Of a stretch of DNA of 64,000 bases, positions 1 through 64,000 are shown in pieces (within the stretch, counting starts at the first letter, position 1; the number at the start of each line of letters is the position of its first letter). The position numbers and the translations under genes were made by a program. Source of the stretch: Candidatus Iainarchaeum sp. (GTDB lineage Archaea; Iainarchaeota; Iainarchaeia; Iainarchaeales; 1-14-0-10-31-34); NCBI GenBank assembly GCA_040755695.1, contig JBFMAK010000001.1:128637-192636 (forward strand), written 5' to 3'. The notes below the pieces were generated by a model that was not told the origin of the DNA, ran no database searches, and was given only the letters and a program-made list of their open reading frames with translations.

Positions 1-401
1 AAGAAAAGGTTTCATTGGAGAAAGTGATGGAACCCAAAATAATTCAACTGAAGAAGTTTGAGGAGGAAATGAAGAGAAGGCAGAAGGCAATGGAAGAAGA
101 AATGCTTTCAAAACAGAAGCCACTGCACGAGGTAAAGCAGATTGACACAAAATTATTGGAGCAATTGGAAACACAGGAAATGCTGAAGAAAAGCCCTGAA
201 TTCAAGATAAGCTACCTGAAGATACTGGACAACCTCATAGTTCAATTAAATGAAGGCCTGAAAGGAAATAACAAGATTGAAGTAGTAAATTTAAAAAGGG
301 AAGGCGAAAAACTCTGGAAGGCAAAGGTCTACATCAACGACGACCCCTACGAATTCGTTCTGGATGATTTTGGCTTAATAAAAGACTTCTTTGAGCTTTA
401 A
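1..401 (+). CDS. Hypothetical charged, coiled-coil-like protein; the reading frame is open to position 1, so the 5' end is probably truncated by the window
   Basis: Tracked ORF 15..401 (TTG start). The same frame has no stop back to nt 3. K/E-rich, no recognisable motif. Confidence 0.3.
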   Translation, partial: EKVSLEKVMEPKIIQLKKFEEEMKRRQKAMEEEMLSKQKPLHEVKQIDTKLLEQLETQEMLKKSPEFKISYLKILDNLIVQLNEGLKGNNKIEVVNLKREGEKLWKAKVYINDDPYEFVLDDFGLIKDFFEL

Positions 402-442
402 GGGCATTCACTTTAAAATTTATTTCAAGCACAAGAAATTCT

Positions 443-1561
443 ATGAAGGAAAACATTTTCTCCAAGAGCCTGGTGCACGAGTTGTTTAAGGATGAAAGGT
501 TTTTGTATCCTGAAAGCATTCCGGAAAGGCTGCCTCACAGGGACAGAGAGATAGAGGAAATTGCCTTTGCTTTAAAGCCTTTGAGCCAGGGCAGGAAGCC
601 TACAAACCTTTTCCTTGCAGGAAAATCTGGGACAGGAAAGACTGTAACAGCAAAATTCGTTTTACAGCAACTGCAGGAATTTACAGATAGAGTAAAATCC
701 TTGTATGTGAACTGCTTTGAATTCAATTCAAGGACTTCAATTCTAACAGCAATCTCAAACTTTGCTGGCTGGCCTACTCCAAGGAGGGGGATTGCAGTGG
801 ACGAAATCTACTCCAGAATGATTTCAGCATTAAAGAAAGCAGGATTCTCTCCTGTAATAGTATTGGATGAATTGGACCAATTGATTCAAGAAGGCGAAGC
901 CTCAAAGCTATTATACGACCTCCTCAGAATAATTGAATTCGAGAAAATAAGGTTAGGCCTAATAATAATTTCAAATGATTTTTCGCTTACATCAAAACTG
1001 GATGCAAGAGTGAAAAGCTCTTTATGCGAGCGCATAATAATCTTTGACCAGTATTCGCCCCAGCAATTGAAGGACATCTTGAATGACAGGGTGCAGAATG
1101 CCTTCTTCCCAGAAAAGGTTGAGAGGGATGTAGTAAATGTTGCTGCCGCAAGGGCAGCAAAAACGGGGGGGGACGCAAGGATTGCAATTGAATGCCTTCT
1201 AAAGGCAGGAAGGCTTGCAGAAAAAGAGAATTCAGCAAGAGTGGAATTAAGGCACCTGAAGCAAGCATTGAATTTGATTGATGAAAGCATTTCAAGAAAG
1301 AAGGTGCTTCCCTTCCTTGATGAAAAAGAAATTCTCTTAATTAAAATCCTTTCAGAGAAAGGCTCTATGAATTCAGGCTCTCTCCTAAGGGAATTCTCCT
1401 TAAAGAAAAAAATCAGCATAAGGCACTTCAGGGAGATAGTGAACGAATTAGAGGACAAGAAAATAATTGATACAAAAAAGATTTCTCTGCCCACGAGAGG
1501 CAAAAGCAGGGAAGTTTCTCTCGCAATCAAAAAAGAATTGATTAAAGAAATCCTTGTTTAA
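443..1561 (+). CDS. cdc6: Orc1/Cdc6 replication initiator (AAA+ ATPase with a C-terminal winged helix)
   Basis: Walker A 'LFLAGKSGTGKT'. Walker B 'VIVLDELDQL'. Sensor region and the C-terminal wH region 'LRHLKQALNLIDESI...' are typical of archaeal Orc1/Cdc6. 372 aa. Confidence 0.85.
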   Translation: MKENIFSKSLVHELFKDERFLYPESIPERLPHRDREIEEIAFALKPLSQGRKPTNLFLAGKSGTGKTVTAKFVLQQLQEFTDRVKSLYVNCFEFNSRTSILTAISNFAGWPTPRRGIAVDEIYSRMISALKKAGFSPVIVLDELDQLIQEGEASKLLYDLLRIIEFEKIRLGLIIISNDFSLTSKLDARVKSSLCERIIIFDQYSPQQLKDILNDRVQNAFFPEKVERDVVNVAAARAAKTGGDARIAIECLLKAGRLAEKENSARVELRHLKQALNLIDESISRKKVLPFLDEKEILLIKILSEKGSMNSGSLLREFSLKKKISIRHFREIVNELEDKKIIDTKKISLPTRGKSREVSLAIKKELIKEILV

Positions 1562-1626
1562 AGCAAAAAGAATAAATATTAATTAAGGCCTAATAGGTAT
1601 CCATTGAATTCAGGAGGAGGTATGAG

Positions 1627-1941
1627 ATGCCGGCAAAAAAATTCAAGGCTGCAGCAGAAGAGAAATCAAGGCTCAGAAACATTATAATGGAGTTCCCTAA
1701 AACGCCAGGAGTTCCTGACGAGGAAATGGCTTTCAGGGTAGTGAAATTGTATTTTGAGGAGATTGCAAGGCTGGGCTTCAAGAGAAGGCTTGACTTGGAC
1801 GCAATAATCAACGCATACTTTTACGCCCTTGCAAGGCTTGAAAGAAAAGACAAGGAACTGAAGTTCATCCAAAAGAAAGTCCTGAAAGAGGAATCAGTTC
1901 TCAGCAGGGAAACAAAAGAAGAAATGATTCCAGAGCCTTAA
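1627..1941 (+). CDS. Small conserved-looking hypothetical protein (104 aa)
   Basis: Strong SD 'GGAGGAGG' 7 nt upstream of the ATG. Coding-like composition. No family recognised. Confidence 0.4.
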   Translation: MPAKKFKAAAEEKSRLRNIIMEFPKTPGVPDEEMAFRVVKLYFEEIARLGFKRRLDLDAIINAYFYALARLERKDKELKFIQKKVLKEESVLSRETKEEMIPEP

Positions 1942-1948
1942 TTTTTCT

Positions 1949-3601
1949 TTATAACTCCAGTTCCATTACTGTTGTATTGGCTTCCAAGCCGAAGTTGTTC
2001 AGGGTCTTCTGGTTTACTTCTCCAATGAGCCCCTTCATTTTTTTCTCTACAAGGATTTCTGCTACCCTGCCTTCAGTTAATGAAGGGTGAATTGCCTCCT
2101 TTAACTCGTAATTGAATGAAAGATTCTTTGCTATTGCTTCCAGCACAGACTTCATTTCATTGAAATTGGATTTGGAGTGAGAGAAAGCAAGGCACAATTT
2201 GAATGGCTCCTTTACCCGGGTCTCAGTCTTTTCATTCAATTCAACTGCCCTCCCCAATTCAAAGATTCTCTGCGGGAAAGGGCAGTGCTTGTTTCTGCCC
2301 AAAAAATTCAGTGCCTCAGGAATCAGGCTCAGCCTGAAGACGCTGAAAGAAGAGGATACAGGATTGCTTAATTCAATGAAATTCAATTCTTTCAAATTCA
2401 TTTTGTGTTCCTGTATATCCCTTGAAGTCAAATGGAATGAAAGAATCTCCTGCATTCCAAGCCCAACGCATAATTCCCTTAAAGCCTCGAACTTCCCGCT
2501 TTCTGAAAGCCCTGAGCCTCTTGTTGGAAGAAGAACTTTTTCTGGAATGAATTTATTGAAGTCAAATGCAATTGCAATGTCTTCAATTACATCAATTGAA
2601 TGCAGGATGTCAGCCCTGTAATCAGGGCAAAAAACTTTAATGCTCTTCCCCTTTATTTTTCCTTTCATTCTCTTTTTTTCAAGCAATGAAAGGATTTCTT
2701 TCTCCTTGAATTCCTGCCCTAAAATTTTTTCTATTTCACCTAGGGCAAAAGAAATCTTTTCTGCACCGAATTTTGGAGTGACAATCTTTTGTTTTTTTCC
2801 CTCATAAACAATTTTGATTGATTCAATTTTGCCCCCCCTGTCAGCCAAGGCCAAGCACATTATCTTCAATGCAATTTCCACCAGCTTTTGGTTAAAGCCT
2901 GTGACATCAACAAACAGATTCCTTGTTTCTTCTGTCACTTTTCCTGAGCCCTCAGAGTTAATTATAGGGGGCATTGAAAGAACTTCGTTCCCTGAATCCA
3001 CAAGCAAAGGGAATTTGGCGAAGTTCTCTATTAAGTGCCCAAACTCTTTTCCTTTCGGGTGCTTCAAGAGGATTTCCCTCAAGCTCATTCTTTCATTGGA
3101 GCCCAAAGGAATGAATTCAAGAGAAGGTTCAGCTGCAAAGTATTTCACGTTGCCTTTCACTTTATCCAAGTCAAATACTCCAATTGCAATCTCTTTCCTT
3201 TTCCTCCCGAAGCTCTCGCAGATTTTCTCCTGCAACTGAATCAATTGGGCCAGCATGAAATCATTCACCTTCACTCCCTTTACTATAGCATAAGCTGCTT
3301 TAGGCCTAATGCCTTCCAAAGCAGAATCAACAAAAGCCTTTCTCCCGGACGGCTTCACGTTATACGAAGGAAGGCCTTTCTCTATTCCATACTGTGCCTT
3401 GAGTTCCCTTGCAATCCCTTCTGTGCTCCATAAATCAGGCCTGTTGGTGTCCTTTAAATCTACTTTAATTTTGTCTTTGTCTTCGCTCACTGCATTAATT
3501 TCGCCTTTCACGTAAAGCAATGCTTCCCCCAACTCCTTCAAGCTGAAATTTTTCTTCATCACGGAATTGAAGTCTTTCAATGAAATTTCAATTGTAGGCA
3601 T
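1949..3601 (-). CDS. pheT: Phenylalanyl-tRNA synthetase beta subunit (archaeal type)
   Basis: 550 aa. N-terminal 'MPTIEISLKDF...' and a B3/B4-like region 'RPDLWSTEGIAREL' are typical of archaeal PheT. Lies immediately downstream of pheS on the same strand with a 2-nt gap. Confidence 0.85.
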   Translation of the reverse strand: MPTIEISLKDFNSVMKKNFSLKELGEALLYVKGEINAVSEDKDKIKVDLKDTNRPDLWSTEGIARELKAQYGIEKGLPSYNVKPSGRKAFVDSALEGIRPKAAYAIVKGVKVNDFMLAQLIQLQEKICESFGRKRKEIAIGVFDLDKVKGNVKYFAAEPSLEFIPLGSNERMSLREILLKHPKGKEFGHLIENFAKFPLLVDSGNEVLSMPPIINSEGSGKVTEETRNLFVDVTGFNQKLVEIALKIMCLALADRGGKIESIKIVYEGKKQKIVTPKFGAEKISFALGEIEKILGQEFKEKEILSLLEKKRMKGKIKGKSIKVFCPDYRADILHSIDVIEDIAIAFDFNKFIPEKVLLPTRGSGLSESGKFEALRELCVGLGMQEILSFHLTSRDIQEHKMNLKELNFIELSNPVSSSFSVFRLSLIPEALNFLGRNKHCPFPQRIFELGRAVELNEKTETRVKEPFKLCLAFSHSKSNFNEMKSVLEAIAKNLSFNYELKEAIHPSLTEGRVAEILVEKKMKGLIGEVNQKTLNNFGLEANTTVMELEL

Positions 3602-3603
3602 TT

Positions 3604-5115
3604 TTATTCCACCATCACCTTTTGCCTTTTCAGCCAGTCCAGGTTATAGGAGAAGAGGTCTCTTGCATCGTTTATTCCTAGCTTGAACATGGCGAGCCTG
3701 TCGGCCCCAATGCCCCATGCCAGCGCCCTTCCTTTAATTCCAAGGTTTTCTGTAATTTCCGGCCTGAAGATTCCTGCCCCGCCAAATTCAATCCAGCCCA
3801 TTTCAGGGTGAAGGGCATTCAACTGAACCGAGGGTTCTGTGAAAGGATAGTAATCAGGAATGAATTTTATTTTTTCTGCGCCTGCAATCTCTTCAGCGAA
3901 TTCTTTGAGCATTCCAAGCAGGTGCCTGAAGGTGACAGTAGAATCAACAATGAAGCCTTCCAGCTGGTTGAATTCAATTAAGTGCGTTGCATCAACCACG
4001 TCAGGCCTGAAACATCGCGCAATAGAAAAATATTTTCCTGGCAGTTCAACCCCCTTCACCAGCTGCCTTGCGCTGTGCGCTGTGCCGTGGGCGCAGGGCA
4101 TAAGCCTTGAAGCAATCCTCTCACTCCAATTGTATTGCCAGCCCCTACTCTTTGAAATGCCTCCATTCTCGTGGGCTGCCTTCATTTTTTCCACAATCTT
4201 TTTGTCCGGAAGCAATCCGAACTGGGGCCTTTTAAGCTGGTATGTCTGCGTCCAGTCCCTTGCAGGATGGTTTTGAGGCTGAAACAATACATCAAAGTTA
4301 TAGAATTCCTGCACAATCAAAGGCGAAGGCATTTCCTTGAAGCCTAATTCAATCAATTTTCTTTTCATTTCATCCAAAAACTTAAGGTAAGGCTGCTTTT
4401 TTCCCGGAAAGATCTCAGGCACAGGCTCCTGGATATTGTAATGTCTTTCTATTACTTTTACATCATCTTGTGCTTGAATTTTTAATCCTTTTTCTTGCAT
4501 TAAATTTATTCCTTTCATTCCTTGTTCTGTAATTGAAGCAGATCCGGTTTTTTTCTCTTTTATTCTGATAAAGTCTTTTCTCTGCTGGAACTCCTTCAGA
4601 ACATTTTTTTCTTCTGCATTAAATTGTTCCAAGGGTAATTCTTTGTTAGAAATTTTCTTGAGCAGTTTTTCTTCCGGGATTTCTTCTTTAAGCGCATTAA
4701 ATCCTTTCTGCGTCAATTTTAATTTTAATGTGCCTTCCTTTTTTACTTCGATCCATTGCTTTCTTTTTGCCTGTCCTAAAGAAATGTTTAATTCATCTTT
4801 TCCCAGGGATTTTATTTCTTCTATTGCCTTCCAGTCCCTTGCATTCAATTCCTTGGCCAGCTTTTTTTCCGGGAGGCCTTCCCTCAATGCCTTTAATCCT
4901 TCTTCGCCTAAAAGAATAAATTCCTTTTTTTCTGTTCTTGTTTCAGCCAGGTTCTTCTGCTTGAGCCACTGCATTGACCTTCTCGCGCTGTCAATATCCA
5001 TGCCTGCTCTTTTAGCCAGATCCTCTGCGTTCAATTCCTTTTTTGCCTCGCTCAATGCCTTTAATGCCTTTCTCTCGATTTCGCTTAATTCACTTAACAC
5101 CTTCTCCAAGGTCAT
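3604..5115 (-). CDS. pheS: Phenylalanyl-tRNA synthetase alpha subunit
   Basis: Class II aaRS core with motif 2/3-like 'FRPDVVDATHLIEFNQLEGFIVD' and 'GAGIFRPEI...GIGADRLAM'. Long N-terminal helical/winged-helix extension as in archaeal and eukaryotic PheS. Confidence 0.9.
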   Translation of the reverse strand: MTLEKVLSELSEIERKALKALSEAKKELNAEDLAKRAGMDIDSARRSMQWLKQKNLAETRTEKKEFILLGEEGLKALREGLPEKKLAKELNARDWKAIEEIKSLGKDELNISLGQAKRKQWIEVKKEGTLKLKLTQKGFNALKEEIPEEKLLKKISNKELPLEQFNAEEKNVLKEFQQRKDFIRIKEKKTGSASITEQGMKGINLMQEKGLKIQAQDDVKVIERHYNIQEPVPEIFPGKKQPYLKFLDEMKRKLIELGFKEMPSPLIVQEFYNFDVLFQPQNHPARDWTQTYQLKRPQFGLLPDKKIVEKMKAAHENGGISKSRGWQYNWSERIASRLMPCAHGTAHSARQLVKGVELPGKYFSIARCFRPDVVDATHLIEFNQLEGFIVDSTVTFRHLLGMLKEFAEEIAGAEKIKFIPDYYPFTEPSVQLNALHPEMGWIEFGGAGIFRPEITENLGIKGRALAWGIGADRLAMFKLGINDARDLFSYNLDWLKRQKVMVE

Positions 5116-5182
5116 AAAATCACTCTTTTACTTTAATAATTACTGAAAGTCTATTTAATTCTTTATCAATTATTATTTTAAT

Positions 5183-5563
5183 ATGAAAGAATTCGTGATG
5201 GATTCAGCTGTAATCCTGAACAACTTCAACTTCAGGTTTTCAGGCGAAGAAAAATACTACACCACAAATGAAGTATTGGACGAATTGATTGACTTTAGGA
5301 GCAAGAGACTCGTGGAGGCAGGACTAAAGCAAGGCCACATTGAAATAAGGGAGCCCTCAAGAGATTCAATCAAAAAAGTTGAAAGGGCAGCATATGCCTT
5401 AGATGCAAGGCACAGGCTCTCTAAGGCAGACATTTCAATCATTGCCCTTGCATTCGAATTAAAGCTTCCCCTTCTCTCAGACGACATTCAAGTCCAGAAG
5501 GTGTGCATTCAATTAGACCTTCAATTTGATTCAGTTTTCAGGGAAAGAATTGAAGAAAAATGA
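5183..5563 (+). CDS. PIN-domain protein (putative ribonuclease)
   Basis: 'YYTTNEVLDEL', 'ADISIIALA' and 'LLSDD' fit the acidic-residue pattern of PIN/VapC-like folds. Confidence 0.5.
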   Translation: MKEFVMDSAVILNNFNFRFSGEEKYYTTNEVLDELIDFRSKRLVEAGLKQGHIEIREPSRDSIKKVERAAYALDARHRLSKADISIIALAFELKLPLLSDDIQVQKVCIQLDLQFDSVFRERIEEK

Positions 5564-5575
5564 AGATGGTTTTGA

Positions 5576-6100
5576 TTGGAAGAAGAAAAAAAGGGAACAG
5601 AAGCTAAGCCTCTTGAATATTATGTGGGGGTATTGTTCGCTACCACAATAAAAAAAATGCTTAAGGCAAGGTCTCCTTTTAAAGAAAAAATTATTAGAAC
5701 AGCTGAATTAACTGTAAGCAACCAGATAAAGCAAATCCACGGACAAGTTGGCCTGAATGAATGGAATAATTCTGCAGGAATAAAAAGAATTGAACTGTTA
5801 AAAAAATACGGTTTCCGCTTGAGCCCCCATCAAATAGGCCTTTACCACAAGGCGCACCAATTATTGAACAGGTTAACAGAACTTCAAAGGAGAGCAAGAG
5901 GCGAAACAGATCAAAGGCTTAAGGAGCTTTACAGGGATGCAATAATTTCAGCAGAAGACAAAGGCCTTTCATCAAGAAAATTCCTTGAATTAAACAAACA
6001 AATCAATTTGGTCAGAATCCAGAAAGCAGAAAAATTACTGCAACTCAGAAAAGAGAAAAGAAAAGAAAAAATGCCCCCTAAAATCCACAGGGAAAGATGA
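5576..6100 (+). CDS. Hypothetical basic protein, possibly partnered with the upstream PIN gene
   Basis: Starts 13 nt after the PIN ORF. K/R-rich C-terminus. No recognised motif. Confidence 0.35.
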   Translation: MEEEKKGTEAKPLEYYVGVLFATTIKKMLKARSPFKEKIIRTAELTVSNQIKQIHGQVGLNEWNNSAGIKRIELLKKYGFRLSPHQIGLYHKAHQLLNRLTELQRRARGETDQRLKELYRDAIISAEDKGLSSRKFLELNKQINLVRIQKAEKLLQLRKEKRKEKMPPKIHRER

Positions 6101-6106
6101 TTTAAT

Positions 6107-6319
6107 TCAGATTCTTGAGATTTCTTTTCTTGTGTTTTTGCATTCTTCAAAATACTTAAAAGATTTCATTAGAATTATTCCTGCAGCCATAGAAGCAATT
6201 GTTATTGCTATTGCAATGTTTTCTTCTTTGAACCCGAAAAAGAAAGCAATCCATGCACTGAACCTCATTGAAAGAAGAACAGCTGCTTTTGTTTGCATAA
6301 TGGAATGCTTTAAATCCAA
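6107..6319 (-). CDS. Small predicted membrane protein
   Basis: 70 aa with one hydrophobic helix. A second untracked minus-strand mini-ORF (~6350-6520) encodes another single-helix peptide 'MNSFKFFSLSVSDKKALSFVIGAIIAGL...'. Confidence 0.25.
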   Translation of the reverse strand: MDLKHSIMQTKAAVLLSMRFSAWIAFFFGFKEENIAIAITIASMAAGIILMKSFKYFEECKNTRKEISRI

Positions 6320-6606
6320 TACATTTTTTTTCTGTTAATTCATTTTTCTTCATTCAAAAGCCTTTACAACAAAAAACACTGCAACAAGCACTCCGACCAC
6401 AGCCAAAAATGAATTTACATTATAATAAGTAATACTCAATCCAGCAATAATTGCCCCAATCACAAAAGAAAGTGCCTTCTTATCAGAAACAGACAAACTA
6501 AAAAACTTGAAAGAATTCATAATATCCTATGGAAATAAAACAACTTTAAATTTAAAAGCTTAATCCAACGACAGAAAACGAAATCATCTTTTGATGCTCA
6601 AACCTT

Positions 6607-7089
6607 TTAGAGGCTTAGGGATTTTTTCATAGATCCAACATTCATGACAATTATTTTGTTTTTTATTGTTTCCCTCATTTTTATGTACTCATCTATATCG
6701 CAATTAGCTTTTATTTTTCCGTAAAGGGCTTCTTCGAATTCAGGGTGCGCGCATATCAGCACATTTGCTTTCATAAGCTCTTCCAAAGCTTTTTTCCTTA
6801 ATTTTTCTGCATCAATATCCCGTATCGCGAAGGTTTCCACATCAAATTCTTTTGAAATCCCCTTTTTTTTTGCAAATAACCGAAAACCCCCCCGCAATTG
6901 ATTACTATAACCCATTCCGGAATCACAAACAAAAACTATTTTTATTTTCCTTTTTTTTCTCATCGAAAAAGCGATTGCTCTCCTAAGTCTTCTGGTTGCA
7001 GCAGTAATTAATTTTTTGTCTTTATGTCTTTCTTCAAATCTTATTATTGTTTTGAATAATCTGTTTTTTCTTGAAGTAATCCTTTTCAT
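6607..7089 (-). CDS. Hypothetical protein with a PTS-EIIB-like (Lac/Cel type) phospho-Cys loop fold
   Basis: 'KIKIVFVCDSGMGYS' resembles the EIIB 'ilvvCgsGmgTS' P-loop. Basic N-terminal tail. Confidence 0.3.
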   Translation of the reverse strand: MKRITSRKNRLFKTIIRFEERHKDKKLITAATRRLRRAIAFSMRKKRKIKIVFVCDSGMGYSNQLRGGFRLFAKKKGISKEFDVETFAIRDIDAEKLRKKALEELMKANVLICAHPEFEEALYGKIKANCDIDEYIKMRETIKNKIIVMNVGSMKKSLSL

Positions 7090-7093
7090 TTCA

Positions 7094-8299
7094 TCATCTA
7101 AGCATTATCTTTACTACGTCTCCGTCTTTGAGTGAATGTTCTTTTCCTATCTTTTGTCCTGTCCTGCAGTCTATTGCTGCAACAAACCTTTCAACGAATT
7201 CAGTGTGGATTTTTCCAGCCAAATCAATTGCATTGGAGCCCTTCCTCAAAAGGAAAGAATCTGGTAATACTGCCCCAGTACCTGAAGTCCACTTATGCTG
7301 GTCCTGCACGGGATAGACAGCAATCAAGTCCAGTAGGCTGAAGGCTGTTTCGTTCACTGCTTCCTGCACGCCTGTACTTCCATACTTCTCCAGTATGTGC
7401 GTTCTAATAAATTCTAATGCGTGCTTTTGTTTCTCAGGGATATCCTGTTTCAATAACTTAAATTCCTTTTCTCCTGGAACATATTCAATTATGTCTGCCT
7501 TTGCTGCCTTCCTTAAAGCTAACTCAGATTCAGCGCTGCAGGCCACAATCTTTTTTTCAGGGAATTCCTTCTTCAGCCTCTCAAAGTTCTCTTGTGCTCC
7601 TTCAACATCAATCTTGTTTGCTGCAATCAAGATAGGTTTTGATTTCTCCCTTATCTTCTCGCTGAATTCAAGTAATGCTTCCTCGTTCCAGGAATCAGGT
7701 TTTTCATTGAAGTCTTCTTTCTTTATTACGCCTTTCACGTCCTCTTCCGTAATGCCCAATCCAGTCAGGTTTTTTGCTAATGCCTCATAAGGGCCTTTAG
7801 GGTCGAGTGAAGCCTGCTTTGAGATCTTCGCCCAATTTTTTGTGAGGATGCCTTTAATCCAGTGTGCAATCTCTTTCTCCAAGAATTTAATGTCCTGGGC
7901 AGGGTCGTGAGAGCCTCGCTGACAGGGATTTCCAATGGAATCAGTGACTCCCGCAATATCTAATACATGAATTAAACCTTGTGCTTGCATTAAATCTGAC
8001 ATAAAAGAATTGCCCATTCCTTTTCCTTGCCAACTACCTTCAATTAAACCAGCCACATCTAATAACTGAATTGGAATCAACCTTGTGCCATTAACACATT
8101 TACTATTAATGGGGTTGCATTGCTTCCCAAGATCTAAATGAGGGCATTTAGTATTTACATAAGCTGTGCCAGTGTTAGCCTTAATTGTTGTGAATGGCCT
8201 CATAGAAATTTCAACGTCAACAAGTGTCGCTGCACTAAAGAAGGTACTCTTGCCTGACGACGGCTTGCCAACACAACCTATTTGCATTAAATCCCACAT
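7094..8299 (-). CDS. Obg-family P-loop GTPase/ATPase (YchF/OLA1-like) with a C-terminal TGS domain
   Basis: G1 'GCVGKPSSGKST'. G3 'LLDVAGLIEG'. C-terminal TGS-like 'GDVVKIMLR'. Confidence 0.7.
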   Translation of the reverse strand: MWDLMQIGCVGKPSSGKSTFFSAATLVDVEISMRPFTTIKANTGTAYVNTKCPHLDLGKQCNPINSKCVNGTRLIPIQLLDVAGLIEGSWQGKGMGNSFMSDLMQAQGLIHVLDIAGVTDSIGNPCQRGSHDPAQDIKFLEKEIAHWIKGILTKNWAKISKQASLDPKGPYEALAKNLTGLGITEEDVKGVIKKEDFNEKPDSWNEEALLEFSEKIREKSKPILIAANKIDVEGAQENFERLKKEFPEKKIVACSAESELALRKAAKADIIEYVPGEKEFKLLKQDIPEKQKHALEFIRTHILEKYGSTGVQEAVNETAFSLLDLIAVYPVQDQHKWTSGTGAVLPDSFLLRKGSNAIDLAGKIHTEFVERFVAAIDCRTGQKIGKEHSLKDGDVVKIMLR

Positions 8300-8323
8300 A
8301 GATTTAAATTAAAAAAGTTTTAA

Positions 8324-9535
8324 TTAAGTAACTGGTTTTAGGCAGTATTTTCCGCCGTTATTAGAAAAAATGCCTCTGTTCACAAGAGTTAATATTTTCT
8401 TCCTTATTTTATAAGGATGTAGGTCAATTTTTCCCGATAGATCTTTTACTCTGAAAAAACCTTTTTCCTTTGCAAGAAGGGTTCCTTCTTCACAGATTTT
8501 ATTTAAAACATCTTTAGTAACAACTTTTTCTCTCAATTTAATCATTAAATCAAGTGTTTTTCTTTTTCTACTGCAATAAAACCCAATCTTATTGCTGAAA
8601 TTTAATATAGATTCCTTTTTACCTATATCAATCTCCCAAAACGCAGTTACATACCCTTTTTTTCTTTTGATTATCCTTTTAAGTCTTAGATTGGACTCTA
8701 CTAAAAAATTATCACATAAAATTTTTCTTGCATCGATTAATATTTTGGGCGGTTTAATGTGTTGCCTATTTTCTTTTGGGATTTTATTTATACTGTATGG
8801 TTTGCCTATTTTCATTTCAGATAAAAAACGTTCATTAATTGCTTTTGTACACTCATTGGCTTGTGATAGCCCAATCTTGTAATTAGTTGTTTCAGCCCAC
8901 CCCTCATCATCAAAAAATTGTTGGAGAAATGCTTTTTGAATTTCAATAGAATTATCCATTATAACCTTTGGAATTCCAATGCCTTGATTTAATTTTTTGC
9001 CTGTCGGGACTCCTGTTATTTTTAGAACTCTTCTAACCATTCTGCTGGCTATCAAATAAGGCACTCCTTCATCAGAAATCCTGTTGCTAATTTTAACATC
9101 TCCAAAAATGTTTTTAATTTCTCTTTCAACTTTATTTAGCAATTCAGAATCGCTGTTTTTGTATTCAACATGTGCTTCATTTATGGTTCCATCCCCCATT
9201 ATAGCAGCTAAGATTGTAGCCATAGAAATACTGTTCAATTTTATTGGTAATTTAACTCCTTTGCTCCAAGCAATTTCTTCAACTTTGTCTTCTGCAATCA
9301 AATAACCAATGCCTAAAAAATCAAGAATCTTCTTTAATCCCCCAACTGTTAAACTCGTGTTATGAAAATAATTGAAGATTGTTGCTTTGCTCACCCTTAT
9401 TGCATAAGCCAACTTTGATTTTGAACTAGCTTTTAAGATTGCCTTATTAATTAGGTTTTTCCCAAAATCTTTTTCCAGCCTAATCCTTACAGTGTTGGGT
9501 TCGTCAAACCAATGATACTCTGTTTTACAGTCCAA
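8324..9535 (-). CDS. Free-standing LAGLIDADG-family homing endonuclease with an N-terminal HTH
   Basis: Two LAGLIDADG-type motifs, 'ILAAIMGDGTI' and 'FLQQFFDDEGW'. XRE-like HTH 'SKLAYAIRVSKATIFNYFHN'. AT-rich. Not embedded in any host ORF. Confidence 0.6.
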   Translation of the reverse strand: MDCKTEYHWFDEPNTVRIRLEKDFGKNLINKAILKASSKSKLAYAIRVSKATIFNYFHNTSLTVGGLKKILDFLGIGYLIAEDKVEEIAWSKGVKLPIKLNSISMATILAAIMGDGTINEAHVEYKNSDSELLNKVEREIKNIFGDVKISNRISDEGVPYLIASRMVRRVLKITGVPTGKKLNQGIGIPKVIMDNSIEIQKAFLQQFFDDEGWAETTNYKIGLSQANECTKAINERFLSEMKIGKPYSINKIPKENRQHIKPPKILIDARKILCDNFLVESNLRLKRIIKRKKGYVTAFWEIDIGKKESILNFSNKIGFYCSRKRKTLDLMIKLREKVVTKDVLNKICEEGTLLAKEKGFFRVKDLSGKIDLHPYKIRKKILTLVNRGIFSNNGGKYCLKPVT

Positions 9536-9687
9536 ATTTATCCCTTATAAATTTCTATTTTTTTATCTTTATAAATGGCTTCGGAAGAGTAGAGTGCCTG
9601 TGAAATTTGAAAAAAACGCAAACCTTAAAATAGGGGATAGCAACAATTTATTTAGCTGAATTAATTATTTTAGTTTAAAGAAAAATT

Positions 9688-12600
9688 TTGAAGGTAGATA
9701 AATTGCAGGAAGCATTAATTGCCATCATAATTGGAATAATTGTTGTTGCTGCAGGTGCAACATTCATTGTAATGCAGCCAACAGGAAAAGCTCCAACCGG
9801 GCCTCCGCCTGAATGTGACTGCGTTATAACTTCTTGTAATACTTCCGTGCCAGAAATAGCTCCAAGCTCAACGAATGATTTAGTTACAGTAAGCTGGAGT
9901 TTTAATTCAGGTGACAGAACAGAACTTCAAAGGTCGCTTAATGGGAGTACCTGGAATACAATATACCAAGATGATAATCCAACACAGACCGACCACCAGT
10001 ACTCTGACATAAGTGTTTCAAACGGAACAAAATATTATTATAGGGCAGTGAATTACGGCCATGCAGTAGAATGCATGTGCGGCCGAGGAGCAGATTGTAG
10101 CCTCACTTCAGGCACAGTAAATGTAACGCCTGTTGCCCCCCCTGAAAAACCAACTGTAAGCCCGGGGAATGCACAAGTGAGTGTTTCCTGGAATTCTGTG
10201 CAGGGAGCAATAAATTATAAGATTCAAAGGAATGGAACAGATTTAAGCAATACAATTACTGGAACTACTTTCACTGACACAGGCCTAACAAACGGCCTCT
10301 CATATTATTATGCCGTTAAAGCCTGCTCTTCAACTGGCTGCAGTGAGCCCTCTGTTCAATCAGATACAGTTGTTCCTTCAGCAGGAAACCAGCCTCCTTC
10401 GCTGAACACTTTCGGTCCTTACGCATTAAACCTGCAGAAATTCAGCAATGTGCTGATTAAAGGCACTGCAACAGACTCTGACGGTACAATTGCTTCAATT
10501 GACTGGACTTCAAGCGATTGCACTATTCTCTCTCCAATGAAGCAGGGCATAGGCACTGCGACAGCAAACATTGCTGCTACAGCGCAATGCACTCAATTAG
10601 GAATAAAGACTGCTGCGCTCACAGCAACAGACAATGCAGGGGCAACAAATTCTGCTCAAGCACAAATTGATGTGTTTAATTTAAAGGTGAATTCAGCTTC
10701 AACAAATAAAACCTCGTATCAGGGAGGGGAAACAATTACATTTAATGCTTCATGGATTTCAAGCTATGTTCCTGCAAATGTTTACTTCTGCAAGAGTGCA
10801 ACAATTAATTCTACTCCACCTTACTGTACGGACTTGGCGTGGTGTTCTATTCCAGTTCTGGACTCAAGCACTAATTCAGGCAGCTGCAATTACAATTCTT
10901 CGAATTCCGATACAGGAACAAAAAATTATTATCCCATAATAATTAACTCAAAAGGCTACATTGACAGCGCCTATCCTTCAGGCAGCTTCACTGTAATTCA
11001 AAGCAATGACACTCAAGCGCCAACAGTAACAATTACTTCACCCCAAAACAATTCTACAGTTTCAGGCACAGTGACAGTAAATGCAGATGCAAGCGATAAT
11101 CTTGGGGTCTCAAAAGTTGAATTCTACATTGACGATGACAATATACCCAAGTTAACTGACACTACAGCGCCTTACTCCTATCAGTGGGACACAACAACAT
11201 ACTCTAATGCCCCGCACACAATCAAAGTGAAAGCATACGATGCAGCAGACAATAATGCTTCTGCTTCAATTGCAGTAACAGTAAGCAATAATTTGCCTCA
11301 GCCTCCTGCTGTTCCAGCAGGGCTTGCAGGGGCTATAGGAGACACCAATGCAATTCTCAGCTGGATTGCAGTTTCAGGGGCGAACTCTTACACGCTTGGA
11401 TGGAACACAAACAATTCTTCCTCTTATATTGACATCAATAATATTACAGCAAATTCTTATGTTCACAGGAACCTGAACAACGAAACAACATATTATTATG
11501 CTGTCAAGGCCTGCAATGCCAATGGCTGCAGCGCCTTTTCTTCTCCAAATGTTTCAGTCAAGCCAATGGCGTGCACAAGAAAAGGAGATGTAACGCACGA
11601 TAATACAATAAACTGCACTGACCTGCAGTGGCTCAGTGAAATGTATGCAGGAAGCCCGCGCAGGCAGGCCGACATGTGCGGGGACATGGACAACAGCGGC
11701 TTGATAAGCACTATTGACTTAATTAAATTAAGCCATGATTACAACCTGCAGTACTGCGGCGACACACTGCCGCCAATAATTTCAATAACCCGTCCAGTAA
11801 ATTACGACACAGTCACAGGCACAGTGGATATAAATGCAACAGTTACCGATGTTGGAACAATAACAAAAGCAGAATTATATATTGATGACCTCCTCAAGTC
11901 AACTGATACAACTGCCCCTTACGGTTGGTCCTGGAATACAGTGGATTCAAGCGACGGAACCCATACAATTAAAGTTAAAGCCTATGATGCAGCAGGCAAT
12001 AACGACTTTAATTCAATCATTGTAACAGTAAACAATGAAGGTTACGGGCCCCCTAAAATAAAAAGCTTTAATTGCACTGCAAGCAATCAGTCAGTAACCT
12101 TGAGCTGGACTGCAACAGGCAGCCCAACAATATACTACACTTTAAGCAGAGGCCTTTCAGCAGGCTCTTATACCGCAATAAGCAATGCAACAAACATTAC
12201 CCTCACACAATACCTTGACTCAGGCCTGAGCAATGGAACAACTTACTACTACAAACTGAAGGCAACAAACAATTACAATGGAAGCAGTTCAAGTGAAAGC
12301 ACCTGCAGTGCAACACCCCAAGCAAGAGTGTGCGGCAATGGAGTAATAGAAACAGGAGAACAATGCGAGGCAGACTCAGACTGCCATCAGCCAACCCATA
12401 AATGCGATACAGTGAACAGAAAGTACGGAACAAGGGATGTCTACTGCAGCAGCTGTTCATGCATTGCAGAGGACTGGAGCTGGAATTCAAGCACAAGTTC
12501 AGGGTCAGATTACTGCACTGAATGCGCAACCTGTGGCGACGACCAATGCAATTGTAATGAGAGCAAAAGCTCCTGTCCTGCAGACTGCGGAGGCACAACA

Positions 12601-13419
12601 ACTGATACTATACCTCCAGCAAAGCCCTCAGGCCTTGAAGCGCAGGCCGGAAACTCCAAAGTGGAATTAAGCTGGAATGCAAACTCAGAGTCAGATTTAT
12701 CAAAATACATTGTGTATTACGGCACAAGCTCAGGCTCTTATGGAACTGACATAATAGAAACAACAGGCAATTCAGCAACAGTTTACGAATTGCAGAACGG
12801 AACAACATATTATTTTTCGGTAAGGGCTGTTGATTCAAGCGGGAACAAGAGCACTTACTCAGATGAAGTTAGCTCTACACCTCAAGCCTCAATAAGCAAT
12901 GTCAATCCCCCAAGCAATGTAAAGGCATCCTTCTCTGAAGGAAAGGTGAAACTGCAGTGGAATGAGGCAAGCCCTGCGCCTGATTCCTATGAAATATACA
13001 AGAAGCTTTCGACTGAAGGCTCTTACAAGAAAATTTCCTCTACAGGAAATACAAGCTATTATGACTCTGATGTCACTCCAGGAAAAACATACAATTACAA
13101 GATTAAGTCAGTGAAAGATGGAATAAAAAGCGATTATTCGGCCAAGGCCTCAATTACAATTCCTGGAGCTCTAGAATGCAATCCAGCAAAAGATGATTAC
13201 TGCGACACAGCATGCGCGAGAGGAAAGGACCCTGACTGCAGTCCCTGCGTAAAGAACGGAGAATGCGAGAAAGACTTCAATGAAAGCTTCTCCAACTGCC
13301 CGGAAGACTGCAAGGAAGGAGTAGACATTGCCTCTCCTGAAATGGGAATAGGCGCAGGAATAGTTGCAGTTGCGGTAGTAATAGCAATAGCCTTCTTTAA
13401 GCTCATCCCTGGAACTTAA
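9688..13419 (+). CDS. Giant cell-surface glycoprotein with FN3 and Ig-like repeats, a dockerin-like module, Cys-rich modules and a C-terminal TM anchor
   Basis: N-terminal hydrophobic segment 'LIAIIIGIIVVAAG'. Dozens of N-x-S/T sequons. Repeated FN3-like units '...YYYAVKACN..GCS'. Two ~85-aa Ig-like repeats '...TDTTAPY..W.T....HTIKVKAYDAAGN'. Dockerin-like 'GDVTHDNTINCTDLQWL...GDMDNSGLISTIDLIKL'. C-terminal 'GIVAVAVVIAIAFF' helix. Confidence 0.7.
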   Translation: MKVDKLQEALIAIIIGIIVVAAGATFIVMQPTGKAPTGPPPECDCVITSCNTSVPEIAPSSTNDLVTVSWSFNSGDRTELQRSLNGSTWNTIYQDDNPTQTDHQYSDISVSNGTKYYYRAVNYGHAVECMCGRGADCSLTSGTVNVTPVAPPEKPTVSPGNAQVSVSWNSVQGAINYKIQRNGTDLSNTITGTTFTDTGLTNGLSYYYAVKACSSTGCSEPSVQSDTVVPSAGNQPPSLNTFGPYALNLQKFSNVLIKGTATDSDGTIASIDWTSSDCTILSPMKQGIGTATANIAATAQCTQLGIKTAALTATDNAGATNSAQAQIDVFNLKVNSASTNKTSYQGGETITFNASWISSYVPANVYFCKSATINSTPPYCTDLAWCSIPVLDSSTNSGSCNYNSSNSDTGTKNYYPIIINSKGYIDSAYPSGSFTVIQSNDTQAPTVTITSPQNNSTVSGTVTVNADASDNLGVSKVEFYIDDDNIPKLTDTTAPYSYQWDTTTYSNAPHTIKVKAYDAADNNASASIAVTVSNNLPQPPAVPAGLAGAIGDTNAILSWIAVSGANSYTLGWNTNNSSSYIDINNITANSYVHRNLNNETTYYYAVKACNANGCSAFSSPNVSVKPMACTRKGDVTHDNTINCTDLQWLSEMYAGSPRRQADMCGDMDNSGLISTIDLIKLSHDYNLQYCGDTLPPIISITRPVNYDTVTGTVDINATVTDVGTITKAELYIDDLLKSTDTTAPYGWSWNTVDSSDGTHTIKVKAYDAAGNNDFNSIIVTVNNEGYGPPKIKSFNCTASNQSVTLSWTATGSPTIYYTLSRGLSAGSYTAISNATNITLTQYLDSGLSNGTTYYYKLKATNNYNGSSSSESTCSATPQARVCGNGVIETGEQCEADSDCHQPTHKCDTVNRKYGTRDVYCSSCSCIAEDWSWNSSTSSGSDYCTECATCGDDQCNCNESKSSCPADCGGTTTDTIPPAKPSGLEAQAGNSKVELSWNANSESDLSKYIVYYGTSSGSYGTDIIETTGNSATVYELQNGTTYYFSVRAVDSSGNKSTYSDEVSSTPQASISNVNPPSNVKASFSEGKVKLQWNEASPAPDSYEIYKKLSTEGSYKKISSTGNTSYYDSDVTPGKTYNYKIKSVKDGIKSDYSAKASITIPGALECNPAKDDYCDTACARGKDPDCSPCVKNGECEKDFNESFSNCPEDCKEGVDIASPEMGIGAGIVAVAVVIAIAFFKLIPGT

Positions 13420-13447
13420 TTGGATTATCTTTTTATTAAATGATATT

Positions 13448-13810
13448 TTGAAACCATATTTAAGGGAAGGCAATTCAATTATGAGTGAAGAAATAGAATG
13501 CCATCTGTGCAAGGGCAAAGCAAAACTGCAGTTTGAAGAACTATCCCTAGACAAAGGGAGGATAATAATAAAGGAGTCCCCTTACTATAAGTGCTCTAAC
13601 TGCAAAGAAGAATTTGCCACAAGCCAGCAAATGGCAGGGCTTTCCGAACAAATAAACACAAAATTTACATTTCAGAGGGCAATAATAAATGCTGGAAGAA
13701 GCCTTGCCATTACATTGTCTTCGGACATAGCCCACTTCTACAAACTAAAAAAAGGAAAAAAAATAAAGATAATCCCAGAAAACAAGCACACCTTAAGGGT
13801 TATGGTTTAA
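13448..13810 (+). CDS. Zinc-ribbon (CxxC...CxxC, MqsA/YgiT-like) plus AbrB/SpoVT-like domain protein; paralogue of 19368-19715
   Basis: 'CHLCKGK...CSNCKEE' followed by a C-terminal swapped-hairpin-like 'GRSLAITLSSDIAHFYKLKKGKKIKI'. Confidence 0.45.
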   Translation: MKPYLREGNSIMSEEIECHLCKGKAKLQFEELSLDKGRIIIKESPYYKCSNCKEEFATSQQMAGLSEQINTKFTFQRAIINAGRSLAITLSSDIAHFYKLKKGKKIKIIPENKHTLRVMV

Positions 13811-13870
13811 GAAGCAAAAGAAAAAATAATTTAATTGAAATAAAATAAAATTAGCTAATAAAAAAGGTTT

Positions 13871-15316
13871 TTGCATATGCCCTCGCAGCTCTGGACTGAA
13901 AGATATTTTCCTGGAAACCTTACGGAATTCATTGGGAATACAGACATAGTTGAAAAGATTGTTGCGTGGGCCAATGAATGGAAGAAGGGAAAGAAAGGCA
14001 AGCCATTGCTCTTGTATGGCCCGACAGGAACAGGAAAGACAGCCCTTGCATATCTAATTGCAAGAATCAATAACTGGGACATATTCGAATTGAATGCATC
14101 AGACTTCAGGACAAAAGAAATAATTGAAAGGATTGTCTCAGGAGCAGCATTGAACGCAAGCTTTTCAGGGCAATTAAGGCTAATCCTCTTAGATGAAATT
14201 GACGGTCTTCAAGCCAGAGACAAAGGAGGGGCTGGAGCAGTTCTCGCAGTGCTCAAAGAAGCACAAAACCCAGTAATCCTTACAGCAAACGACATTTACT
14301 CCAACAGAAAGCTTGCGCCAATAAAAGCCTACTGCCAGCAACTCCAATTCAAGCGCGTTAACTATCTCTCAATAGCAAAAAGGCTGAAAGAAATACTGGA
14401 ATTGGAGAAGGTTTCCTTTGACCCTGAAGCAATAACTCTCCTCTCAAAAAACTGTTCAGGCGACATAAGGTCTGCATTAATTGACCTGCAAACACTTTCC
14501 ATGAAAGGAAGAATTGAAATGAAAGACATTGAAAGCCTTTCCTACAGGGAAAGAGAAGAAGATGTCTTCAAAATTCTGAGGAAGATCTTCACTGCAAAAG
14601 AATTCAGTGAAGCCCGCAATCCAAGATTCTCTTCAGAGATAAGCGATGAACTCCTGGAGAGATGGATTGAAGAAAACATTCCAAGGCACTTCACTGAACC
14701 AAATGATACAGCAAATGCTTTTGAGCGCCTGAGCAAGGCAGACATATTTAATGGCAGAATAATGAGGAGGCAGCATTACGGCTTCCTCCGTTATTCCTCG
14801 GATTTAATGACTGTTGGTGTTTCCCTTTCAAAATCAAAAGACTACCCTGGCTTCATAATGTACCAGTTCCCAAAGCTTTTGAGCTCCTTAAGCAAGAGCT
14901 CAGGCATTAGAGCAACAAAGAAAGGCCTTGCAGAAAAATTAAGCGAGAAAATCCATTCCTCAACACATGAAATCATTGGAGAAGACCTTCCCTTCATTAA
15001 AATCCTTTTCAGGAACAAAAATGAGGCGGTAGAATTCAGCGCGCAATTCGATTTAAGCGAAGAAGAAATTGCCTTCCTGCTCGGAACAAAGCCTGAAACA
15101 AAAAAAGTCAAAGAATTATACGAGAAAGCGCAGGAGAAGAAAAACAAAATCATTTCAGGCAAGAGGAGAGCCTTTTCAGGCATCACAGAATTCGAGCTGA
15201 AAAGAATAGAAGAAACAAAAAAAATTGAGGGGGAGGCAGAAGAGAGCGCAGAAGAAAAAAAGGAAACCATAGAAGAAGAAAAGCAAACTTCCCTGAAGGG
15301 TTTCCCGGGAAAATAA
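13871..15316 (+). CDS. rfcL: Replication factor C large subunit
   Basis: 'LLLYGPTGTGKT' Walker A. 'LILLDEIDGL' Walker B. Long K/E-rich C-terminal tail, typical of archaeal RfcL. No intein. Confidence 0.8.
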   Translation: MHMPSQLWTERYFPGNLTEFIGNTDIVEKIVAWANEWKKGKKGKPLLLYGPTGTGKTALAYLIARINNWDIFELNASDFRTKEIIERIVSGAALNASFSGQLRLILLDEIDGLQARDKGGAGAVLAVLKEAQNPVILTANDIYSNRKLAPIKAYCQQLQFKRVNYLSIAKRLKEILELEKVSFDPEAITLLSKNCSGDIRSALIDLQTLSMKGRIEMKDIESLSYREREEDVFKILRKIFTAKEFSEARNPRFSSEISDELLERWIEENIPRHFTEPNDTANAFERLSKADIFNGRIMRRQHYGFLRYSSDLMTVGVSLSKSKDYPGFIMYQFPKLLSSLSKSSGIRATKKGLAEKLSEKIHSSTHEIIGEDLPFIKILFRNKNEAVEFSAQFDLSEEEIAFLLGTKPETKKVKELYEKAQEKKNKIISGKRRAFSGITEFELKRIEETKKIEGEAEESAEEKKETIEEEKQTSLKGFPGK

Positions 15317-15344
15317 TCATTAAATCGTTATTTAATATTTAGCG

Positions 15345-16004
15345 TCATAATTGTTTGTAGCCTTCCTTTTTTTCAATTATAATGCCTTTAAATATTCCAA
15401 AACCGCAAGGTTCACATTCAATCTTTTTTTTATTAAGCATAGCTGTAACATACGACAACTGGATTGGAAGCAGATGCAGAAATGCTATCCCCCCAACATT
15501 TAATGAATTATAAACATTTTTTACTGCTTTGGTCATGTCTGTCGACCAAGAAATCCCGGTAAGTGAAATGATTACATCGTATTTTTTTAGTTTCTTATAA
15601 TTCTCAATTCTTCCAAGATGTACGTTATCTATTGCTTTGAAGGTCGTTCCTTTTATTTTTTTATTTGCAAGCTTCGGTCTTGTTAAAGAAATGCTTGAAG
15701 TAATAATTTTATTTCCAAATTGTTTTTTTAATTCAAGTAAAGCGCGTCCTTTGCCAGCCCCAACGTCAAGCACGCTTATTTTTTCTTTCTGTCTTAATTT
15801 TTTATTGATGAGTTGGGAAATATCTGTTCCAAACAGAAAATTATATCTTTTTAAACTCCGTCCTCTTACATAAAAAATTGAGGGCAATAATCTCCTGTCT
15901 TTCTTTCTCAATTTTTTGATAAGTTTTGCCTCTTTTATTCTTTTTTCTCTGAGTTTTTCCTTTAACCCTTCAAATTTCTCAAGAGGCATTTTGCGTTTAA
16001 ACAT
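15345..16004 (-). CDS. Class I SAM-dependent methyltransferase with a K/R-rich N-terminal tail (RNA substrate plausible)
   Basis: Motif I 'VLDVGAGKGRALLEL'. AT-rich gene. Confidence 0.5.
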   Translation of the reverse strand: MFKRKMPLEKFEGLKEKLREKRIKEAKLIKKLRKKDRRLLPSIFYVRGRSLKRYNFLFGTDISQLINKKLRQKEKISVLDVGAGKGRALLELKKQFGNKIITSSISLTRPKLANKKIKGTTFKAIDNVHLGRIENYKKLKKYDVIISLTGISWSTDMTKAVKNVYNSLNVGGIAFLHLLPIQLSYVTAMLNKKKIECEPCGFGIFKGIIIEKKEGYKQL

Positions 16005-16030
16005 ACGAACTCTCTTTTAGTAACTAAAAT

Positions 16031-17398
16031 TCACTCTAATTCTAATTCTTCCTGGACTTCCTCTTTGGATTCAAGGGAAGAGTTCTTCACGATATAGTTT
16101 TCTATTTCCTTTGAGATTTTTTTCCTGTAAAAGTAAAGTATTGCCCCAACCACAATTATTGCTGCCAGGACAAGGAATTTGTAGGGCGCCCCCATTAATT
16201 CCAAGGCGAATTTGGCTGTATCAAAGGCAGGAGCAATATTTTTTTCAAGAGTGTAGCCCAATTCAAGCCTGTTGTCTGAGGTGTAGCCCTGCCAGACAAC
16301 CCTTTTGTCTAAAACAATTCCCTGAGGCCTTACAGGCAGGATTATTTCAGCATTAATAGGGAAAGAAAAAATTATTTTTGTTTTTTCAGGGATGATTATG
16401 GTGCTCCCGCTCTGGAATTTGCTGAATTCCTTCTGGTTCAAAGTCCATTTCACAAGTCTTCCTGGCGCTTCAGACTGCCTTGAAAAAATAGGGTTATCCA
16501 AAGAATAAACAAGCCTTATATAACTTTTTTTTAGGCCGTCCTCAATAAAGGACACAGCAGCACTGCTTATTTCAGTGTCCTTTTCCCCCATGTGGGCGAA
16601 AATCTTCTGGTTTGATGCAGTCCAAACAGAAAGTGTTGAGCCATTCTTTGAGGCAAGGTCCCTGAAGTAATTTAATTCATCCTGCGATTCAAAGGAAAGA
16701 TAGTAAAATTCTTTCACTAAAGAAGCATATCCTTTTTCGTCAACCTCGATCTGGATTTCAGTCCCTGTTATCTGAGGCTGCTGGAAAGGCTTGGGCAGAG
16801 AAAAAGTCAGTTCAACGACATTGCTTGAAATAAAGCCATTCCATGTCACCTTATTATTTTCACTCAAGGCCTCAGGGCTTATTGGATAGGAGATTTCTGC
16901 CCCCACAGGCAAAGCAAAAGAAATTATTGTATTTTCAGGGATTACAAGGATTCCATCAGAATGGAACCCGTACATCTTTGTTTTATCCAAAGAAAAATAA
17001 TTCTTCTGGCCTGAAGCCTGCTCTGAAAAAAGTTTTTGGGCAGGATAAGAAAGCCTTACATATTTCTGGCTTCCTTTTTCTTCAAAAGAAAAAGTTTTAT
17101 TCTCTCCATCACTTTCGCTTGAACCAAGGCTGCTGAAGATTTCAGGATCAAAGGCCTTCCATGCAGCAGCATTCTGGCCCAAAGAAATTGCGGTTGCCTT
17201 AAATTCATTCAATTCTTCTAAGCCATTGAAATCAAAAAAGAATTTTTCTGTGATGCTTGCATTCCCTGAATTGCTTACAATAACATCAATTGAATGACCT
17301 GAGAGAACTCTTGCCTGAACGCCCGCGCCAAACAATATAAAGCATAGAACCAATGCAAAAAGCAATTTCTTCATTTTCCAAAGCCTTTTTTTTCTCAC
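16031..17398 (-). CDS. Secreted, membrane-anchored protein with two internal repeat domains
   Basis: Signal peptide 'KKLLFALVLCFILFGAGVQA'. C-terminal TM 'LVLAAIIVVGAILYFY' followed by an acidic tail. Confidence 0.4.
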   Translation of the reverse strand: MRKKRLWKMKKLLFALVLCFILFGAGVQARVLSGHSIDVIVSNSGNASITEKFFFDFNGLEELNEFKATAISLGQNAAAWKAFDPEIFSSLGSSESDGENKTFSFEEKGSQKYVRLSYPAQKLFSEQASGQKNYFSLDKTKMYGFHSDGILVIPENTIISFALPVGAEISYPISPEALSENNKVTWNGFISSNVVELTFSLPKPFQQPQITGTEIQIEVDEKGYASLVKEFYYLSFESQDELNYFRDLASKNGSTLSVWTASNQKIFAHMGEKDTEISSAAVSFIEDGLKKSYIRLVYSLDNPIFSRQSEAPGRLVKWTLNQKEFSKFQSGSTIIIPEKTKIIFSFPINAEIILPVRPQGIVLDKRVVWQGYTSDNRLELGYTLEKNIAPAFDTAKFALELMGAPYKFLVLAAIIVVGAILYFYRKKISKEIENYIVKNSSLESKEEVQEELELE

Positions 17399-17458
17399 AG
17401 TAATATTATTACGAGCTCAAAATATTTATTCCTTGCACTTTTCAAAGCAAAAAACCTG

Positions 17459-17502
17459 AAATCCAAACATACTGATTTATAAATCCAAACATACTGATTT
17501 AT
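17459..17502. repeat. Perfect tandem duplication (2 x 22 bp) 'AAATCCAAACATACTGATTTAT' in a divergent promoter region
   Basis: Read directly: copies at 17459-17480 and 17481-17502. Confidence 0.8.
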
Positions 17503-17528
17503 ATTCCAGAAAATACTTATATACTATC

Positions 17529-17593
17529 GTTTCAAGCAAAGCTTGAAACATTTCAATCCACTTCAGTGGAATTGAAATCATTTCAAGCAAAAG
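17529..17593. promoter_or_regulatory. Cluster of palindromes: 'GTTTCAAGC AAA GCTTGAAAC', a 13/14-bp-stem hairpin 'ATTTCAATCCACT tc AGTGGAATTGAAAT', and a half-site 'TTTCAAGCAAAAG'
   Basis: Read directly. The first palindrome recurs almost exactly at 58097-58116. Confidence 0.5.
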
Positions 17594-17634
17594 AATTCGC
17601 TTAAAGGAAACAAGCCCAGTACCCGTGATGATTA

Positions 17635-18321
17635 ATGGTTGAAATCCAATACCTAGGCCACTCAGGCTTTAAGCTGAATTTCCCTCACACCTCAATCCTC
17701 ATTGATCCTTTCCTGAACAATTCCAATGCTGAACCTGAATTCAAGACCCTGACTAAAATCCCTTTAAAGGAAGAAGAATTCAAGGGGATTGGGCTGATAT
17801 TGATAACGCACGAGCACTTTGACCATTTCGACAAGAAAGCAATTGAAGCAATAGCAAAAAACAATGACTCTTACATTATAGGCCACGAGAGCGTCATACA
17901 GGAACTGAATGTCCCAAAGCATTTGCTCTGCCCTATAAAATTAGGCGAAAAGATTTCAATAAAAAGAATTGATGTAACTGCAGTTACAGCGCACCACCCC
18001 AATTCTTATTATCCTTTAGGTTACCTTATTGACTCAGGGAAAGAAATAATCTATCACGCAGGCGACACAGACTTAATTGATGAATTCACTGACATAAAGG
18101 CAGACATTGCATTGCTTCCAATAGGAGGAAACTTCACAATGGACTGCGTCGACGGCGTAAAAGCAACAAAGGTAATAAAACCAAAGGTCGTAATCCCAAT
18201 GCACTACAACACCTTCTCCCTCATAAAAGCCGACGCCAATGAATTCAAGTCCAAAATAGAGAAATCCATCCCCGAAACAAAAACAATAATACTACAGCCA
18301 GGCGAAACATTCAATTACTGA
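17635..18321 (+). CDS. Metallo-beta-lactamase-fold hydrolase
   Basis: 'LILITHEHFDHFD' (HxHxDH) and a downstream 'HAGD'. Confidence 0.7.
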   Translation: MVEIQYLGHSGFKLNFPHTSILIDPFLNNSNAEPEFKTLTKIPLKEEEFKGIGLILITHEHFDHFDKKAIEAIAKNNDSYIIGHESVIQELNVPKHLLCPIKLGEKISIKRIDVTAVTAHHPNSYYPLGYLIDSGKEIIYHAGDTDLIDEFTDIKADIALLPIGGNFTMDCVDGVKATKVIKPKVVIPMHYNTFSLIKADANEFKSKIEKSIPETKTIILQPGETFNY

Positions 18322-18326
18322 AAAAA

Positions 18327-19028
18327 TTAGTCCCACACATTTTTTTCTGCTTCAATTAATTGTTCTGGAGTACTTATGTCCAGCAGCCCAGCACTCAAGG
18401 GAATCCATTCCACTTTGCCGTGCACTGCAAGCCAGTTGATTGCGTCCGTTACCTCCAGTTCATTCCTCTCGCTTGGCTTAATGTTCTGTATTGCCTCAAA
18501 AATTCTTTCGCTGAACCTGTAAACTCCAGAATTAATCAAATTGGAGGGCTGCCTTCCCCTTTCAGGCTTTTCCACAATGCTTTTGAGAGTGCTTCCCTGC
18601 ACTTCAAGGACGCCATAATTCCATGGATCAGGAACCTTCCTCCCAATTAACACTGCATCAAAGCCTTTACTTGCCTTAAGGCTCTCAATTACCTGTGGCT
18701 CAAAGATCAGGTCGCCATTAACGCAAATGAAATCCTTTCCTTCAGTGAAATCCCTTGCCTGCAGTACAGCGTCTGCTGTGCCCAAAGGCTTTTCCTGCTC
18801 AATATAAGCAATTCTTACCCCCTTAAAAAAAGAGCCAAATTGCTCTACAATCATTTCCTTCCTGTACCCCACAATTACTCCAACCTCTCTGATTCCAGCT
18901 TTCCTGAAGGAATCAAAAGCCCTCTCCAGGAAACTCCTTCCCTTCACCTCAATTAAGGCCTTAGGAATTTTTTCAGTGAGAGGCCGCATCCTCAAGCCTT
19001 TTCCTGCTGCAAGAATTATTGCCTTCAT
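18327..19028 (-). CDS. Sugar-phosphate nucleotidyltransferase (glucose-1-phosphate thymidylyl/uridylyltransferase-like)
   Basis: 'MKAIILAAGKGLRMRPLTEKIPKALIEV' is the canonical NTP-transferase N-terminus. Confidence 0.75.
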   Translation of the reverse strand: MKAIILAAGKGLRMRPLTEKIPKALIEVKGRSFLERAFDSFRKAGIREVGVIVGYRKEMIVEQFGSFFKGVRIAYIEQEKPLGTADAVLQARDFTEGKDFICVNGDLIFEPQVIESLKASKGFDAVLIGRKVPDPWNYGVLEVQGSTLKSIVEKPERGRQPSNLINSGVYRFSERIFEAIQNIKPSERNELEVTDAINWLAVHGKVEWIPLSAGLLDISTPEQLIEAEKNVWD

Positions 19029-19124
19029 TGCAAAACCTTCAAAATTTAGGAAACAAAAAATTTAAACACTGATAAGGCAAAACATATTTAAATATAATAG
19101 AATACATGTATTATAGGTCTTACA

Positions 19125-19364
19125 ATGGAATTAAAAATTAACTGGGACCACAAAAGGTGCAAGCACGCAATAGAAAGAATGTGGCTGAGAGGCATATCTC
19201 ACTTAGAAGTTAAAGAAGCGCTTATGAAAGGGCAGAAAATAAAGAAATATCATGACATAATTGAATCAGTTTATTCTTATTACAGTGTTGTTTATGCCGA
19301 AAGGTTTTTTACCAAGGGGAATATAAGAAAAGTTTATCCAATAACAATAAAAATTATGGAGTGA
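19125..19364 (+). CDS. Small DUF4258-like protein (putative toxin of a zinc-ribbon antitoxin pair)
   Basis: 'CKHAIERMWLRGISHLEVKEALMKGQKI' matches my recollection of the DUF4258 core 'HA.eRM.eRgIs..ev'. Lies 3 nt upstream of the zinc-ribbon gene. Confidence 0.45.
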   Translation: MELKINWDHKRCKHAIERMWLRGISHLEVKEALMKGQKIKKYHDIIESVYSYYSVVYAERFFTKGNIRKVYPITIKIME

Positions 19365-19367
19365 TTT

Positions 19368-19715
19368 TTGATGGCTGAAAAAGTTTTGCCTGTTACATGC
19401 TCTTGCGGGGGCAGACTGAAGAAGACTTTTGTTCCAGTGGAATTCTTCGGAATAGATTTTGGAATAAGAGAGGCAGAGGTATGCACTAGATGCAATGCAG
19501 AATACTTGGACGAAAAATTAATGGAAAAAATAGAAAAAGAAATAAAAAAGAAAGGCCTGTTCGGTTTGGAGTCAAAGGTAAAAGTAACAAAATCAGGCAA
19601 CTCTCTTGTAATCAGAATTCCGCCAGAAATAGCAAAATTCACGGGCTTGCAATATGAAACTCTATTGAGGATATTTCCAGTAAGCAAAAAAAGAATAGAA
19701 ATAGAGGCCCTCTAA
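19368..19715 (+). CDS. Zinc-ribbon plus AbrB/SpoVT-like protein (antitoxin candidate); paralogue of 13448-13810
   Basis: 'CSCGGRL...CTRCNAEY' followed by 'KVTKSGNSLVIRIPPEIAKFTGLQ'. Confidence 0.45.
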   Translation: MMAEKVLPVTCSCGGRLKKTFVPVEFFGIDFGIREAEVCTRCNAEYLDEKLMEKIEKEIKKKGLFGLESKVKVTKSGNSLVIRIPPEIAKFTGLQYETLLRIFPVSKKRIEIEAL

Positions 19716-19777
19716 ATTAAATTCAAAGGCATTCTGCTTCCAAAAAACAATTAAAACCCAAAGAATCAATTTATTTC

Positions 19778-20878
19778 ATGGTAGCCAGAGCAACAGCAGA
19801 CCTTCCCCTGCATCCGGGGAAATGCCCTAAATGGCTTTTCTGGAGAATGAAAGAACTGTCAGGAGCAATAGCAGAAATAATTGTATTCGAATACGGAGAA
19901 AGAGAATTCCTTGAGCGAATATCAAACCCTTTCTTTTTCCAGGCATTAGGCTGCGTGATAGGATTCGATTTCCATTCAAGCGGCCTCACAACCACAACCT
20001 GCGGCGCGCTAACAGAGGCCCTGCGAGAAAGAGAATTAGGGGTCATGCCAGCAGGAGGGAAAGGCTCTGCCTCCAAAAAAACCCCTGCCCAAATAAAACA
20101 AAAAGGCATTCAATTGAATTTCCCTGAAAACAAAATCCTTGAATTAATCCAGGCAAGCAAGCTCAGCGCAAAAGTGGACTCCTGCTTAGTGCAGGACTCC
20201 TTCAACTTATACCATCATTCATTCTTCTTCTCGGAAAAAGGAGACTGGGCAGTAATACAGCAGGGGCTTAACCCTGAAAGCAGTTATGCGAGAAGATACC
20301 ACTGGAACTCTAATTATGTAGAAGAATTTGATTTTGAGCCCCACACTGCAATCTGCTGCAATTTAAAGAAAGAGCAGACATTAAATCTGACAGCAAAAGA
20401 AAGCCAGGAAAACAAAAAAATTTCTTTAGACCTGGCAAGAGAGCCAACCCAAAAGCTGAGAAAAGAATTCAATTCCATTGTAACAGGAGAGCAGAGGAAT
20501 TTATTCAACTGGAATTCAGAGAAAAAAGAAAAATACTTGTTCATGCCCCGCTCAGTTAACTGGAGTGCTCTTGAAGAAGCCTATGAAATCCAGCCCAAAA
20601 ACTTTTCTGAGCTAATTCTAATTAAAGGATTGAGCGCAAAGACAGTGCGCGCCCTAAGCTTAATATCTGAATTGGTCTACGGAGAGGAAGCATCATGGAA
20701 GGATCCAGTGAAGTATTCTTTCTGTGTGGGAGGCAAAGACGGGGTGCCTTTCTTCATAGACCGCAGATTTTATGATGGCACAATAGAATTAATAGAGGAC
20801 GCAGTAAAGCAGACCAAACTAGGCGACCACGAAAAAATGGAAGCAATAAAAAGAATGAAGCAATTCTGGCAGGAATGA
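19778..20878 (+). CDS. Conserved archaeal protein, DUF763-like
   Basis: N-terminal 'ADLPLHPGKCPKWLFWRMKELSGAIAE' resembles the DUF763 family signature as I recall it. 366 aa. Confidence 0.45.
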   Translation: MVARATADLPLHPGKCPKWLFWRMKELSGAIAEIIVFEYGEREFLERISNPFFFQALGCVIGFDFHSSGLTTTTCGALTEALRERELGVMPAGGKGSASKKTPAQIKQKGIQLNFPENKILELIQASKLSAKVDSCLVQDSFNLYHHSFFFSEKGDWAVIQQGLNPESSYARRYHWNSNYVEEFDFEPHTAICCNLKKEQTLNLTAKESQENKKISLDLAREPTQKLRKEFNSIVTGEQRNLFNWNSEKKEKYLFMPRSVNWSALEEAYEIQPKNFSELILIKGLSAKTVRALSLISELVYGEEASWKDPVKYSFCVGGKDGVPFFIDRRFYDGTIELIEDAVKQTKLGDHEKMEAIKRMKQFWQE

Positions 20879-20880
20879 TT

Positions 20881-21708
20881 TCATGCCCTGACCTTTCTCG
20901 GCAAAAATTTCTTTAAAAGAATTCTTATTTTTTTTTCTTTTTTTGGTATTTTTAAATCTCTGGGGATTTCTTCTATTTTCCATTCTTGCTTTTCTTTGTT
21001 CCACCGAAACGAGTGAATATGCTTTAATCCCTTTTCTGTAAATATCCATCTGAAACTTTTTTCATATAGTTTTAATACCCTTTTTCTAGTTTTTGGTTTT
21101 TGTATCATTTTTTTTATTCCTGCGTGGCCTGCGCCATATTGAATTAATATTACAGGTTTTCTTTTGAGTTTTTGTGCTAATTTTGGCGCAATAATTTCTT
21201 CAACTGCATCAGCAGCCAATGCATTTACAAGCGCAACAGAGGTTGTTGGTATTAAATTACTTAAAAAAGAAGTTATGTTCACTAAAGGTTTTCTTAGTTT
21301 TATCTTTCCTTTAATAGCCAAAGGAAATGATACAATTGGGGTAATGATATTCCCTAACCCAATCATTGCAAGGCTTGTTAGCCCGATCTTTTTATTTTCT
21401 ATGATATTATTAATTAGCTTAGAAGCTCCAAGAAAAGTTAAAGCATCCCCCGATAATAACTCTCCCCTAATTATCGTATGACCAGTGGGTATCTTAATAG
21501 GGTCTACTATAAAAAAATCAATATTTTTTTCAATTAATTTTTTTTCTTCACGCGCAAATCTTTCGTCTGCAAGAAATTCTAATGGTTCACTATGCCATTC
21601 TTTAATGTGTATGTCAAATTCATGAGGAACTTTTTCCCATCGCTTTGAATGCTTTTCTAACACTAAAATATACTTCGCATTCTCTGTTTCAAAAGGAATC
21701 CAGCCCAT
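20881..21708 (-). CDS. Hypothetical protein, translationally coupled to rnz (TAAATG junction)
   Basis: ORF of coding quality. Start codon immediately follows the rnz stop. AT-rich, K-rich ends. Confidence 0.3.
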   Translation of the reverse strand: MGWIPFETENAKYILVLEKHSKRWEKVPHEFDIHIKEWHSEPLEFLADERFAREEKKLIEKNIDFFIVDPIKIPTGHTIIRGELLSGDALTFLGASKLINNIIENKKIGLTSLAMIGLGNIITPIVSFPLAIKGKIKLRKPLVNITSFLSNLIPTTSVALVNALAADAVEEIIAPKLAQKLKRKPVILIQYGAGHAGIKKMIQKPKTRKRVLKLYEKSFRWIFTEKGLKHIHSFRWNKEKQEWKIEEIPRDLKIPKKEKKIRILLKKFLPRKVRA

Positions 21709-22638
21709 TTACAATTCAAACTCCATTAAGTCTTCTGATACAATGGAATTAGCGAAAACCTGCCTTGCCTCTGTCTCGAACTTCCTTGGGTCTTTATGCC
21801 TTGGAGAAAGATGGAATAAAACCAGCTTCTTCACTTTTGCTTTTTCTGCTATTCCTGCGGCCTGCATTGCAGTGCAATGGAAGGTATGCTTTGCCCTCTT
21901 CTTCATTTCCTCCAAAAAAGAGGATTCATGGAACAATAAATCGCTGTGCTCTATTGCTTTAACGTAATGGCTTGAAGGCAGGGTGTCGCAAATTACTGCA
22001 ATCTTTTTTCCTATCTTCTTATTTTTTGAGTCAAGCACTTGCTCTGGCTTAATTCTTCTTCCTTTAAATTCAATTGTTTTTCCTTTCTGGAGTTCCCCCC
22101 ATAAAGGGCCTTCAGGTATGCCTAAAGCCTGTGCCTTCTCCCTCAAGAATTTTCCCTGTGAATCCCTTTCCTTGAAGATGTAACCATAGCAGGGAATGTC
22201 ATGATTAAGCCTTACTGCAGAAACAATAAAGTTTTCTTCATTCAATAAAACGCCTTCCCTTACCTCGATTGCCTTGAGCTCGAAATTCACTTTAAGCAGG
22301 CTCAATTCAATTGCCTTCTTTACTTTCTCTTTCACTCCTTTCGGGCCGAAAATGAATAAAGGTGAATCCCTTTGATGCATTGACATTGTGGCAATCAATC
22401 CAGGTAACCCTAAAATGTGGTCTCCGTGAAAATGGCTTAAAAAGATTGCGTGAACCTTCATGTAAGACACTTTTGCTTTCATCATCTGCCTTTGAGTGCC
22501 TTCCGGACAATCAAACAAGTAATTCAATCCATTGAAATTAATGTTAATTGCACTCAAGTTCCTGTCCTTTGTTGGAGTGCTGCAGCTTGAACCCAATACT
22601 GTTGCCTTCAATTCCTTCGCCTTCCTAATAAAAACCAA
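21709..22638 (-). CDS. rnz: Ribonuclease Z (tRNA 3' endonuclease)
   Basis: 'FLSHFHGDHILGLPGL' (HxHxDH). Size and C-terminal His motifs match short-form RNase Z. Confidence 0.8.
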   Translation of the reverse strand: MVFIRKAKELKATVLGSSCSTPTKDRNLSAININFNGLNYLFDCPEGTQRQMMKAKVSYMKVHAIFLSHFHGDHILGLPGLIATMSMHQRDSPLFIFGPKGVKEKVKKAIELSLLKVNFELKAIEVREGVLLNEENFIVSAVRLNHDIPCYGYIFKERDSQGKFLREKAQALGIPEGPLWGELQKGKTIEFKGRRIKPEQVLDSKNKKIGKKIAVICDTLPSSHYVKAIEHSDLLFHESSFLEEMKKRAKHTFHCTAMQAAGIAEKAKVKKLVLFHLSPRHKDPRKFETEARQVFANSIVSEDLMEFEL

Positions 22639-22725
22639 ATCAATTTAAAATTATTCTTGCAATAAATTATTATAATACAGTATAATTTAAAACATCTTTT
22701 TTTAATAAAAATTGAGGGCTCACAA

Positions 22726-25134
22726 ATGGCTGAAAGAAGAGATGATGCATTGAATTTCAATTCAACTGCAGAGCTTAAGGTGTCAGAAAAACTAGTAGAC
22801 CAAGTAATAGGACAGGACAATTCAGTTGAGATAGTGAAGAAGGCTGCAGCGCAGAAGAGAAACATGCTTTTAGTAGGCCTTCCAGGCACAGGGAAATGTT
22901 TGACTGCTGATACTGAATTGCTTCTCGGAGATGGTTTAATTATTTCCTGCGAAGAGTTATACCCCCAACTTTATGATGCATCAGAAGTAGAATCAAAAAA
23001 TGAAAAAATGGTTGTTTTGAAAGTATCAAATCTTTCACCTAATGTTTCTTCTTTGGTCAAAGGCGCGAAGGAAAAATTTTGGATTAGAGATTCAAGATTG
23101 TTAAGAATCAGCAAAGAAAAATTTTCCGGGGATATTCTTTTAATTAAAACAGCGTCAGGTAGAAAAATTAAGGTTACAGAAAATCACAAACTTCTATCAG
23201 TTGATGAAAATGGTTTTCTGTTAAAAAAAGCTAAAGAATTAAGCAGTAGGGATCATTTAGCTGTTCCAAGCAAATTGACTTTGTTGGATGAAAAGCCTAC
23301 TGAAACAAATGTTTTATTGCCTTTACCTCCAGAAGGAATTTTTAAAAAAATTAAGGTTCCAACTAAACTAACAATAGAAATGGCAGCATGGCTTGGGCAC
23401 TTGATTGCAGAAGGCAGTTTTTGCAGGAATCAGATAAGATTCACTTCCGCTGAACAACATAAAAGAGAGTTTTTTAAGGAATTAACAGAGCGGATTTTTG
23501 ATATTAAACCTTATATGAAAGGAAAAGATGTTTTCATTAATAGCGTTGAACTATTAACTTATTTGCGTGAGATTCTAAGAATAAAAACTACAAATGCAAG
23601 AAACAAAGAAATTCCAGTTATTATAATGCGAGCCCCTCTACGAATAATTAAGTCATTTTTAGCGAGATTATTTGCAGATGACGGTTCATTTTATAGAAAT
23701 TGTGTGGAGTTGGCTTGTAGCAATGAAAAAATGGCTTCTCAAATTCTTTATTTATTGCTTCATTTTGGCATTGTAGCAAGATTAAAAGAAAAAAAAGATT
23801 CTAAAACAAAGTGGACCTATTACAGAATTTTTATTCAAGGAGAATTTCTTGATGATTTCATGAAGAAAATTGGTTTTGTTAATAGAAAAAAATTTGGAAA
23901 ATTGCAGAAATATATCTCAGAAAAAAAGTTTAATACAAATGTTGATATAATCCCTTTTGTTGGAAAACTGATTAAGCGGGCACGGTTGGCGAGGTCTTTA
24001 ACAGTTGACAATTTCAGTCCCATTAATTCAAGCATGATTTGCAGGTATGAAAATGGAAAAAGAAATCCAAGCAAGAAAGCTCTCATAAAAATTGTAAATG
24101 TTTTAGATAAAAGATTGCCTTTGAAAGAAGATGACTGCTTACCCTTACTAAAAACTCTTGCTTTTTCAAATATATTTTGGGATAAAATTATTGAAGTAAA
24201 GGAAGTTAACTATGAGGGATATGTTTATGATATAGAAATTGAAGCTGATAGTCATGTCTTTGTTGCAGGTTTTGGTGGTTTGTTTTCACATAATTCAATG
24301 CTTGCGCAGGCAATGGCAGAAATTCTTCCTGTAAGCGAATTGCACGACATTCTAATTTACCCTAACAGGAGCGACCCAAACAATCCAAGGGTGAGAGAGG
24401 TAAAAGCAGGCGAAGGAAAAAAGATTGTGCAGAAAGCAAGAATGGAGTCAAGGGCAAAGGAAGACAACGCAAGATTCATGGGATTCATTCTGCCATTAGG
24501 ATTCTTTATTATAGCAGGCTTTATGTGGAGGCCTTTGAACTGGATTCCGGATGTAGTGTATGCTGCGACATTAATTTTAGGCGGCTTTCTAATGATTGGA
24601 TTTGCTTTAGGCAGCCAGATGAGAATGCGCTCTGGAACAGGAGGAGCACCAAAACTATTGGTTGACAATTCAGGGAAAAAGACTGCTCCATTCACTGAAG
24701 GCACTGGGGCACGAGCAGGAGCACTGCTTGGTGATGTGCGTCATGATCCACTTCAATCGTTTATTGACGAAAATAAATTAGTTGTTAAAAGTAATGGTTT
24801 TTCAGATGTTTTGAGCTTTGAATCACTGTGGAAAATGATGACTAAAAAATACCCTGAACTAATAGAAAAGCATGAAAATGGGTATGAAGCAATTGTTTTT
24901 CCTGAAAATGAAAAAGTATTCACTGTAGGCTTTAAAGACGGGAAAGTTGTTGAATCAAGGATTCTTTCCATAAATAGGAAACCCTATGATGGCGAGGTTA
25001 TAGAAATTTCAGCTGAAAACTCAAAACTTACAGTTACCCCTGAACATAAAATTTTTACTGGTTTTAAAAGCAAAGAAGCTGAAAAAATTTTAAAAAACGA
25101 CAATTTGATTAAATTGGTCAGTAAAAAAAGCTGA
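22726..25134 (+). CDS. lonB: LonB protease fragment 1: N-extein (Walker A, TM hairpin, up to 'LGDVRHDPLQ') containing intein 1, ending in the N-terminal half of intein 2
   Basis: 'LLVGLPGTGK|C...' resumes as '...SHN|SMLAQAMAEILPV' (archaeal LonB 'GxPGTGKSMLxQAMAELLP'). TM insert 'FMGFILPLGFFIIAGF...'. 'GARAGALLGDVRHDPLQ' followed by 'SFIDEN...TVTPEH...' and a stop. Confidence 0.8.
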   Translation: MAERRDDALNFNSTAELKVSEKLVDQVIGQDNSVEIVKKAAAQKRNMLLVGLPGTGKCLTADTELLLGDGLIISCEELYPQLYDASEVESKNEKMVVLKVSNLSPNVSSLVKGAKEKFWIRDSRLLRISKEKFSGDILLIKTASGRKIKVTENHKLLSVDENGFLLKKAKELSSRDHLAVPSKLTLLDEKPTETNVLLPLPPEGIFKKIKVPTKLTIEMAAWLGHLIAEGSFCRNQIRFTSAEQHKREFFKELTERIFDIKPYMKGKDVFINSVELLTYLREILRIKTTNARNKEIPVIIMRAPLRIIKSFLARLFADDGSFYRNCVELACSNEKMASQILYLLLHFGIVARLKEKKDSKTKWTYYRIFIQGEFLDDFMKKIGFVNRKKFGKLQKYISEKKFNTNVDIIPFVGKLIKRARLARSLTVDNFSPINSSMICRYENGKRNPSKKALIKIVNVLDKRLPLKEDDCLPLLKTLAFSNIFWDKIIEVKEVNYEGYVYDIEIEADSHVFVAGFGGLFSHNSMLAQAMAEILPVSELHDILIYPNRSDPNNPRVREVKAGEGKKIVQKARMESRAKEDNARFMGFILPLGFFIIAGFMWRPLNWIPDVVYAATLILGGFLMIGFALGSQMRMRSGTGGAPKLLVDNSGKKTAPFTEGTGARAGALLGDVRHDPLQSFIDENKLVVKSNGFSDVLSFESLWKMMTKKYPELIEKHENGYEAIVFPENEKVFTVGFKDGKVVESRILSINRKPYDGEVIEISAENSKLTVTPEHKIFTGFKSKEAEKILKNDNLIKLVSKKS
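22897..24294 (+). mobile_element. Intein 1 (466 aa, cis-splicing, contiguous) in the Lon Walker-A P-loop; contains a LAGLIDADG endonuclease plus an HTH
   Basis: Block A 'CLTADTELLLGDG'. Block B 'IKVTENHKLL'. 'LGHLIAEGSF' and 'LFADDGSF'. HTH '...ICRYENGKRNPSKKALIKI'. Blocks F/G 'GYVYDIEIEADSHVFVAGFGGLFSHN' then +1 Ser. Cys codon at 22897-22899; Asn codon ends at 24294. Confidence 0.85.
24757..25131 (+). mobile_element. Intein 2, N-terminal splicing half (IntN, 125 aa), terminated by a stop codon
   Basis: Inserted between Lon 'DPLQ' and 'SGGLG'. Block A-like 'SFIDENKLVV'. Block B 'KLTVTPEHKIF'. Stop at 25132-25134. Confidence 0.7.
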
Positions 25135-25186
25135 CTACTGCAAGTTTGTTTCAGAGCCTGTTTGTACCATAATCAATTTAAATAAT

Positions 25187-25888
25187 TTGAATGGCAGTTT
25201 ATGTATGAGTTTTCTGTTTACGCATGAATGGATTGCAAAGTTAGTCTTAGGGAAGCTTAAAAAGAAAGCATTAATTTCAAACTATAATAATATTGATGAC
25301 TATTTCTTTGGGGCTATTGCCCCTGACATAAGGTACATAAATAATTCATCCAGAACACTAACACACGAGATTGAAGGAAAGTATTCAATATTTGAAACTT
25401 CTAAAAAGAATAAATACTCAAAGGCGTTTCTTGCAGGATTTGAAACCCATTTGGTTGTTGATGACGCTTGGTCTAATAGGGAGAAATGGTTGGATGAAAG
25501 CATTTATGAATTTTACAGTGTTAATGCAAACAACCTTGCTCAAAAATTTGCTTTGTATTTTCTTGTCGATGATTATTTTCAGAGCGAGGCTTACTGGTTT
25601 TTTCCTTTTGAATGCGCTGGCAATATTTTCCGTGCTAACGATTTGCAGCTCTTAATTGATTTAGGCTTTAATCATAAAGATATTTTATTGTATAAATCTT
25701 TGGCGGCCGTTTATATGAGAGAGCCCGGCATAGACACAATGAATATTTTTAATTTTGTTCCGGGAAAATTAGATGAAATTTTGATTAGAACAATATTGGA
25801 ACAAAAATCTACGTTAACATCGTTCTTAAAAGAATTCAAAAAAATTTCAGTAGAAAAAAGTCTGACTTTTTTGGAGAGCCATTTATGA
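25187..25888 (+). CDS. Independent ORF inside the intein-2 gap; hypothetical, possibly a metal-dependent hydrolase or nuclease (phospholipase C/P1-nuclease-like motifs)
   Basis: Likely ATG start at 25205 ('MSFLFTHEWIAKL'). His/Asp-rich motifs 'THEW', 'AIAPDIRY', 'FETHLVVDDAWSN'. No LAGLIDADG motif. AT-rich. Different frame from both Lon fragments. Confidence 0.35.
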   Translation: MNGSLCMSFLFTHEWIAKLVLGKLKKKALISNYNNIDDYFFGAIAPDIRYINNSSRTLTHEIEGKYSIFETSKKNKYSKAFLAGFETHLVVDDAWSNREKWLDESIYEFYSVNANNLAQKFALYFLVDDYFQSEAYWFFPFECAGNIFRANDLQLLIDLGFNHKDILLYKSLAAVYMREPGIDTMNIFNFVPGKLDEILIRTILEQKSTLTSFLKEFKKISVEKSLTFLESHL

Positions 25889-26000
25889 GCCCTAAAATGA
25901 AAATAATTCTTGCAATAGCTTTGGTTAGTGCTACAATATATATCTACCTATTTATCAGCCTTATGATTTTTTCATTCAATTTGGTTTTAGCTGAATAAAA

Positions 26001-27941
26001 TTGCATGTTAACACTAACTATTTTAACCTTTTTCAATTAATATTTTTTCATGATGCTATGAAAGAAAAAAATTTAAAGAGGGTTTTTCCCAAAATTTCAC
26101 GAAGAAAATTTCAAGGCCACGTATACAATGTTACAACCGAAACAGGAAACTTGTTTGTAGAAAATGTACTTGTTCACAATTCAGGCGGCCTTGGAACGCC
26201 CCCTCATCTTAGAGTAGAGCCAGGGCTAATTCACAAGGTTTCAGGGGGCGTCTTGTTCTTAGATGAAATTGCAACCCTCTCACCAAAAGCACAGCAGGAG
26301 CTCCTTACAGCAATGCAGGAGAAAAAATATTCTATTACAGGCCAAAGCGAATTAAGTTCTGGTGCGATGACTAAAACGGATCCTGTGCCCTGCTTTCCGG
26401 CAGAAACCTGTTTGCTGACTGCCAAAGGAAATGTAAGCATGGGGGCATTTATTGATTCAATTTTATCTAAAAATTATGATAGAGTTGCTGTAGAGAATGG
26501 AGTGGAGGTTTTTGATTTGGATGAAAAAGAGACTATTATTACTTATTCAAATAGTAAAATTATTCCTTCAAATGCAGAAAGAGTTTATAGACGTAAATAT
26601 TCTGGAAAGGTTCTAAAAATTAAATTTGATGATGGAACTGAATTAATTGCTACCCCTGATCATCCAATAAAAACAGTTAATGGTTTTGTAAAAGCAAAAG
26701 ATTTGAAGGTTAATGATGTTATTGAAGCAACGGGGGATCTCGTAATAATTGATGAAAAAGCAATTGTCAACACCTATTGTAAGGATAACCAGAGAATTGC
26801 TAACACATTTAATAAGTGGATAGCTTCAGGCAAAAAACTTTCAGCTAAAGAGTTAGGTGTTGATTATAAAACAATTTTTTCATGGAAAAAAGGTTCCATA
26901 CCGCGTGCACTTAAAAGTGTCAATCAACTCAACAGAAAAAAACTTTTACCGTTAAACCTTAATGATGAGAGAGTGCCTAAGATAGCCAGGGTTGTTGGAG
27001 CCCTGTTTGGCGACGGCGGAATAGATGGCAGAAGACTTTCAAGAGTATATTTCTCTACAGATTCAAACAGTATGGATGATTTAAATGAATTTAAGAATGA
27101 TATTCTATCAATATTTGGAGAGGAAATTAATTCAGCAATAACCATTAAAAAAATTACTTCTAAGGGAGGGAGTGGCTTGGATTTATCTATTAATAATTCG
27201 TCCGTTGCCCGTTTTTTCTATGCTCTGGGTGTTCCAAAAGGAGATAAAGTTTCGCAGTCCTTTACAGTACCTTTCTGGGTTAAATTATCAGACAAACTAA
27301 AGAAAGAATTCTTTTCAGCTTTGCTTTGTTGTGAATTATATGGAAATATTAGAAGCAGTCAAGATACTATTTCCTTTGTTATGGCTAAATTAAAGAAATT
27401 TGAGAAAGAACACATTGAGTTCTTGAATGAAATTAGAAATTTTTTATTAAAAAACAGAGTTGAAGTGAAAGAAGTAGAACAGGACAAAGAATATTTTAAA
27501 GCTAAAGGATTACCTAACCCCGAGACTGCTGGGGCTTACTTGTTTAAACTAAATTCAGGTTATAAAAATATAATTCAATTAGCTGACATTATTAACTTTT
27601 ACTATGCAAAAAACAAAAAATCAGCTATACCCAACGTAGTGAAGAATGGTAAAATATTTATAGAGTCTCAGAAACACCTAGATAGTTTAAAGGAAGAAGC
27701 ATTGATGTTGAGAAATGCTGGAAAGACCATTCGTATAATAGCAAAAGAAACGGGATTGTGTAAAAATACTGTCTGGAAAATAGTTGGAAAGACATACAAC
27801 AAATATTCCAAATTAGACAGAAAAAGAGTTTTTGGTTTATTGGGTAAAGGTATAATACCAAAAATTGTTGCCAAAAAACTTGAAATTCCTTATACTACTG
27901 TTCTTTATTGGAAGAATAATTATTTTAGTGAGGAGTCATGA
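26001..27941 (+). CDS. lonB: LonB fragment 2: intein 2 C-terminal half, a 70-aa Lon extein (Walker B/sensor), then the intein 3 N-terminal part with endonuclease
   Basis: The likely true start is ATG 26058 ('MKEKNL...'). '...[22 protein letters not shown]|[33 protein letters not shown]...TDPVP|[13 protein letters not shown]...'. Confidence 0.75.
26058..26180 (+). mobile_element. Intein 2, C-terminal splicing half (IntC, ~41 aa)
   Basis: Blocks F/G '[20 protein letters not shown]' followed by +1 Ser of 'SGGLGTP'. Confidence 0.75.
26391..27938 (+). mobile_element. Intein 3, N-terminal part (516 aa): splicing blocks A/B, a LAGLIDADG endonuclease and an HTH; ends at a stop overlapping the next start
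   Basis: Block A '[13 protein letters not shown]'. Block B '[12 protein letters not shown]'. LAGLIDADG '[13 protein letters not shown]'. HTH '[24 protein letters not shown]'. TGA at 27939-27941. Confidence 0.75.
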
Positions 27942-28060
27942 TGTTTTCCAAGATTACTAAAAAGATTACAGGTATTGAAGAAAGAGATTTCAATGGTTAT
28001 GTGTACAATATAAAAACAGAAACAGGAACTTATATTGCCAATTCAATTGTCGTTCATAAT
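27938..28060 (+). mobile_element. Intein 3, C-terminal splicing half (IntC, 41 aa)
   Basis: Blocks F/G ending 'VVHN' with +1 Cys of '[10 protein letters not shown]' (LonB 'PVPCDF..VAAGN'). Confidence 0.75.
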
Positions 28061-37730: not shown

Positions 37731-38124
37731 CATCAATTAAATGTTTTATTGGCTCAAAGTCTTTTTTGTTCCAAGTTACAATAAAATCACTTTTTGACTC
37801 TAGTGCATAAGCTACATGCAATGAATCTGGAAAATGAATTCCCAACAGCCTTAGTTCCGGCTCTCTTTTTTCTATTGAATTGGCCATCCGAATTATCCCA
37901 AATCTCACTCCATGTCTTTTGAGCAATTCAATTAAGTCTTCTTCTGCACAAAAAGAATTTTTATTTACCTCATTAATTGTTAGGCTGGAAATAATTAAAG
38001 TAAATTTTCTTTTTGCACATAAAGCAAAAAAATCTTCCACCCTCTTATACATCAACTCGTAATTTCTTCCAAAGTCCAAGTTAATGTAAGAAATAATTAT
38101 ATTTGAGTCAAGGTACAAGCGCAA
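37681..38124 (-). CDS. PIN-domain (VapC-like) protein
   Basis: 'MRLYLDSNIIISY', 'SLTINEV' and 'DSLHVAYAL...DFIVTWNKKDF'. Confidence 0.6.
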   Translation of the reverse strand: MRLYLDSNIIISYINLDFGRNYELMYKRVEDFFALCAKRKFTLIISSLTINEVNKNSFCAEEDLIELLKRHGVRFGIIRMANSIEKREPELRLLGIHFPDSLHVAYALESKSDFIVTWNKKDFEPIKHLIDVISPDEVENHVPLDAH

Positions 38125-38428
38125 TCAAACCAACCCTCTCCAAGAAATTAGTCAGGGATAACTTAAATAACTTAATCTTTCGTTAATCGCCATGTTTAGG
38201 GAAAGATTAATTAATTCTTTTGCTTTTCTATTTATGGGTTTTTTTGAATGGCATTAATAAAGAAAGGGCACTGGAAGTCCATTGCAATGACCTTGATCTG
38301 GTTTCTTGTTTTTGCTGCTTTGGTTTACACTAAAAGCATTTATGAGATGGCTGCAGTATTCTTTTTCGGCTGGCTTTTCTCTTTGGTCATATTAAACAAG
38401 TCAATAAAAAATTTAGAATGAAAGAAAA

Positions 38429-38611
38429 ATGAACTGGAATAATCTTATTGCAGGAATAATAGCAGGCTTTATTGCATTTATAGTGAATCTGATAGTTCAA
38501 TTTATTTTAAGGAGGACAGCAGATTTTTGGGTTGCCTTAGGAACAGCGATTGGAATGCTGGTTGTTTTTGCAATAATCACAAGCCGTTATGACAGGCCTG
38601 GCCTAAGGTGA
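38429..38611 (+). CDS. Small two-helix membrane protein; second of a tandem pair (an untracked 57-aa TM ORF sits at ~38257-38430)
   Basis: Hydrophobic helices 'LIAGIIAGFIAFIVNLIV' and 'GMLVVFAIIT'. Confidence 0.25.
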   Translation: MNWNNLIAGIIAGFIAFIVNLIVQFILRRTADFWVALGTAIGMLVVFAIITSRYDRPGLR

Positions 38612-39499
38612 AAGCACTTTATTTAATGCCTTTTGCAAGCCCACAATATATTTCAGTTTATTTAATTCTTCAGGTTTAATCCACTTGTATTTCAAGTGCT
38701 CGTAGTTCAATTCAATTTTCCTTGTTTTGGTCTCAAAGAGCACTGGAGTGCAAAGCCAGATTTTATTGCAAATCCTGTCATTTATTTTGAACTCTTTTTC
38801 TTTTTTAATGAATTTCAATTGGTTCTTTTTGATTCCTGTTTCTTCCTTTATCTCCAAGTAAGCCCTTTTCAGGGCGCTCATTTCATTCAAATAGCCTGTT
38901 ACAGTGTTCCATTCGTTTGGGTGATGGATGTGCTTGTTTGAAGACCTTTTCAGCAACAAAATTTTTCCTTTGTGCCTAAGGAAAACAGTAACTGTCTTGT
39001 TCACTTTCTCAGGCCTGAAAGCAATAAGATACTCACAGTAATCAATTTCTGGCCTTCGGGCCATTATCTTCAATTCTGTTTTCTTGTCGAATTTTTTTAT
39101 TGCTGCATTGAAAGGCTTCTCCGAACAAAAAGTGCATGAGAGCTCTGTGTCTAAATTGTTCCTTTTGCTTGCCTCAAGAATAGGGCAGAAGCCCTTGAAC
39201 CTGAAGATTGACACGTGCCCGCTTTCCTCGTGGATGCAGAAATTTTTTTTGCTCCAAGATGGAGTTAATTGCCTCCAGAACTCCAGCACAATCTTTCTTG
39301 CAGTCCTTGCATTTTTTTGCTTTAAATTAAATTTGCTTTTGTTCTCCTCGAACCATTGAGCTCTCTTTCCTGAAAGCTTTTCTGAGAGCATCTCAAATGC
39401 TTTTTTCAATCCAACCCTCCCCCCAACAATTTTTGTGTGAGCAAATAGGTGAGTGTAAAATAGAATTTTCTCTTTCTCCAACTGCTTTACTGAAGGCAT
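38603..39499 (-). CDS. Hypothetical protein with a possible degenerate Nudix-like C-terminal domain
   Basis: 'GYLNEMSALKRAYLEIKEETGI' loosely resembles a Nudix box. AT-rich. Confidence 0.25.
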   Translation of the reverse strand: MPSVKQLEKEKILFYTHLFAHTKIVGGRVGLKKAFEMLSEKLSGKRAQWFEENKSKFNLKQKNARTARKIVLEFWRQLTPSWSKKNFCIHEESGHVSIFRFKGFCPILEASKRNNLDTELSCTFCSEKPFNAAIKKFDKKTELKIMARRPEIDYCEYLIAFRPEKVNKTVTVFLRHKGKILLLKRSSNKHIHHPNEWNTVTGYLNEMSALKRAYLEIKEETGIKKNQLKFIKKEKEFKINDRICNKIWLCTPVLFETKTRKIELNYEHLKYKWIKPEELNKLKYIVGLQKALNKVLSP

Positions 39500-39605
39500 A
39501 CAAGACCATTTAAATTTTTTTGCAAAACAATTTAAAGGGTTAGGGGGTATTATTTAGTTATAATTTAGGGCAATAAATAGGTTTTGGTGCAAAGGGTGAT
39601 GTGCT

Positions 39606-40328
39606 GTGATTGAATTAAAAAAGGTCGAGAACTGGAGCAAGGCAATACAGGCTATTTCTGCTTTTATTTCTGAAGGCAACTTCCGCTTTAACGACAACGG
39701 AATTGCATTCAAGGCAGTTGACCCGAGCCAGATAGTGCTTGTGAATTATGCCATACCGAAGAGCGCTTTCGACGAATTTGAGATTGAGCCAACCTTTGTT
39801 GGAATTGACTTGGTTGAATTGAATAAAATAATGCAGAGGATTCTTCCAAAAGACAAAATGCTCATGAACGTAGATGACAATGAACTGCACATCAAGCTCG
39901 AAGGCGAAATAAGCAGGTCCTTCAAACTGCCTTTAATTGACGTGAGCGAAGAAGAAATAAATATTCCCGCAACAAAATTTGATGCAGTAATAGAAATAAA
40001 TGCCAGAATCCTGAAGGAGGCCTTGAAGGACGCCCAATTATTCGGCAGCTCTGTTGTTTTAAGAGTTAAAGGCTCCCAATTAGTGGTTGAAGCGCGAGGC
40101 TCTCACGGGAACATGCATGCACTAATAAAGGAAACAAAGAATATTACAGTAAAGTCCCCTACAGAGGTAGTGAGCAAGTATTCGCTTAATTTCTTTGCTA
40201 ACGCGCTCAGGGAAGCCGACCCAGTAAAAAATGTTAGAATTGAACTCAAAAGCGACGCCCCAATGAAGGTCAGCTACAAGATAGGCGAGGGAGACATACA
40301 GTTCCTGCTCGCGCAGATGATTTTATAG
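39606..40328 (+). CDS. PCNA sliding clamp (paralogue 2)
   Basis: 240 aa. 'AIQAISAFISEGNFRFNDNGIAFKAVDPSQIVLVNY'. Clearly homologous to 36612-37361 but divergent. Confidence 0.8.
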   Translation: MIELKKVENWSKAIQAISAFISEGNFRFNDNGIAFKAVDPSQIVLVNYAIPKSAFDEFEIEPTFVGIDLVELNKIMQRILPKDKMLMNVDDNELHIKLEGEISRSFKLPLIDVSEEEINIPATKFDAVIEINARILKEALKDAQLFGSSVVLRVKGSQLVVEARGSHGNMHALIKETKNITVKSPTEVVSKYSLNFFANALREADPVKNVRIELKSDAPMKVSYKIGEGDIQFLLAQMIL

Positions 40329-40389
40329 GCAATTCGTTGATTGCCTTATAATACAGTTTTTAAATATTCTTTCTTTCCTTATTTTATTT

Positions 40390-41034
40390 ATGAAGACTTT
40401 TGAGTTAATTATTGAAGGGAATGTTCAAAGGGTCGGCTATAGGAATTCCGTCAGCCAAATTGCTTTTGATTTAGGGCTTAATGGAAGCATTGAGAACCTG
40501 CCTGATGGAAGAGTGAAAATAATTGTTCAAGGAAAAGAAGAGCAGTTAAATGAATTTAGTAAAAGAATAAGAATAAAGGAGTGGCCTATTGCAGTAAAGT
40601 CAATAAAGGAAAAAGAAATTAAACTGAAAGAGAAATTCACTGAATTCAAAATAGTTAGAGGCCATCCCCAAAATGAATTGAGTGAAAGGGCAGATGAAGC
40701 TGTCATCTACATGCAGAAAATGTATGGAGAAATAAGAGACTTTAGGAATGAATCAAAATCGCATTTTACTGTTTTGGGAAATAGAGTCAGCAAAGGAGTA
40801 AATGAAACAAGGCTTCTGAGAAAAGCTACAAATGTTAATTTTAACAAAATGGACGCCAAATACGACAAAGTTTCCAGCAGAATGGATAAAATGTCTGGTA
40901 AGATGGATAAAGTGTCTGATGGAATAGACGGCATGGCAGACACCCTAAAACAAACAAACTGGACCCTCAAAAAAGAATTCGGGAAATTGTCTGATGCCCT
41001 GCTCACATTAGCAACCAAGTCAACCCAAAAGTAA
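40390..41034 (+). CDS. Acylphosphatase-like domain protein with a C-terminal 'MDK'-repeat coiled coil
   Basis: 'IEGNVQRVGYRNSVSQIAFDLGLNGSIENLPDGRVKIIVQG' fits the AcyP fold signature. Repeats 'KMDAKYDKVSSRMDKMSGKMDKVSDGIDGM'. Confidence 0.5.
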   Translation: MKTFELIIEGNVQRVGYRNSVSQIAFDLGLNGSIENLPDGRVKIIVQGKEEQLNEFSKRIRIKEWPIAVKSIKEKEIKLKEKFTEFKIVRGHPQNELSERADEAVIYMQKMYGEIRDFRNESKSHFTVLGNRVSKGVNETRLLRKATNVNFNKMDAKYDKVSSRMDKMSGKMDKVSDGIDGMADTLKQTNWTLKKEFGKLSDALLTLATKSTQK

Positions 41035-41069
41035 TTCATTTTTAATTTCTTTTTAATCCTATTATTTTT

Positions 41070-42092
41070 ATGCCTGTGCCGTATGAATTGGTTTTCGCGC
41101 AAAGGTTTCCTTTTTCTTCAAGGGCAGTGAAGACAGCAAAGGAAAGCGGCTTCTCTCTTGATAATGTACCTCAAAGGGCAATAGACAGGGCAAAAGCAAT
41201 GGTGCAGCACGCAGGCCAGGGAAAAGAATATTTTCTCCCGAAAATAGCTGAGTCCTCTGACGCCCTAAAAGACGAAATAATTGCTTTTCCTCTGGCGAAA
41301 ATTTTTCTTTCGCTTATAAGGAGAGGGGAATTGAACAAGAAATTCAGCAGGATGTTCTCTGATTCAGCATTCAAGTATCTTCAATTGGAGGCAAAAGAAG
41401 ACGACTTCATAATTGACCTTGCAAAAGAGCTCAAAATAAAATTCAGGTTGAGCAACAAGAAGGAATTCTTTGCAGAAATAGACCTCTTGGATTACCTTAA
41501 GGCTTCATTCAACCAGGAGTTCATGAAATTAGTGAACCAGAGGATTAAGGCAGGGAATGTTTTCCTGAACAGGAATGACTTCATGCGCTTTGAGGCGGCC
41601 TTGGTCTACAACAAAATTCTTTCCTCGCTTCCAGTAGACACAAAAACTGTCCCAAAAAAATTCAAGGCAGCAGCAGAAGAGATTGCAGGCGAAATATTCA
41701 AGAGGACTAAAAGGGAATTCTCTTTTGTTTCAGGAGGAAAAATTGACTTGAATTTGTTTTCCCCGTGCTTTTCTTTCCTGTACGATAAGCTGGTTTCAGG
41801 AGAGCACAAGCTTCATCACTTAGAGAATTTTGATTTGGCCTGCTTTCTAGTGAACTTGAGGATGCCTGAGGAAGAAATCCTGAAACTGTACGCGCGTTCG
41901 CCCAATTTCAATGAAAGGATTGTAAGGTATCACATAAAAAACATTAAGGGCACTTCCTTAAAGCCAAGGTATTCCAGCCCTTCATGCTCTAAGATGGTTG
42001 AACATAAATTGTGCAGGAGAAATGACTCCTGCGAAGGAATAAAAACTCCTTTGGGCTACTATATAAGGGAAGTAAAAAGAAAAAGGAAGTGA
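41070..42092 (+). CDS. priL: DNA primase large (regulatory) subunit PriL
   Basis: Size, helical N-domain and C-terminal Cys cluster ('SPC', 'LAC', 'PSCSKMVEHKLCRRNDSC'). Sits next to priS. Confidence 0.55.
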   Translation: MPVPYELVFAQRFPFSSRAVKTAKESGFSLDNVPQRAIDRAKAMVQHAGQGKEYFLPKIAESSDALKDEIIAFPLAKIFLSLIRRGELNKKFSRMFSDSAFKYLQLEAKEDDFIIDLAKELKIKFRLSNKKEFFAEIDLLDYLKASFNQEFMKLVNQRIKAGNVFLNRNDFMRFEAALVYNKILSSLPVDTKTVPKKFKAAAEEIAGEIFKRTKREFSFVSGGKIDLNLFSPCFSFLYDKLVSGEHKLHHLENFDLACFLVNLRMPEEEILKLYARSPNFNERIVRYHIKNIKGTSLKPRYSSPSCSKMVEHKLCRRNDSCEGIKTPLGYYIREVKRKRK

Positions 42093-42313
42093 AGAAAAGA
42101 ATGGTTATGCCTTTTCTGGATAGATCAATTGCTTCCCTGTTCATAGTAATAATAATTGAGGTTATAATTACCTTGTGGGTGCTGAAGGTTTCGGCTGAAT
42201 GGGCTTACGGCAAAAAGGTTTCTTACTCTCAGGCATTAGTGCAGTGGCTTGCAATGATTGTGATTCAGGTGATAGTTTTATTTCTGTTGTCTTTTATTTT
42301 TGCATTGATTTAG
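42089..42313 (+). CDS. Small two-helix membrane protein (start overlaps the priL stop)
   Basis: Hydrophobic 74-aa ORF. Confidence 0.25.
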   Translation: MKKRMVMPFLDRSIASLFIVIIIEVIITLWVLKVSAEWAYGKKVSYSQALVQWLAMIVIQVIVLFLLSFIFALI

Positions 42314-43268
42314 GGAATTCAATTAGTTTTTCGCCCTTGCCAAATACAAGATGCCTTTTAGGGTAAGGGATTTCAATTCCCTCCTTGTCGAATTCCTCTT
42401 TGATTGATTCAAACAAGTCTGACCTCACATAAAATCTTTTTTCTGCGTCCTTTATCCAGGCACTCAAAACCATGTTGATTGAGTATTCCCCAAAACCCAT
42501 GTGAATAACTTCGGGGGCATCAAGATTCTTTAATACTTCAGAATGCTTTTTTGCTTTTTCAATAAGGATTTTTTTTGCTTTGCCGTAATCTGACTCATAG
42601 CTTATGCTTATTGGCATGAAGATCTTGAATGTCTTGTCCTGTCTTGTGTAATTCCATATTTCCCTTTTAGAGAATTCTGAATTAGGAATGCTCACAAGCA
42701 CATTCCCTGAAGTTTTAATGCGCGTGCTTCTCAAGCCTATGTCTATTACTTGACCGCTCCTCTCCAGTTCAATTATGTCCCCTGTCTTGTCCCTGTCTTC
42801 TGCAAGGGTTATGCTGTCCCCGACCCTGAAAGGCTTGTCTAAGATCAATACAAAGCCTGCCAGGATGTTTGCAATGGTTTCCTGTGCGCCGAATGCAATT
42901 GCAATCCCCCCAATTCCAAGGACCGCAATCAATGTTGTTATATTCAATCCGAACTGGCCTAGAATCATTATGAAGGCAATGAAGTAAACGAAATACCTTA
43001 CAATCTTCTTTATTGTATCTAAGGTCACTTTATCAAACTTAAGCTTTTCATCTATTGCCTTATGCTCCTTCAGAGAGCGCTCAATAAACCTGTTTATGAG
43101 GGAAATTGCAATTCTAGCCCCAATAAATATTATTACAATTAAGATAAGCTTGAACAACAAATCGTTTAGGGTGCCTATGCCGTCAAGGTTTATGGCCAAA
43201 ATCTTTGATATTTCTGTCTCTGTTGCTGCAATTAAAGGCTCGAACAATTGCTCCACCCCAACTTGCAA
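42294..43268 (-). CDS. mscS: Small-conductance mechanosensitive channel (MscS family)
   Basis: 'IGGIAIAFGAQETIANILAGFVLILDKPFRVGDSI' is the MscS pore-helix/beta-domain signature. Confidence 0.8.
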   Translation of the reverse strand: MQVGVEQLFEPLIAATETEISKILAINLDGIGTLNDLLFKLILIVIIFIGARIAISLINRFIERSLKEHKAIDEKLKFDKVTLDTIKKIVRYFVYFIAFIMILGQFGLNITTLIAVLGIGGIAIAFGAQETIANILAGFVLILDKPFRVGDSITLAEDRDKTGDIIELERSGQVIDIGLRSTRIKTSGNVLVSIPNSEFSKREIWNYTRQDKTFKIFMPISISYESDYGKAKKILIEKAKKHSEVLKNLDAPEVIHMGFGEYSINMVLSAWIKDAEKRFYVRSDLFESIKEEFDKEGIEIPYPKRHLVFGKGEKLIEFPKSMQK

Positions 43269-43377
43269 AAAAAAAAATTGATTCGATTAACGGAAGACTG
43301 ATTTCGAAAAATGTTGTTGTAATATTAAATGCAAGGTTATTTAAAATACTTTCCTGTTAAGTTTTTTTTATGGTGCT

Positions 43378-44601
43378 ATGCAGGCAGACAATAATACAAT
43401 AAATTTTTTATTTAGGAAATTCCATTCCTACTACGAGAAGAAGTTCGTTGACTCAGTTAAAGAAATTGAAAGAAGGGAGTTCGGCATTGGGGTATTCGGA
43501 AAAAAGATTACCGAAAGGCATTTGGCATTCGACTCAAGCAGGCACTTCAATGAATTCCTGCGCGAAGAAGCGCCATTCTATGTTTCCTGCTCTGCCGCCT
43601 ACTACCAATTCCCGGACAAGAGGCCGATGGAGGCAAAGGATTACATTAAATCGGACCTGGTTTACGAATTCGATGCAGACGACCTGAAAACAAAATGCAA
43701 GGAAGAACATGACTCCTGGCACTGCATCAAATGCGGTGCAAAAGGAAAAGGAGCAATAAGCAACTGTACTGAATGCGGCGCGGCAGTAGTATCAGAGCAG
43801 TGGGTGTGCAGTGAATGCCTTGAAGAAACAAAAAAGGAATCCTTCAAATTGGTTGAACTCCTGAAAGAAGACTTTGATTTCGTGGGAGGTATTACAGTGA
43901 ATTTCTCTGGAAGCAAAGGCTATCATGTTCATGTAAGCTCAGAGAAGATATTCTCCTTAACCAATGAAGCAAGGATTGAATTGGTTGACTACCTCACAGC
44001 AAATTCCCTGAGCCTGGAAAACCAGGGCTTCAACCTGGATTCAATGCCCTTGCAGTGCCCTAAAACAAACGAAAGGATTGGATTGAACGAGAGAATAATG
44101 GAATGGATGAAGAAATTGATTGAAGGAGAAGAAGCAGAGAGGATTGCAGGAATAACAGGAATTTCCTTCAAGGCAGCAAAAGAATTCATTAAAAGAAAAG
44201 AGAAAACCCTAAAGAACTTTGAGAAAGGCATTCTTTCGCCATTACCAAAAAAATCAAAGGCGTTCTGGTTCTCCCTCATAAAGCAGGCGACAGAAGAAAT
44301 CAGAGTGAAGTTAGACAGGCAGACCTCCATTGACGCAAGCAAAATAATAAGGGTGCCTGACACCATCCATGGCTCAACAAGCCTACTGGCAAAAAGCATT
44401 CCGTTAGAGGAATTAAAATCCTTTGACCCATTAAAAGAAAGCATAATTTTTTCAAGTAATCCCACAAAAGTATTTATTGGGAGAGCACCAAAATTCTGTT
44501 TAGGAGGCGAGTTCTTTGGTCCATACAATAAAAGCGAAGAAGTTCTGCCGGAATTCGCTGCATTATACTTGATGGCAAGGGGTTCAGCTTCAGTAAGGTG
44601 A
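43378..44601 (+). CDS. priS: DNA primase small (catalytic) subunit PriS with an inserted zinc knuckle
   Basis: 'YEFDADDL' (DxD) and 'FSGSKGYHVHV' (SGxRGxH). 'CIKCGAKG...CTECG...CSEC'. Confidence 0.8.
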   Translation: MQADNNTINFLFRKFHSYYEKKFVDSVKEIERREFGIGVFGKKITERHLAFDSSRHFNEFLREEAPFYVSCSAAYYQFPDKRPMEAKDYIKSDLVYEFDADDLKTKCKEEHDSWHCIKCGAKGKGAISNCTECGAAVVSEQWVCSECLEETKKESFKLVELLKEDFDFVGGITVNFSGSKGYHVHVSSEKIFSLTNEARIELVDYLTANSLSLENQGFNLDSMPLQCPKTNERIGLNERIMEWMKKLIEGEEAERIAGITGISFKAAKEFIKRKEKTLKNFEKGILSPLPKKSKAFWFSLIKQATEEIRVKLDRQTSIDASKIIRVPDTIHGSTSLLAKSIPLEELKSFDPLKESIIFSSNPTKVFIGRAPKFCLGGEFFGPYNKSEEVLPEFAALYLMARGSASVR

Positions 44602-44609
44602 AGGATTAA

Positions 44610-45179
44610 ATGGAATTGAATTACGATGAAATAAGAAGGATTTACAGGCTTGAAAAGAATACAAGCAAGCTTAGCGAGCTTGAAGAAGAATTTTTGGGTG
44701 AATTGAGTGAATTCATAAAAGAAGAAAAAAACAGTTACATGAACTCCCTCAAGGAAATGAACTTCTCCAAGGACAGGGACTTCATTAACCTGAAGAAAAT
44801 GATTGAAGAAATTTTTTCCTTAAGAGAGAAAAAAATATTGAATCTTGCATTGATTGCTTCAAGGACAGATGAACCCAGCGAAGAAAGAATGTTCCTGCAA
44901 GAGAAAAAGCTTTACAGGGAACTCCTTAAGATACTCAAAAAGAACAAGGAAGGCTTGAACGAAATCTTTTTAGGTAATGGAACAAAAAAAATAGAAGAAG
45001 AAAAAGAAAAACAACAAAACATGGTTTCACTAAAAATTCTAAACGAAGTGCCTTCATTTGTGGGCACAGACATGAAGGAATACGGCCCATACAAGAAAGG
45101 CCAGACAGTAGAATTACCGCAAAAAATTGCAAAGCTTTTTATTGCAAGAAAGATAGGGAAAAAAGAAGGGGAAGAATAG
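44610..45179 (+). CDS. GINS subunit (Gins51/Gins15-like)
   Basis: Helical A-domain, then a C-terminal B-domain-like 'PSFVGTDMKEYGPYKKGQTVELPQKIAKLFIARKIG'. Position immediately after priS, as in many archaea. Confidence 0.5.
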   Translation: MELNYDEIRRIYRLEKNTSKLSELEEEFLGELSEFIKEEKNSYMNSLKEMNFSKDRDFINLKKMIEEIFSLREKKILNLALIASRTDEPSEERMFLQEKKLYRELLKILKKNKEGLNEIFLGNGTKKIEEEKEKQQNMVSLKILNEVPSFVGTDMKEYGPYKKGQTVELPQKIAKLFIARKIGKKEGEE

Positions 45180-45187
45180 GTGAGGCA

Positions 45188-45373
45188 ATGAAGATTTCAA
45201 TTCCAAGGCCAAAAACAAAATTCCTTAGAGTGAAATGCGATTCCTGCGGCAATGAACAGGTAATGTTTTCTGCTCCCTCTTCAACAGTAAAATGCCTTGT
45301 GTGCGAAAAAGTGCTTGCAGAACCCAAAGCCTCAAAGCCGTCAATAAAATCAAAAATTTTAAGGGAATACTGA
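45188..45373 (+). CDS. rps27e: Ribosomal protein S27e
   Basis: 'FLRVKCDSCGNEQVMFSAPSSTVKCLVCEKVLAEP' is the C4 zinc finger of S27e. Confidence 0.8.
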   Translation: MKISIPRPKTKFLRVKCDSCGNEQVMFSAPSSTVKCLVCEKVLAEPKASKPSIKSKILREY

Positions 45374-45402
45374 AAGCTAAAAAAAAATTGAAGGAATAAA
45401 AA

Positions 45403-46179
45403 ATGAGTGAACTGCCATCAATAGGAGAAACAGTTGTAGTGAAGGTAACAAAGGTTCTGGATTATGGGGCTTTTGTTGAATTGCTTGAATACGAAAACCA
45501 GAAAGGCTTTGTGCACGTCTCCCAGATAGCCTCAAGATGGGTGAAGAATGTAAGGAATTTCGTCAAAGAAAACCAGATAAGGGCAGCGCAAGTGCTCTCA
45601 ATGAACCCAGCAAAAGGCCAGATAGACTTAAGCCTCACAAAGGTCAGCGCAGGAGCGCAAAGGGCAAAAATCGAGGAATACAAGCAGTTCAAGAGAGCCC
45701 AGAAACTGATTGAAGTCCTCTCACAGGAACAGAAAAAGCCTTTTGACGAGGCATGGCACGAGGTTGCAGAGCCCCTCATAAACAATTATGGTTCACTGCA
45801 AAAGGCATTCAATAAAATCTTGGTTGAAGAACAAGTGCCTTCAGAAATACCCAGAGAGTGGAGCAAGCCATTGCTTGAAATAGTGAAAAAGAATTTTGAG
45901 GTATCAAAAAAGGAAGTAAAGGGAATAATTGAATTGAGCTCTGCTGCATCAAATGGCGTTGAAATAATAAGGAAGACCTTAAGCCTGCTTGAAAAGGAAG
46001 CCCCAAAAAATGTTTCGGTGGAAGTTTCCTATACGGGCTCAGGCAAATACATGATTAAAGTTGTATCGCACGATTATAAAATAGCAGAAAAGTTCCTGTA
46101 CGATGCAACGCAGAAGGCAGTAAAATTCATTGAGGGAATGAAAGGCAAGGCAAGATTCAACGAAATAAAAGCCTCGTGA
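45403..46179 (+). CDS. eif2a: Translation initiation factor 2 alpha subunit
   Basis: S1 domain 'GETVVVKVTKVLDYGAFVELLEYENQKGFVHVSQI'. Conserved S27e-aIF2alpha linkage. Confidence 0.85.
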   Translation: MSELPSIGETVVVKVTKVLDYGAFVELLEYENQKGFVHVSQIASRWVKNVRNFVKENQIRAAQVLSMNPAKGQIDLSLTKVSAGAQRAKIEEYKQFKRAQKLIEVLSQEQKKPFDEAWHEVAEPLINNYGSLQKAFNKILVEEQVPSEIPREWSKPLLEIVKKNFEVSKKEVKGIIELSSAASNGVEIIRKTLSLLEKEAPKNVSVEVSYTGSGKYMIKVVSHDYKIAEKFLYDATQKAVKFIEGMKGKARFNEIKAS

Positions 46180-46203
46180 GAAAAAAAACGGAGAAGAAAT
46201 AAA

Positions 46204-46986
46204 ATGGCAACAAAAATTAATCTCGTAAAAAAAATAAAAGTAAAGGACGCAGTAATGTTCACAGGCCTTCCAGGAATAGGGCTTGTAGGCAAGATTGCTG
46301 TTGATTACATGCTCAAGCAGTTTAAGGCAGAGAAAATTGCTGAAATCTACTCTGATTCATTCCCTCCAAGCATTCACACGCGCAATTCCCTCATAGAATT
46401 AATTAAAGACGAATTATACCATTACAAGTTCCAAGGAAAAGACTATTTGTTCCTTGCAGGGCCAGTCCAGCCTTCCCTGGACATAAGGTTTGGCTCAGCG
46501 CAAGAGCACTATGAGTTCGCTGAAGCAATTGTAAGGGAAGCAAAAAAATTAGGCGTAAAAGAAATCTACACCCTTGCAGGCATCAACGTGGGAGAAAAAA
46601 GAATGAATGCCCAGCCCAAGATTGTAATTGCTGCAACCAACAAGAAAATAATACAGGAATTCAAGAAATTGAATGCTACAGAAGGCCAGGAGGAAGGCCT
46701 TATAAGCGGTGCAGCAGGCCTAATAATTGGAATTGCAGCAGAAGAAGGCATTCACGGAGCATGCCTTATGGGAGAAACCAATGCAAGGCTCATTTATGGC
46801 GATCATGGCTCAGCACAGAAGCTGATTGAACTGTTGGTGAAGAAGTTCAAGTTCAAGGTGAACATGGACGAAATAGGCAAGGAAAGCAAAAACATAGAGC
46901 AGGCATTCCAGCAGTTATCCAAGCAATTAGAAGAAGAACAGCAGGAACAGCTTCCCCCAGACAGCTCATTAAGCTATGTTAGATGA
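46204..46986 (+). CDS. PAC2-family (proteasome assembly chaperone-like) protein
   Basis: 'VMFTGLPGIGLVGKIAVDYM'. Conserved position downstream of aIF2-alpha. Nop10 is absent between them. Confidence 0.5.
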   Translation: MATKINLVKKIKVKDAVMFTGLPGIGLVGKIAVDYMLKQFKAEKIAEIYSDSFPPSIHTRNSLIELIKDELYHYKFQGKDYLFLAGPVQPSLDIRFGSAQEHYEFAEAIVREAKKLGVKEIYTLAGINVGEKRMNAQPKIVIAATNKKIIQEFKKLNATEGQEEGLISGAAGLIIGIAAEEGIHGACLMGETNARLIYGDHGSAQKLIELLVKKFKFKVNMDEIGKESKNIEQAFQQLSKQLEEEQQEQLPPDSSLSYVR

Positions 46987-47459
46987 TGGTCCTGGTGAAA
47001 TATGTGCAAACTGATTTGTGGAAAGAATGTTTAACCTGTAAAGATAAGTGTTGTAAATGGGACATTGCTTTTCCTCTTTTTGTAACAAATCATGAAAAAA
47101 GAAAACTTAGCCATATAAATACTCGTCATCCATGCTTATATTTTAATCGAAAAGAATTGTGTGAAATTTATCCTAATAGACCTTTTGATTGCAGATTTTT
47201 TCCATTCAATGTTTGGGAATCTAATGGAAAATTCTATTGGATGATTTGGAAATTAAACTGTCCTATTCTAAATAAAAATAAAGAAAAAATTGAGCTATAT
47301 CTACAAGAACATGAAAAAAAATTAATTCATAGATTTAAAAATTATCTTAATGCTTATTCAAAATTCCGACTAGAAGAACTCATAGCTAAATATCAATATG
47401 AAGTCTTAAGAAAAGTGAAGTTTAATTCTCATTCTAAACATTCTAAACACAGAAAATAA
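46983..47459 (+). CDS. YkgJ-like CxxCxxCC metal-chelating domain protein
   Basis: 'CLTCKDKCCKWD' plus downstream Cys. Markedly more AT-rich than its neighbours. Confidence 0.45.
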   Translation: MMVLVKYVQTDLWKECLTCKDKCCKWDIAFPLFVTNHEKRKLSHINTRHPCLYFNRKELCEIYPNRPFDCRFFPFNVWESNGKFYWMIWKLNCPILNKNKEKIELYLQEHEKKLIHRFKNYLNAYSKFRLEELIAKYQYEVLRKVKFNSHSKHSKHRK

Positions 47460-47474
47460 CATTATTGCAACTTA

Positions 47475-48764
47475 TTAAAACTCCATCAGGCTTTTCTGTC
47501 CCATAAATTCTGTCCTGCACTCCAATTGGTTGTGCAACTCTTTTTTCTTTTTCTCGAACTCTTTTTCGTCCTTGCAGATTATTGGTCTTCCATAATTTCC
47601 TCCGCCTCCTGGAATGTATAATACAAAGCCTTTCCTGAAAGAGTCAATCTTTGAGGCGGCATCTGCATTCAATTCTTTTAGGTTCTCAATTGGCTCGTCA
47701 ATCAAAACATTTATTTCTGAGCCAAACTTTTTCACGAACTCAAGCCACAAATCCTGCACTGGCTCTGAGGTAACATCTTTTGCTTTAAGCGAGTCCTGGA
47801 TTATTTCAGCCAAGGCAAGCAAGTGCAGGTAAGGAGGCCTGAATTTTGGATGCATTTCCTCAGAAAAATTCGAGAGCATTAAAATCCTGTCTCTCACTCC
47901 GCGCTTTATTGAGGAAGAGCATTTAGTGCACTTCCATTTAAGCCTTAAAGCATCATCCAATGAATATTTGGTGAAGCAATTGCTGCATGCAGTGCAATGG
48001 TATTTTCCCTCCCTTGGATTAAGCCCTGCATTCAATGTAATTAGCCCTTCCTCCCTGTCCTCTAATGCATTCTTTAATTCCTTGAAAGAAGGTTCTTTCA
48101 TTTTAATTCTAGTGAATTCCCTTCCAAGCCTGTAAGGCCAAGGGCTGTGGGCGTCCGAGAATGTCACGAACTGGTAGTTATGGTTTTCTTCAATTAAATC
48201 AGCAAAATAAGAGTCAGCGCTCAAGCCTAACTCAATGAAACTAATTCTTCCAATCTGCTTTCCATAGCATTGCTTTAATGAATCAAAATGAGCATAAACA
48301 CCAAAGTATGGAGTGAAAGCATGGCTTGGGCCAATAATCCCTTTTGAATCAAAAACTATTTCCGCAATCCTTTCAGCATTAAGCCTAATCCTCGGTCTTC
48401 CGCCACCAAAAGAATCCATGTCAGAGGAATACTTCTTCAACTCTTTTTTTGCTTCAAGCACTGAATTAAAGTCAGGAAAGTAAAGCAAGTGATGCACTCT
48501 ATCAGAGTCCTGCACCTCAGTTCCCAGAATGAAATTAATTGAATTGCCTTTAAACTTGAGTATTCCATTCTCTTCTTCCACTAAATTCTCCTTCACGTGC
48601 TCAAACCATTTTTCGTGCAATATATCAGAAGAAGAAAGCAAGTGAAGGCCTTTCAATTCAGCCTGCTCCGCAATTACAGGGACAAGCATGTTCTTTGAGA
48701 CCCCCCCAGAATAAAGGCCGTGATAATGCAGGTCGCAGTTCAATTCAGGCATAAAAAACCACAA
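47475..48764 (-). CDS. PHP-domain nuclease candidate with an internal zinc ribbon (EndoQ-like architecture)
   Basis: N-terminal 'CDLHYHGLYSGG' PHP His motif, more His/Asp clusters ('SDAHSPW'), 'CTACSNC...CTKCSS'. ~430 aa as for EndoQ. Confidence 0.45.
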   Translation of the reverse strand: MWFFMPELNCDLHYHGLYSGGVSKNMLVPVIAEQAELKGLHLLSSSDILHEKWFEHVKENLVEEENGILKFKGNSINFILGTEVQDSDRVHHLLYFPDFNSVLEAKKELKKYSSDMDSFGGGRPRIRLNAERIAEIVFDSKGIIGPSHAFTPYFGVYAHFDSLKQCYGKQIGRISFIELGLSADSYFADLIEENHNYQFVTFSDAHSPWPYRLGREFTRIKMKEPSFKELKNALEDREEGLITLNAGLNPREGKYHCTACSNCFTKYSLDDALRLKWKCTKCSSSIKRGVRDRILMLSNFSEEMHPKFRPPYLHLLALAEIIQDSLKAKDVTSEPVQDLWLEFVKKFGSEINVLIDEPIENLKELNADAASKIDSFRKGFVLYIPGGGGNYGRPIICKDEKEFEKKKKELHNQLECRTEFMGQKSLMEF

Positions 48765-48799
48765 TAAATTAAAGATGAAAATACATATAATTGTATTAG

Positions 48800-49825
48800 G
48801 TGAAATTAATGCCTGAAAAAGAACTGCATGAAGCGCTCTTCTGGAAGAAGGAAAAGGACGGAAGAATTAAGTGCAATGCCTGCCAGCGCAATTGCCTTAT
48901 TGCAGAAGGGAAGACAGGATTCTGCAGGGTGCGCAAGAATATTGATGGAAGGCTTTACTCCCTTGTGTACGGAAAGACCTTGACCTTGGAGGTCGACCCA
49001 ATAGAGAAAAAGCCTTTGTTTCACTTCAAGCCAGGCTCTCAGTGCACTGGGGTAAGCACTTACGGCTGCAATTTCTCCTGCCTGCACTGCCAGAACTTCC
49101 ATATTTCACAGAAATTCACTGAAGAAATGATTGAGAAAGTTCCATTCACTTCCCCAAAAGAAATTGTAGAACAAACATTAGAATTGGGAGTGCAGGGGAT
49201 TGCCTACACTTACACTGAGCCCACAATATTCATTGAATATGCCTTGGACACAATGAAGGAAGCAAAGAAATTCGGCTTGTACAATGTTTTTGTCTCAAAC
49301 GGCTACATGAGCGAGGAACCCCTCCAGGCCGTAAAGCCTTTCTTGGATGCAATTAATGTTGACCTGAAAGGGAACCAGAAATTCTACCAGGAAGTCTGCG
49401 GTGGAGTGAGAGAGAAGGGGGTAAAGAATACAATTAGGTGGCTTTACAAGAACAGGATTCACGATGAAGTAACCTATCTTATAATCCCAGGCTTTAATGA
49501 CAAGGAAGAATACTTCAGGGAGGCAGCGGAATTCATTCTTTCTTTAAGCCCTTCAATTCCATTGCATTTCTCGCGCTTTTATCCAATGAACAAGCTGGAT
49601 TACCTTCCTGCAACAGACCCAAAGACTGTCCTCAAGGCAAAAGAGATTGCAGAGGAATTAGGCCTGAAATATGTTTATGCAGGCAACCTGCAGGCTGAAG
49701 AGAATACTTTATGCCCTGAATGCAAGAATTTGCTGGTGAGAAGATACTATTACAATACTGAAATGCCTGGCATGCAAGAAGGCAAGTGCTCGAAGTGCGG
49801 CTCAAAAGCTGACATGATTTTCTGA
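48800..49825 (+). CDS. Radical SAM enzyme of the PflA-like 'AmmeMemoRadiSam' type
   Basis: N-terminal 'CNACQRNCLIAEGKTGFCRVRKN' then 'GCNFSCLHCQNFHISQ' (CxxxCxxC). Confidence 0.65.
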   Translation: MKLMPEKELHEALFWKKEKDGRIKCNACQRNCLIAEGKTGFCRVRKNIDGRLYSLVYGKTLTLEVDPIEKKPLFHFKPGSQCTGVSTYGCNFSCLHCQNFHISQKFTEEMIEKVPFTSPKEIVEQTLELGVQGIAYTYTEPTIFIEYALDTMKEAKKFGLYNVFVSNGYMSEEPLQAVKPFLDAINVDLKGNQKFYQEVCGGVREKGVKNTIRWLYKNRIHDEVTYLIIPGFNDKEEYFREAAEFILSLSPSIPLHFSRFYPMNKLDYLPATDPKTVLKAKEIAEELGLKYVYAGNLQAEENTLCPECKNLLVRRYYYNTEMPGMQEGKCSKCGSKADMIF

Positions 49826-49848
49826 ACTAATTTTTCTGAATTTTCTTG

Positions 49849-50151
49849 TTAAACTGCACCCAAGAACTTGAGTACAACCATTACCCCTAATCCTGCCAGA
49901 CCGAAAATTACTGTCACAATTAAGGTTGCAATGAATGGGAGTTCAATGTGAAAGACAAAATGAATTATTGCCCATGCAATCAGTCCAAGAACAGTATTTG
50001 CAATCAAATGCTTTAAAACAAAGAATATTACTACTGCGGCAATAATGAAAATTATGCCTGCAAGCAGTATCATCCAGTTGCCTGCAAGGACGTTTGATAC
50101 AGCGCCTTGGGCTGTATTGGCTGCATTGACTGCTTCTCCAACTAAAAACAT
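49849..50151 (-). CDS. Small three-helix membrane protein
   Basis: Hydrophobic 100-aa ORF. Confidence 0.3.
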   Translation of the reverse strand: MFLVGEAVNAANTAQGAVSNVLAGNWMILLAGIIFIIAAVVIFFVLKHLIANTVLGLIAWAIIHFVFHIELPFIATLIVTVIFGLAGLGVMVVLKFLGAV

Positions 50152-50210
50152 ATTAATTCAATTAATGGCTCAAAAAGCTTTTTAAACGCTTTACAGGGAA
50201 TCATAATTAT

Positions 50211-50846
50211 ATGGTCAAGTACACTGACACCCAGAAAAGGATTGCCTTGCTCTTAATGCATGAGCCCAAGACTGTTGAAGAATTAAGCAATCAATTGAAT
50301 ATTCCTTACGACGAATTAATGGAAGAACTAAAGCCAATGCTTAAACTGGAATTAGTGGAAAAAGAAGGCTATCCAACAAAATACAGGCTGAAACAACACA
50401 TAAAAGAAGAAGTAAAAAGAAGAAAAGAGCTCTCAGAGGAAGACAAAAACAAGCTAAGGCTCCTGGCAACAATTGAAGTGCAGGCAATAGAAGAAGAACT
50501 CCTAAAAAAACAATTAAAAGAAATAAAAGAAGCAATGATGAAAGAAGAAGACTTCCTGATTTACGACATAAGAGAAGCAGAGGCAGTAAAGCAGAATGAG
50601 TATCAATCAAGCTTCCTTGAAGTAAACCTGAGCGTAAAAGACTTCAGGGCACTAATGAGGCTTATGTTCCTGTACGGCCCAGTGGCAGTGGAAGTCCTTA
50701 AACCCCAAAAATTCGAGACAACAATGGACGACCTTCAGGATGGCCTGATGGCAGTAGTGGAAATTGTTCATACTTACACAGACTACATAGCAAAAAAAAT
50801 GAGCAGGGAGGAACTAGAGGAATTCACGCGCAAGCTTTACAGCTGA
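50211..50846 (+). CDS. Putative winged-helix transcription regulator with an acidic coiled-coil middle
   Basis: 'QKRIALLLMHEPKTVEELSNQLNIPYDELMEEL' is an ArsR/TrmB-like wHTH. Confidence 0.35.
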   Translation: MVKYTDTQKRIALLLMHEPKTVEELSNQLNIPYDELMEELKPMLKLELVEKEGYPTKYRLKQHIKEEVKRRKELSEEDKNKLRLLATIEVQAIEEELLKKQLKEIKEAMMKEEDFLIYDIREAEAVKQNEYQSSFLEVNLSVKDFRALMRLMFLYGPVAVEVLKPQKFETTMDDLQDGLMAVVEIVHTYTDYIAKKMSREELEEFTRKLYS

Positions 50847-51059
50847 ATTTTCATTAAAAATTTTTTCATAATTTTTCATACAAAAAATTCTACCTGTAAT
50901 GCCCTAAAAAAAGCCCAAAAATGTCTTCGTGGATTGACTTAAAGCCCTTCAGCAATCACTCAAAAAAATACCTTCTTTTTAAAGCATTAAATTTCCGAAA
51001 GCGCAATGTATTTAAATAAAACCCGGCAATCAATAATACAAGCCTAAGGAAAAACATCC

Positions 51060-54035
51060 TTGGACTTGTTTTTTATTTTTCCACAAATGACTAAAAAATG
51101 TGAGGTGAAAAAACACATGAAAAGTCTAAACATAAAAAAGCTTGCTGCAATAGCTGCAGGGCTTGCCTTAACAGGAATGGCAGTAGCACCTATTGTAACA
51201 GCAGCAGCCTCTGATATCACGAAAAGCGACTTAGTAAACACAGACGGAACACCAAGTGTGGACATAGTAGTCGGAAAGAAAGCAAAAGCTTCTGATATCG
51301 TGTGGGCTGGCAATATTGCGGCAGCACTAGCACAAAAAGCATACACAGACTCAACAGTGAGCACTACAGTATCAGGCGGAGGAACAGTTCCAAATGTAGA
51401 AGGACTGACAGTAGACCTAACAGTAGGCGGAACAGTAACAGTATCAGGCGGAAAGACATTCTACAACATAATGTACTCAGGAACTAGTGGTACTTTACAA
51501 GAACCAAACTTTTCAAACCAGTTAGTAACAAATGCAAATATACCTTCGCTGAAATATTACGGAAACAAATCTTACAGTTGGAATGCAGTCTCCTACTCAA
51601 CAACAATGCAGGAAAGACTTGCATTCACCGCAGATGTATTGTTTGAACCATCAGGAAGCTACAAAGGACTTCAATCAAAAATCCAGAGCAATGGCTTAAG
51701 ATATAACCTAAACTTAGGTTCAGGAATACCTAAATGTGAAGGAACTGGTTTACCAACTTGTTTGGCCTTCGCTGACGACTCAAACGATAACATTAGAATT
51801 CCATTCTTTGGAGAGGATTACCTAGTAAAAACAGTAGACTACACAAACAATTACGTTCAATTACTTAAAGCGGCAGCAGAAAAGACCTACTCGCCAGGAG
51901 ATAAAATAGCAGACCTGCTGGGAAAAGACGGAGGAAAATACTACGTTGAAGTAGGAACAGGAAGATCAGTTTCAGGAGTAACTAAGATTGAGCTAACGCT
52001 CTACAAAGAAGATGGAACAAAAGTGGCATCAGACAGGTTTTCCACAGGAGATGTAGTCTTCTATGATGATAGCGGAAATGTGGTTTTAGCTACATTATTA
52101 AACATAAGCGAAATAGGCACAACAACAGGAACAGATGGAGCAACAGTTTATTTCCCAGTAATCCTGACAGGCTCAGACAGACTTTTAATATATAACGCCA
52201 AGGGTTATCCATATGATTCAACAAAAACAGATGACAGCTACGATTGGTTTGCAGCATTAACCTGGGGAACAGGCTCAGATGTAAACAAACTATTGGATAT
52301 CAACGTTTACAATACTTCACAAAATATTTATACTGGGTCAAAAGCACTTTCACCAGGAAAAGAAGCATCATTCCCAAACAATTGGGGTTCAGTTAAATTC
52401 TTAGGCCTACAGTTACCAGAATTTTCAACAAACGGCGTTTCAAAAACAGAAAGAACAACGGGAATTACAGTGGGCGGAGGAAATGTGATTTACAGGGATT
52501 CAACATACGAGGCAGAACACACACTTCCTTTCTATAAAAGATTTACAGACCTGTCCAATGATTCAGTAACAGCCGGTCTCACAATAGACGGAAAAACAAT
52601 TTACTCAAAAATAAACTTTAATGATGTAAACATACAGGGTTCAAGTACAGCTGACGGTTCAACAGGAAGATTTGAGTGCATAGGTGACGGAAACTATGTT
52701 AACGGAATACTAGTAAAAATGACCTTTACCACAGACCAGAACACTCCAGCTACTTTTTGGACAACCAATGATGGTCCTATTTCAGATGTAAATGTTGGCG
52801 AAATAGTAAGGGTAGCTGACCAAGTATTCAAGGTAAGCGGTAAAGCCCCAACAGCGCCAGAGAAATGCATTTACCTGACAGCAGACGGAAATGTTACATT
52901 CAGAAAAGACTCAAGTACAGGATCCTTAATCCAATACTGGTATTATGCGGATGCAAACCTGTCAAATGATAACAACGCAGGAAATGACAGAACTGCAAAT
53001 ACAGATCCAGCAATTGGCTTTGAAGGCTTAAGCAGTGTAACACACTATTACAGGGTAATGGTTGACGAAACGTCTGCTAACAGTGCAGGGACATTATGGC
53101 TGCTGTTGGACGGAATGAGAGCTTACACAGGACAATACAGTAAGTCATGGCAGCTCGTTGGAACAGACTTTGTCGAAGGAAGAGCCTTTGGTGCATCAGA
53201 CTCAAACTATGCATGGAGAGGGGTGTATGTACCACACGACACTTACATGCCGGCATACCTAGAAGGCGATGTAAACTACAGTTCTCAAGAATTCCTGGTA
53301 GCAAACTTTAGAATAGATGAAGATGAAGACGGAGTCTACGATATGAACGTCTTTATTGCCACAGAAACTGGAGATTTAGTACAGCCAACAGCCTGTAACA
53401 CCAACATAAGCAGTTACACTTATGAGGCGGACTGGAATGGAGCTCTTTCAAATAAGTGGATGAGCGCTTGCGCCAGTTTGACTTATCCTTCAGACATCTT
53501 CACAGACTTTGGAACTCACGCAAAGGAAGAAGCTTCTACCTCATACAAAAAGTATGTGGCAGTAGTACCAGAGAACAGGCCTCAAGCAGAAATACTGGTT
53601 GCAGGAACAGGAACAACAGAGGTAACAACAGGCGGAGAGTCCTTCACAGGAAAAGCAAAGGGAGACACTGTAACAACCACTTCAGGAACAACAGTAACAA
53701 TCGATGACATCAAGTATTCCAACGCTACCTGTACAGGAGAGGGAGGAGCAGCACTCTGTACTGCAACACCTTCAACCTATAAAGCAATGGCTTCAATTCC
53801 AACAGACTTTGTCAAATTGGACAGCGATGCAGGAACAGGCGCACATGTCATCATAGGTGGATGGAAAGTGAACACCCTTGCTGCAGACATTGTAGGAATA
53901 CAAGACAAGCTGGCAAAGAAAGGCGATTACATTGTAGAGAAAGACGGAGACAATGTAGTTGTCGCAGGATACACTGCAGCAGACACAATGACAGCAGCAC
54001 AAGCTTTGATCACGCAAATAGAGACTTTCTCCTGA
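51060..54035 (+). CDS. Putative S-layer or major surface protein (~970 aa mature)
   Basis: Likely real start is ATG 51118 with SD 'GAGGTGA'. Signal peptide 'KKLAAIAAGLALTGMAVAPIVTAAAS'. Thr/Gly/Ser-rich, many N-x-S/T sequons, no TM anchor. Confidence 0.5.
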   Translation: MDLFFIFPQMTKKCEVKKHMKSLNIKKLAAIAAGLALTGMAVAPIVTAAASDITKSDLVNTDGTPSVDIVVGKKAKASDIVWAGNIAAALAQKAYTDSTVSTTVSGGGTVPNVEGLTVDLTVGGTVTVSGGKTFYNIMYSGTSGTLQEPNFSNQLVTNANIPSLKYYGNKSYSWNAVSYSTTMQERLAFTADVLFEPSGSYKGLQSKIQSNGLRYNLNLGSGIPKCEGTGLPTCLAFADDSNDNIRIPFFGEDYLVKTVDYTNNYVQLLKAAAEKTYSPGDKIADLLGKDGGKYYVEVGTGRSVSGVTKIELTLYKEDGTKVASDRFSTGDVVFYDDSGNVVLATLLNISEIGTTTGTDGATVYFPVILTGSDRLLIYNAKGYPYDSTKTDDSYDWFAALTWGTGSDVNKLLDINVYNTSQNIYTGSKALSPGKEASFPNNWGSVKFLGLQLPEFSTNGVSKTERTTGITVGGGNVIYRDSTYEAEHTLPFYKRFTDLSNDSVTAGLTIDGKTIYSKINFNDVNIQGSSTADGSTGRFECIGDGNYVNGILVKMTFTTDQNTPATFWTTNDGPISDVNVGEIVRVADQVFKVSGKAPTAPEKCIYLTADGNVTFRKDSSTGSLIQYWYYADANLSNDNNAGNDRTANTDPAIGFEGLSSVTHYYRVMVDETSANSAGTLWLLLDGMRAYTGQYSKSWQLVGTDFVEGRAFGASDSNYAWRGVYVPHDTYMPAYLEGDVNYSSQEFLVANFRIDEDEDGVYDMNVFIATETGDLVQPTACNTNISSYTYEADWNGALSNKWMSACASLTYPSDIFTDFGTHAKEEASTSYKKYVAVVPENRPQAEILVAGTGTTEVTTGGESFTGKAKGDTVTTTSGTTVTIDDIKYSNATCTGEGGAALCTATPSTYKAMASIPTDFVKLDSDAGTGAHVIIGGWKVNTLAADIVGIQDKLAKKGDYIVEKDGDNVVVAGYTAADTMTAAQALITQIETFS

Positions 54036-54043
54036 ATTAAAAA

Positions 54044-54811
54044 TTGAATAGGCTTCAGCCTATTCTTTTTTTCCTTTTTTTTATTTTCTTAATTTTTGTT
54101 TTATGGCTAATTAAAGCGATTATTAAAAAAAGTTTTCCCACCAGAAATTCTTTTTATGATTTTTTTGGGTGGACTGCCTTGAAAAAAACAGCAAAAAAGT
54201 GGGCCATTTTTTCGGCAATTGTGGTTATTGCAATTGTTTTGGTTCTTGTGGCAATTTTTCTGTTCCCTGAAAAAGGGCAGTATTACTTGTACAAGGAGGA
54301 AGCTGAAGGCATTGTGTTTGAATCAAATTATTTTTCCCAGCCGATAGAGTATATTAGGGGGCTGAACAGCTATTACATTTACTTGATTGTGAATGATTGG
54401 ACTGAAGGCCAGGAGAACAGTGACGCAATCAATTCAGTGAATACTGCTTTTGTTGCTGTTCTGAATGCAAAGGACAAGAATGTTGTCAGCGTAATAAAGG
54501 TTTACGACGATAAAGGAAATTTTGCTTACTGCCAGACCAATTTAGGCCAGAAAAGGGAGAACAAGCAGATAACAGCAGAGGAATGCAATTCCCTGCTTTT
54601 GCAGGAGGACGCAATAAAATTTATGTTCACCAAACCTGACCCTAAATTAAAGAAACCAGAAATAATAATAGAGAAAAATTATTTGGTGACAGTGAAAGCA
54701 AACACTGAAAGCGAGATGATTCGAACAGCTTATTTATTGCTCAAGGCAATGTATCCTGATGCAGACACAATAATCCAGAACGTCAATTCTGTAGCAGGAA
54801 AAGTGAAATAA
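54044..54811 (+). CDS. Membrane-anchored hypothetical protein
   Basis: Two N-terminal TM segments, then a soluble domain. Confidence 0.3.
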   Translation: MNRLQPILFFLFFIFLIFVLWLIKAIIKKSFPTRNSFYDFFGWTALKKTAKKWAIFSAIVVIAIVLVLVAIFLFPEKGQYYLYKEEAEGIVFESNYFSQPIEYIRGLNSYYIYLIVNDWTEGQENSDAINSVNTAFVAVLNAKDKNVVSVIKVYDDKGNFAYCQTNLGQKRENKQITAEECNSLLLQEDAIKFMFTKPDPKLKKPEIIIEKNYLVTVKANTESEMIRTAYLLLKAMYPDADTIIQNVNSVAGKVK

Positions 54812-54827
54812 AAAAAAGGTTTTTTAA

Positions 54828-55850
54828 TTGGAGGAATTAATCCAGAAAAGCATTGTCTCCCTCATCCTTGTCCTTGCAGTAATTGGAATAATTGCCTTTT
54901 ACACTAATGCAGCCAAGTCTTTAGTCAAACTCGGGTTCAATAACCTCATATTTTTTACACTGGCATGCATTTTCTTTCTTTTGGGAGTGCTCTTATGGGT
55001 TATTTCATGGGCTTTCCTTGTAAGAAAATTTACTCCAATTTCCTATAAAAATCTTTTCCTTGTGGGGTTTAGCTCTCTTTATGGAGCCCTGACGCCAGTG
55101 CAATTAGGCACTGACGCATTGCGTTCAATAAGCCTGAAAAAGCACTTTCAGCTTTCATATTTCAAGTCAATTGCCGCAAGCATGACAGCAAAAGGAACTA
55201 AATTTCTTGTAATTGCAATAGTGTTCATCTTGGTCATACTGATGTTTTTGTCCAGGCAGGTCATAGACTCGGTTATCTTCTTTAGTCTAATAAGCGGCTT
55301 CATTGTAATACTGCTGGCAAGCACTTTATTCCTTCTGCCGTTGAATAAAAGAATAAGCATAAAGCTATCGCAGTTTTTCAAAAGGCTTGGAAGGATAATT
55401 CCATTATTTGAAAAGATAGGGAAATTCTTTTTGGATTATTCCAGTTACATGAAAAAGTTTTCGTTAAACGCAATAATCTATGTTTTCCTTTTAGGCTTTT
55501 TATCATGGGTTTTTGAATTCCTTGCACTGCAATTCACCTTCTTTGCAGTCCTGCCTGAAGAAAAGAATTTAGGCCTTATTCCAATACTTGTGCTCTTCGT
55601 GTTAATTTCAGTTTTGGAGAGAACGCCTTTCCTTCCAAGGGGCATAGGGGTAGTGGAATTCATTGGCTTCACTTACCTTAACATGGTTTCAAGGCTTGTG
55701 ACCTCACTCCAGGTGAGCCAGATAGGCGCAGTACTAATTCTTTACGATGTTGTAAGGCTGATTATTCCAACAATCTTAAGCTTAATAATTGCATTTGCAT
55801 TCAAGGTGGAAGCCAAAGAATCAGAACTTCATCATTCCAAAAAATATTAG
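54828..55850 (+). CDS. Polytopic membrane protein (flippase-like/UPF0104-like)
   Basis: About 8 TM helices. Adjacent to the AglH-like GT. Confidence 0.3.
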   Translation: MEELIQKSIVSLILVLAVIGIIAFYTNAAKSLVKLGFNNLIFFTLACIFFLLGVLLWVISWAFLVRKFTPISYKNLFLVGFSSLYGALTPVQLGTDALRSISLKKHFQLSYFKSIAASMTAKGTKFLVIAIVFILVILMFLSRQVIDSVIFFSLISGFIVILLASTLFLLPLNKRISIKLSQFFKRLGRIIPLFEKIGKFFLDYSSYMKKFSLNAIIYVFLLGFLSWVFEFLALQFTFFAVLPEEKNLGLIPILVLFVLISVLERTPFLPRGIGVVEFIGFTYLNMVSRLVTSLQVSQIGAVLILYDVVRLIIPTILSLIIAFAFKVEAKESELHHSKKY

Positions 55851-56780
55851 CCAGAAAACGCAGTTCACTGCAACAATAATCCAAATAATTGCAACAACCT
55901 GCCATTCCTTTAATGGCCCAAAAATTTTTATTACAAGCTTGGCAAAATCATATCTGATTCTTTTGTCCTTATAGGAAGGAATTGCAAGCCTTTCATTTCC
56001 CAGGACCTTGTAAGGCCTTGTCTTGGCCTGCGAAGGGTCCCTCATATTTGTAAGAAGCTTAAGAACAAAAAAGTCTATTATGTGAGGCAAATAAAAAAGC
56101 AATAGAAGAATCATAAAATAATAATTTTTTTGCATTACAAACAGTGCAGCAACTGCAGAGCCAAACAATAGAGTGCTTGAGTCTCCTGGAAAAACCCTTG
56201 CAGGAAAGCGGTTGAATAAAAGTAGGCCAAGAATCAATCCTGACAGAATCAAAGCCAAAGGCAGGAACTGCGTTGCGGCAAGAAGGAAGACTACTGCAAG
56301 GCTGATAATGTAAGTGCTTCCAACCTCCCAGCCATTCAATCCTGCAAAAGTATTATGGAGAGAGGCAATGAGCGCAATATATAGCGCCAATGGAATGACC
56401 CAATAAATTGAGGGCGCAAAAAAGAAAGCAAAAGCAAGGGAGACAAGGGCAATAGGGATTGCCCTTACAGCCCAGGGAATTGTTTTTGCTGCCCATTTAT
56501 GCTTTGTGTCGTCAGCAAACCCCACTAAAGAAAAAACAGAAAGCAGCAGAAGCCAGCCAAGAAAAAGTGGGTTAACATCATTCAAATAAAAAAACAAAAC
56601 CACGGAAGCCCATAATGCAGCAAGGACCACAATTCCTGTTGACTCAGGGGTTTTCCTCTGGTCCAGTTTATTTATGTCAATGCCCAAAGCAAATTTGTTT
56701 TTCCTGCTCCATTTCTCGAAAAAGTGAATGGAAATAATCCCTGTTATCAAAGGAAAAACAAACCAGAAGAGCTCATTCAT
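55821..56780 (-). CDS. Polyprenyl-phosphate N-acetylhexosamine-1-phosphate transferase (MraY/WecA/AglH family)
   Basis: 'VGFADDTKH' DDxxD-type motif and 'NTFAGLNGWEVG'. About 10 TM helices. Confidence 0.5.
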   Translation of the reverse strand: MNELFWFVFPLITGIISIHFFEKWSRKNKFALGIDINKLDQRKTPESTGIVVLAALWASVVLFFYLNDVNPLFLGWLLLLSVFSLVGFADDTKHKWAAKTIPWAVRAIPIALVSLAFAFFFAPSIYWVIPLALYIALIASLHNTFAGLNGWEVGSTYIISLAVVFLLAATQFLPLALILSGLILGLLLFNRFPARVFPGDSSTLLFGSAVAALFVMQKNYYFMILLLLFYLPHIIDFFVLKLLTNMRDPSQAKTRPYKVLGNERLAIPSYKDKRIRYDFAKLVIKIFGPLKEWQVVAIIWIIVAVNCVFWLIFFGMMKF

Positions 56781-58017
56781 TCTTCATCAATTCCCTTAAA
56801 ACTGTTGTAGCGTAATCCCCTTTATTCAATTCAAACGAAATTATTGCCTTTAATTTTCCTTCATTGAACTCGTCTTCCTTTACCTCTAACAATTTAAGGT
56901 TCTTTGGGATTAAAATAATTTTCTTTCTTGCGCCTTTTGAACTCATCTCCTTCATGTCCTTCACGTAAAACTGCTTTAGGGAAAGGCCTTCCTCCCCCAA
57001 AACCTTTTTTTCTATTTCCCCTGCTTTCCCTGAAGCGAATACTGTTTCAAAGCCGTACAATGGCGCTGAAGGAAAGCCTTCAATCAATACATCCCCTTCA
57101 ACTGCCTTTAATCCAATCCCTTCCTTGATTCTCTCATTTATGACTTTATTGAAAAGGAATGCCTGAAAAGCATGGACAAACAAATACCTTAATCCCTTTG
57201 GCAGGACCCTGAAAGCCCCAATGAAGTCTTCAGGTTTTTTAATTAAATAATTAAGTATTGCCCTCTCATAGCTGTACTTTACAGGGAATTCTTTTACTGC
57301 CCTGCTGAAGTTTCCTGAAGTCTTCAAGTTCTCCCTTGCAATTGTTGCCTGTGCTTCCTCTCTCTCGCTTGTTCTTGTAAGGTAAAGCATTACTGCACCT
57401 TCAAAGTTTCCTCTGACAAATTCTTTGCCCACCAAATGGGTCACCTGCCTTACGCCCCCAAACCTCTGCTCTCCAAAATAATTTGCAATCCCTTCCTTCA
57501 TTTCAGCAATGCAGTCGCTCAACCTCTTTTTTGTTTCAATTTCACTCAATTCAATGTCCCTTACAGTAATTTCAAAGATATTCCCATTAAGGTCTCCTAT
57601 CTCAATTTTTTTTTCACTCCATTCAGGCTCCCTCAGCCTGACAAACTTGCTTTTGAACTGCTCCAATCTCTCAGGATCAGGCCTGTAAAAAGAAATCTTC
57701 TGCGAGGTAATTGCCCTCTTGTCTTTCATTCCTGCATAGCTTATCCTTTTATGGCTCAAGTAATTGAATCTTGCAATCCTTTTTATTGCCTCATTCAAGT
57801 CCAAATTGAATTTTTCCATTGTAAGAATCAGGTAATCTTTTTTCTCGGGGTTTTCTGGGACAATTAAAGGCATGAATTCAGACAATTTTTTTTCATCCAA
57901 TGTAATGCCGCACACTTTTCCATTCAGGCCAATTTCTTTTACATTGAAGTCAGCTATCCTTTGCTTTATCCTGCCCTTGATTCCAGGCGTTGAAGTAGAA
58001 TAAAAATTTTCCTGCAT
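56773..58017 (-). CDS. truD: tRNA pseudouridine synthase TruD/Pus7
   Basis: 'RISYAGMKDKRAITSQ' is the TruD catalytic Asp motif. 'IKGRIKQRIADFNVKEIG' N-terminus. Confidence 0.8.
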   Translation of the reverse strand: MQENFYSTSTPGIKGRIKQRIADFNVKEIGLNGKVCGITLDEKKLSEFMPLIVPENPEKKDYLILTMEKFNLDLNEAIKRIARFNYLSHKRISYAGMKDKRAITSQKISFYRPDPERLEQFKSKFVRLREPEWSEKKIEIGDLNGNIFEITVRDIELSEIETKKRLSDCIAEMKEGIANYFGEQRFGGVRQVTHLVGKEFVRGNFEGAVMLYLTRTSEREEAQATIARENLKTSGNFSRAVKEFPVKYSYERAILNYLIKKPEDFIGAFRVLPKGLRYLFVHAFQAFLFNKVINERIKEGIGLKAVEGDVLIEGFPSAPLYGFETVFASGKAGEIEKKVLGEEGLSLKQFYVKDMKEMSSKGARKKIILIPKNLKLLEVKEDEFNEGKLKAIISFELNKGDYATTVLRELMKNE

Positions 58018-58072
58018 TTTAAATCATTTAAATTTTTACTAAAATTTAAATATTTTAGGCAAAGCCTAAAAA

Positions 58073-58116
58073 TTTTCAAAGTTTTGCTTTGAAACTATTT
58101 TCAAGCAAAGCTTGAA
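58073..58116. promoter_or_regulatory. Two adjacent palindromes, 'TTTCAAAG ttttg CTTTGAAA' and 'TTTTCAAGC AAA GCTTGAAA', between the aRF1 stop and the TruD promoter
   Basis: Read directly. The second is the same element as 17529-17549. Confidence 0.5.
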
Positions 58117-58121
58117 ATCAT

Positions 58122-59411
58122 TTACTTGTACCTTAAAAAGGCCCCTATGCCCCCAAAGCCTTTCAGGAATTGTTCGCCCTCGCTTGTATCAACTGAAATG
58201 ACCCGTGTTTCTGCGTGGATTGCGTGCGCTTTCTCGATAAGGAAATCAATGTAATCAATTTCCTCCAATAATTCTATTTGAGTTGAGGAACTGCACTTGG
58301 AGCACTTGATTTTGGCTTCATCAAAATTATCCGGATTCTTCACAATAACTTCCTCGAAGGAATTGCATGCAGTGCACTGAATCTTGTACACAATCCATTC
58401 AATTCCCTCAGAGACAAGCAATGTCTTCGCCTTACCTAAATTCAGTGCTTCCTCTACTTCTTGCTGACCATAAGCAACTAGTCCATTCTTCACGATTTCT
58501 TCCAGAAATCTTCCAAGAATTTTTTTCTCTTTTATTATTTCAGTGTCCTTCAATATTTCCTCTGACTTGAAGAATATCTCCCTTATGCCTGATTCATCTG
58601 TGTAGGATGTGTCCACTATTCCTATCACTTTCTGCTTGAGCCTTGAATCTAATGTGCCGACATTCAGGAACTCGTTTTTTGTCATTCCTGGACCCCCAAT
58701 TATTAATCCTTTGAGTTCTTTCTCTGAAGGCAAAAAAGCAGAATTCATTTTCTCGCTCACCCTCTTAAAGAATTCCTGTGCTGCCTCCTCCCTTAATCTT
58801 TCAAAGCGAACGCTGCTCTGCCCCCCAGCACGCGTTTTACCTGCAACGCCTGAAGTGAATCTGCCTAAAATTTCATATCTCTTTCCTTTCAGCAGGGCGA
58901 TTGTTGCCTCTCGCTTGTCTATTACCACCAGACCGTAAATTTCTGAAGGCTTAATCATTTCTTCTAAAGGAGCCAAATGAAATTGATCGTCACACCAATA
59001 CAATTTAGTCTTCAGTTTATCTATTGGCCTTAAAACAAACATTCTGATGTCAGGCCTGCCTTCAACCTCTGAGACATTCCCGCAGAATAAAACAATCCCG
59101 TTTTCTGGAATTTTGAAGTCAATTGACTTAAGGAAGGAATTAATCCTCCTGATTGCTGACTGCACATTCTTTCTTGTGGTAGGGCTTTTAATGTTCGAGG
59201 ACTGGCTTAATTCTTCTGTCAGCTGGCCCATTACAGAGCTCCTGTCGGCTCCGGGGGGAATGTATAAAGTAATCAGTTCAGTGCCTTTCCCCTTGAATTC
59301 CTTTAATTTCTTCAACTTCTTTTTGAATAAGCTTACGTCAGAGTCTTCAACCATCCAATACCACTCAGAAAAATTAAACCGAAGGCTAAGCTGGAACAGA
59401 ATCAGTTGCAT
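58122..59411 (-). CDS. prf1: Peptide chain release factor aRF1
   Basis: 'NIKS' motif in 'SSNIKSPTTRKNV'. 'GGQ' in 'KTRAGGQSSVRF'. Likely true start at the internal Met (59354, 'MVEDSDVSLFKKKL'). CxxC...CxxC insertion in domain 3. Confidence 0.85.
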   Translation of the reverse strand: MQLILFQLSLRFNFSEWYWMVEDSDVSLFKKKLKKLKEFKGKGTELITLYIPPGADRSSVMGQLTEELSQSSNIKSPTTRKNVQSAIRRINSFLKSIDFKIPENGIVLFCGNVSEVEGRPDIRMFVLRPIDKLKTKLYWCDDQFHLAPLEEMIKPSEIYGLVVIDKREATIALLKGKRYEILGRFTSGVAGKTRAGGQSSVRFERLREEAAQEFFKRVSEKMNSAFLPSEKELKGLIIGGPGMTKNEFLNVGTLDSRLKQKVIGIVDTSYTDESGIREIFFKSEEILKDTEIIKEKKILGRFLEEIVKNGLVAYGQQEVEEALNLGKAKTLLVSEGIEWIVYKIQCTACNSFEEVIVKNPDNFDEAKIKCSKCSSSTQIELLEEIDYIDFLIEKAHAIHAETRVISVDTSEGEQFLKGFGGIGAFLRYK

Positions 59412-59503
59412 GCAAAATTTTCTGGCACATATTAAGCCTTTTAATCAATTTAATTAATAAAGTTTTTATATTCCTATGCATAAAAATATTTGGAAGTGAT
59501 TTA

Positions 59504-60283
59504 ATGTTCGACATGTTCAAGATGTTCGAGCAGAACGCAGAGAATGCAGGGCAGGGGCAAGACCAGTATCCAGCACAATTAGAGGCAGAAAGAATTTTTG
59601 TTGTCTCAGTTGGAGGCTCCGCACTAATAAAAGACAAAGTGAACTTCAATCTCTTAGCAAAAATTGCTAATTCTATCTCCAACCTCAAAAAAGAAGGCTT
59701 CAAGTTCGCTGCAGTAGTAGGAGGAGGCAAAATAGCAAGAGACTACCTTGCCTCAGCCAAGCTTTTGGGCACAACAAACAATTTCCTTTTGGACGAAATG
59801 GCAATAAATGTCACGAGAATAAATGCTGCAATGCTCATTCACGCATTAGATGAAGCTCACCCTGAAGTTCAGACAAGGATTTACTCCTCAAAAGACATAA
59901 TCAATTCAGGGAAAATTCCTGTTTATGGAGGCCTAATTCCGGGATTCACAACAGACACTGTTGCAGCCCTTCTCTCAGAATTCCTTGAAGGAACCTTTGT
60001 AAACCTCTCAAACCAGGACGGCATTTACACCTCAGACCCAAAGGAAGACTCCAGCGCAAAACTCATTTCGAAAATGAATCATGACAGGCTCCTAAGATTA
60101 ATGTTCAGGACTGACACAAGGCTTCCAGGGGCAAACGTAATCATTGACGCAGTAACCTGCATGATATTAAACAGAAGCAAAATCAAGGCCATGGTATTGA
60201 ACGCAACAGACCCAGAAAACTTCGAGAGCGCCCTCAGAGGCAATGACTTCACAGGCACACTCATAGAAACAAAAGAGGAATGA
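59504..60283 (+). CDS. pyrH: Uridylate kinase (archaeal UMP kinase)
   Basis: 'RIFVVSVGGSALI', 'AAVVGGGKIARDY', 'VYGGLIPGFTTDTVAALLSEF' and 'TSDPKEDSSAKLISKM' align closely with archaeal PyrH. Confidence 0.8.
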   Translation: MFDMFKMFEQNAENAGQGQDQYPAQLEAERIFVVSVGGSALIKDKVNFNLLAKIANSISNLKKEGFKFAAVVGGGKIARDYLASAKLLGTTNNFLLDEMAINVTRINAAMLIHALDEAHPEVQTRIYSSKDIINSGKIPVYGGLIPGFTTDTVAALLSEFLEGTFVNLSNQDGIYTSDPKEDSSAKLISKMNHDRLLRLMFRTDTRLPGANVIIDAVTCMILNRSKIKAMVLNATDPENFESALRGNDFTGTLIETKEE

Positions 60284-60484
60284 CTACCAATTAAGGCCTC
60301 TTTTTCTCCTTTCTTCTCCAATCTTTCTGCCCTCAGCTTTTGTTACCCTGTTAGCCCTCCCTATTGCCCTCTTCGCCCTATTCGCTGGCGACATAGGGTC
60401 AATCTTTGAAATAAGTTTCCTAATTTTACTCATTAAAATTCCTCCTAAAAAAATAATGCAGGCAAAGAATTTAAACTGAATCAT
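60284..60484 (-). CDS. Small basic protein with an N-terminal hydrophobic helix
   Basis: 66 aa, R/K-rich C-terminus. No family recognised. Confidence 0.2.
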   Translation of the reverse strand: MIQFKFFACIIFLGGILMSKIRKLISKIDPMSPANRAKRAIGRANRVTKAEGRKIGEERRKRGLNW

Positions 60485-60517
60485 ATTTTAATATAATTAA
60501 CTGGGGGGAATTATGAT

Positions 60518-61099
60518 ATGAAATTCAAAACTATTGCTCATTTAATTAATTTTTGCGTTAAACATCCTAAAGTTGCAGCAACATTAGGAACAGTGTTTGT
60601 TTTAGGGATTGGTTCTCTTGTTGTTCCAAAAAACTTGTTTGCTCAAATTCCTGGCGCTTCCCACACAGTATCTCAAAACATCGGGCCCACAAAAGCAGGG
60701 TTCGAATTCGACACAGAAGGAAGCAAAGTAACCGGAAAAAGAATTGTTTTAGACATTGGAAGCACTGACCCAAAAAGAAAAAAAGGCGTTTTTGAATTAA
60801 AATTAGATGCTTCACCTAATGTAAGCCAAAGGGACCTTTTAACAATGAGGGCAGCCCAACAGATAGTTAACGCAAACAATAATATTTTGAGCTTGGGTTT
60901 TCAGGCTTCAGTAATACCCCAAAAAGGAAAAGAAGCAGGAACAAGATATGGTGCGACATTTGAGTCAGGAAAATTTAAGACATCCCTCCAAGCAGTAAAA
61001 TCAGACCAATTGTTATTAAACCAAGACTTTTGCCCGGCAAAAGAAGCTGAAATCACAATGCATATTGCAACAAAAAAAGGAGAAAAGCCTGTTTATTGA
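60518..61099 (+). CDS. Secreted hypothetical protein
   Basis: Signal-like 'VAATLGTVFVLGIGSLVVP'. Confidence 0.3.
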   Translation: MKFKTIAHLINFCVKHPKVAATLGTVFVLGIGSLVVPKNLFAQIPGASHTVSQNIGPTKAGFEFDTEGSKVTGKRIVLDIGSTDPKRKKGVFELKLDASPNVSQRDLLTMRAAQQIVNANNNILSLGFQASVIPQKGKEAGTRYGATFESGKFKTSLQAVKSDQLLLNQDFCPAKEAEITMHIATKKGEKPVY

Positions 61100-61330
61100 A
61101 TAAGGCTTATAGCAAAACCAACAATCAAGGGATGGTATATTGAGACGGGCCCTTCAATTGTAAGAAACCTCAAAGGAAAAACTACTTCAAAAGGCTGGGA
61201 AGCATTCATTTCAAAAGGAAACATTGGAGTGTTTTCTTCAATTAAAAAAGACAGGGGGGCAAAAAAACCGACAGCATTCATTCAAACGCTTTACAAATTT
61301 CCGGCGAGAAAAACTCCTGCAAGAAAATAA

Positions 61331-62284
61331 TTATTTCAGCACCTCATTCAATTCGCTTGCATTTATGAAGGCCTTCTTGTACTGCTGGAAGTCTTCTGCA
61401 AGCCTCGGGCAGGCTGTATTAACAAAACAGTCAACTTGAACGCCCTCAAGGAATTCTGCTCTCACCAAATCTAATGCGAGAAGGAAAGCCCTGAATCCTT
61501 TTTCTTCAATTTTCTTTTTTATTTCTTGGGCAAGCTTCTTGTTCGTTTGCCCTTTCTTTGTTGAAATTATTATCCCAAAAGATTTTGCTTTTATTGCCTT
61601 TGCAATTACAGCATACCTCTTCCTCACCCAGAACTCTTTTTCTGTCTCCAGGCTCATGAAATCCAAATTCAATGGATTGAAAGCAAAAACCTTTTTTTGA
61701 GAGGCAAATGCTGTTCCTAAAGCGTGAAAATGCCCGTCGCCAAGAAAAACTATTGCATCACTTTCTTCTTCAATGTCTTTTACGCAGGAGTGATTGCAGC
61801 CCAGCACCTGCCCGTCAGCTGCAATCTGCTCGTTCCCTTTTCCAACAAAAACAATGAATCCTTTTTTCTCCAGCTCAGTTCTTATTTCCTGCATTGCTGG
61901 GATGAACTGGATTGAAGCGCACAATCCTATTTTCCCCAGATTTTTTCCTTTCAAGAGGAAATCCAGTTTTTCAGCGCACTTTACTGCATCAATGTCATAA
62001 TGCAGTGGAACAAAAATTGTCTTCACTTTAGGCTTGAAGAATTTCTCGTGGCCGAAATGAACTATAAGGTCAGCGCCAAGAACTGACGCCTTCTCTTCTG
62101 GAACATCGCAGGCCCCAAAGCACGGGTCCATCAAGGCAATTACTTCAGTCCCTGTTTTTGACTGAATTTCTTCAATCAATTCAGTTGCCCTTGTTTTAAG
62201 GCCTTCCGGGAGCTGGAGTAGAATCCTCTTTGCCTTGGCTTTTTTTATCTCTTTTATTGCTTTATCCAGGTTGAATTGCAGCAT
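61331..62284 (-). CDS. dph2: Diphthamide synthesis enzyme Dph2 (2-(3-amino-3-carboxypropyl)histidine synthase)
   Basis: 'ILLQLPEGL', 'DPCFGACD', 'FLGDGHFHALG' and 'CFVNTACPR' are Dph2 signatures. Confidence 0.8.
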   Translation of the reverse strand: MLQFNLDKAIKEIKKAKAKRILLQLPEGLKTRATELIEEIQSKTGTEVIALMDPCFGACDVPEEKASVLGADLIVHFGHEKFFKPKVKTIFVPLHYDIDAVKCAEKLDFLLKGKNLGKIGLCASIQFIPAMQEIRTELEKKGFIVFVGKGNEQIAADGQVLGCNHSCVKDIEEESDAIVFLGDGHFHALGTAFASQKKVFAFNPLNLDFMSLETEKEFWVRKRYAVIAKAIKAKSFGIIISTKKGQTNKKLAQEIKKKIEEKGFRAFLLALDLVRAEFLEGVQVDCFVNTACPRLAEDFQQYKKAFINASELNEVLK

Positions 62285-62323
62285 GAGAAATCTTTTGATA
62301 AGAAAAAATTATAAACTTAAAAG

Positions 62324-64000
62324 CTATCTTCCCAGTTTTTTTTCTTCTTCTGCTATTGCAAGCCTTGTTCTTATTACGGTGTCTGGATTTAGAGAAATAG
62401 AGTCAATTCCTTCCTGCACCAGGAATTGCGCGAAATCAGGAAAGTCTGATGGCGCCTGGCCGCATATTCCAATCTTTCTTCCCTTCTTTTTCGCTGAAGC
62501 AATAACCTGTGCAATCAATCTCTTTACTGCGTCATTCCTTTCATTGTAAATATGGGACACAAGCTGTGAGTCCCTGTCTAAGCCCAAAGTCAATTGCGTT
62601 AAATCATTAGAGCCAATGGAGAATCCATCAAATATTCCTGCGAATTCTTCTGCTAAAATTACGTTTGAGGGAATTTCGCACATCACGTAAACCTCAAGGC
62701 CATTCTCTCCCTGCACTAAACCGTTCTTTTTCATTTCCTCTATAACTTTCCTTCCTTCTTCAAGGGTTCTGCAGAATGGAACCATTACCTTTACATTGGT
62801 CAAGCCAATTTCATTCCTTGCCTTTTTTATTGCCTCGCACTCCAACTGGAATCCTTCCCTGTATCTTTCATCGTAATATCTTGAGGCCCCCCTCCAGCCA
62901 ATCATTGGATTGTCTTCTTTTGGCTCAAAGTATTTTCCCCCAATAAGGCCTGCGTATTCATTTGTCTTGAAGTCAGAGAACCTTAAAATTACATCCTTGG
63001 GATGGAATGCTGCGCCAATTAATGCAATCCCTTCAGCCAATTTGTCAATGAAGAACTTCCTTTTATCCTTATAGCCGTGCGTCAGCTCTTCAATTTCTTT
63101 TTTTTCTCTTGCATCAAGCACTCTTTCAGGGTAAAGCAGGGCGAGAGGATGCACTTTAATGTAAGAAGAAATAATGAATTCCTCTCTTGCAAGGCCTACG
63201 CCATCATTTGGAATAAGGCTTTCATCAAAGGCTTGGTCCGGATTGCCTACATTCATCATTATCTTTGTTTTTGTTGAAGGAAGTTCACTCAAATTGATTT
63301 TTTTGACTTCAAATTCAAGCATTCCATCATAAACAGAGCCTTCACTTCCCTGCGAGCAGTCAACCGTAACTGCCTGGCCTGTCTTTATTATTTCGCTTCC
63401 ATTCCCTGTTCCAACAATGCACGGAATTCCCAGTTCTCTGCTCACGATCGCGCTATGGCAATTATTAACAATCACTGGTGTCATTCTTTCGGTGAAAACA
63501 AAATAATTGTGATTATCTTCAATCGTGATATTATATACGTCCTGGATTCCTAATTCCCTTTCTGGTGAAATTCTTAGCATTCTGAGGCTGGAATTTAAAA
63601 TTTTTTCTAATTCTTTTTGTTCTCCTAAGGAAAGCATTTTTTTATATGAATCCAATTCTTTGTCTGAAATTAAAAGATTTTTATTAAACCTGACTTTGGC
63701 ATGCCCCGAATAGTTTACTTTTTCTAAGACTTCTTTTAATAATTGTTTTGCAGAAAAAAATCTTGTTCCCTGTCTTTTCCTTAAAGGATGCCCCTTTACC
63801 CGTTTGGTGTATAAAAATATTTTGTTTAATCCTTCCACCAACTGGATATTATAAATATTCCTGTTGGTTGAAACCTGCGGAAATGACTCAATTTTAAGGC
63901 AAGCTATAATTATTGCTTCAAGCAATTCTTTTTCTGAACAATAAATGTTCACTTTGTTTTTTTCTCTTGAGTATGAGCCATCGCCATCAATTACCCCAGC
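62324..64000 (-). CDS. ppsA: PEP synthase (pyruvate, water dikinase), 3' part: C-extein from the catalytic-His domain onward, preceded by the C-terminal part of an intein; the gene runs off the window
   Basis: '...IVNN|CHSAIVSRELGIPCIVGTG' (phospho-His 'GGRTSHAAIxARELGIP'). PEP-utilizers C-domain 'GSNDLTQLTLGLDRDS'. The frame remains open past 63952 to the window end. Confidence 0.75.
   Translation of the reverse strand, partial: AGVIDGDGSYSREKNKVNIYCSEKELLEAIIIACLKIESFPQVSTNRNIYNIQLVEGLNKIFLYTKRVKGHPLRKRQGTRFFSAKQLLKEVLEKVNYSGHAKVRFNKNLLISDKELDSYKKMLSLGEQKELEKILNSSLRMLRISPERELGIQDVYNITIEDNHNYFVFTERMTPVIVNNCHSAIVSRELGIPCIVGTGNGSEIIKTGQAVTVDCSQGSEGSVYDGMLEFEVKKINLSELPSTKTKIMMNVGNPDQAFDESLIPNDGVGLAREEFIISSYIKVHPLALLYPERVLDAREKKEIEELTHGYKDKRKFFIDKLAEGIALIGAAFHPKDVILRFSDFKTNEYAGLIGGKYFEPKEDNPMIGWRGASRYYDERYREGFQLECEAIKKARNEIGLTNVKVMVPFCRTLEEGRKVIEEMKKNGLVQGENGLEVYVMCEIPSNVILAEEFAGIFDGFSIGSNDLTQLTLGLDRDSQLVSHIYNERNDAVKRLIAQVIASAKKKGRKIGICGQAPSDFPDFAQFLVQEGIDSISLNPDTVIRTRLAIAEEEKKLGR
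63461..64000 (-). mobile_element. Intein in ppsA (partial in window), containing a LAGLIDADG endonuclease
   Basis: Blocks F/G 'VYNITIEDNHNYFVFTERMTPVIVNN' then +1 Cys. 'GVIDGDGSY' LAGLIDADG motif decoded from 63953-64000. The last intein codon is the complement of 63461-63463. Confidence 0.75.

Follow-up and report, generated by a model that had tools for sequence, protein, structure and literature searches.

A split intein in an archaeal lonB gene with a two-gene cassette between its halves

The intein halves of cyanobacterial DnaE and of Nanoarchaeum equitans PolB are encoded at distant loci. A different arrangement is that of the 'fractured genes', in which gene halves are joined by a split intein and a further gene lies in between (Dassa, London, Stoddard, Schueler-Furman & Pietrokovski 2009, NAR; PMC2677866). 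The published fractured loci are phage-like and encode enzymes of DNA synthesis or repair, and the only genes reported from their gaps are GIY-YIG or Vsr-like homing endonucleases following a spacer of 27-51 nt; one locus (gp41-7) is without an endonuclease, and a stepwise gene-breaking model has been proposed (PMC2677866). For archaeal LonB, 10 contiguous inteins have been listed in Euryarchaeota (Novikova et al. 2016, PMC4760082), and literature searches brought up no report of a Lon intein in split form.

The gene considered here is lonB of a DPANN archaeon (Candidatus Diapherotrites / Iainarchaeia), taken from a metagenome-assembled genome. It spans 22726-29155 on the plus strand of the window, by which we mean the whole stretch of 64,000 nucleotides that was analysed, and has three inteins within it. 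Quite probably it is a functional 'fractured' gene whose product is joined by trans-splicing, as predicted from sequence, and which has an operon hitch-hiking in the gap of intein 2. Its parts are the following.

22726-22896, plus strand: LonB extein 1, 57 aa, the last residues being the Walker A ...GLPGTGK
22897-24294, plus strand: intein 1, 466 aa, uninterrupted and in frame, including a LAGLIDADG_3 endonuclease domain and an HTH_3 domain, running from CLTADTE to FSHN and followed by S
24295-24756, plus strand: LonB extein 2, 154 aa, with membrane-anchor helices and the C-terminal end ...GDVRHDPLQ
24757-25134, plus strand: IntN2, 125 aa (24757-25131) and TGA, with Ser1 and block B TPEH, cysteine-free
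25164-25184, plus strand: promoter-like motif GTACCATAATCAATTTAAATA, BRE/TATA-like, its TATA at about -28 from the cassette ATG; putative promoter
25205-25888, plus strand: cargo gene 1, intact, 227 aa and stop, a predicted metal-dependent hydrolase ('PLPC-like')
25885-25998, plus strand: cargo gene 2, a 37-aa single-helix hydrophobic membrane micropeptide
26014-26028, plus strand: TATA-like element CTAACTATTTTAACC, 30-44 nt 5' of the IntC2 start; putative function
26058-26180, plus strand: IntC2, 41 aa from the ATG at 26058, followed by Ser+1 (SGGLGTPPH)
26181-26390, plus strand: LonB extein 3, 70 aa, SGGLGTPPH...TDPVP
26391-27941, plus strand: IntN3 fused to LAGLIDADG-type endonuclease and HTH domains, 516 aa, start CFPAETC, stop at 27939-27941
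27938-28060, plus strand: IntC3, 41 aa, TIGR01443 intein_Cterm, followed by Cys+1
28061-29155, plus strand: LonB extein 4, 364 aa and stop, with AAA+ lid and S16 protease domain

Intein 1 matches the Pfam families Intein_splicing (1.4e-28) and LAGLIDADG_3 (2.3e-15), and most relatives are without it, GKSMLAQ being contiguous there. Intein 3 is a second split intein, its N-terminal segment matching Intein_splicing (9.7e-13) together with HTH_23 and the start codon of its IntC3 overlapping the stop codon of the ORF before it (ATGA), and the same break is kept in two relatives (L019 and L051). Since intein 3 is split as well as intein 2, LonB would be made from three polypeptides. Extein 4 is recognized by Lon_C (2.4e-34), LonB_AAA-LID and also TIGR00764, and when the three inteins are removed in silico at the predicted junctions a seamless LonB of 645 aa results, which matches TIGR00764 in one stretch (profile positions 2-607 of 608) with a score of 854.5 bits where the equivalog cut-off is 516.6. 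Around lonB lie housekeeping genes of cellular type (RNase Z-like, DUF373, a tRNA synthetase and RNA polymerase subunit L), and no phage match was found.

The first Lon ORF (22726-25134) ends in a TGA at 25132-25134, directly after an intein N half that opens as SFIDEN behind the extein residues DPLQ and contains TVTPEH, and 923 nt (25135-26057) separate this stop from the ATG of IntC2. The insertion site is thus ...HDPLQ before and SGGLGTP... after the intein; each half is a separate ORF in frame with its own extein, and IntN2, the gap ORF and IntC2 occupy three different frames. The original prediction, that a stop and a 0.9-kb insert split intein 2, is hereby borne out with its coordinates, and the same split is seen in 23/23 independently assembled loci in which both halves are visible, so that it is neither due to chance nor a product of assembly. 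In these loci an IntN of 122-138 aa ends in a stop, an IntC of 39-49 aa starts at Met and the gap measures 287 to 4621 nt; many database proteins likewise terminate exactly after IntN or begin with IntC. The first intein residue is Ser in the window and Ser or Cys in 19/19 tabulated loci with both halves, the T-P-E-H of block B is invariant in a 15-sequence alignment, and in the highly conserved IntC the terminal Asn is invariant and preceded by H, S or C, with Ser at +1 in all loci. The window's intein 2 has Ser1, Ser+1 and zero cysteines; when its halves are fused they can be aligned colinearly with P0108, a mini-intein that occupies this Lon site without a break, and they match the solved inteins 2jmz (9.7e-12) and NrdJ-1 (1.8e-6). 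Intein 2 is, to judge by these features, a naturally split intein, and its halves would be expected to splice in trans.

The stops inside two inteins and the 0.9-kb insert may nevertheless suggest that lonB has become a pseudogene or survives as unspliced fragments that yield no mature LonB or assemble only non-covalently. Gene loss is tolerated in DPANN archaea, whose genomes are reduced, and in one relative (L028) the Lon N part is further damaged by a frameshift and by a deletion behind Walker A, so that some such loci may be decaying, unless the L028 assembly is faulty. We consider this explanation unlikely, however, since all Lon and intein segments have remained open, with conserved amino-acid sequences, in the 23 loci where IntN and IntC can both be seen, across many assemblies, since neither intein half varies in its catalytic residues, since the break lies at the canonical split-intein position (halves of about 125 and about 40 aa), and since splicing as deduced gives a full-length LonB. 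Furthermore dN/dS is 0.05-0.08 for the Lon exteins, 0.2-0.36 for IntN2 and 0.14-0.17 for IntC2, values that argue against decay in spite of near-saturated synonymous change but that are rough, as dS is near saturation in most comparisons. Close relatives share the split and also the ORF, and intein blocks A, B, F and G have been preserved; the opposite pattern, a contiguous intein 2 without the ORF in close relatives and inactivating changes in this copy, was not found. Contiguous versions of intein 2 come from distant relatives only. In a few relatives (L038, L039, L046 and L057) no N half was found in the 2-6.4 kb of contig that is available upstream of IntC, and the halves may be unlinked there. 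That a chimeric join in assembly or binning put an unrelated gene into lonB is a notion that stems from the metagenomic source of the genome, but its probability is next to nil, given that the order IntN2-cassette-IntC2 recurs in independent NCBI, JGI, ENA and Logan assemblies at 41-82% protein identity and that the flanks (RNase Z-like upstream, DUF373 downstream) are syntenic in L001 and L028.

An independent ORF of 228 aa had been predicted in the gap, and the ORF at 25205-25888 is indeed real, the protein having 227 aa and the larger figure counting the stop codon. It was furthermore held not to be the relic of a LAGLIDADG endonuclease, in agreement with a Pfam search of 25205-25885 for LAGLIDADG, which gave no match, such domains or motifs being present in intein 1, in intein 3 and in the nest genes of relatives. 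The suggestion of a phospholipase C/P1 nuclease relationship has likewise stood up: the protein has an all-alpha fold of the PLC/P1 type, its top structural matches are phospholipases, and it scores marginally against Pfam PF00882 (27.2 bits, gathering threshold 26.8), residues 6-86 covering profile positions 1-93 of 167 and hence half the model only. Sequence membership in the S1/P1 nucleases (Pfam S1-P1_nuclease) and nuclease-specific features were sought in it and not found, and no solved structure was found by sequence with the family profile. Within the family only H7, D31, H54, H82, D86, D122 and D123 are invariant and there is no conserved C-terminal His pair. The ligands of the three zinc ions in classical zinc phospholipase C include an N-terminal Trp and a C-terminal His/His/Glu, and of these ligands the family appears to keep the N-terminal set only. 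The product has the zinc phospholipase C / S1-P1 nuclease fold, and it may be predicted to act as a cytoplasmic metal-hydrolase.

The ATG of cargo gene 2 overlaps the stop of cargo gene 1 by 4 nt (ATGA), and the same overlap with a hydrophobic ORF of 37-45 aa is found in 25/26 homologous loci. A hydrophobic mini-ORF of 33 codons had been noted previously; it exists, but has 37 codons, the shorter version starting at an internal ATG. The C-terminal end of the micropeptide is conserved (...(F/Y)xYNFLTAVD / SFNLVLAE), and its dN/dS is about 0.13-0.17. The motif GTACCAGAAnnAATATAAAT is conserved 5' of cargo gene 1 in nested and free-standing loci alike. An AT-rich stretch had been pointed out upstream of IntC; a TATA-like element does lie there, at 26014-28, and a similar element is found at the same distance before IntC in L029, L025, L015, L016, L018, L019 and the empty nest of L069, the spacing to the start being typical of other genes in the window. 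Lon-N, the cassette and IntC2 are each preceded by a TATA-like box at the usual spacing, and their expression is plausible.

The contents of the nests vary among relatives, from a LAGLIDADG endonuclease only, to an endonuclease with the cassette or with a methyltransferase-like gene, to a nucleotidyltransferase gene with two cassette copies, to cassette remnants and empty nests; in the window the cassette occurs without an endonuclease gene. Two alternatives had been proposed for the gap ORF, that it is an unrelated insertion or that a non-LAGLIDADG endonuclease has taken over homing. According to the latter the 227-aa protein would be a nuclease that cuts lonB alleles lacking the intein or the cassette and that spreads the element after the loss of LAGLIDADG. 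This notion draws on the facts that it is the sole enzyme left in the window nest, that L018 has two cassette copies and no LAGLIDADG gene, and that the hydrolase family is multi-copy in several genomes, in varied contexts. In addition, the history of the cassette protein disagrees with that of Lon: the window and L029 share 82% identity in the cassette protein and 78% in LonC, L001 and L029 share 74% and 93%, and L025 and L051 share 42% and 89%. The parts of the locus have mosaic histories. A role in homing is nonetheless made highly unlikely by the facts that most nested cassettes adjoin an intact free-standing LAGLIDADG endonuclease gene, which is enough for mobility, and that the cassette is free-standing in L002, L004, L006, L008-L014, L017, L020-L024 and L030, in some cases in a stable neighbourhood unrelated to any intein, next to a Fic gene or within clusters of glycosyltransferase genes. 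Furthermore, the cassette decays in L033, L042, L043 and L047 while the split intein stays, the constant translational coupling to a membrane micropeptide is more what one would expect of an enzyme at the membrane than of one acting on DNA, and, apart from the structural matches to phospholipases, no DNA-binding or specificity domain is evident in the 227-aa protein and no match to it was found in phage records, PHROGs or PADLOC. The occurrence of the same gene pair at ordinary chromosomal loci instead supports an unrelated insertion, and the gap genes are best read as an unrelated cargo of two conserved genes and not as a homing endonuclease.

If lonB is a working gene carrying such cargo, IntN2 would be translated at the end of the first Lon polypeptide and IntC2 at the start of the second, and the two would associate post-translationally and link the Lon pieces by a peptide bond through protein trans-splicing. 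Intein 3 is split likewise, after its endonuclease domain, and mature LonB would arise from three polypeptides by one cis-splicing reaction (intein 1) and two trans-splicing reactions. The 923-nt gap would have no role in splicing; it holds a cassette of two genes that is complete in itself, promoter-like element included, and in which the micropeptide is translationally coupled to the hydrolase gene. As to its origin, two of the distant relatives (P0115 and P0130) have a contiguous intein at the same site with a LAGLIDADG endonuclease of the free-standing one's family, and in P0129 IntN is fused to the endonuclease and followed by a stop. As the free-standing LAGLIDADG proteins of relatives belong to the same family as the domain in contiguous Lon inteins, they are probably derived from the intein's own domain. 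The ancestral intein was probably contiguous, with a LAGLIDADG endonuclease, and broke into IntN, a free-standing endonuclease and IntC, after which the space between the halves would have become a tolerated 'nest' where cargo genes accumulate, are exchanged and decay. The window would then represent a reduced form, the endonuclease having been lost and the cassette alone being left.

Among known proteins, cargo gene 1 is closest to the zinc-dependent phospholipase C / S1-P1 nuclease superfamily (PF00882; PDB 1ah7, 1olp, 8cqm and 5fb9), but unlike these its product is without a signal peptide or N-terminal Trp, its C-terminal ligand set is not evident, and it is paired with a membrane micropeptide. 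With the DnaE and PolB split inteins intein 2 shares the size asymmetry of about 125 aa (N) to about 40 aa (C) and the expected mechanism of protein trans-splicing (compare the discussion in PMC2677866), whereas the halves are here adjacent with a nest between them. With the archaeal LonB inteins it shares the host protein and HINT-domain inteins with LAGLIDADG endonuclease domains, and contiguous relatives at the same site are found in metagenomes (P0108, P0115 and P0130), but here intein 2 is split into two genes. A gene nested in a split intein, originally thought unusual, is real at this locus but less unprecedented than it seemed, in view of the fractured genes (PMC2677866). As in these, a conserved enzyme gene is halved by a split intein on one strand at one locus, IntN and IntC are separated by a further gene, and the downstream half is equipped with a start and control signals of its own, here a putative promoter; the Lon intein family furthermore displays several stages of the gene-breaking model. 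In contrast to the fractured genes, the host is a cellular archaeal chromosome with no indication of phage or viral origin, the gene encodes a protease, the window gap is without a free-standing homing endonuclease while that of relatives is of the LAGLIDADG type, and cargo other than an endonuclease is found in the gap, either in addition or, as in the window, alone. The locus thus extends the 'fractured gene' layout, known from phages, to the archaeal essential-type protease gene lonB.

The LonB protease of the Candidatus Diapherotrites (Iainarchaeia) metagenome-assembled genome from which the window is taken is an archaeal LonB encoded by three consecutive ORFs on the + strand (22726-29155), which carry one contiguous intein and two inteins split into N-terminal (IntN) and C-terminal (IntC) halves.

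Features of the lonB locus in the window
22726-25134, + strand: LonB ORF 1, with Lon extein 1, intein 1, Lon extein 2 and then 125 residues
22897-24294, + strand: intein 1, contiguous, 466 aa, with LAGLIDADG domain
within ORF 1, + strand: Lon extein 2, C-terminal end ...GDVRHDPLQ
24757-25131, + strand: IntN2, 125 residues, starting SFIDEN and with TVTPEH inside; TGA at 25132-25134
25205-25888, + strand: hydrolase ORF, intact, 227 aa, in the gap
25885-25998, + strand: hydrophobic micropeptide ORF, 37 codons, 4-nt overlap with the hydrolase stop
from ATG 26058, + strand: LonB ORF 2 with IntC2, 41 residues, then SGGLGTPPH...
26391-28060, + strand: intein 3, split into IntN3 plus endonuclease and IntC3
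26391 to stop 27939-41, + strand: IntN3 with LAGLIDADG/HTH endonuclease, 516 aa
from ATG 27938, + strand: IntC3, 41 aa, overlapping the preceding stop (ATGA)

The original prediction of a split intein with a gene in its gap is confirmed. Its coordinates hold, as do a gap of 923 nt and the use of three separate reading frames, and the SGGLGTPPH that follows IntC2 is the Lon sequence normally found directly after DPxQ. Intein 1 is inserted in the Walker A of Lon (GTGK/C...HN/S) and is missing in most related lonB genes, where GKSMLAQ is unbroken. In the homologous locus L028 (7669-8642) the N part of Lon is without about 22 residues after Walker A and has a frameshift, reflecting either lonB decay in that organism or an assembly error.

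Deleting the three inteins in silico at the predicted junctions yields a 645-aa protein aligning in one stretch over the whole LonB equivalog model (854.5 bits, cut-off 516.6). Nei-Gojobori dN/dS values, which are rough with synonymous change near saturation, are 0.05-0.08 for Lon, 0.2-0.36 for IntN2, 0.14-0.17 for IntC2, ~0.13-0.17 for the micropeptide and 0.11-0.15 for the hydrolase. The Lon-N, cassette and IntC2 starts each have a TATA-like element 30-40 nt 5' of them, a spacing usual among the other genes of the window. Since intein 3 is also split, with a break conserved in L019 and L051, LonB is encoded as three pieces bearing two distinct split inteins, and we infer from the sequence that it would form from three polypeptides through one cis-splicing and two trans-splicing reactions. 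Such a LonB would use two different split inteins, and we know of no natural precedent for a protein assembled from three polypeptides in this manner.

Relatives of the locus were obtained mainly by an exhaustive phmmer search and two contig scans, which were the informative searches, while word-indexed searches for proteins, using either IntN2 or IntC2 joined to the middle piece of Lon, gave few matches, mostly fragments. The genome scan, in which Lon, intein and cassette pieces were mapped onto loci with one genome per species, placed the cassette between the IntN2 and IntC2 halves within lonB in a further seven genomes at species level, and a metagenome scan keyed on IntC2 added 47 further loci. 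The original prediction would have been contradicted by close relatives having a contiguous intein 2 and no ORF, with inactivating changes in the present copy, and the loci show the opposite. Intein 2 is split in all 23 loci in which both halves are visible and contiguous in none (IntN 122-138 aa, IntC 39-49 aa, gap 287 to 4621 nt), and its catalytic positions are all kept, namely Ser/Cys 1, the invariant TPEH, the terminal Asn and Ser +1.

The exhaustive phmmer search with IntN2 gave relatives of four kinds. Many are Lon-N proteins that terminate exactly after IntN, P0108 is a full-length Lon whose mini-intein at this site is contiguous, P0115 and P0130 have contiguous inteins whose LAGLIDADG domain belongs to the family of the free-standing endonuclease gene in the nests (the gaps between IntN2 and IntC2), and in P0129 IntN is fused to the endonuclease, whereafter a stop follows. 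Fused IntN2+IntC2 sequences, examined by colinear alignment and by a PDB profile search, are colinear with the P0108 mini-intein, the break falling in the loop normally housing endonuclease domains, and their profile matches the solved inteins MJ0781 (2jmz; 9.7e-12) and NrdJ-1 (1.8e-6).

The usual order of a nest is Lon-N with IntN2 and its stop, a small conserved ORF, the free-standing LAGLIDADG endonuclease gene (350-400 aa), the cassette, and IntC2 with the rest of Lon. The window nest is a reduced form with the cassette only and without endonuclease, and a search for remnants of a LAGLIDADG gene between the IntN2 stop and the cassette, by DNA alignment with L029 and L001, matched the cassette's promoter-like motif only.

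Nest contents in homologous loci
Endonuclease only: e.g. L056, L063
Endonuclease and cassette: L053, L065, L066
Endonuclease and methyltransferase-like gene: L028, L032
HTH gene, small gene and cassette: L029
Two cassette copies and nucleotidyltransferase gene, without endonuclease: L018
Cassette remnants: L033, L042, L043, L047
Empty, 287 nt: L069

The small ORF (35-49 aa, ...LTDRELWIL...), found directly 5' of the LAGLIDADG gene in many nests, has no Pfam match (L015 5493-5726; L016 71-277; L019 5644-5844; L027 5705-5854; L028 8851-8958). L029, the closest relative as judged by cassette identity, has at 633-1267, in the place of the LAGLIDADG gene of other nests, an HTH protein of 93 aa and a second protein of 99 aa; the latter displays by eye a D...D-x-K pattern like that of PD-(D/E)xK nucleases and has no significant Pfam match. 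In L018 (4935-5920) the nucleotidyltransferase gene (Pfam Polbeta / NTP_transf_2) is followed by a short ORF with a weak HEPN-like match, the two recalling a HEPN-MNT toxin-antitoxin pair, and duplicated cassette tails accompany the two cassette copies. In one sub-lineage (L025 7688-8937, L042, L044, L047) two more conserved ORFs of 214 aa and 207 aa, the former membrane-associated by the look of it, are found between cassette and IntC2, with no Pfam or PADLOC match. Finally, in L057 (1918-6090) and also L046, L039 and L038 a diversity-generating retroelement, consisting of a target protein (class III signal peptide, Lcl_C domain), a bAvd gene and a reverse transcriptase, is found with a RhuM-family gene directly 5' of IntC2-Lon. 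No Lon-N or IntN2 is present within the 2-6.4 kb of available upstream contig at these four loci, and in that lineage either the nest is very large or the two halves of Lon are not linked.

The 227-aa protein is identical across the entire query to NCBI locus AB1467_00900 (581-kb contig), annotated there as 233 aa from an upstream TTG start. It matches Pfam Zn_dep_PLPC (PF00882) just above threshold (27.2 bits against 26.8) and over its N-terminal 86 residues only, and its 67 homologues share 52-82% identity, are nearly all ~227 aa long and, when named by organism, are all from Diapherotrites or an unclassified 'archaeon'. H7, D31, H54, H82, D86, D122 and D123 are invariant in an alignment of 30 members and are all kept in the window's copy. 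A Foldseek search with its AlphaFold model (pLDDT 86.5) was without match, and the sequence profile of the family matched no solved structure. From these family and fold findings we can therefore conclude that the protein has a divergent form of the phospholipase C / P1 nuclease fold, and it may cut either lipid or nucleic acid. The reading of the original prediction in which it is a replacement endonuclease is unlikely.

In 25 of 26 loci a single-helix ORF of 37-45 aa comes directly after the hydrolase gene, with ATGA start/stop overlap and a C-terminal motif conserved across loci, and the motif GTACCAGAAnnAATATAAAT, ~20-45 nt 5' of the hydrolase start codon, is conserved in nested and free-standing copies. 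What fills the gap is therefore a bicistronic cassette, conserved and complete in itself. In many genomes it is free-standing with no relation to Lon, adjoining a Fic gene in one clade and lying within glycosyltransferase/epimerase clusters in another, and several genomes have two copies. The alternative suggestion of an unrelated insertion is supported. A GTACCAGAA box, at 25164-25172 in the window and at equivalent positions in 20+ loci, lies directly 5' of the hydrolase gene's TATA-like element, is conserved well above the need of a generic BRE and is present in both nested and free-standing copies, so that it may be bound by a dedicated regulator. Since no meaningful match to the cassette came from PHROGs, PADLOC or phage records, a defence role or a phage origin was dropped. 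Likewise, neither direct or inverted repeats bounding the insert nor Rfam families in window 22000-30000 were found, and two readings were therefore rejected, an RNA element and an insertion of transposon type with terminal repeats.

Closely related Lon exteins can be accompanied by IntN2 alleles or cassettes that differ greatly, and the converse is also seen.

Pairwise identities between loci
L025 and L051: LonC 89%, cassette protein 42%
L015 and L065: LonC 90%, IntN2 38%, cassette protein 77%
Window and L029: LonC 78%, IntN2 42%, cassette protein 82%
L001 and L029: LonC 93%, IntN2 62%, cassette protein 74%

Nested copies are furthermore not grouped together in a neighbour-joining tree of the cassette protein, and from this and the discordant identities it follows that the parts of the locus have been exchanged between lineages. 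Such exchange is expected under gene conversion driven by a homing endonuclease and suggests that cargo can travel with the element. A tentative and rather doubtful extension is that the split-intein gap is a gene-capture site, from which cargo is moved between genomes by endonuclease-driven homing and co-conversion at lonB; the mosaic histories of the parts fit such a mechanism without proving it or its direction. The cargo seen comprises the hydrolase-micropeptide cassette, a methyltransferase-like gene and a nucleotidyltransferase, possibly also whole retroelements. If gene capture does occur, split inteins would be vehicles for horizontal transfer of ordinary genes, beyond selfish insertions. 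The nest tolerates ordinary genes and gathers unrelated ones, with histories different from that of the host gene.

On the practical side, intein 2 of the window (Ser1, Ser+1, no cysteine in either half) is a natural cysteine-less split intein, and such inteins are, according to one report, prized for protein ligation under oxidising conditions (PMC13014065).

Contiguous LonB inteins have been catalogued in Euryarchaeota (PMC4760082), and the literature searched describes neither a split intein in Lon nor any intein in Diapherotrites. Among described systems the nearest is the 'fractured gene' (Dassa et al. 2009), phage-like loci of DNA synthesis or repair enzymes in which the two intein halves flank a GIY-YIG or Vsr-like endonuclease gene or, in one locus, no endonuclease (PMC2677866). 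The lonB case differs from these in lying on a cellular archaeal chromosome with a protease as host, in having non-endonuclease cargo in the gap, and in its LAGLIDADG endonuclease, which shares its family with the domain of the contiguous relatives and is probably derived from the intein itself. One intein family moreover includes contiguous inteins with endonuclease, a contiguous mini-intein, an IntN-endonuclease fusion followed by a stop, three separate genes for IntN, free endonuclease and IntC, these three with added cargo, loss of the endonuclease, an empty gap and possibly unlinked halves, and with so many stages at hand the proposed route from contiguous to split inteins is directly testable by comparison. 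The case is relevant to specialists on inteins and mobile elements, and it extends the fractured-gene layout from phage DNA-metabolism genes to a chromosomal protease gene of DPANN archaea.

Follow-up and report, generated by a model that had tools for sequence, protein, structure and literature searches.

A LonB intein divided between two overlapping archaeal genes, with a LAGLIDADG endonuclease on its N-terminal fragment

Our analysis confirms that the third intein of an archaeal LonB protease is divided between two overlapping genes, with the endonuclease on the first half. The locus lies in a 64-kb stretch of DNA (the window) from a member of the Diapherotrites, within the DPANN archaea. 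Assemblies from NCBI, ENA, JGI and Logan provided 12 distinct loci (33–69% intein identity) in which the stop codon of the upstream ORF, ORF-B, overlaps a downstream ATG, and all 21 ORF-B homologues (37–71% identical over full length) end no more than ~10 residues after an invariant ...P..T...W. In these 12 loci and 21 proteins the N- and C-halves are encoded by different ORFs and each half is joined to its own extein, as is the case for naturally split inteins. We give a probability of about 0.8 to the reading that intein 3 is a naturally split intein, broken at the 3' edge of its nested homing-endonuclease module and expressed from coupled ORFs, whose trans-splicing would yield LonB. We deduce coupling, association of the fragments, splicing and endonuclease activity from sequence, and the most likely mechanism appears to be that coupled translation makes two polypeptides, which then trans-splice.

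LonB is spread over three ORFs at window positions 22726–29155, and all features described here are on the + strand. ORF-A (22726–25134, 802 aa; Pfam Intein_splicing and LAGLIDADG_3, partial matches to TIGR00764) encodes the N-extein, a contiguous intein 1 inserted within Walker A (22897–24294; GTGK/C...HN/S), a transmembrane region and the N-half of intein 2 (24757–25131). ORF-B (26058–27941, 627 aa from the ATG at 26058; 100% identical to P0001 over 627 aa) is composed, in order, of the intein 2 C-half (26058–26180), a 70-aa middle extein (26181–26390) and the intein 3 N-fragment. Intein 2 is therefore likewise split, leaving LonB in three pieces. The C-extein (28061–29155, 364 aa plus stop) comprises the remaining AAA+ module, the LID domain and the Lon_C protease with its GDSAS motif. 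When joined in silico the exteins form a full-length LonB, scoring 854.5 bits against TIGR00764 (cut-off 516.6) over profile positions 2–607 of 608.

The intein 3 N-fragment (26391–27938, 516 aa) consists of a HINT N-lobe, a helical linker, a LAGLIDADG endonuclease core and a C-terminal double helix-turn-helix (HTH), with no stop codon from 26391 to 27938, so that the endonuclease shares the reading frame of the splicing half. The extein residues ...TDPVP are followed by the Cys1 codon TGC (26391–26393), which opens block A (CFPAET), and block B (TPDH) lies at 26652–26663; this region, with its N-terminal nucleophile and block B, matches TIGR01445 intein_Nterm at an E-value of 2.5e-12. LAGLIDADG motif 1 (26991–27029; G203, L205, G207, D208 and G209 invariant) has Asp208 at the catalytic position and motif 2 (27306–27344; E306, F307, S309, L311 and E315 invariant) has Glu315, so both LAGLIDADG helices end in an invariant acidic residue (GALFGDGG and LLCCELYG, respectively). 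The two HTH motifs that end the fragment (27696–27920) comprise a Pfam HTH_23 match at 27696–27785 (E 4e-7) and a second HTH-like segment at ~27846–27920. Among the 21 sequences C1, T88, H91, G207-D208-G209 and E315 are invariant, as are P630, T633 and W637 near the end of the N-fragment. The first-pass annotation had described an N-half with blocks A and B, a LAGLIDADG motif and an HTH that terminates at TGA 27939–27941, and every one of these sequence statements holds. The second LAGLIDADG motif, the split intein 2, the second LonB site and the lineage-wide conservation were absent from that description.

Neither PF14528 nor any other Pfam LAGLIDADG profile matched ORF-B at E ≤ 0.01; PF14528 did match intein 1. 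The endonuclease assignment of intein 3 is based on motifs, fold match and intein homology. An AF2 model of the N-fragment (pLDDT 86.7) found as its top Foldseek matches the endonuclease-bearing inteins TliVMA (7qss, E 5e-12) and PI-TkoII (2cw7), and it also matched I-DmoI (E ~1e-5, target-normalised TM 0.6–0.69), as expected of a LAGLIDADG fold. More distant inteins align only up to residue ~413–460 in a profile scan, and contiguous relatives at LonB site 2 have one HTH-like motif at the matching position versus two in intein 3.

In 77 other LonB loci nothing is inserted at site 3 (gap 0), which makes intein 3 an insertion at a conserved site. Empty alleles are exemplified by L051 and L039. 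A scan of a genome collection with extein-derived patterns returned three family members only, the remainder being mostly LonB loci with an empty site 3. Some tblastn matches reached intein residues in empty-site-3 loci and were rejected, as those inteins sat at site 2.

One site-3 locus, L094, has undergone a ~1.1 kb deletion that took the endonuclease and HTH module and left the Shine-Dalgarno (SD) motif, the ATG and the C-fragment ORF in place. Its N-fragment of ~141 aa is the sole mini case in the intein 3 family and is a derivative. The upstream frame was altered after the deletion while the SD motif and ATG were retained, and we argue from this that the downstream start works independently.

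A different reading is that the endonuclease-HTH module has been domesticated and, no longer a homing nuclease, either regulates by binding DNA or provides a scaffold to capture the C-fragment, with the split fixed and vertically inherited. Such a history would fit the strong conservation of the terminal HTH pair and its restriction to this family, the presence of WhiA (8dy9_I), a LAGLIDADG-plus-HTH regulator, among the fold matches, and an overall correlation between intein and extein identities (Spearman 0.74). However, WhiA-type domesticated proteins have lost the LAGLIDADG acidic residues, both of which are invariant here. Furthermore, site 3 is vacant in a closer LonB relative of most occupied loci, the nearest neighbours of intein and extein disagree in places, and the module is wholly lost in L094. 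We consider domestication unlikely, though it deserves some weight. Separately, the patchy distribution could stem from loss instead of homing.

The intein 3 C-fragment (27938–28060, 41 aa) contains blocks F and G and matches TIGR01443 intein_Cterm. It runs from MMFSKITKK to SIVVHN, ending at 28060, and is followed by the +1 Cys codon at 28061–28063 (HN/C), which bears out the earlier proposal of an ORF that opens with C-terminal intein blocks from ATG 27938 or 27941. Across the 12 loci the C-fragment is 34–41 aa long and begins ~17–20 residues upstream of block F, and a G, VYN, a T, T..AN and HN/CDF are invariant, the C-terminal His-Asn and +1 residue included. Block F carries an Asn, versus Asp in many class-1 inteins; the contiguous relatives also have Asn. 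The break falls just past the endonuclease/HTH module of these contiguous relatives, that is, at the endonuclease-insertion loop.

The two halves might be made separately and never spliced, in which case either the intein halves would hold LonB together as a complex without covalent linkage, or the locus would be decaying. Archaeal split genes with unligated products are known (cited in PMC2677866). Set against this, Cys1, T..H, HN and Cys+1 are all invariant over 33–69% intein divergence while surrounding positions vary, all 12 lineages have an uninterrupted 516-codon ORF, in a genome that is AT-rich (38.5% GC), and the exteins are well conserved (54–79%), retaining intact Walker B and protease Ser motifs. 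On these grounds a pseudogene was rejected, and we judge an absence of splicing to be improbable.

At the junction, an ATGA overlap (27938–27941) joins the ORF-B stop (TGA 27939–27941) to the start of ORF-C at ATG 27938 or ATG 27941. An SD-like GAGGAG (27930–27935) lies within the final codons of ORF-B, its AGGAG being 2 nt from ATG 27938 and 5 nt from ATG 27941, and for this reason ATG 27941 (TGATG, 1-nt overlap) is the better-spaced start. The first-pass annotation had claimed the ATGA overlap together with a strong ribosome-binding site; the overlap is correct to the base, and calling the binding site strong is fair, though it is not exceptional. The ORF-C frame is blocked by TAG TGA (27926–27931) only two codons ahead of its ATG, which confines any frame-fusing indel or ribosomal slip to GGAGTCA. 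This heptamer contains no homopolymer, in keeping with the earlier description of the junction, and no slippery site.

Among the 12 loci the overlap is 1, 4, 8, 11, 14 or 23 nt long, and the downstream ORF is in the +2 frame in four and in the +1 frame in the other eight. Using the canonical 16S rRNA 3' end, which may not be the host's own anti-SD, we detected an SD-like motif ≤18 nt upstream of the ATG in 10 of 12 loci, the other two lacking one; the rate among 312 control ATGs was 28.5% (p = 1.3e-4). Matches of ≥5 nt were present in 5 of 12 loci compared with 2.9% of controls (p = 1.3e-5). An Rfam scan of the window gave 0 matches, and no rRNA gene is present in the window. A HMMER search against 1.84 billion representative proteins yielded no contiguous version, and all full-length matches end at the same point. 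Because an identical break recurs in 12 divergent loci, the junction arrangement is far beyond chance, and the comparison indicates that the break is kept through a lineage of DPANN archaea and is not peculiar to this genome. That the junction is an evolved stop/start and not a random frameshift, as first proposed from the window alone, thus has strong comparative support in the 21 homologues, the 12 junctions, the SD enrichment and the invariant catalytic residues. The first-pass annotation further suggested that the two polypeptides would reassociate.

The overlapping ORFs and adjacent frames would also suit programmed ribosomal frameshifting that merges ORF-B and ORF-C into a single cis-splicing precursor. 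This would need a −1 shift in four loci and a +1 shift in eight, across overlaps of 1–23 nt in which no slippery heptamer is conserved. Moreover, every junction has an ATG, accompanied in 10 of 12 loci by an SD-like motif, and L094 changed its upstream frame yet kept both elements, so that we regard frameshifting as highly improbable. A sequencing or assembly frameshift in a truly contiguous intein, conceivable for a contig derived from a MAG, is effectively refuted already by 12 independently assembled loci that break at the same protein position with differing junctions and two frame relationships, by the homopolymer-free heptamer that a fusing indel would have to hit, and by the lack of a contiguous homologue among the 1.84 billion representatives.

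Under the proposed mechanism ORF-B and ORF-C would be co-transcribed, with their translation coupled through the overlapping stop/start and the SD motif. The fragments would then associate and trans-splice, joining ...TDPVP to the C-extein. Together with split intein 2 and cis-splicing intein 1, intein 3 would in this way produce a 645-aa LonB from three polypeptides. The freed N-fragment is probably still a site-specific endonuclease, and such an activity would allow homing of the entire split element, with its junction, into LonB alleles that lack it.

Natural split inteins have been described as mini-inteins with an N-fragment of ~100–120 aa and no endonuclease (PMC12707363, PMC4760082, PMC6801210). 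Like the cyanobacterial DnaE and Nanoarchaeum equitans PolB inteins, intein 3 has its halves on separate extein-fused ORFs, is broken at the endonuclease-insertion loop with a C-fragment in the ~35–41 aa range, and conserves the catalytic Cys1 and the terminal Asn/+1 Cys. Unlike these mini-inteins, it has an N-fragment of 516 aa with complete LAGLIDADG endonuclease and HTH motifs. The DnaE halves are located at distant loci, whereas those of intein 3 are adjacent and overlapping. TliVMA, PI-TkoII, PI-SceI, P0127 and P0137 share with intein 3 the order HINT-N, LAGLIDADG, HINT-C; contiguous archaeal inteins of this kind are single cis-splicing polypeptides, whereas in intein 3 the stop/start cuts off blocks F and G. 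Large endonuclease-bearing inteins can trans-splice after fragment reassembly, as seen with artificially split Psp Pol-1 and PI-PfuI. These are laboratory constructs that often need refolding, in contrast to the evolved and conserved gene arrangement of intein 3.

A further comparison is with "fractured genes", in which a free-standing endonuclease gene lies between split intein halves (Dassa et al. 2009, PMC2677866). In these phage-like genes a GIY-YIG or Vsr type endonuclease ORF follows a stop and a 27–51-nt spacer, its 3' end overlaps the start of the C-fragment ORF by 6–69 bp, and the arrangement was suggested to represent a stage on the way from contiguous to split inteins (PMC2677866). 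Fractured genes and intein 3 both have the endonuclease between the splicing halves at one locus and on one strand, with an overlap between endonuclease and C-fragment ORFs that is 1–23 nt in the 12 loci of the intein 3 family versus 6–69 bp. Unlike that of fractured genes, the intein 3 endonuclease is a LAGLIDADG protein, is in frame with the N-fragment instead of being a free-standing ORF, and resides in a cellular archaeal protease gene; the fractured arrangement is resembled by intein 2 of the window, not by intein 3. Our literature search, of incomplete coverage, turned up neither a report of split inteins in LonB nor one of a natural split intein still carrying an endonuclease. Intein 3 is thus of a known kind but lies outside the described split-intein classes in having retained its endonuclease.

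LonB site-2 inteins homologous to intein 3 exist as contiguous forms (P0127 and P0137; 29–34% identity), as split forms with the same split-plus-endonuclease architecture (L092 and L093), and as split forms without endonuclease. The halves of intein 2 in the window are 31% and 47% identical to those of intein 3 and are paralogous. Deep nodes of the final NJ tree are weak (36–56%), and the direction of evolution is for that reason suggestive only. A broader proposal, which we hold tentatively and think somewhat less probable than its opposite, is that intein 3 may be a homing-competent split intein whose active LAGLIDADG enzyme and internal stop/SD/start cassette break each invaded LonB into coupled ORFs that trans-splicing rejoins. 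With a paralogous split intein alongside, this would amount to a natural and necessarily orthogonal three-piece tandem trans-splicing, and the series from contiguous, to split with endonuclease, to split without it (L094 and window intein 2) might record the origin of canonical split inteins.

How an endonuclease-bearing contiguous intein splits without killing its host gene has been an open question, for which phage-like fractured genes, with their free-standing nucleases, have hitherto been the only illustration. The intein 3 family offers the missing state, an endonuclease fused to the N-fragment with a compact, apparently coupled C-fragment restart, and because both preceding (contiguous) and following (endonuclease-deleted) relatives exist, the splitting pathway is testable on real sequences. 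Mobility may survive splitting if the endonuclease is still active. Engineers have sought tandem split-intein pairs for three-segment ligation (PMC12707363), and the related pair found naturally in tandem on one protein is a candidate tool for this purpose.

An exact-sequence look-up of ORF-C (405 aa) found no record, and the ORF-C start annotated in databases probably differs from the ATG used here. ORF-B is named "sigma 54-interacting transcriptional regulator" at NCBI; this label on middle LonB pieces in DPANN genomes is an annotation error.

The segment 22726-29155 of the forward strand holds, by its ORF listing and by Pfam and NCBIfam scans, a single archaeal LonB protease gene split over three consecutive ORFs. 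ORF-A (22726-25134, + strand) encodes the N-extein, a contiguous LAGLIDADG intein placed within Walker A (intein 1, 22897-24294, +), the membrane-spanning region and, after ...HDPLQ, the 125-aa N-half of intein 2 (24757-25131, +), which runs into the stop codon. A gap of ∼0.9 kb with a 233-aa ORF and a 37-codon hydrophobic ORF separates it from ORF-B (ATG 26058 to 27941, +), which is composed of the 41-aa C-half of intein 2 (...VLVHN/SGGLGTP, the slash marking the junction), 70 LonB residues and a 516-aa N-fragment of intein 3 that extends from the Cys codon at 26391 to the TGA at 27939-27941. ORF-C (27938-29155, +) opens with the 41-aa C-fragment of intein 3 and continues with LonB through its LID and protease domains. 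Intein 2 (24757-26180, LonB site HDPLQ/SGGLGTP) is thus likewise split, with an N-half that lacks an endonuclease and two unrelated ORFs between its halves, and LonB is consequently encoded in three pieces.

When all three inteins were removed in silico, the spliced product of 645 aa aligned without interruption to positions 2-607 of the 608-position LonB equivalog model, scoring 854.5 bits where the cut-off is 516.6, and the host sequence contains Walker B and the protease motif GDSAS. Just 35% of all translated residues reach LonB, and the 627-residue ORF-B polypeptide contributes only 70 of its residues to the mature protein. On the source contig (581 kb, from a MAG filed as 'Candidatus Diapherotrites archaeon'), ORF-B has an identical public record, P0001. 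This record and its homologues go under the name 'sigma 54-interacting transcriptional regulator', a label that stems from the match of the 70-aa AAA+ fragment to PF00158. It seems that pieces of LonB are systematically misannotated in this way.

Seventy-seven further LonB loci, each representing a different GTDB species, have an empty site 3 at which the flanking extein codons adjoin with zero gap, demonstrating that intein 3 is an insertion. Its extent of 26391-28060, as proposed in the first-pass annotation, was obtained here with the same coordinates, and block A (CFPAET), block B (TPDH), the LAGLIDADG motif and the HTH (Pfam HTH_23, E 4e-7) assigned to the N-half were all recovered. That annotation lacked a second LAGLIDADG motif at 27306-27344 and a second HTH, the end of which forms an invariant motif. 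Invariance extends to the splicing residues of the N-fragment (Cys1, T88/H91) and C-fragment (G, VYN, T, T..AN, HN/CDF) as well as to the endonuclease residues G207-D208-G209 and E315. The top PDB matches to an AlphaFold model (pLDDT 86.7) are the endonuclease-bearing inteins TliVMA, PI-TkoII, PhoVMA and PI-SceI, followed by LAGLIDADG enzymes of the I-DmoI type.

The two halves meet at the stop/start overlap described from the sequence, with the TGA at 27939-27941 lying in an ATGATG at 27938-27943 and the reported ribosome-binding site present as GAGGAG at 27930-27935. The spacing from AGGAG is 2 nt for the first ATG and 5 nt for the second, ATG 27941, making the latter the better-placed start. 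The ORF-C frame is closed by TAG TGA two codons ahead of its ATG, so that any event fusing the frames would be confined to seven bases without a homopolymer or slippery sequence.

The view that this is an evolved junction and not a random frameshift is borne out by conservation of the same break in homologous proteins and loci. A protein search with ORF-B returned, besides the identical record, 21 homologues at 37-71% identity, ∼620-640 aa long with any extra length only at the N-terminus, and alignment showed that all 21 terminate within ∼10 residues of one conserved motif. We compared the junction of the window with the DNA of 11 further distinct loci, and in 11/11 the ORF-B homologue ends in a stop that overlaps an ATG of the downstream LonB ORF (by 1, 1, 14, 4, 8, 8, 11, 23, 8, 8 and 14 nt). 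Of the 12 loci, four have the downstream ORF in the +2 frame and eight have it in the +1 frame. With two different frames, the junctions can be explained neither by a single recurring sequencing error nor by one conserved programmed frameshift.

An Rfam scan of all 64 kb gave no family, tRNA and rRNA included, at gathering score; since the window has no rRNA gene, ribosome-binding motifs were scored against the canonical 16S rRNA 3' end, assumed for this organism. In 10/12 loci, AGGAGGTGATCC is matched over at least 4 nt within the 18 nt that precede the restart ATG, as compared with 28.5% of 312 other ATGs within the same genes (p = 1.3e-4), and matches of at least 5 nt in 5/12 versus 2.9% of these controls (p = 1.3e-5). 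The C-terminal tails of the ORF-B proteins are variable and Gly/Glu/Asp-rich, which fits selection on these nucleotides more than on the peptide. A HMMER scan of 1.84 billion representative proteins yielded no contiguous form of intein 3 and only four end-to-end matches to the N-fragment, all of which end at the same point. The split of intein 3 is evolved and conserved.

Both halves carry complete catalytic equipment and are encoded by two overlapping ORFs with a conserved restart signal. Judged from sequence, trans-splicing is the best-supported mechanism, with a probability of roughly 0.8. ORF-B and ORF-C would share one transcript, and coupling of ORF-B termination to ORF-C initiation would supply the fragments in equal amounts and close together. 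The 41-aa C-fragment may then bind the HINT N-lobe of the 516-aa N-fragment, upon which standard class-1 chemistry would ligate ...TDPVP to CDF...; together with intein 2, mature LonB protease would be built from three polypeptides. ORF-B (26058-27941) has the order IntC2, 70-aa extein, IntN3, and an IntC-extein-IntN order is the topology used by engineers for peptide cyclisation. Cross-reaction of inteins 2 and 3 would cyclise the 70-aa extein; as the two are paralogous (31% identity over N-lobes, 47% over C-fragments), they must be orthogonal in practice.

Natural split inteins have been described as mini-inteins (PMC4760082, PMC6801210), with N-fragments of ∼100-120 aa or, atypically, 15-25 aa (PMC12707363). 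Dassa et al. (PMC2677866) described 'fractured genes', in which the intein halves are separated by a free-standing nuclease gene (GIY-YIG or Vsr) whose 3' end overlaps the C-fragment ORF by 6-69 bp, and predicted that LAGLIDADG or HNH enzymes might fracture genes as well. The intein 3 family shares the 3' overlap with the C-fragment ORF but differs in having a LAGLIDADG endonuclease in-frame with the N-fragment and a cellular gene of DPANN archaea as host. In the literature, which was incompletely covered, we found no description of split LonB inteins or of a natural split intein with its endonuclease fused to the N-fragment.

After the site-3 family itself, the N-fragment is most similar (29-34% identity) to inteins at LonB site 2 (HDPxQ/SGGLGTP). 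These occur as contiguous forms (P0127, P0137 and ∼8 loci), as split forms with an endonuclease-bearing N-half (P0125, P0128, P0130) and as split mini-inteins. At site 2 the C-half ORF begins 10 nt downstream of the N-half ORF in L092 (4001-7484) and overlaps it by 4 nt in L093 (4001-7437); the N-halves (proteins P0128 and P0125) carry a LAGLIDADG endonuclease plus one HTH. Among 92 LonB loci including the window, site 2 is split in 36-39, contiguous in ∼8 and empty in 44; roughly one in two of the genomes sampled, from DPANN and other archaea, has it occupied. The split mini-inteins, found in the window and in 36-39/92 loci, leave an IntC start of ∼40 aa on the downstream ORF, and numerous ∼475-aa database LonB proteins are C-halves opening with a site-2 IntC.

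In a rough NJ tree with weak deep nodes (36-56%), the site-3 family forms a 99%-supported clade among site-2 inteins with contiguous basal members, and the site-2 forms split with endonuclease form a separate 96% clade. This suggests two or more origins of the break, each from a contiguous ancestor. Relative to L085, the site-3 intein of L094 (1971-4483) has lost its endonuclease and HTH module through a ∼1.1-kb deletion whose joint carries 14 nt of shared sequence. An N-fragment of ∼141 aa with an out-of-frame tail is left, and the SD, ATG and C-fragment ORF are retained with an overlap of 13 nt; this site-3 mini split intein thus derives from an endonuclease-bearing form.

Of 11 occupied loci compared, 10 find their nearest C-extein among the sampled LonB genes in one that has no intein at site 3; that of L087 is 88% identical to empty L010 versus 67% to its closest occupied relative. 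Intein and extein neighbours also differ in places, with the window extein nearest to L089 and the window intein to L001. Together with the invariant nuclease residues, these patterns would agree with, but do not prove, homing of the split element that still goes on. The related genomes (L081, L083, L085, L089, L090) share the genes that flank LonB and their order, showing that the occupied loci are orthologous: a divergent metallo-beta-lactamase-fold gene (Lactamase_B families) lies upstream and DUF373, Band_7 and SpoIIM genes downstream, to which the window flanks 20881-22638 and 29165-34233 were matched by position and length only. In L087 the intein 2 gap instead contains a 140-aa ORF of the PDDEXK_5 nuclease fold (3227-3649), which overlaps the stop on its upstream side as well as the IntC start that follows, in the classic 'fractured gene' layout.
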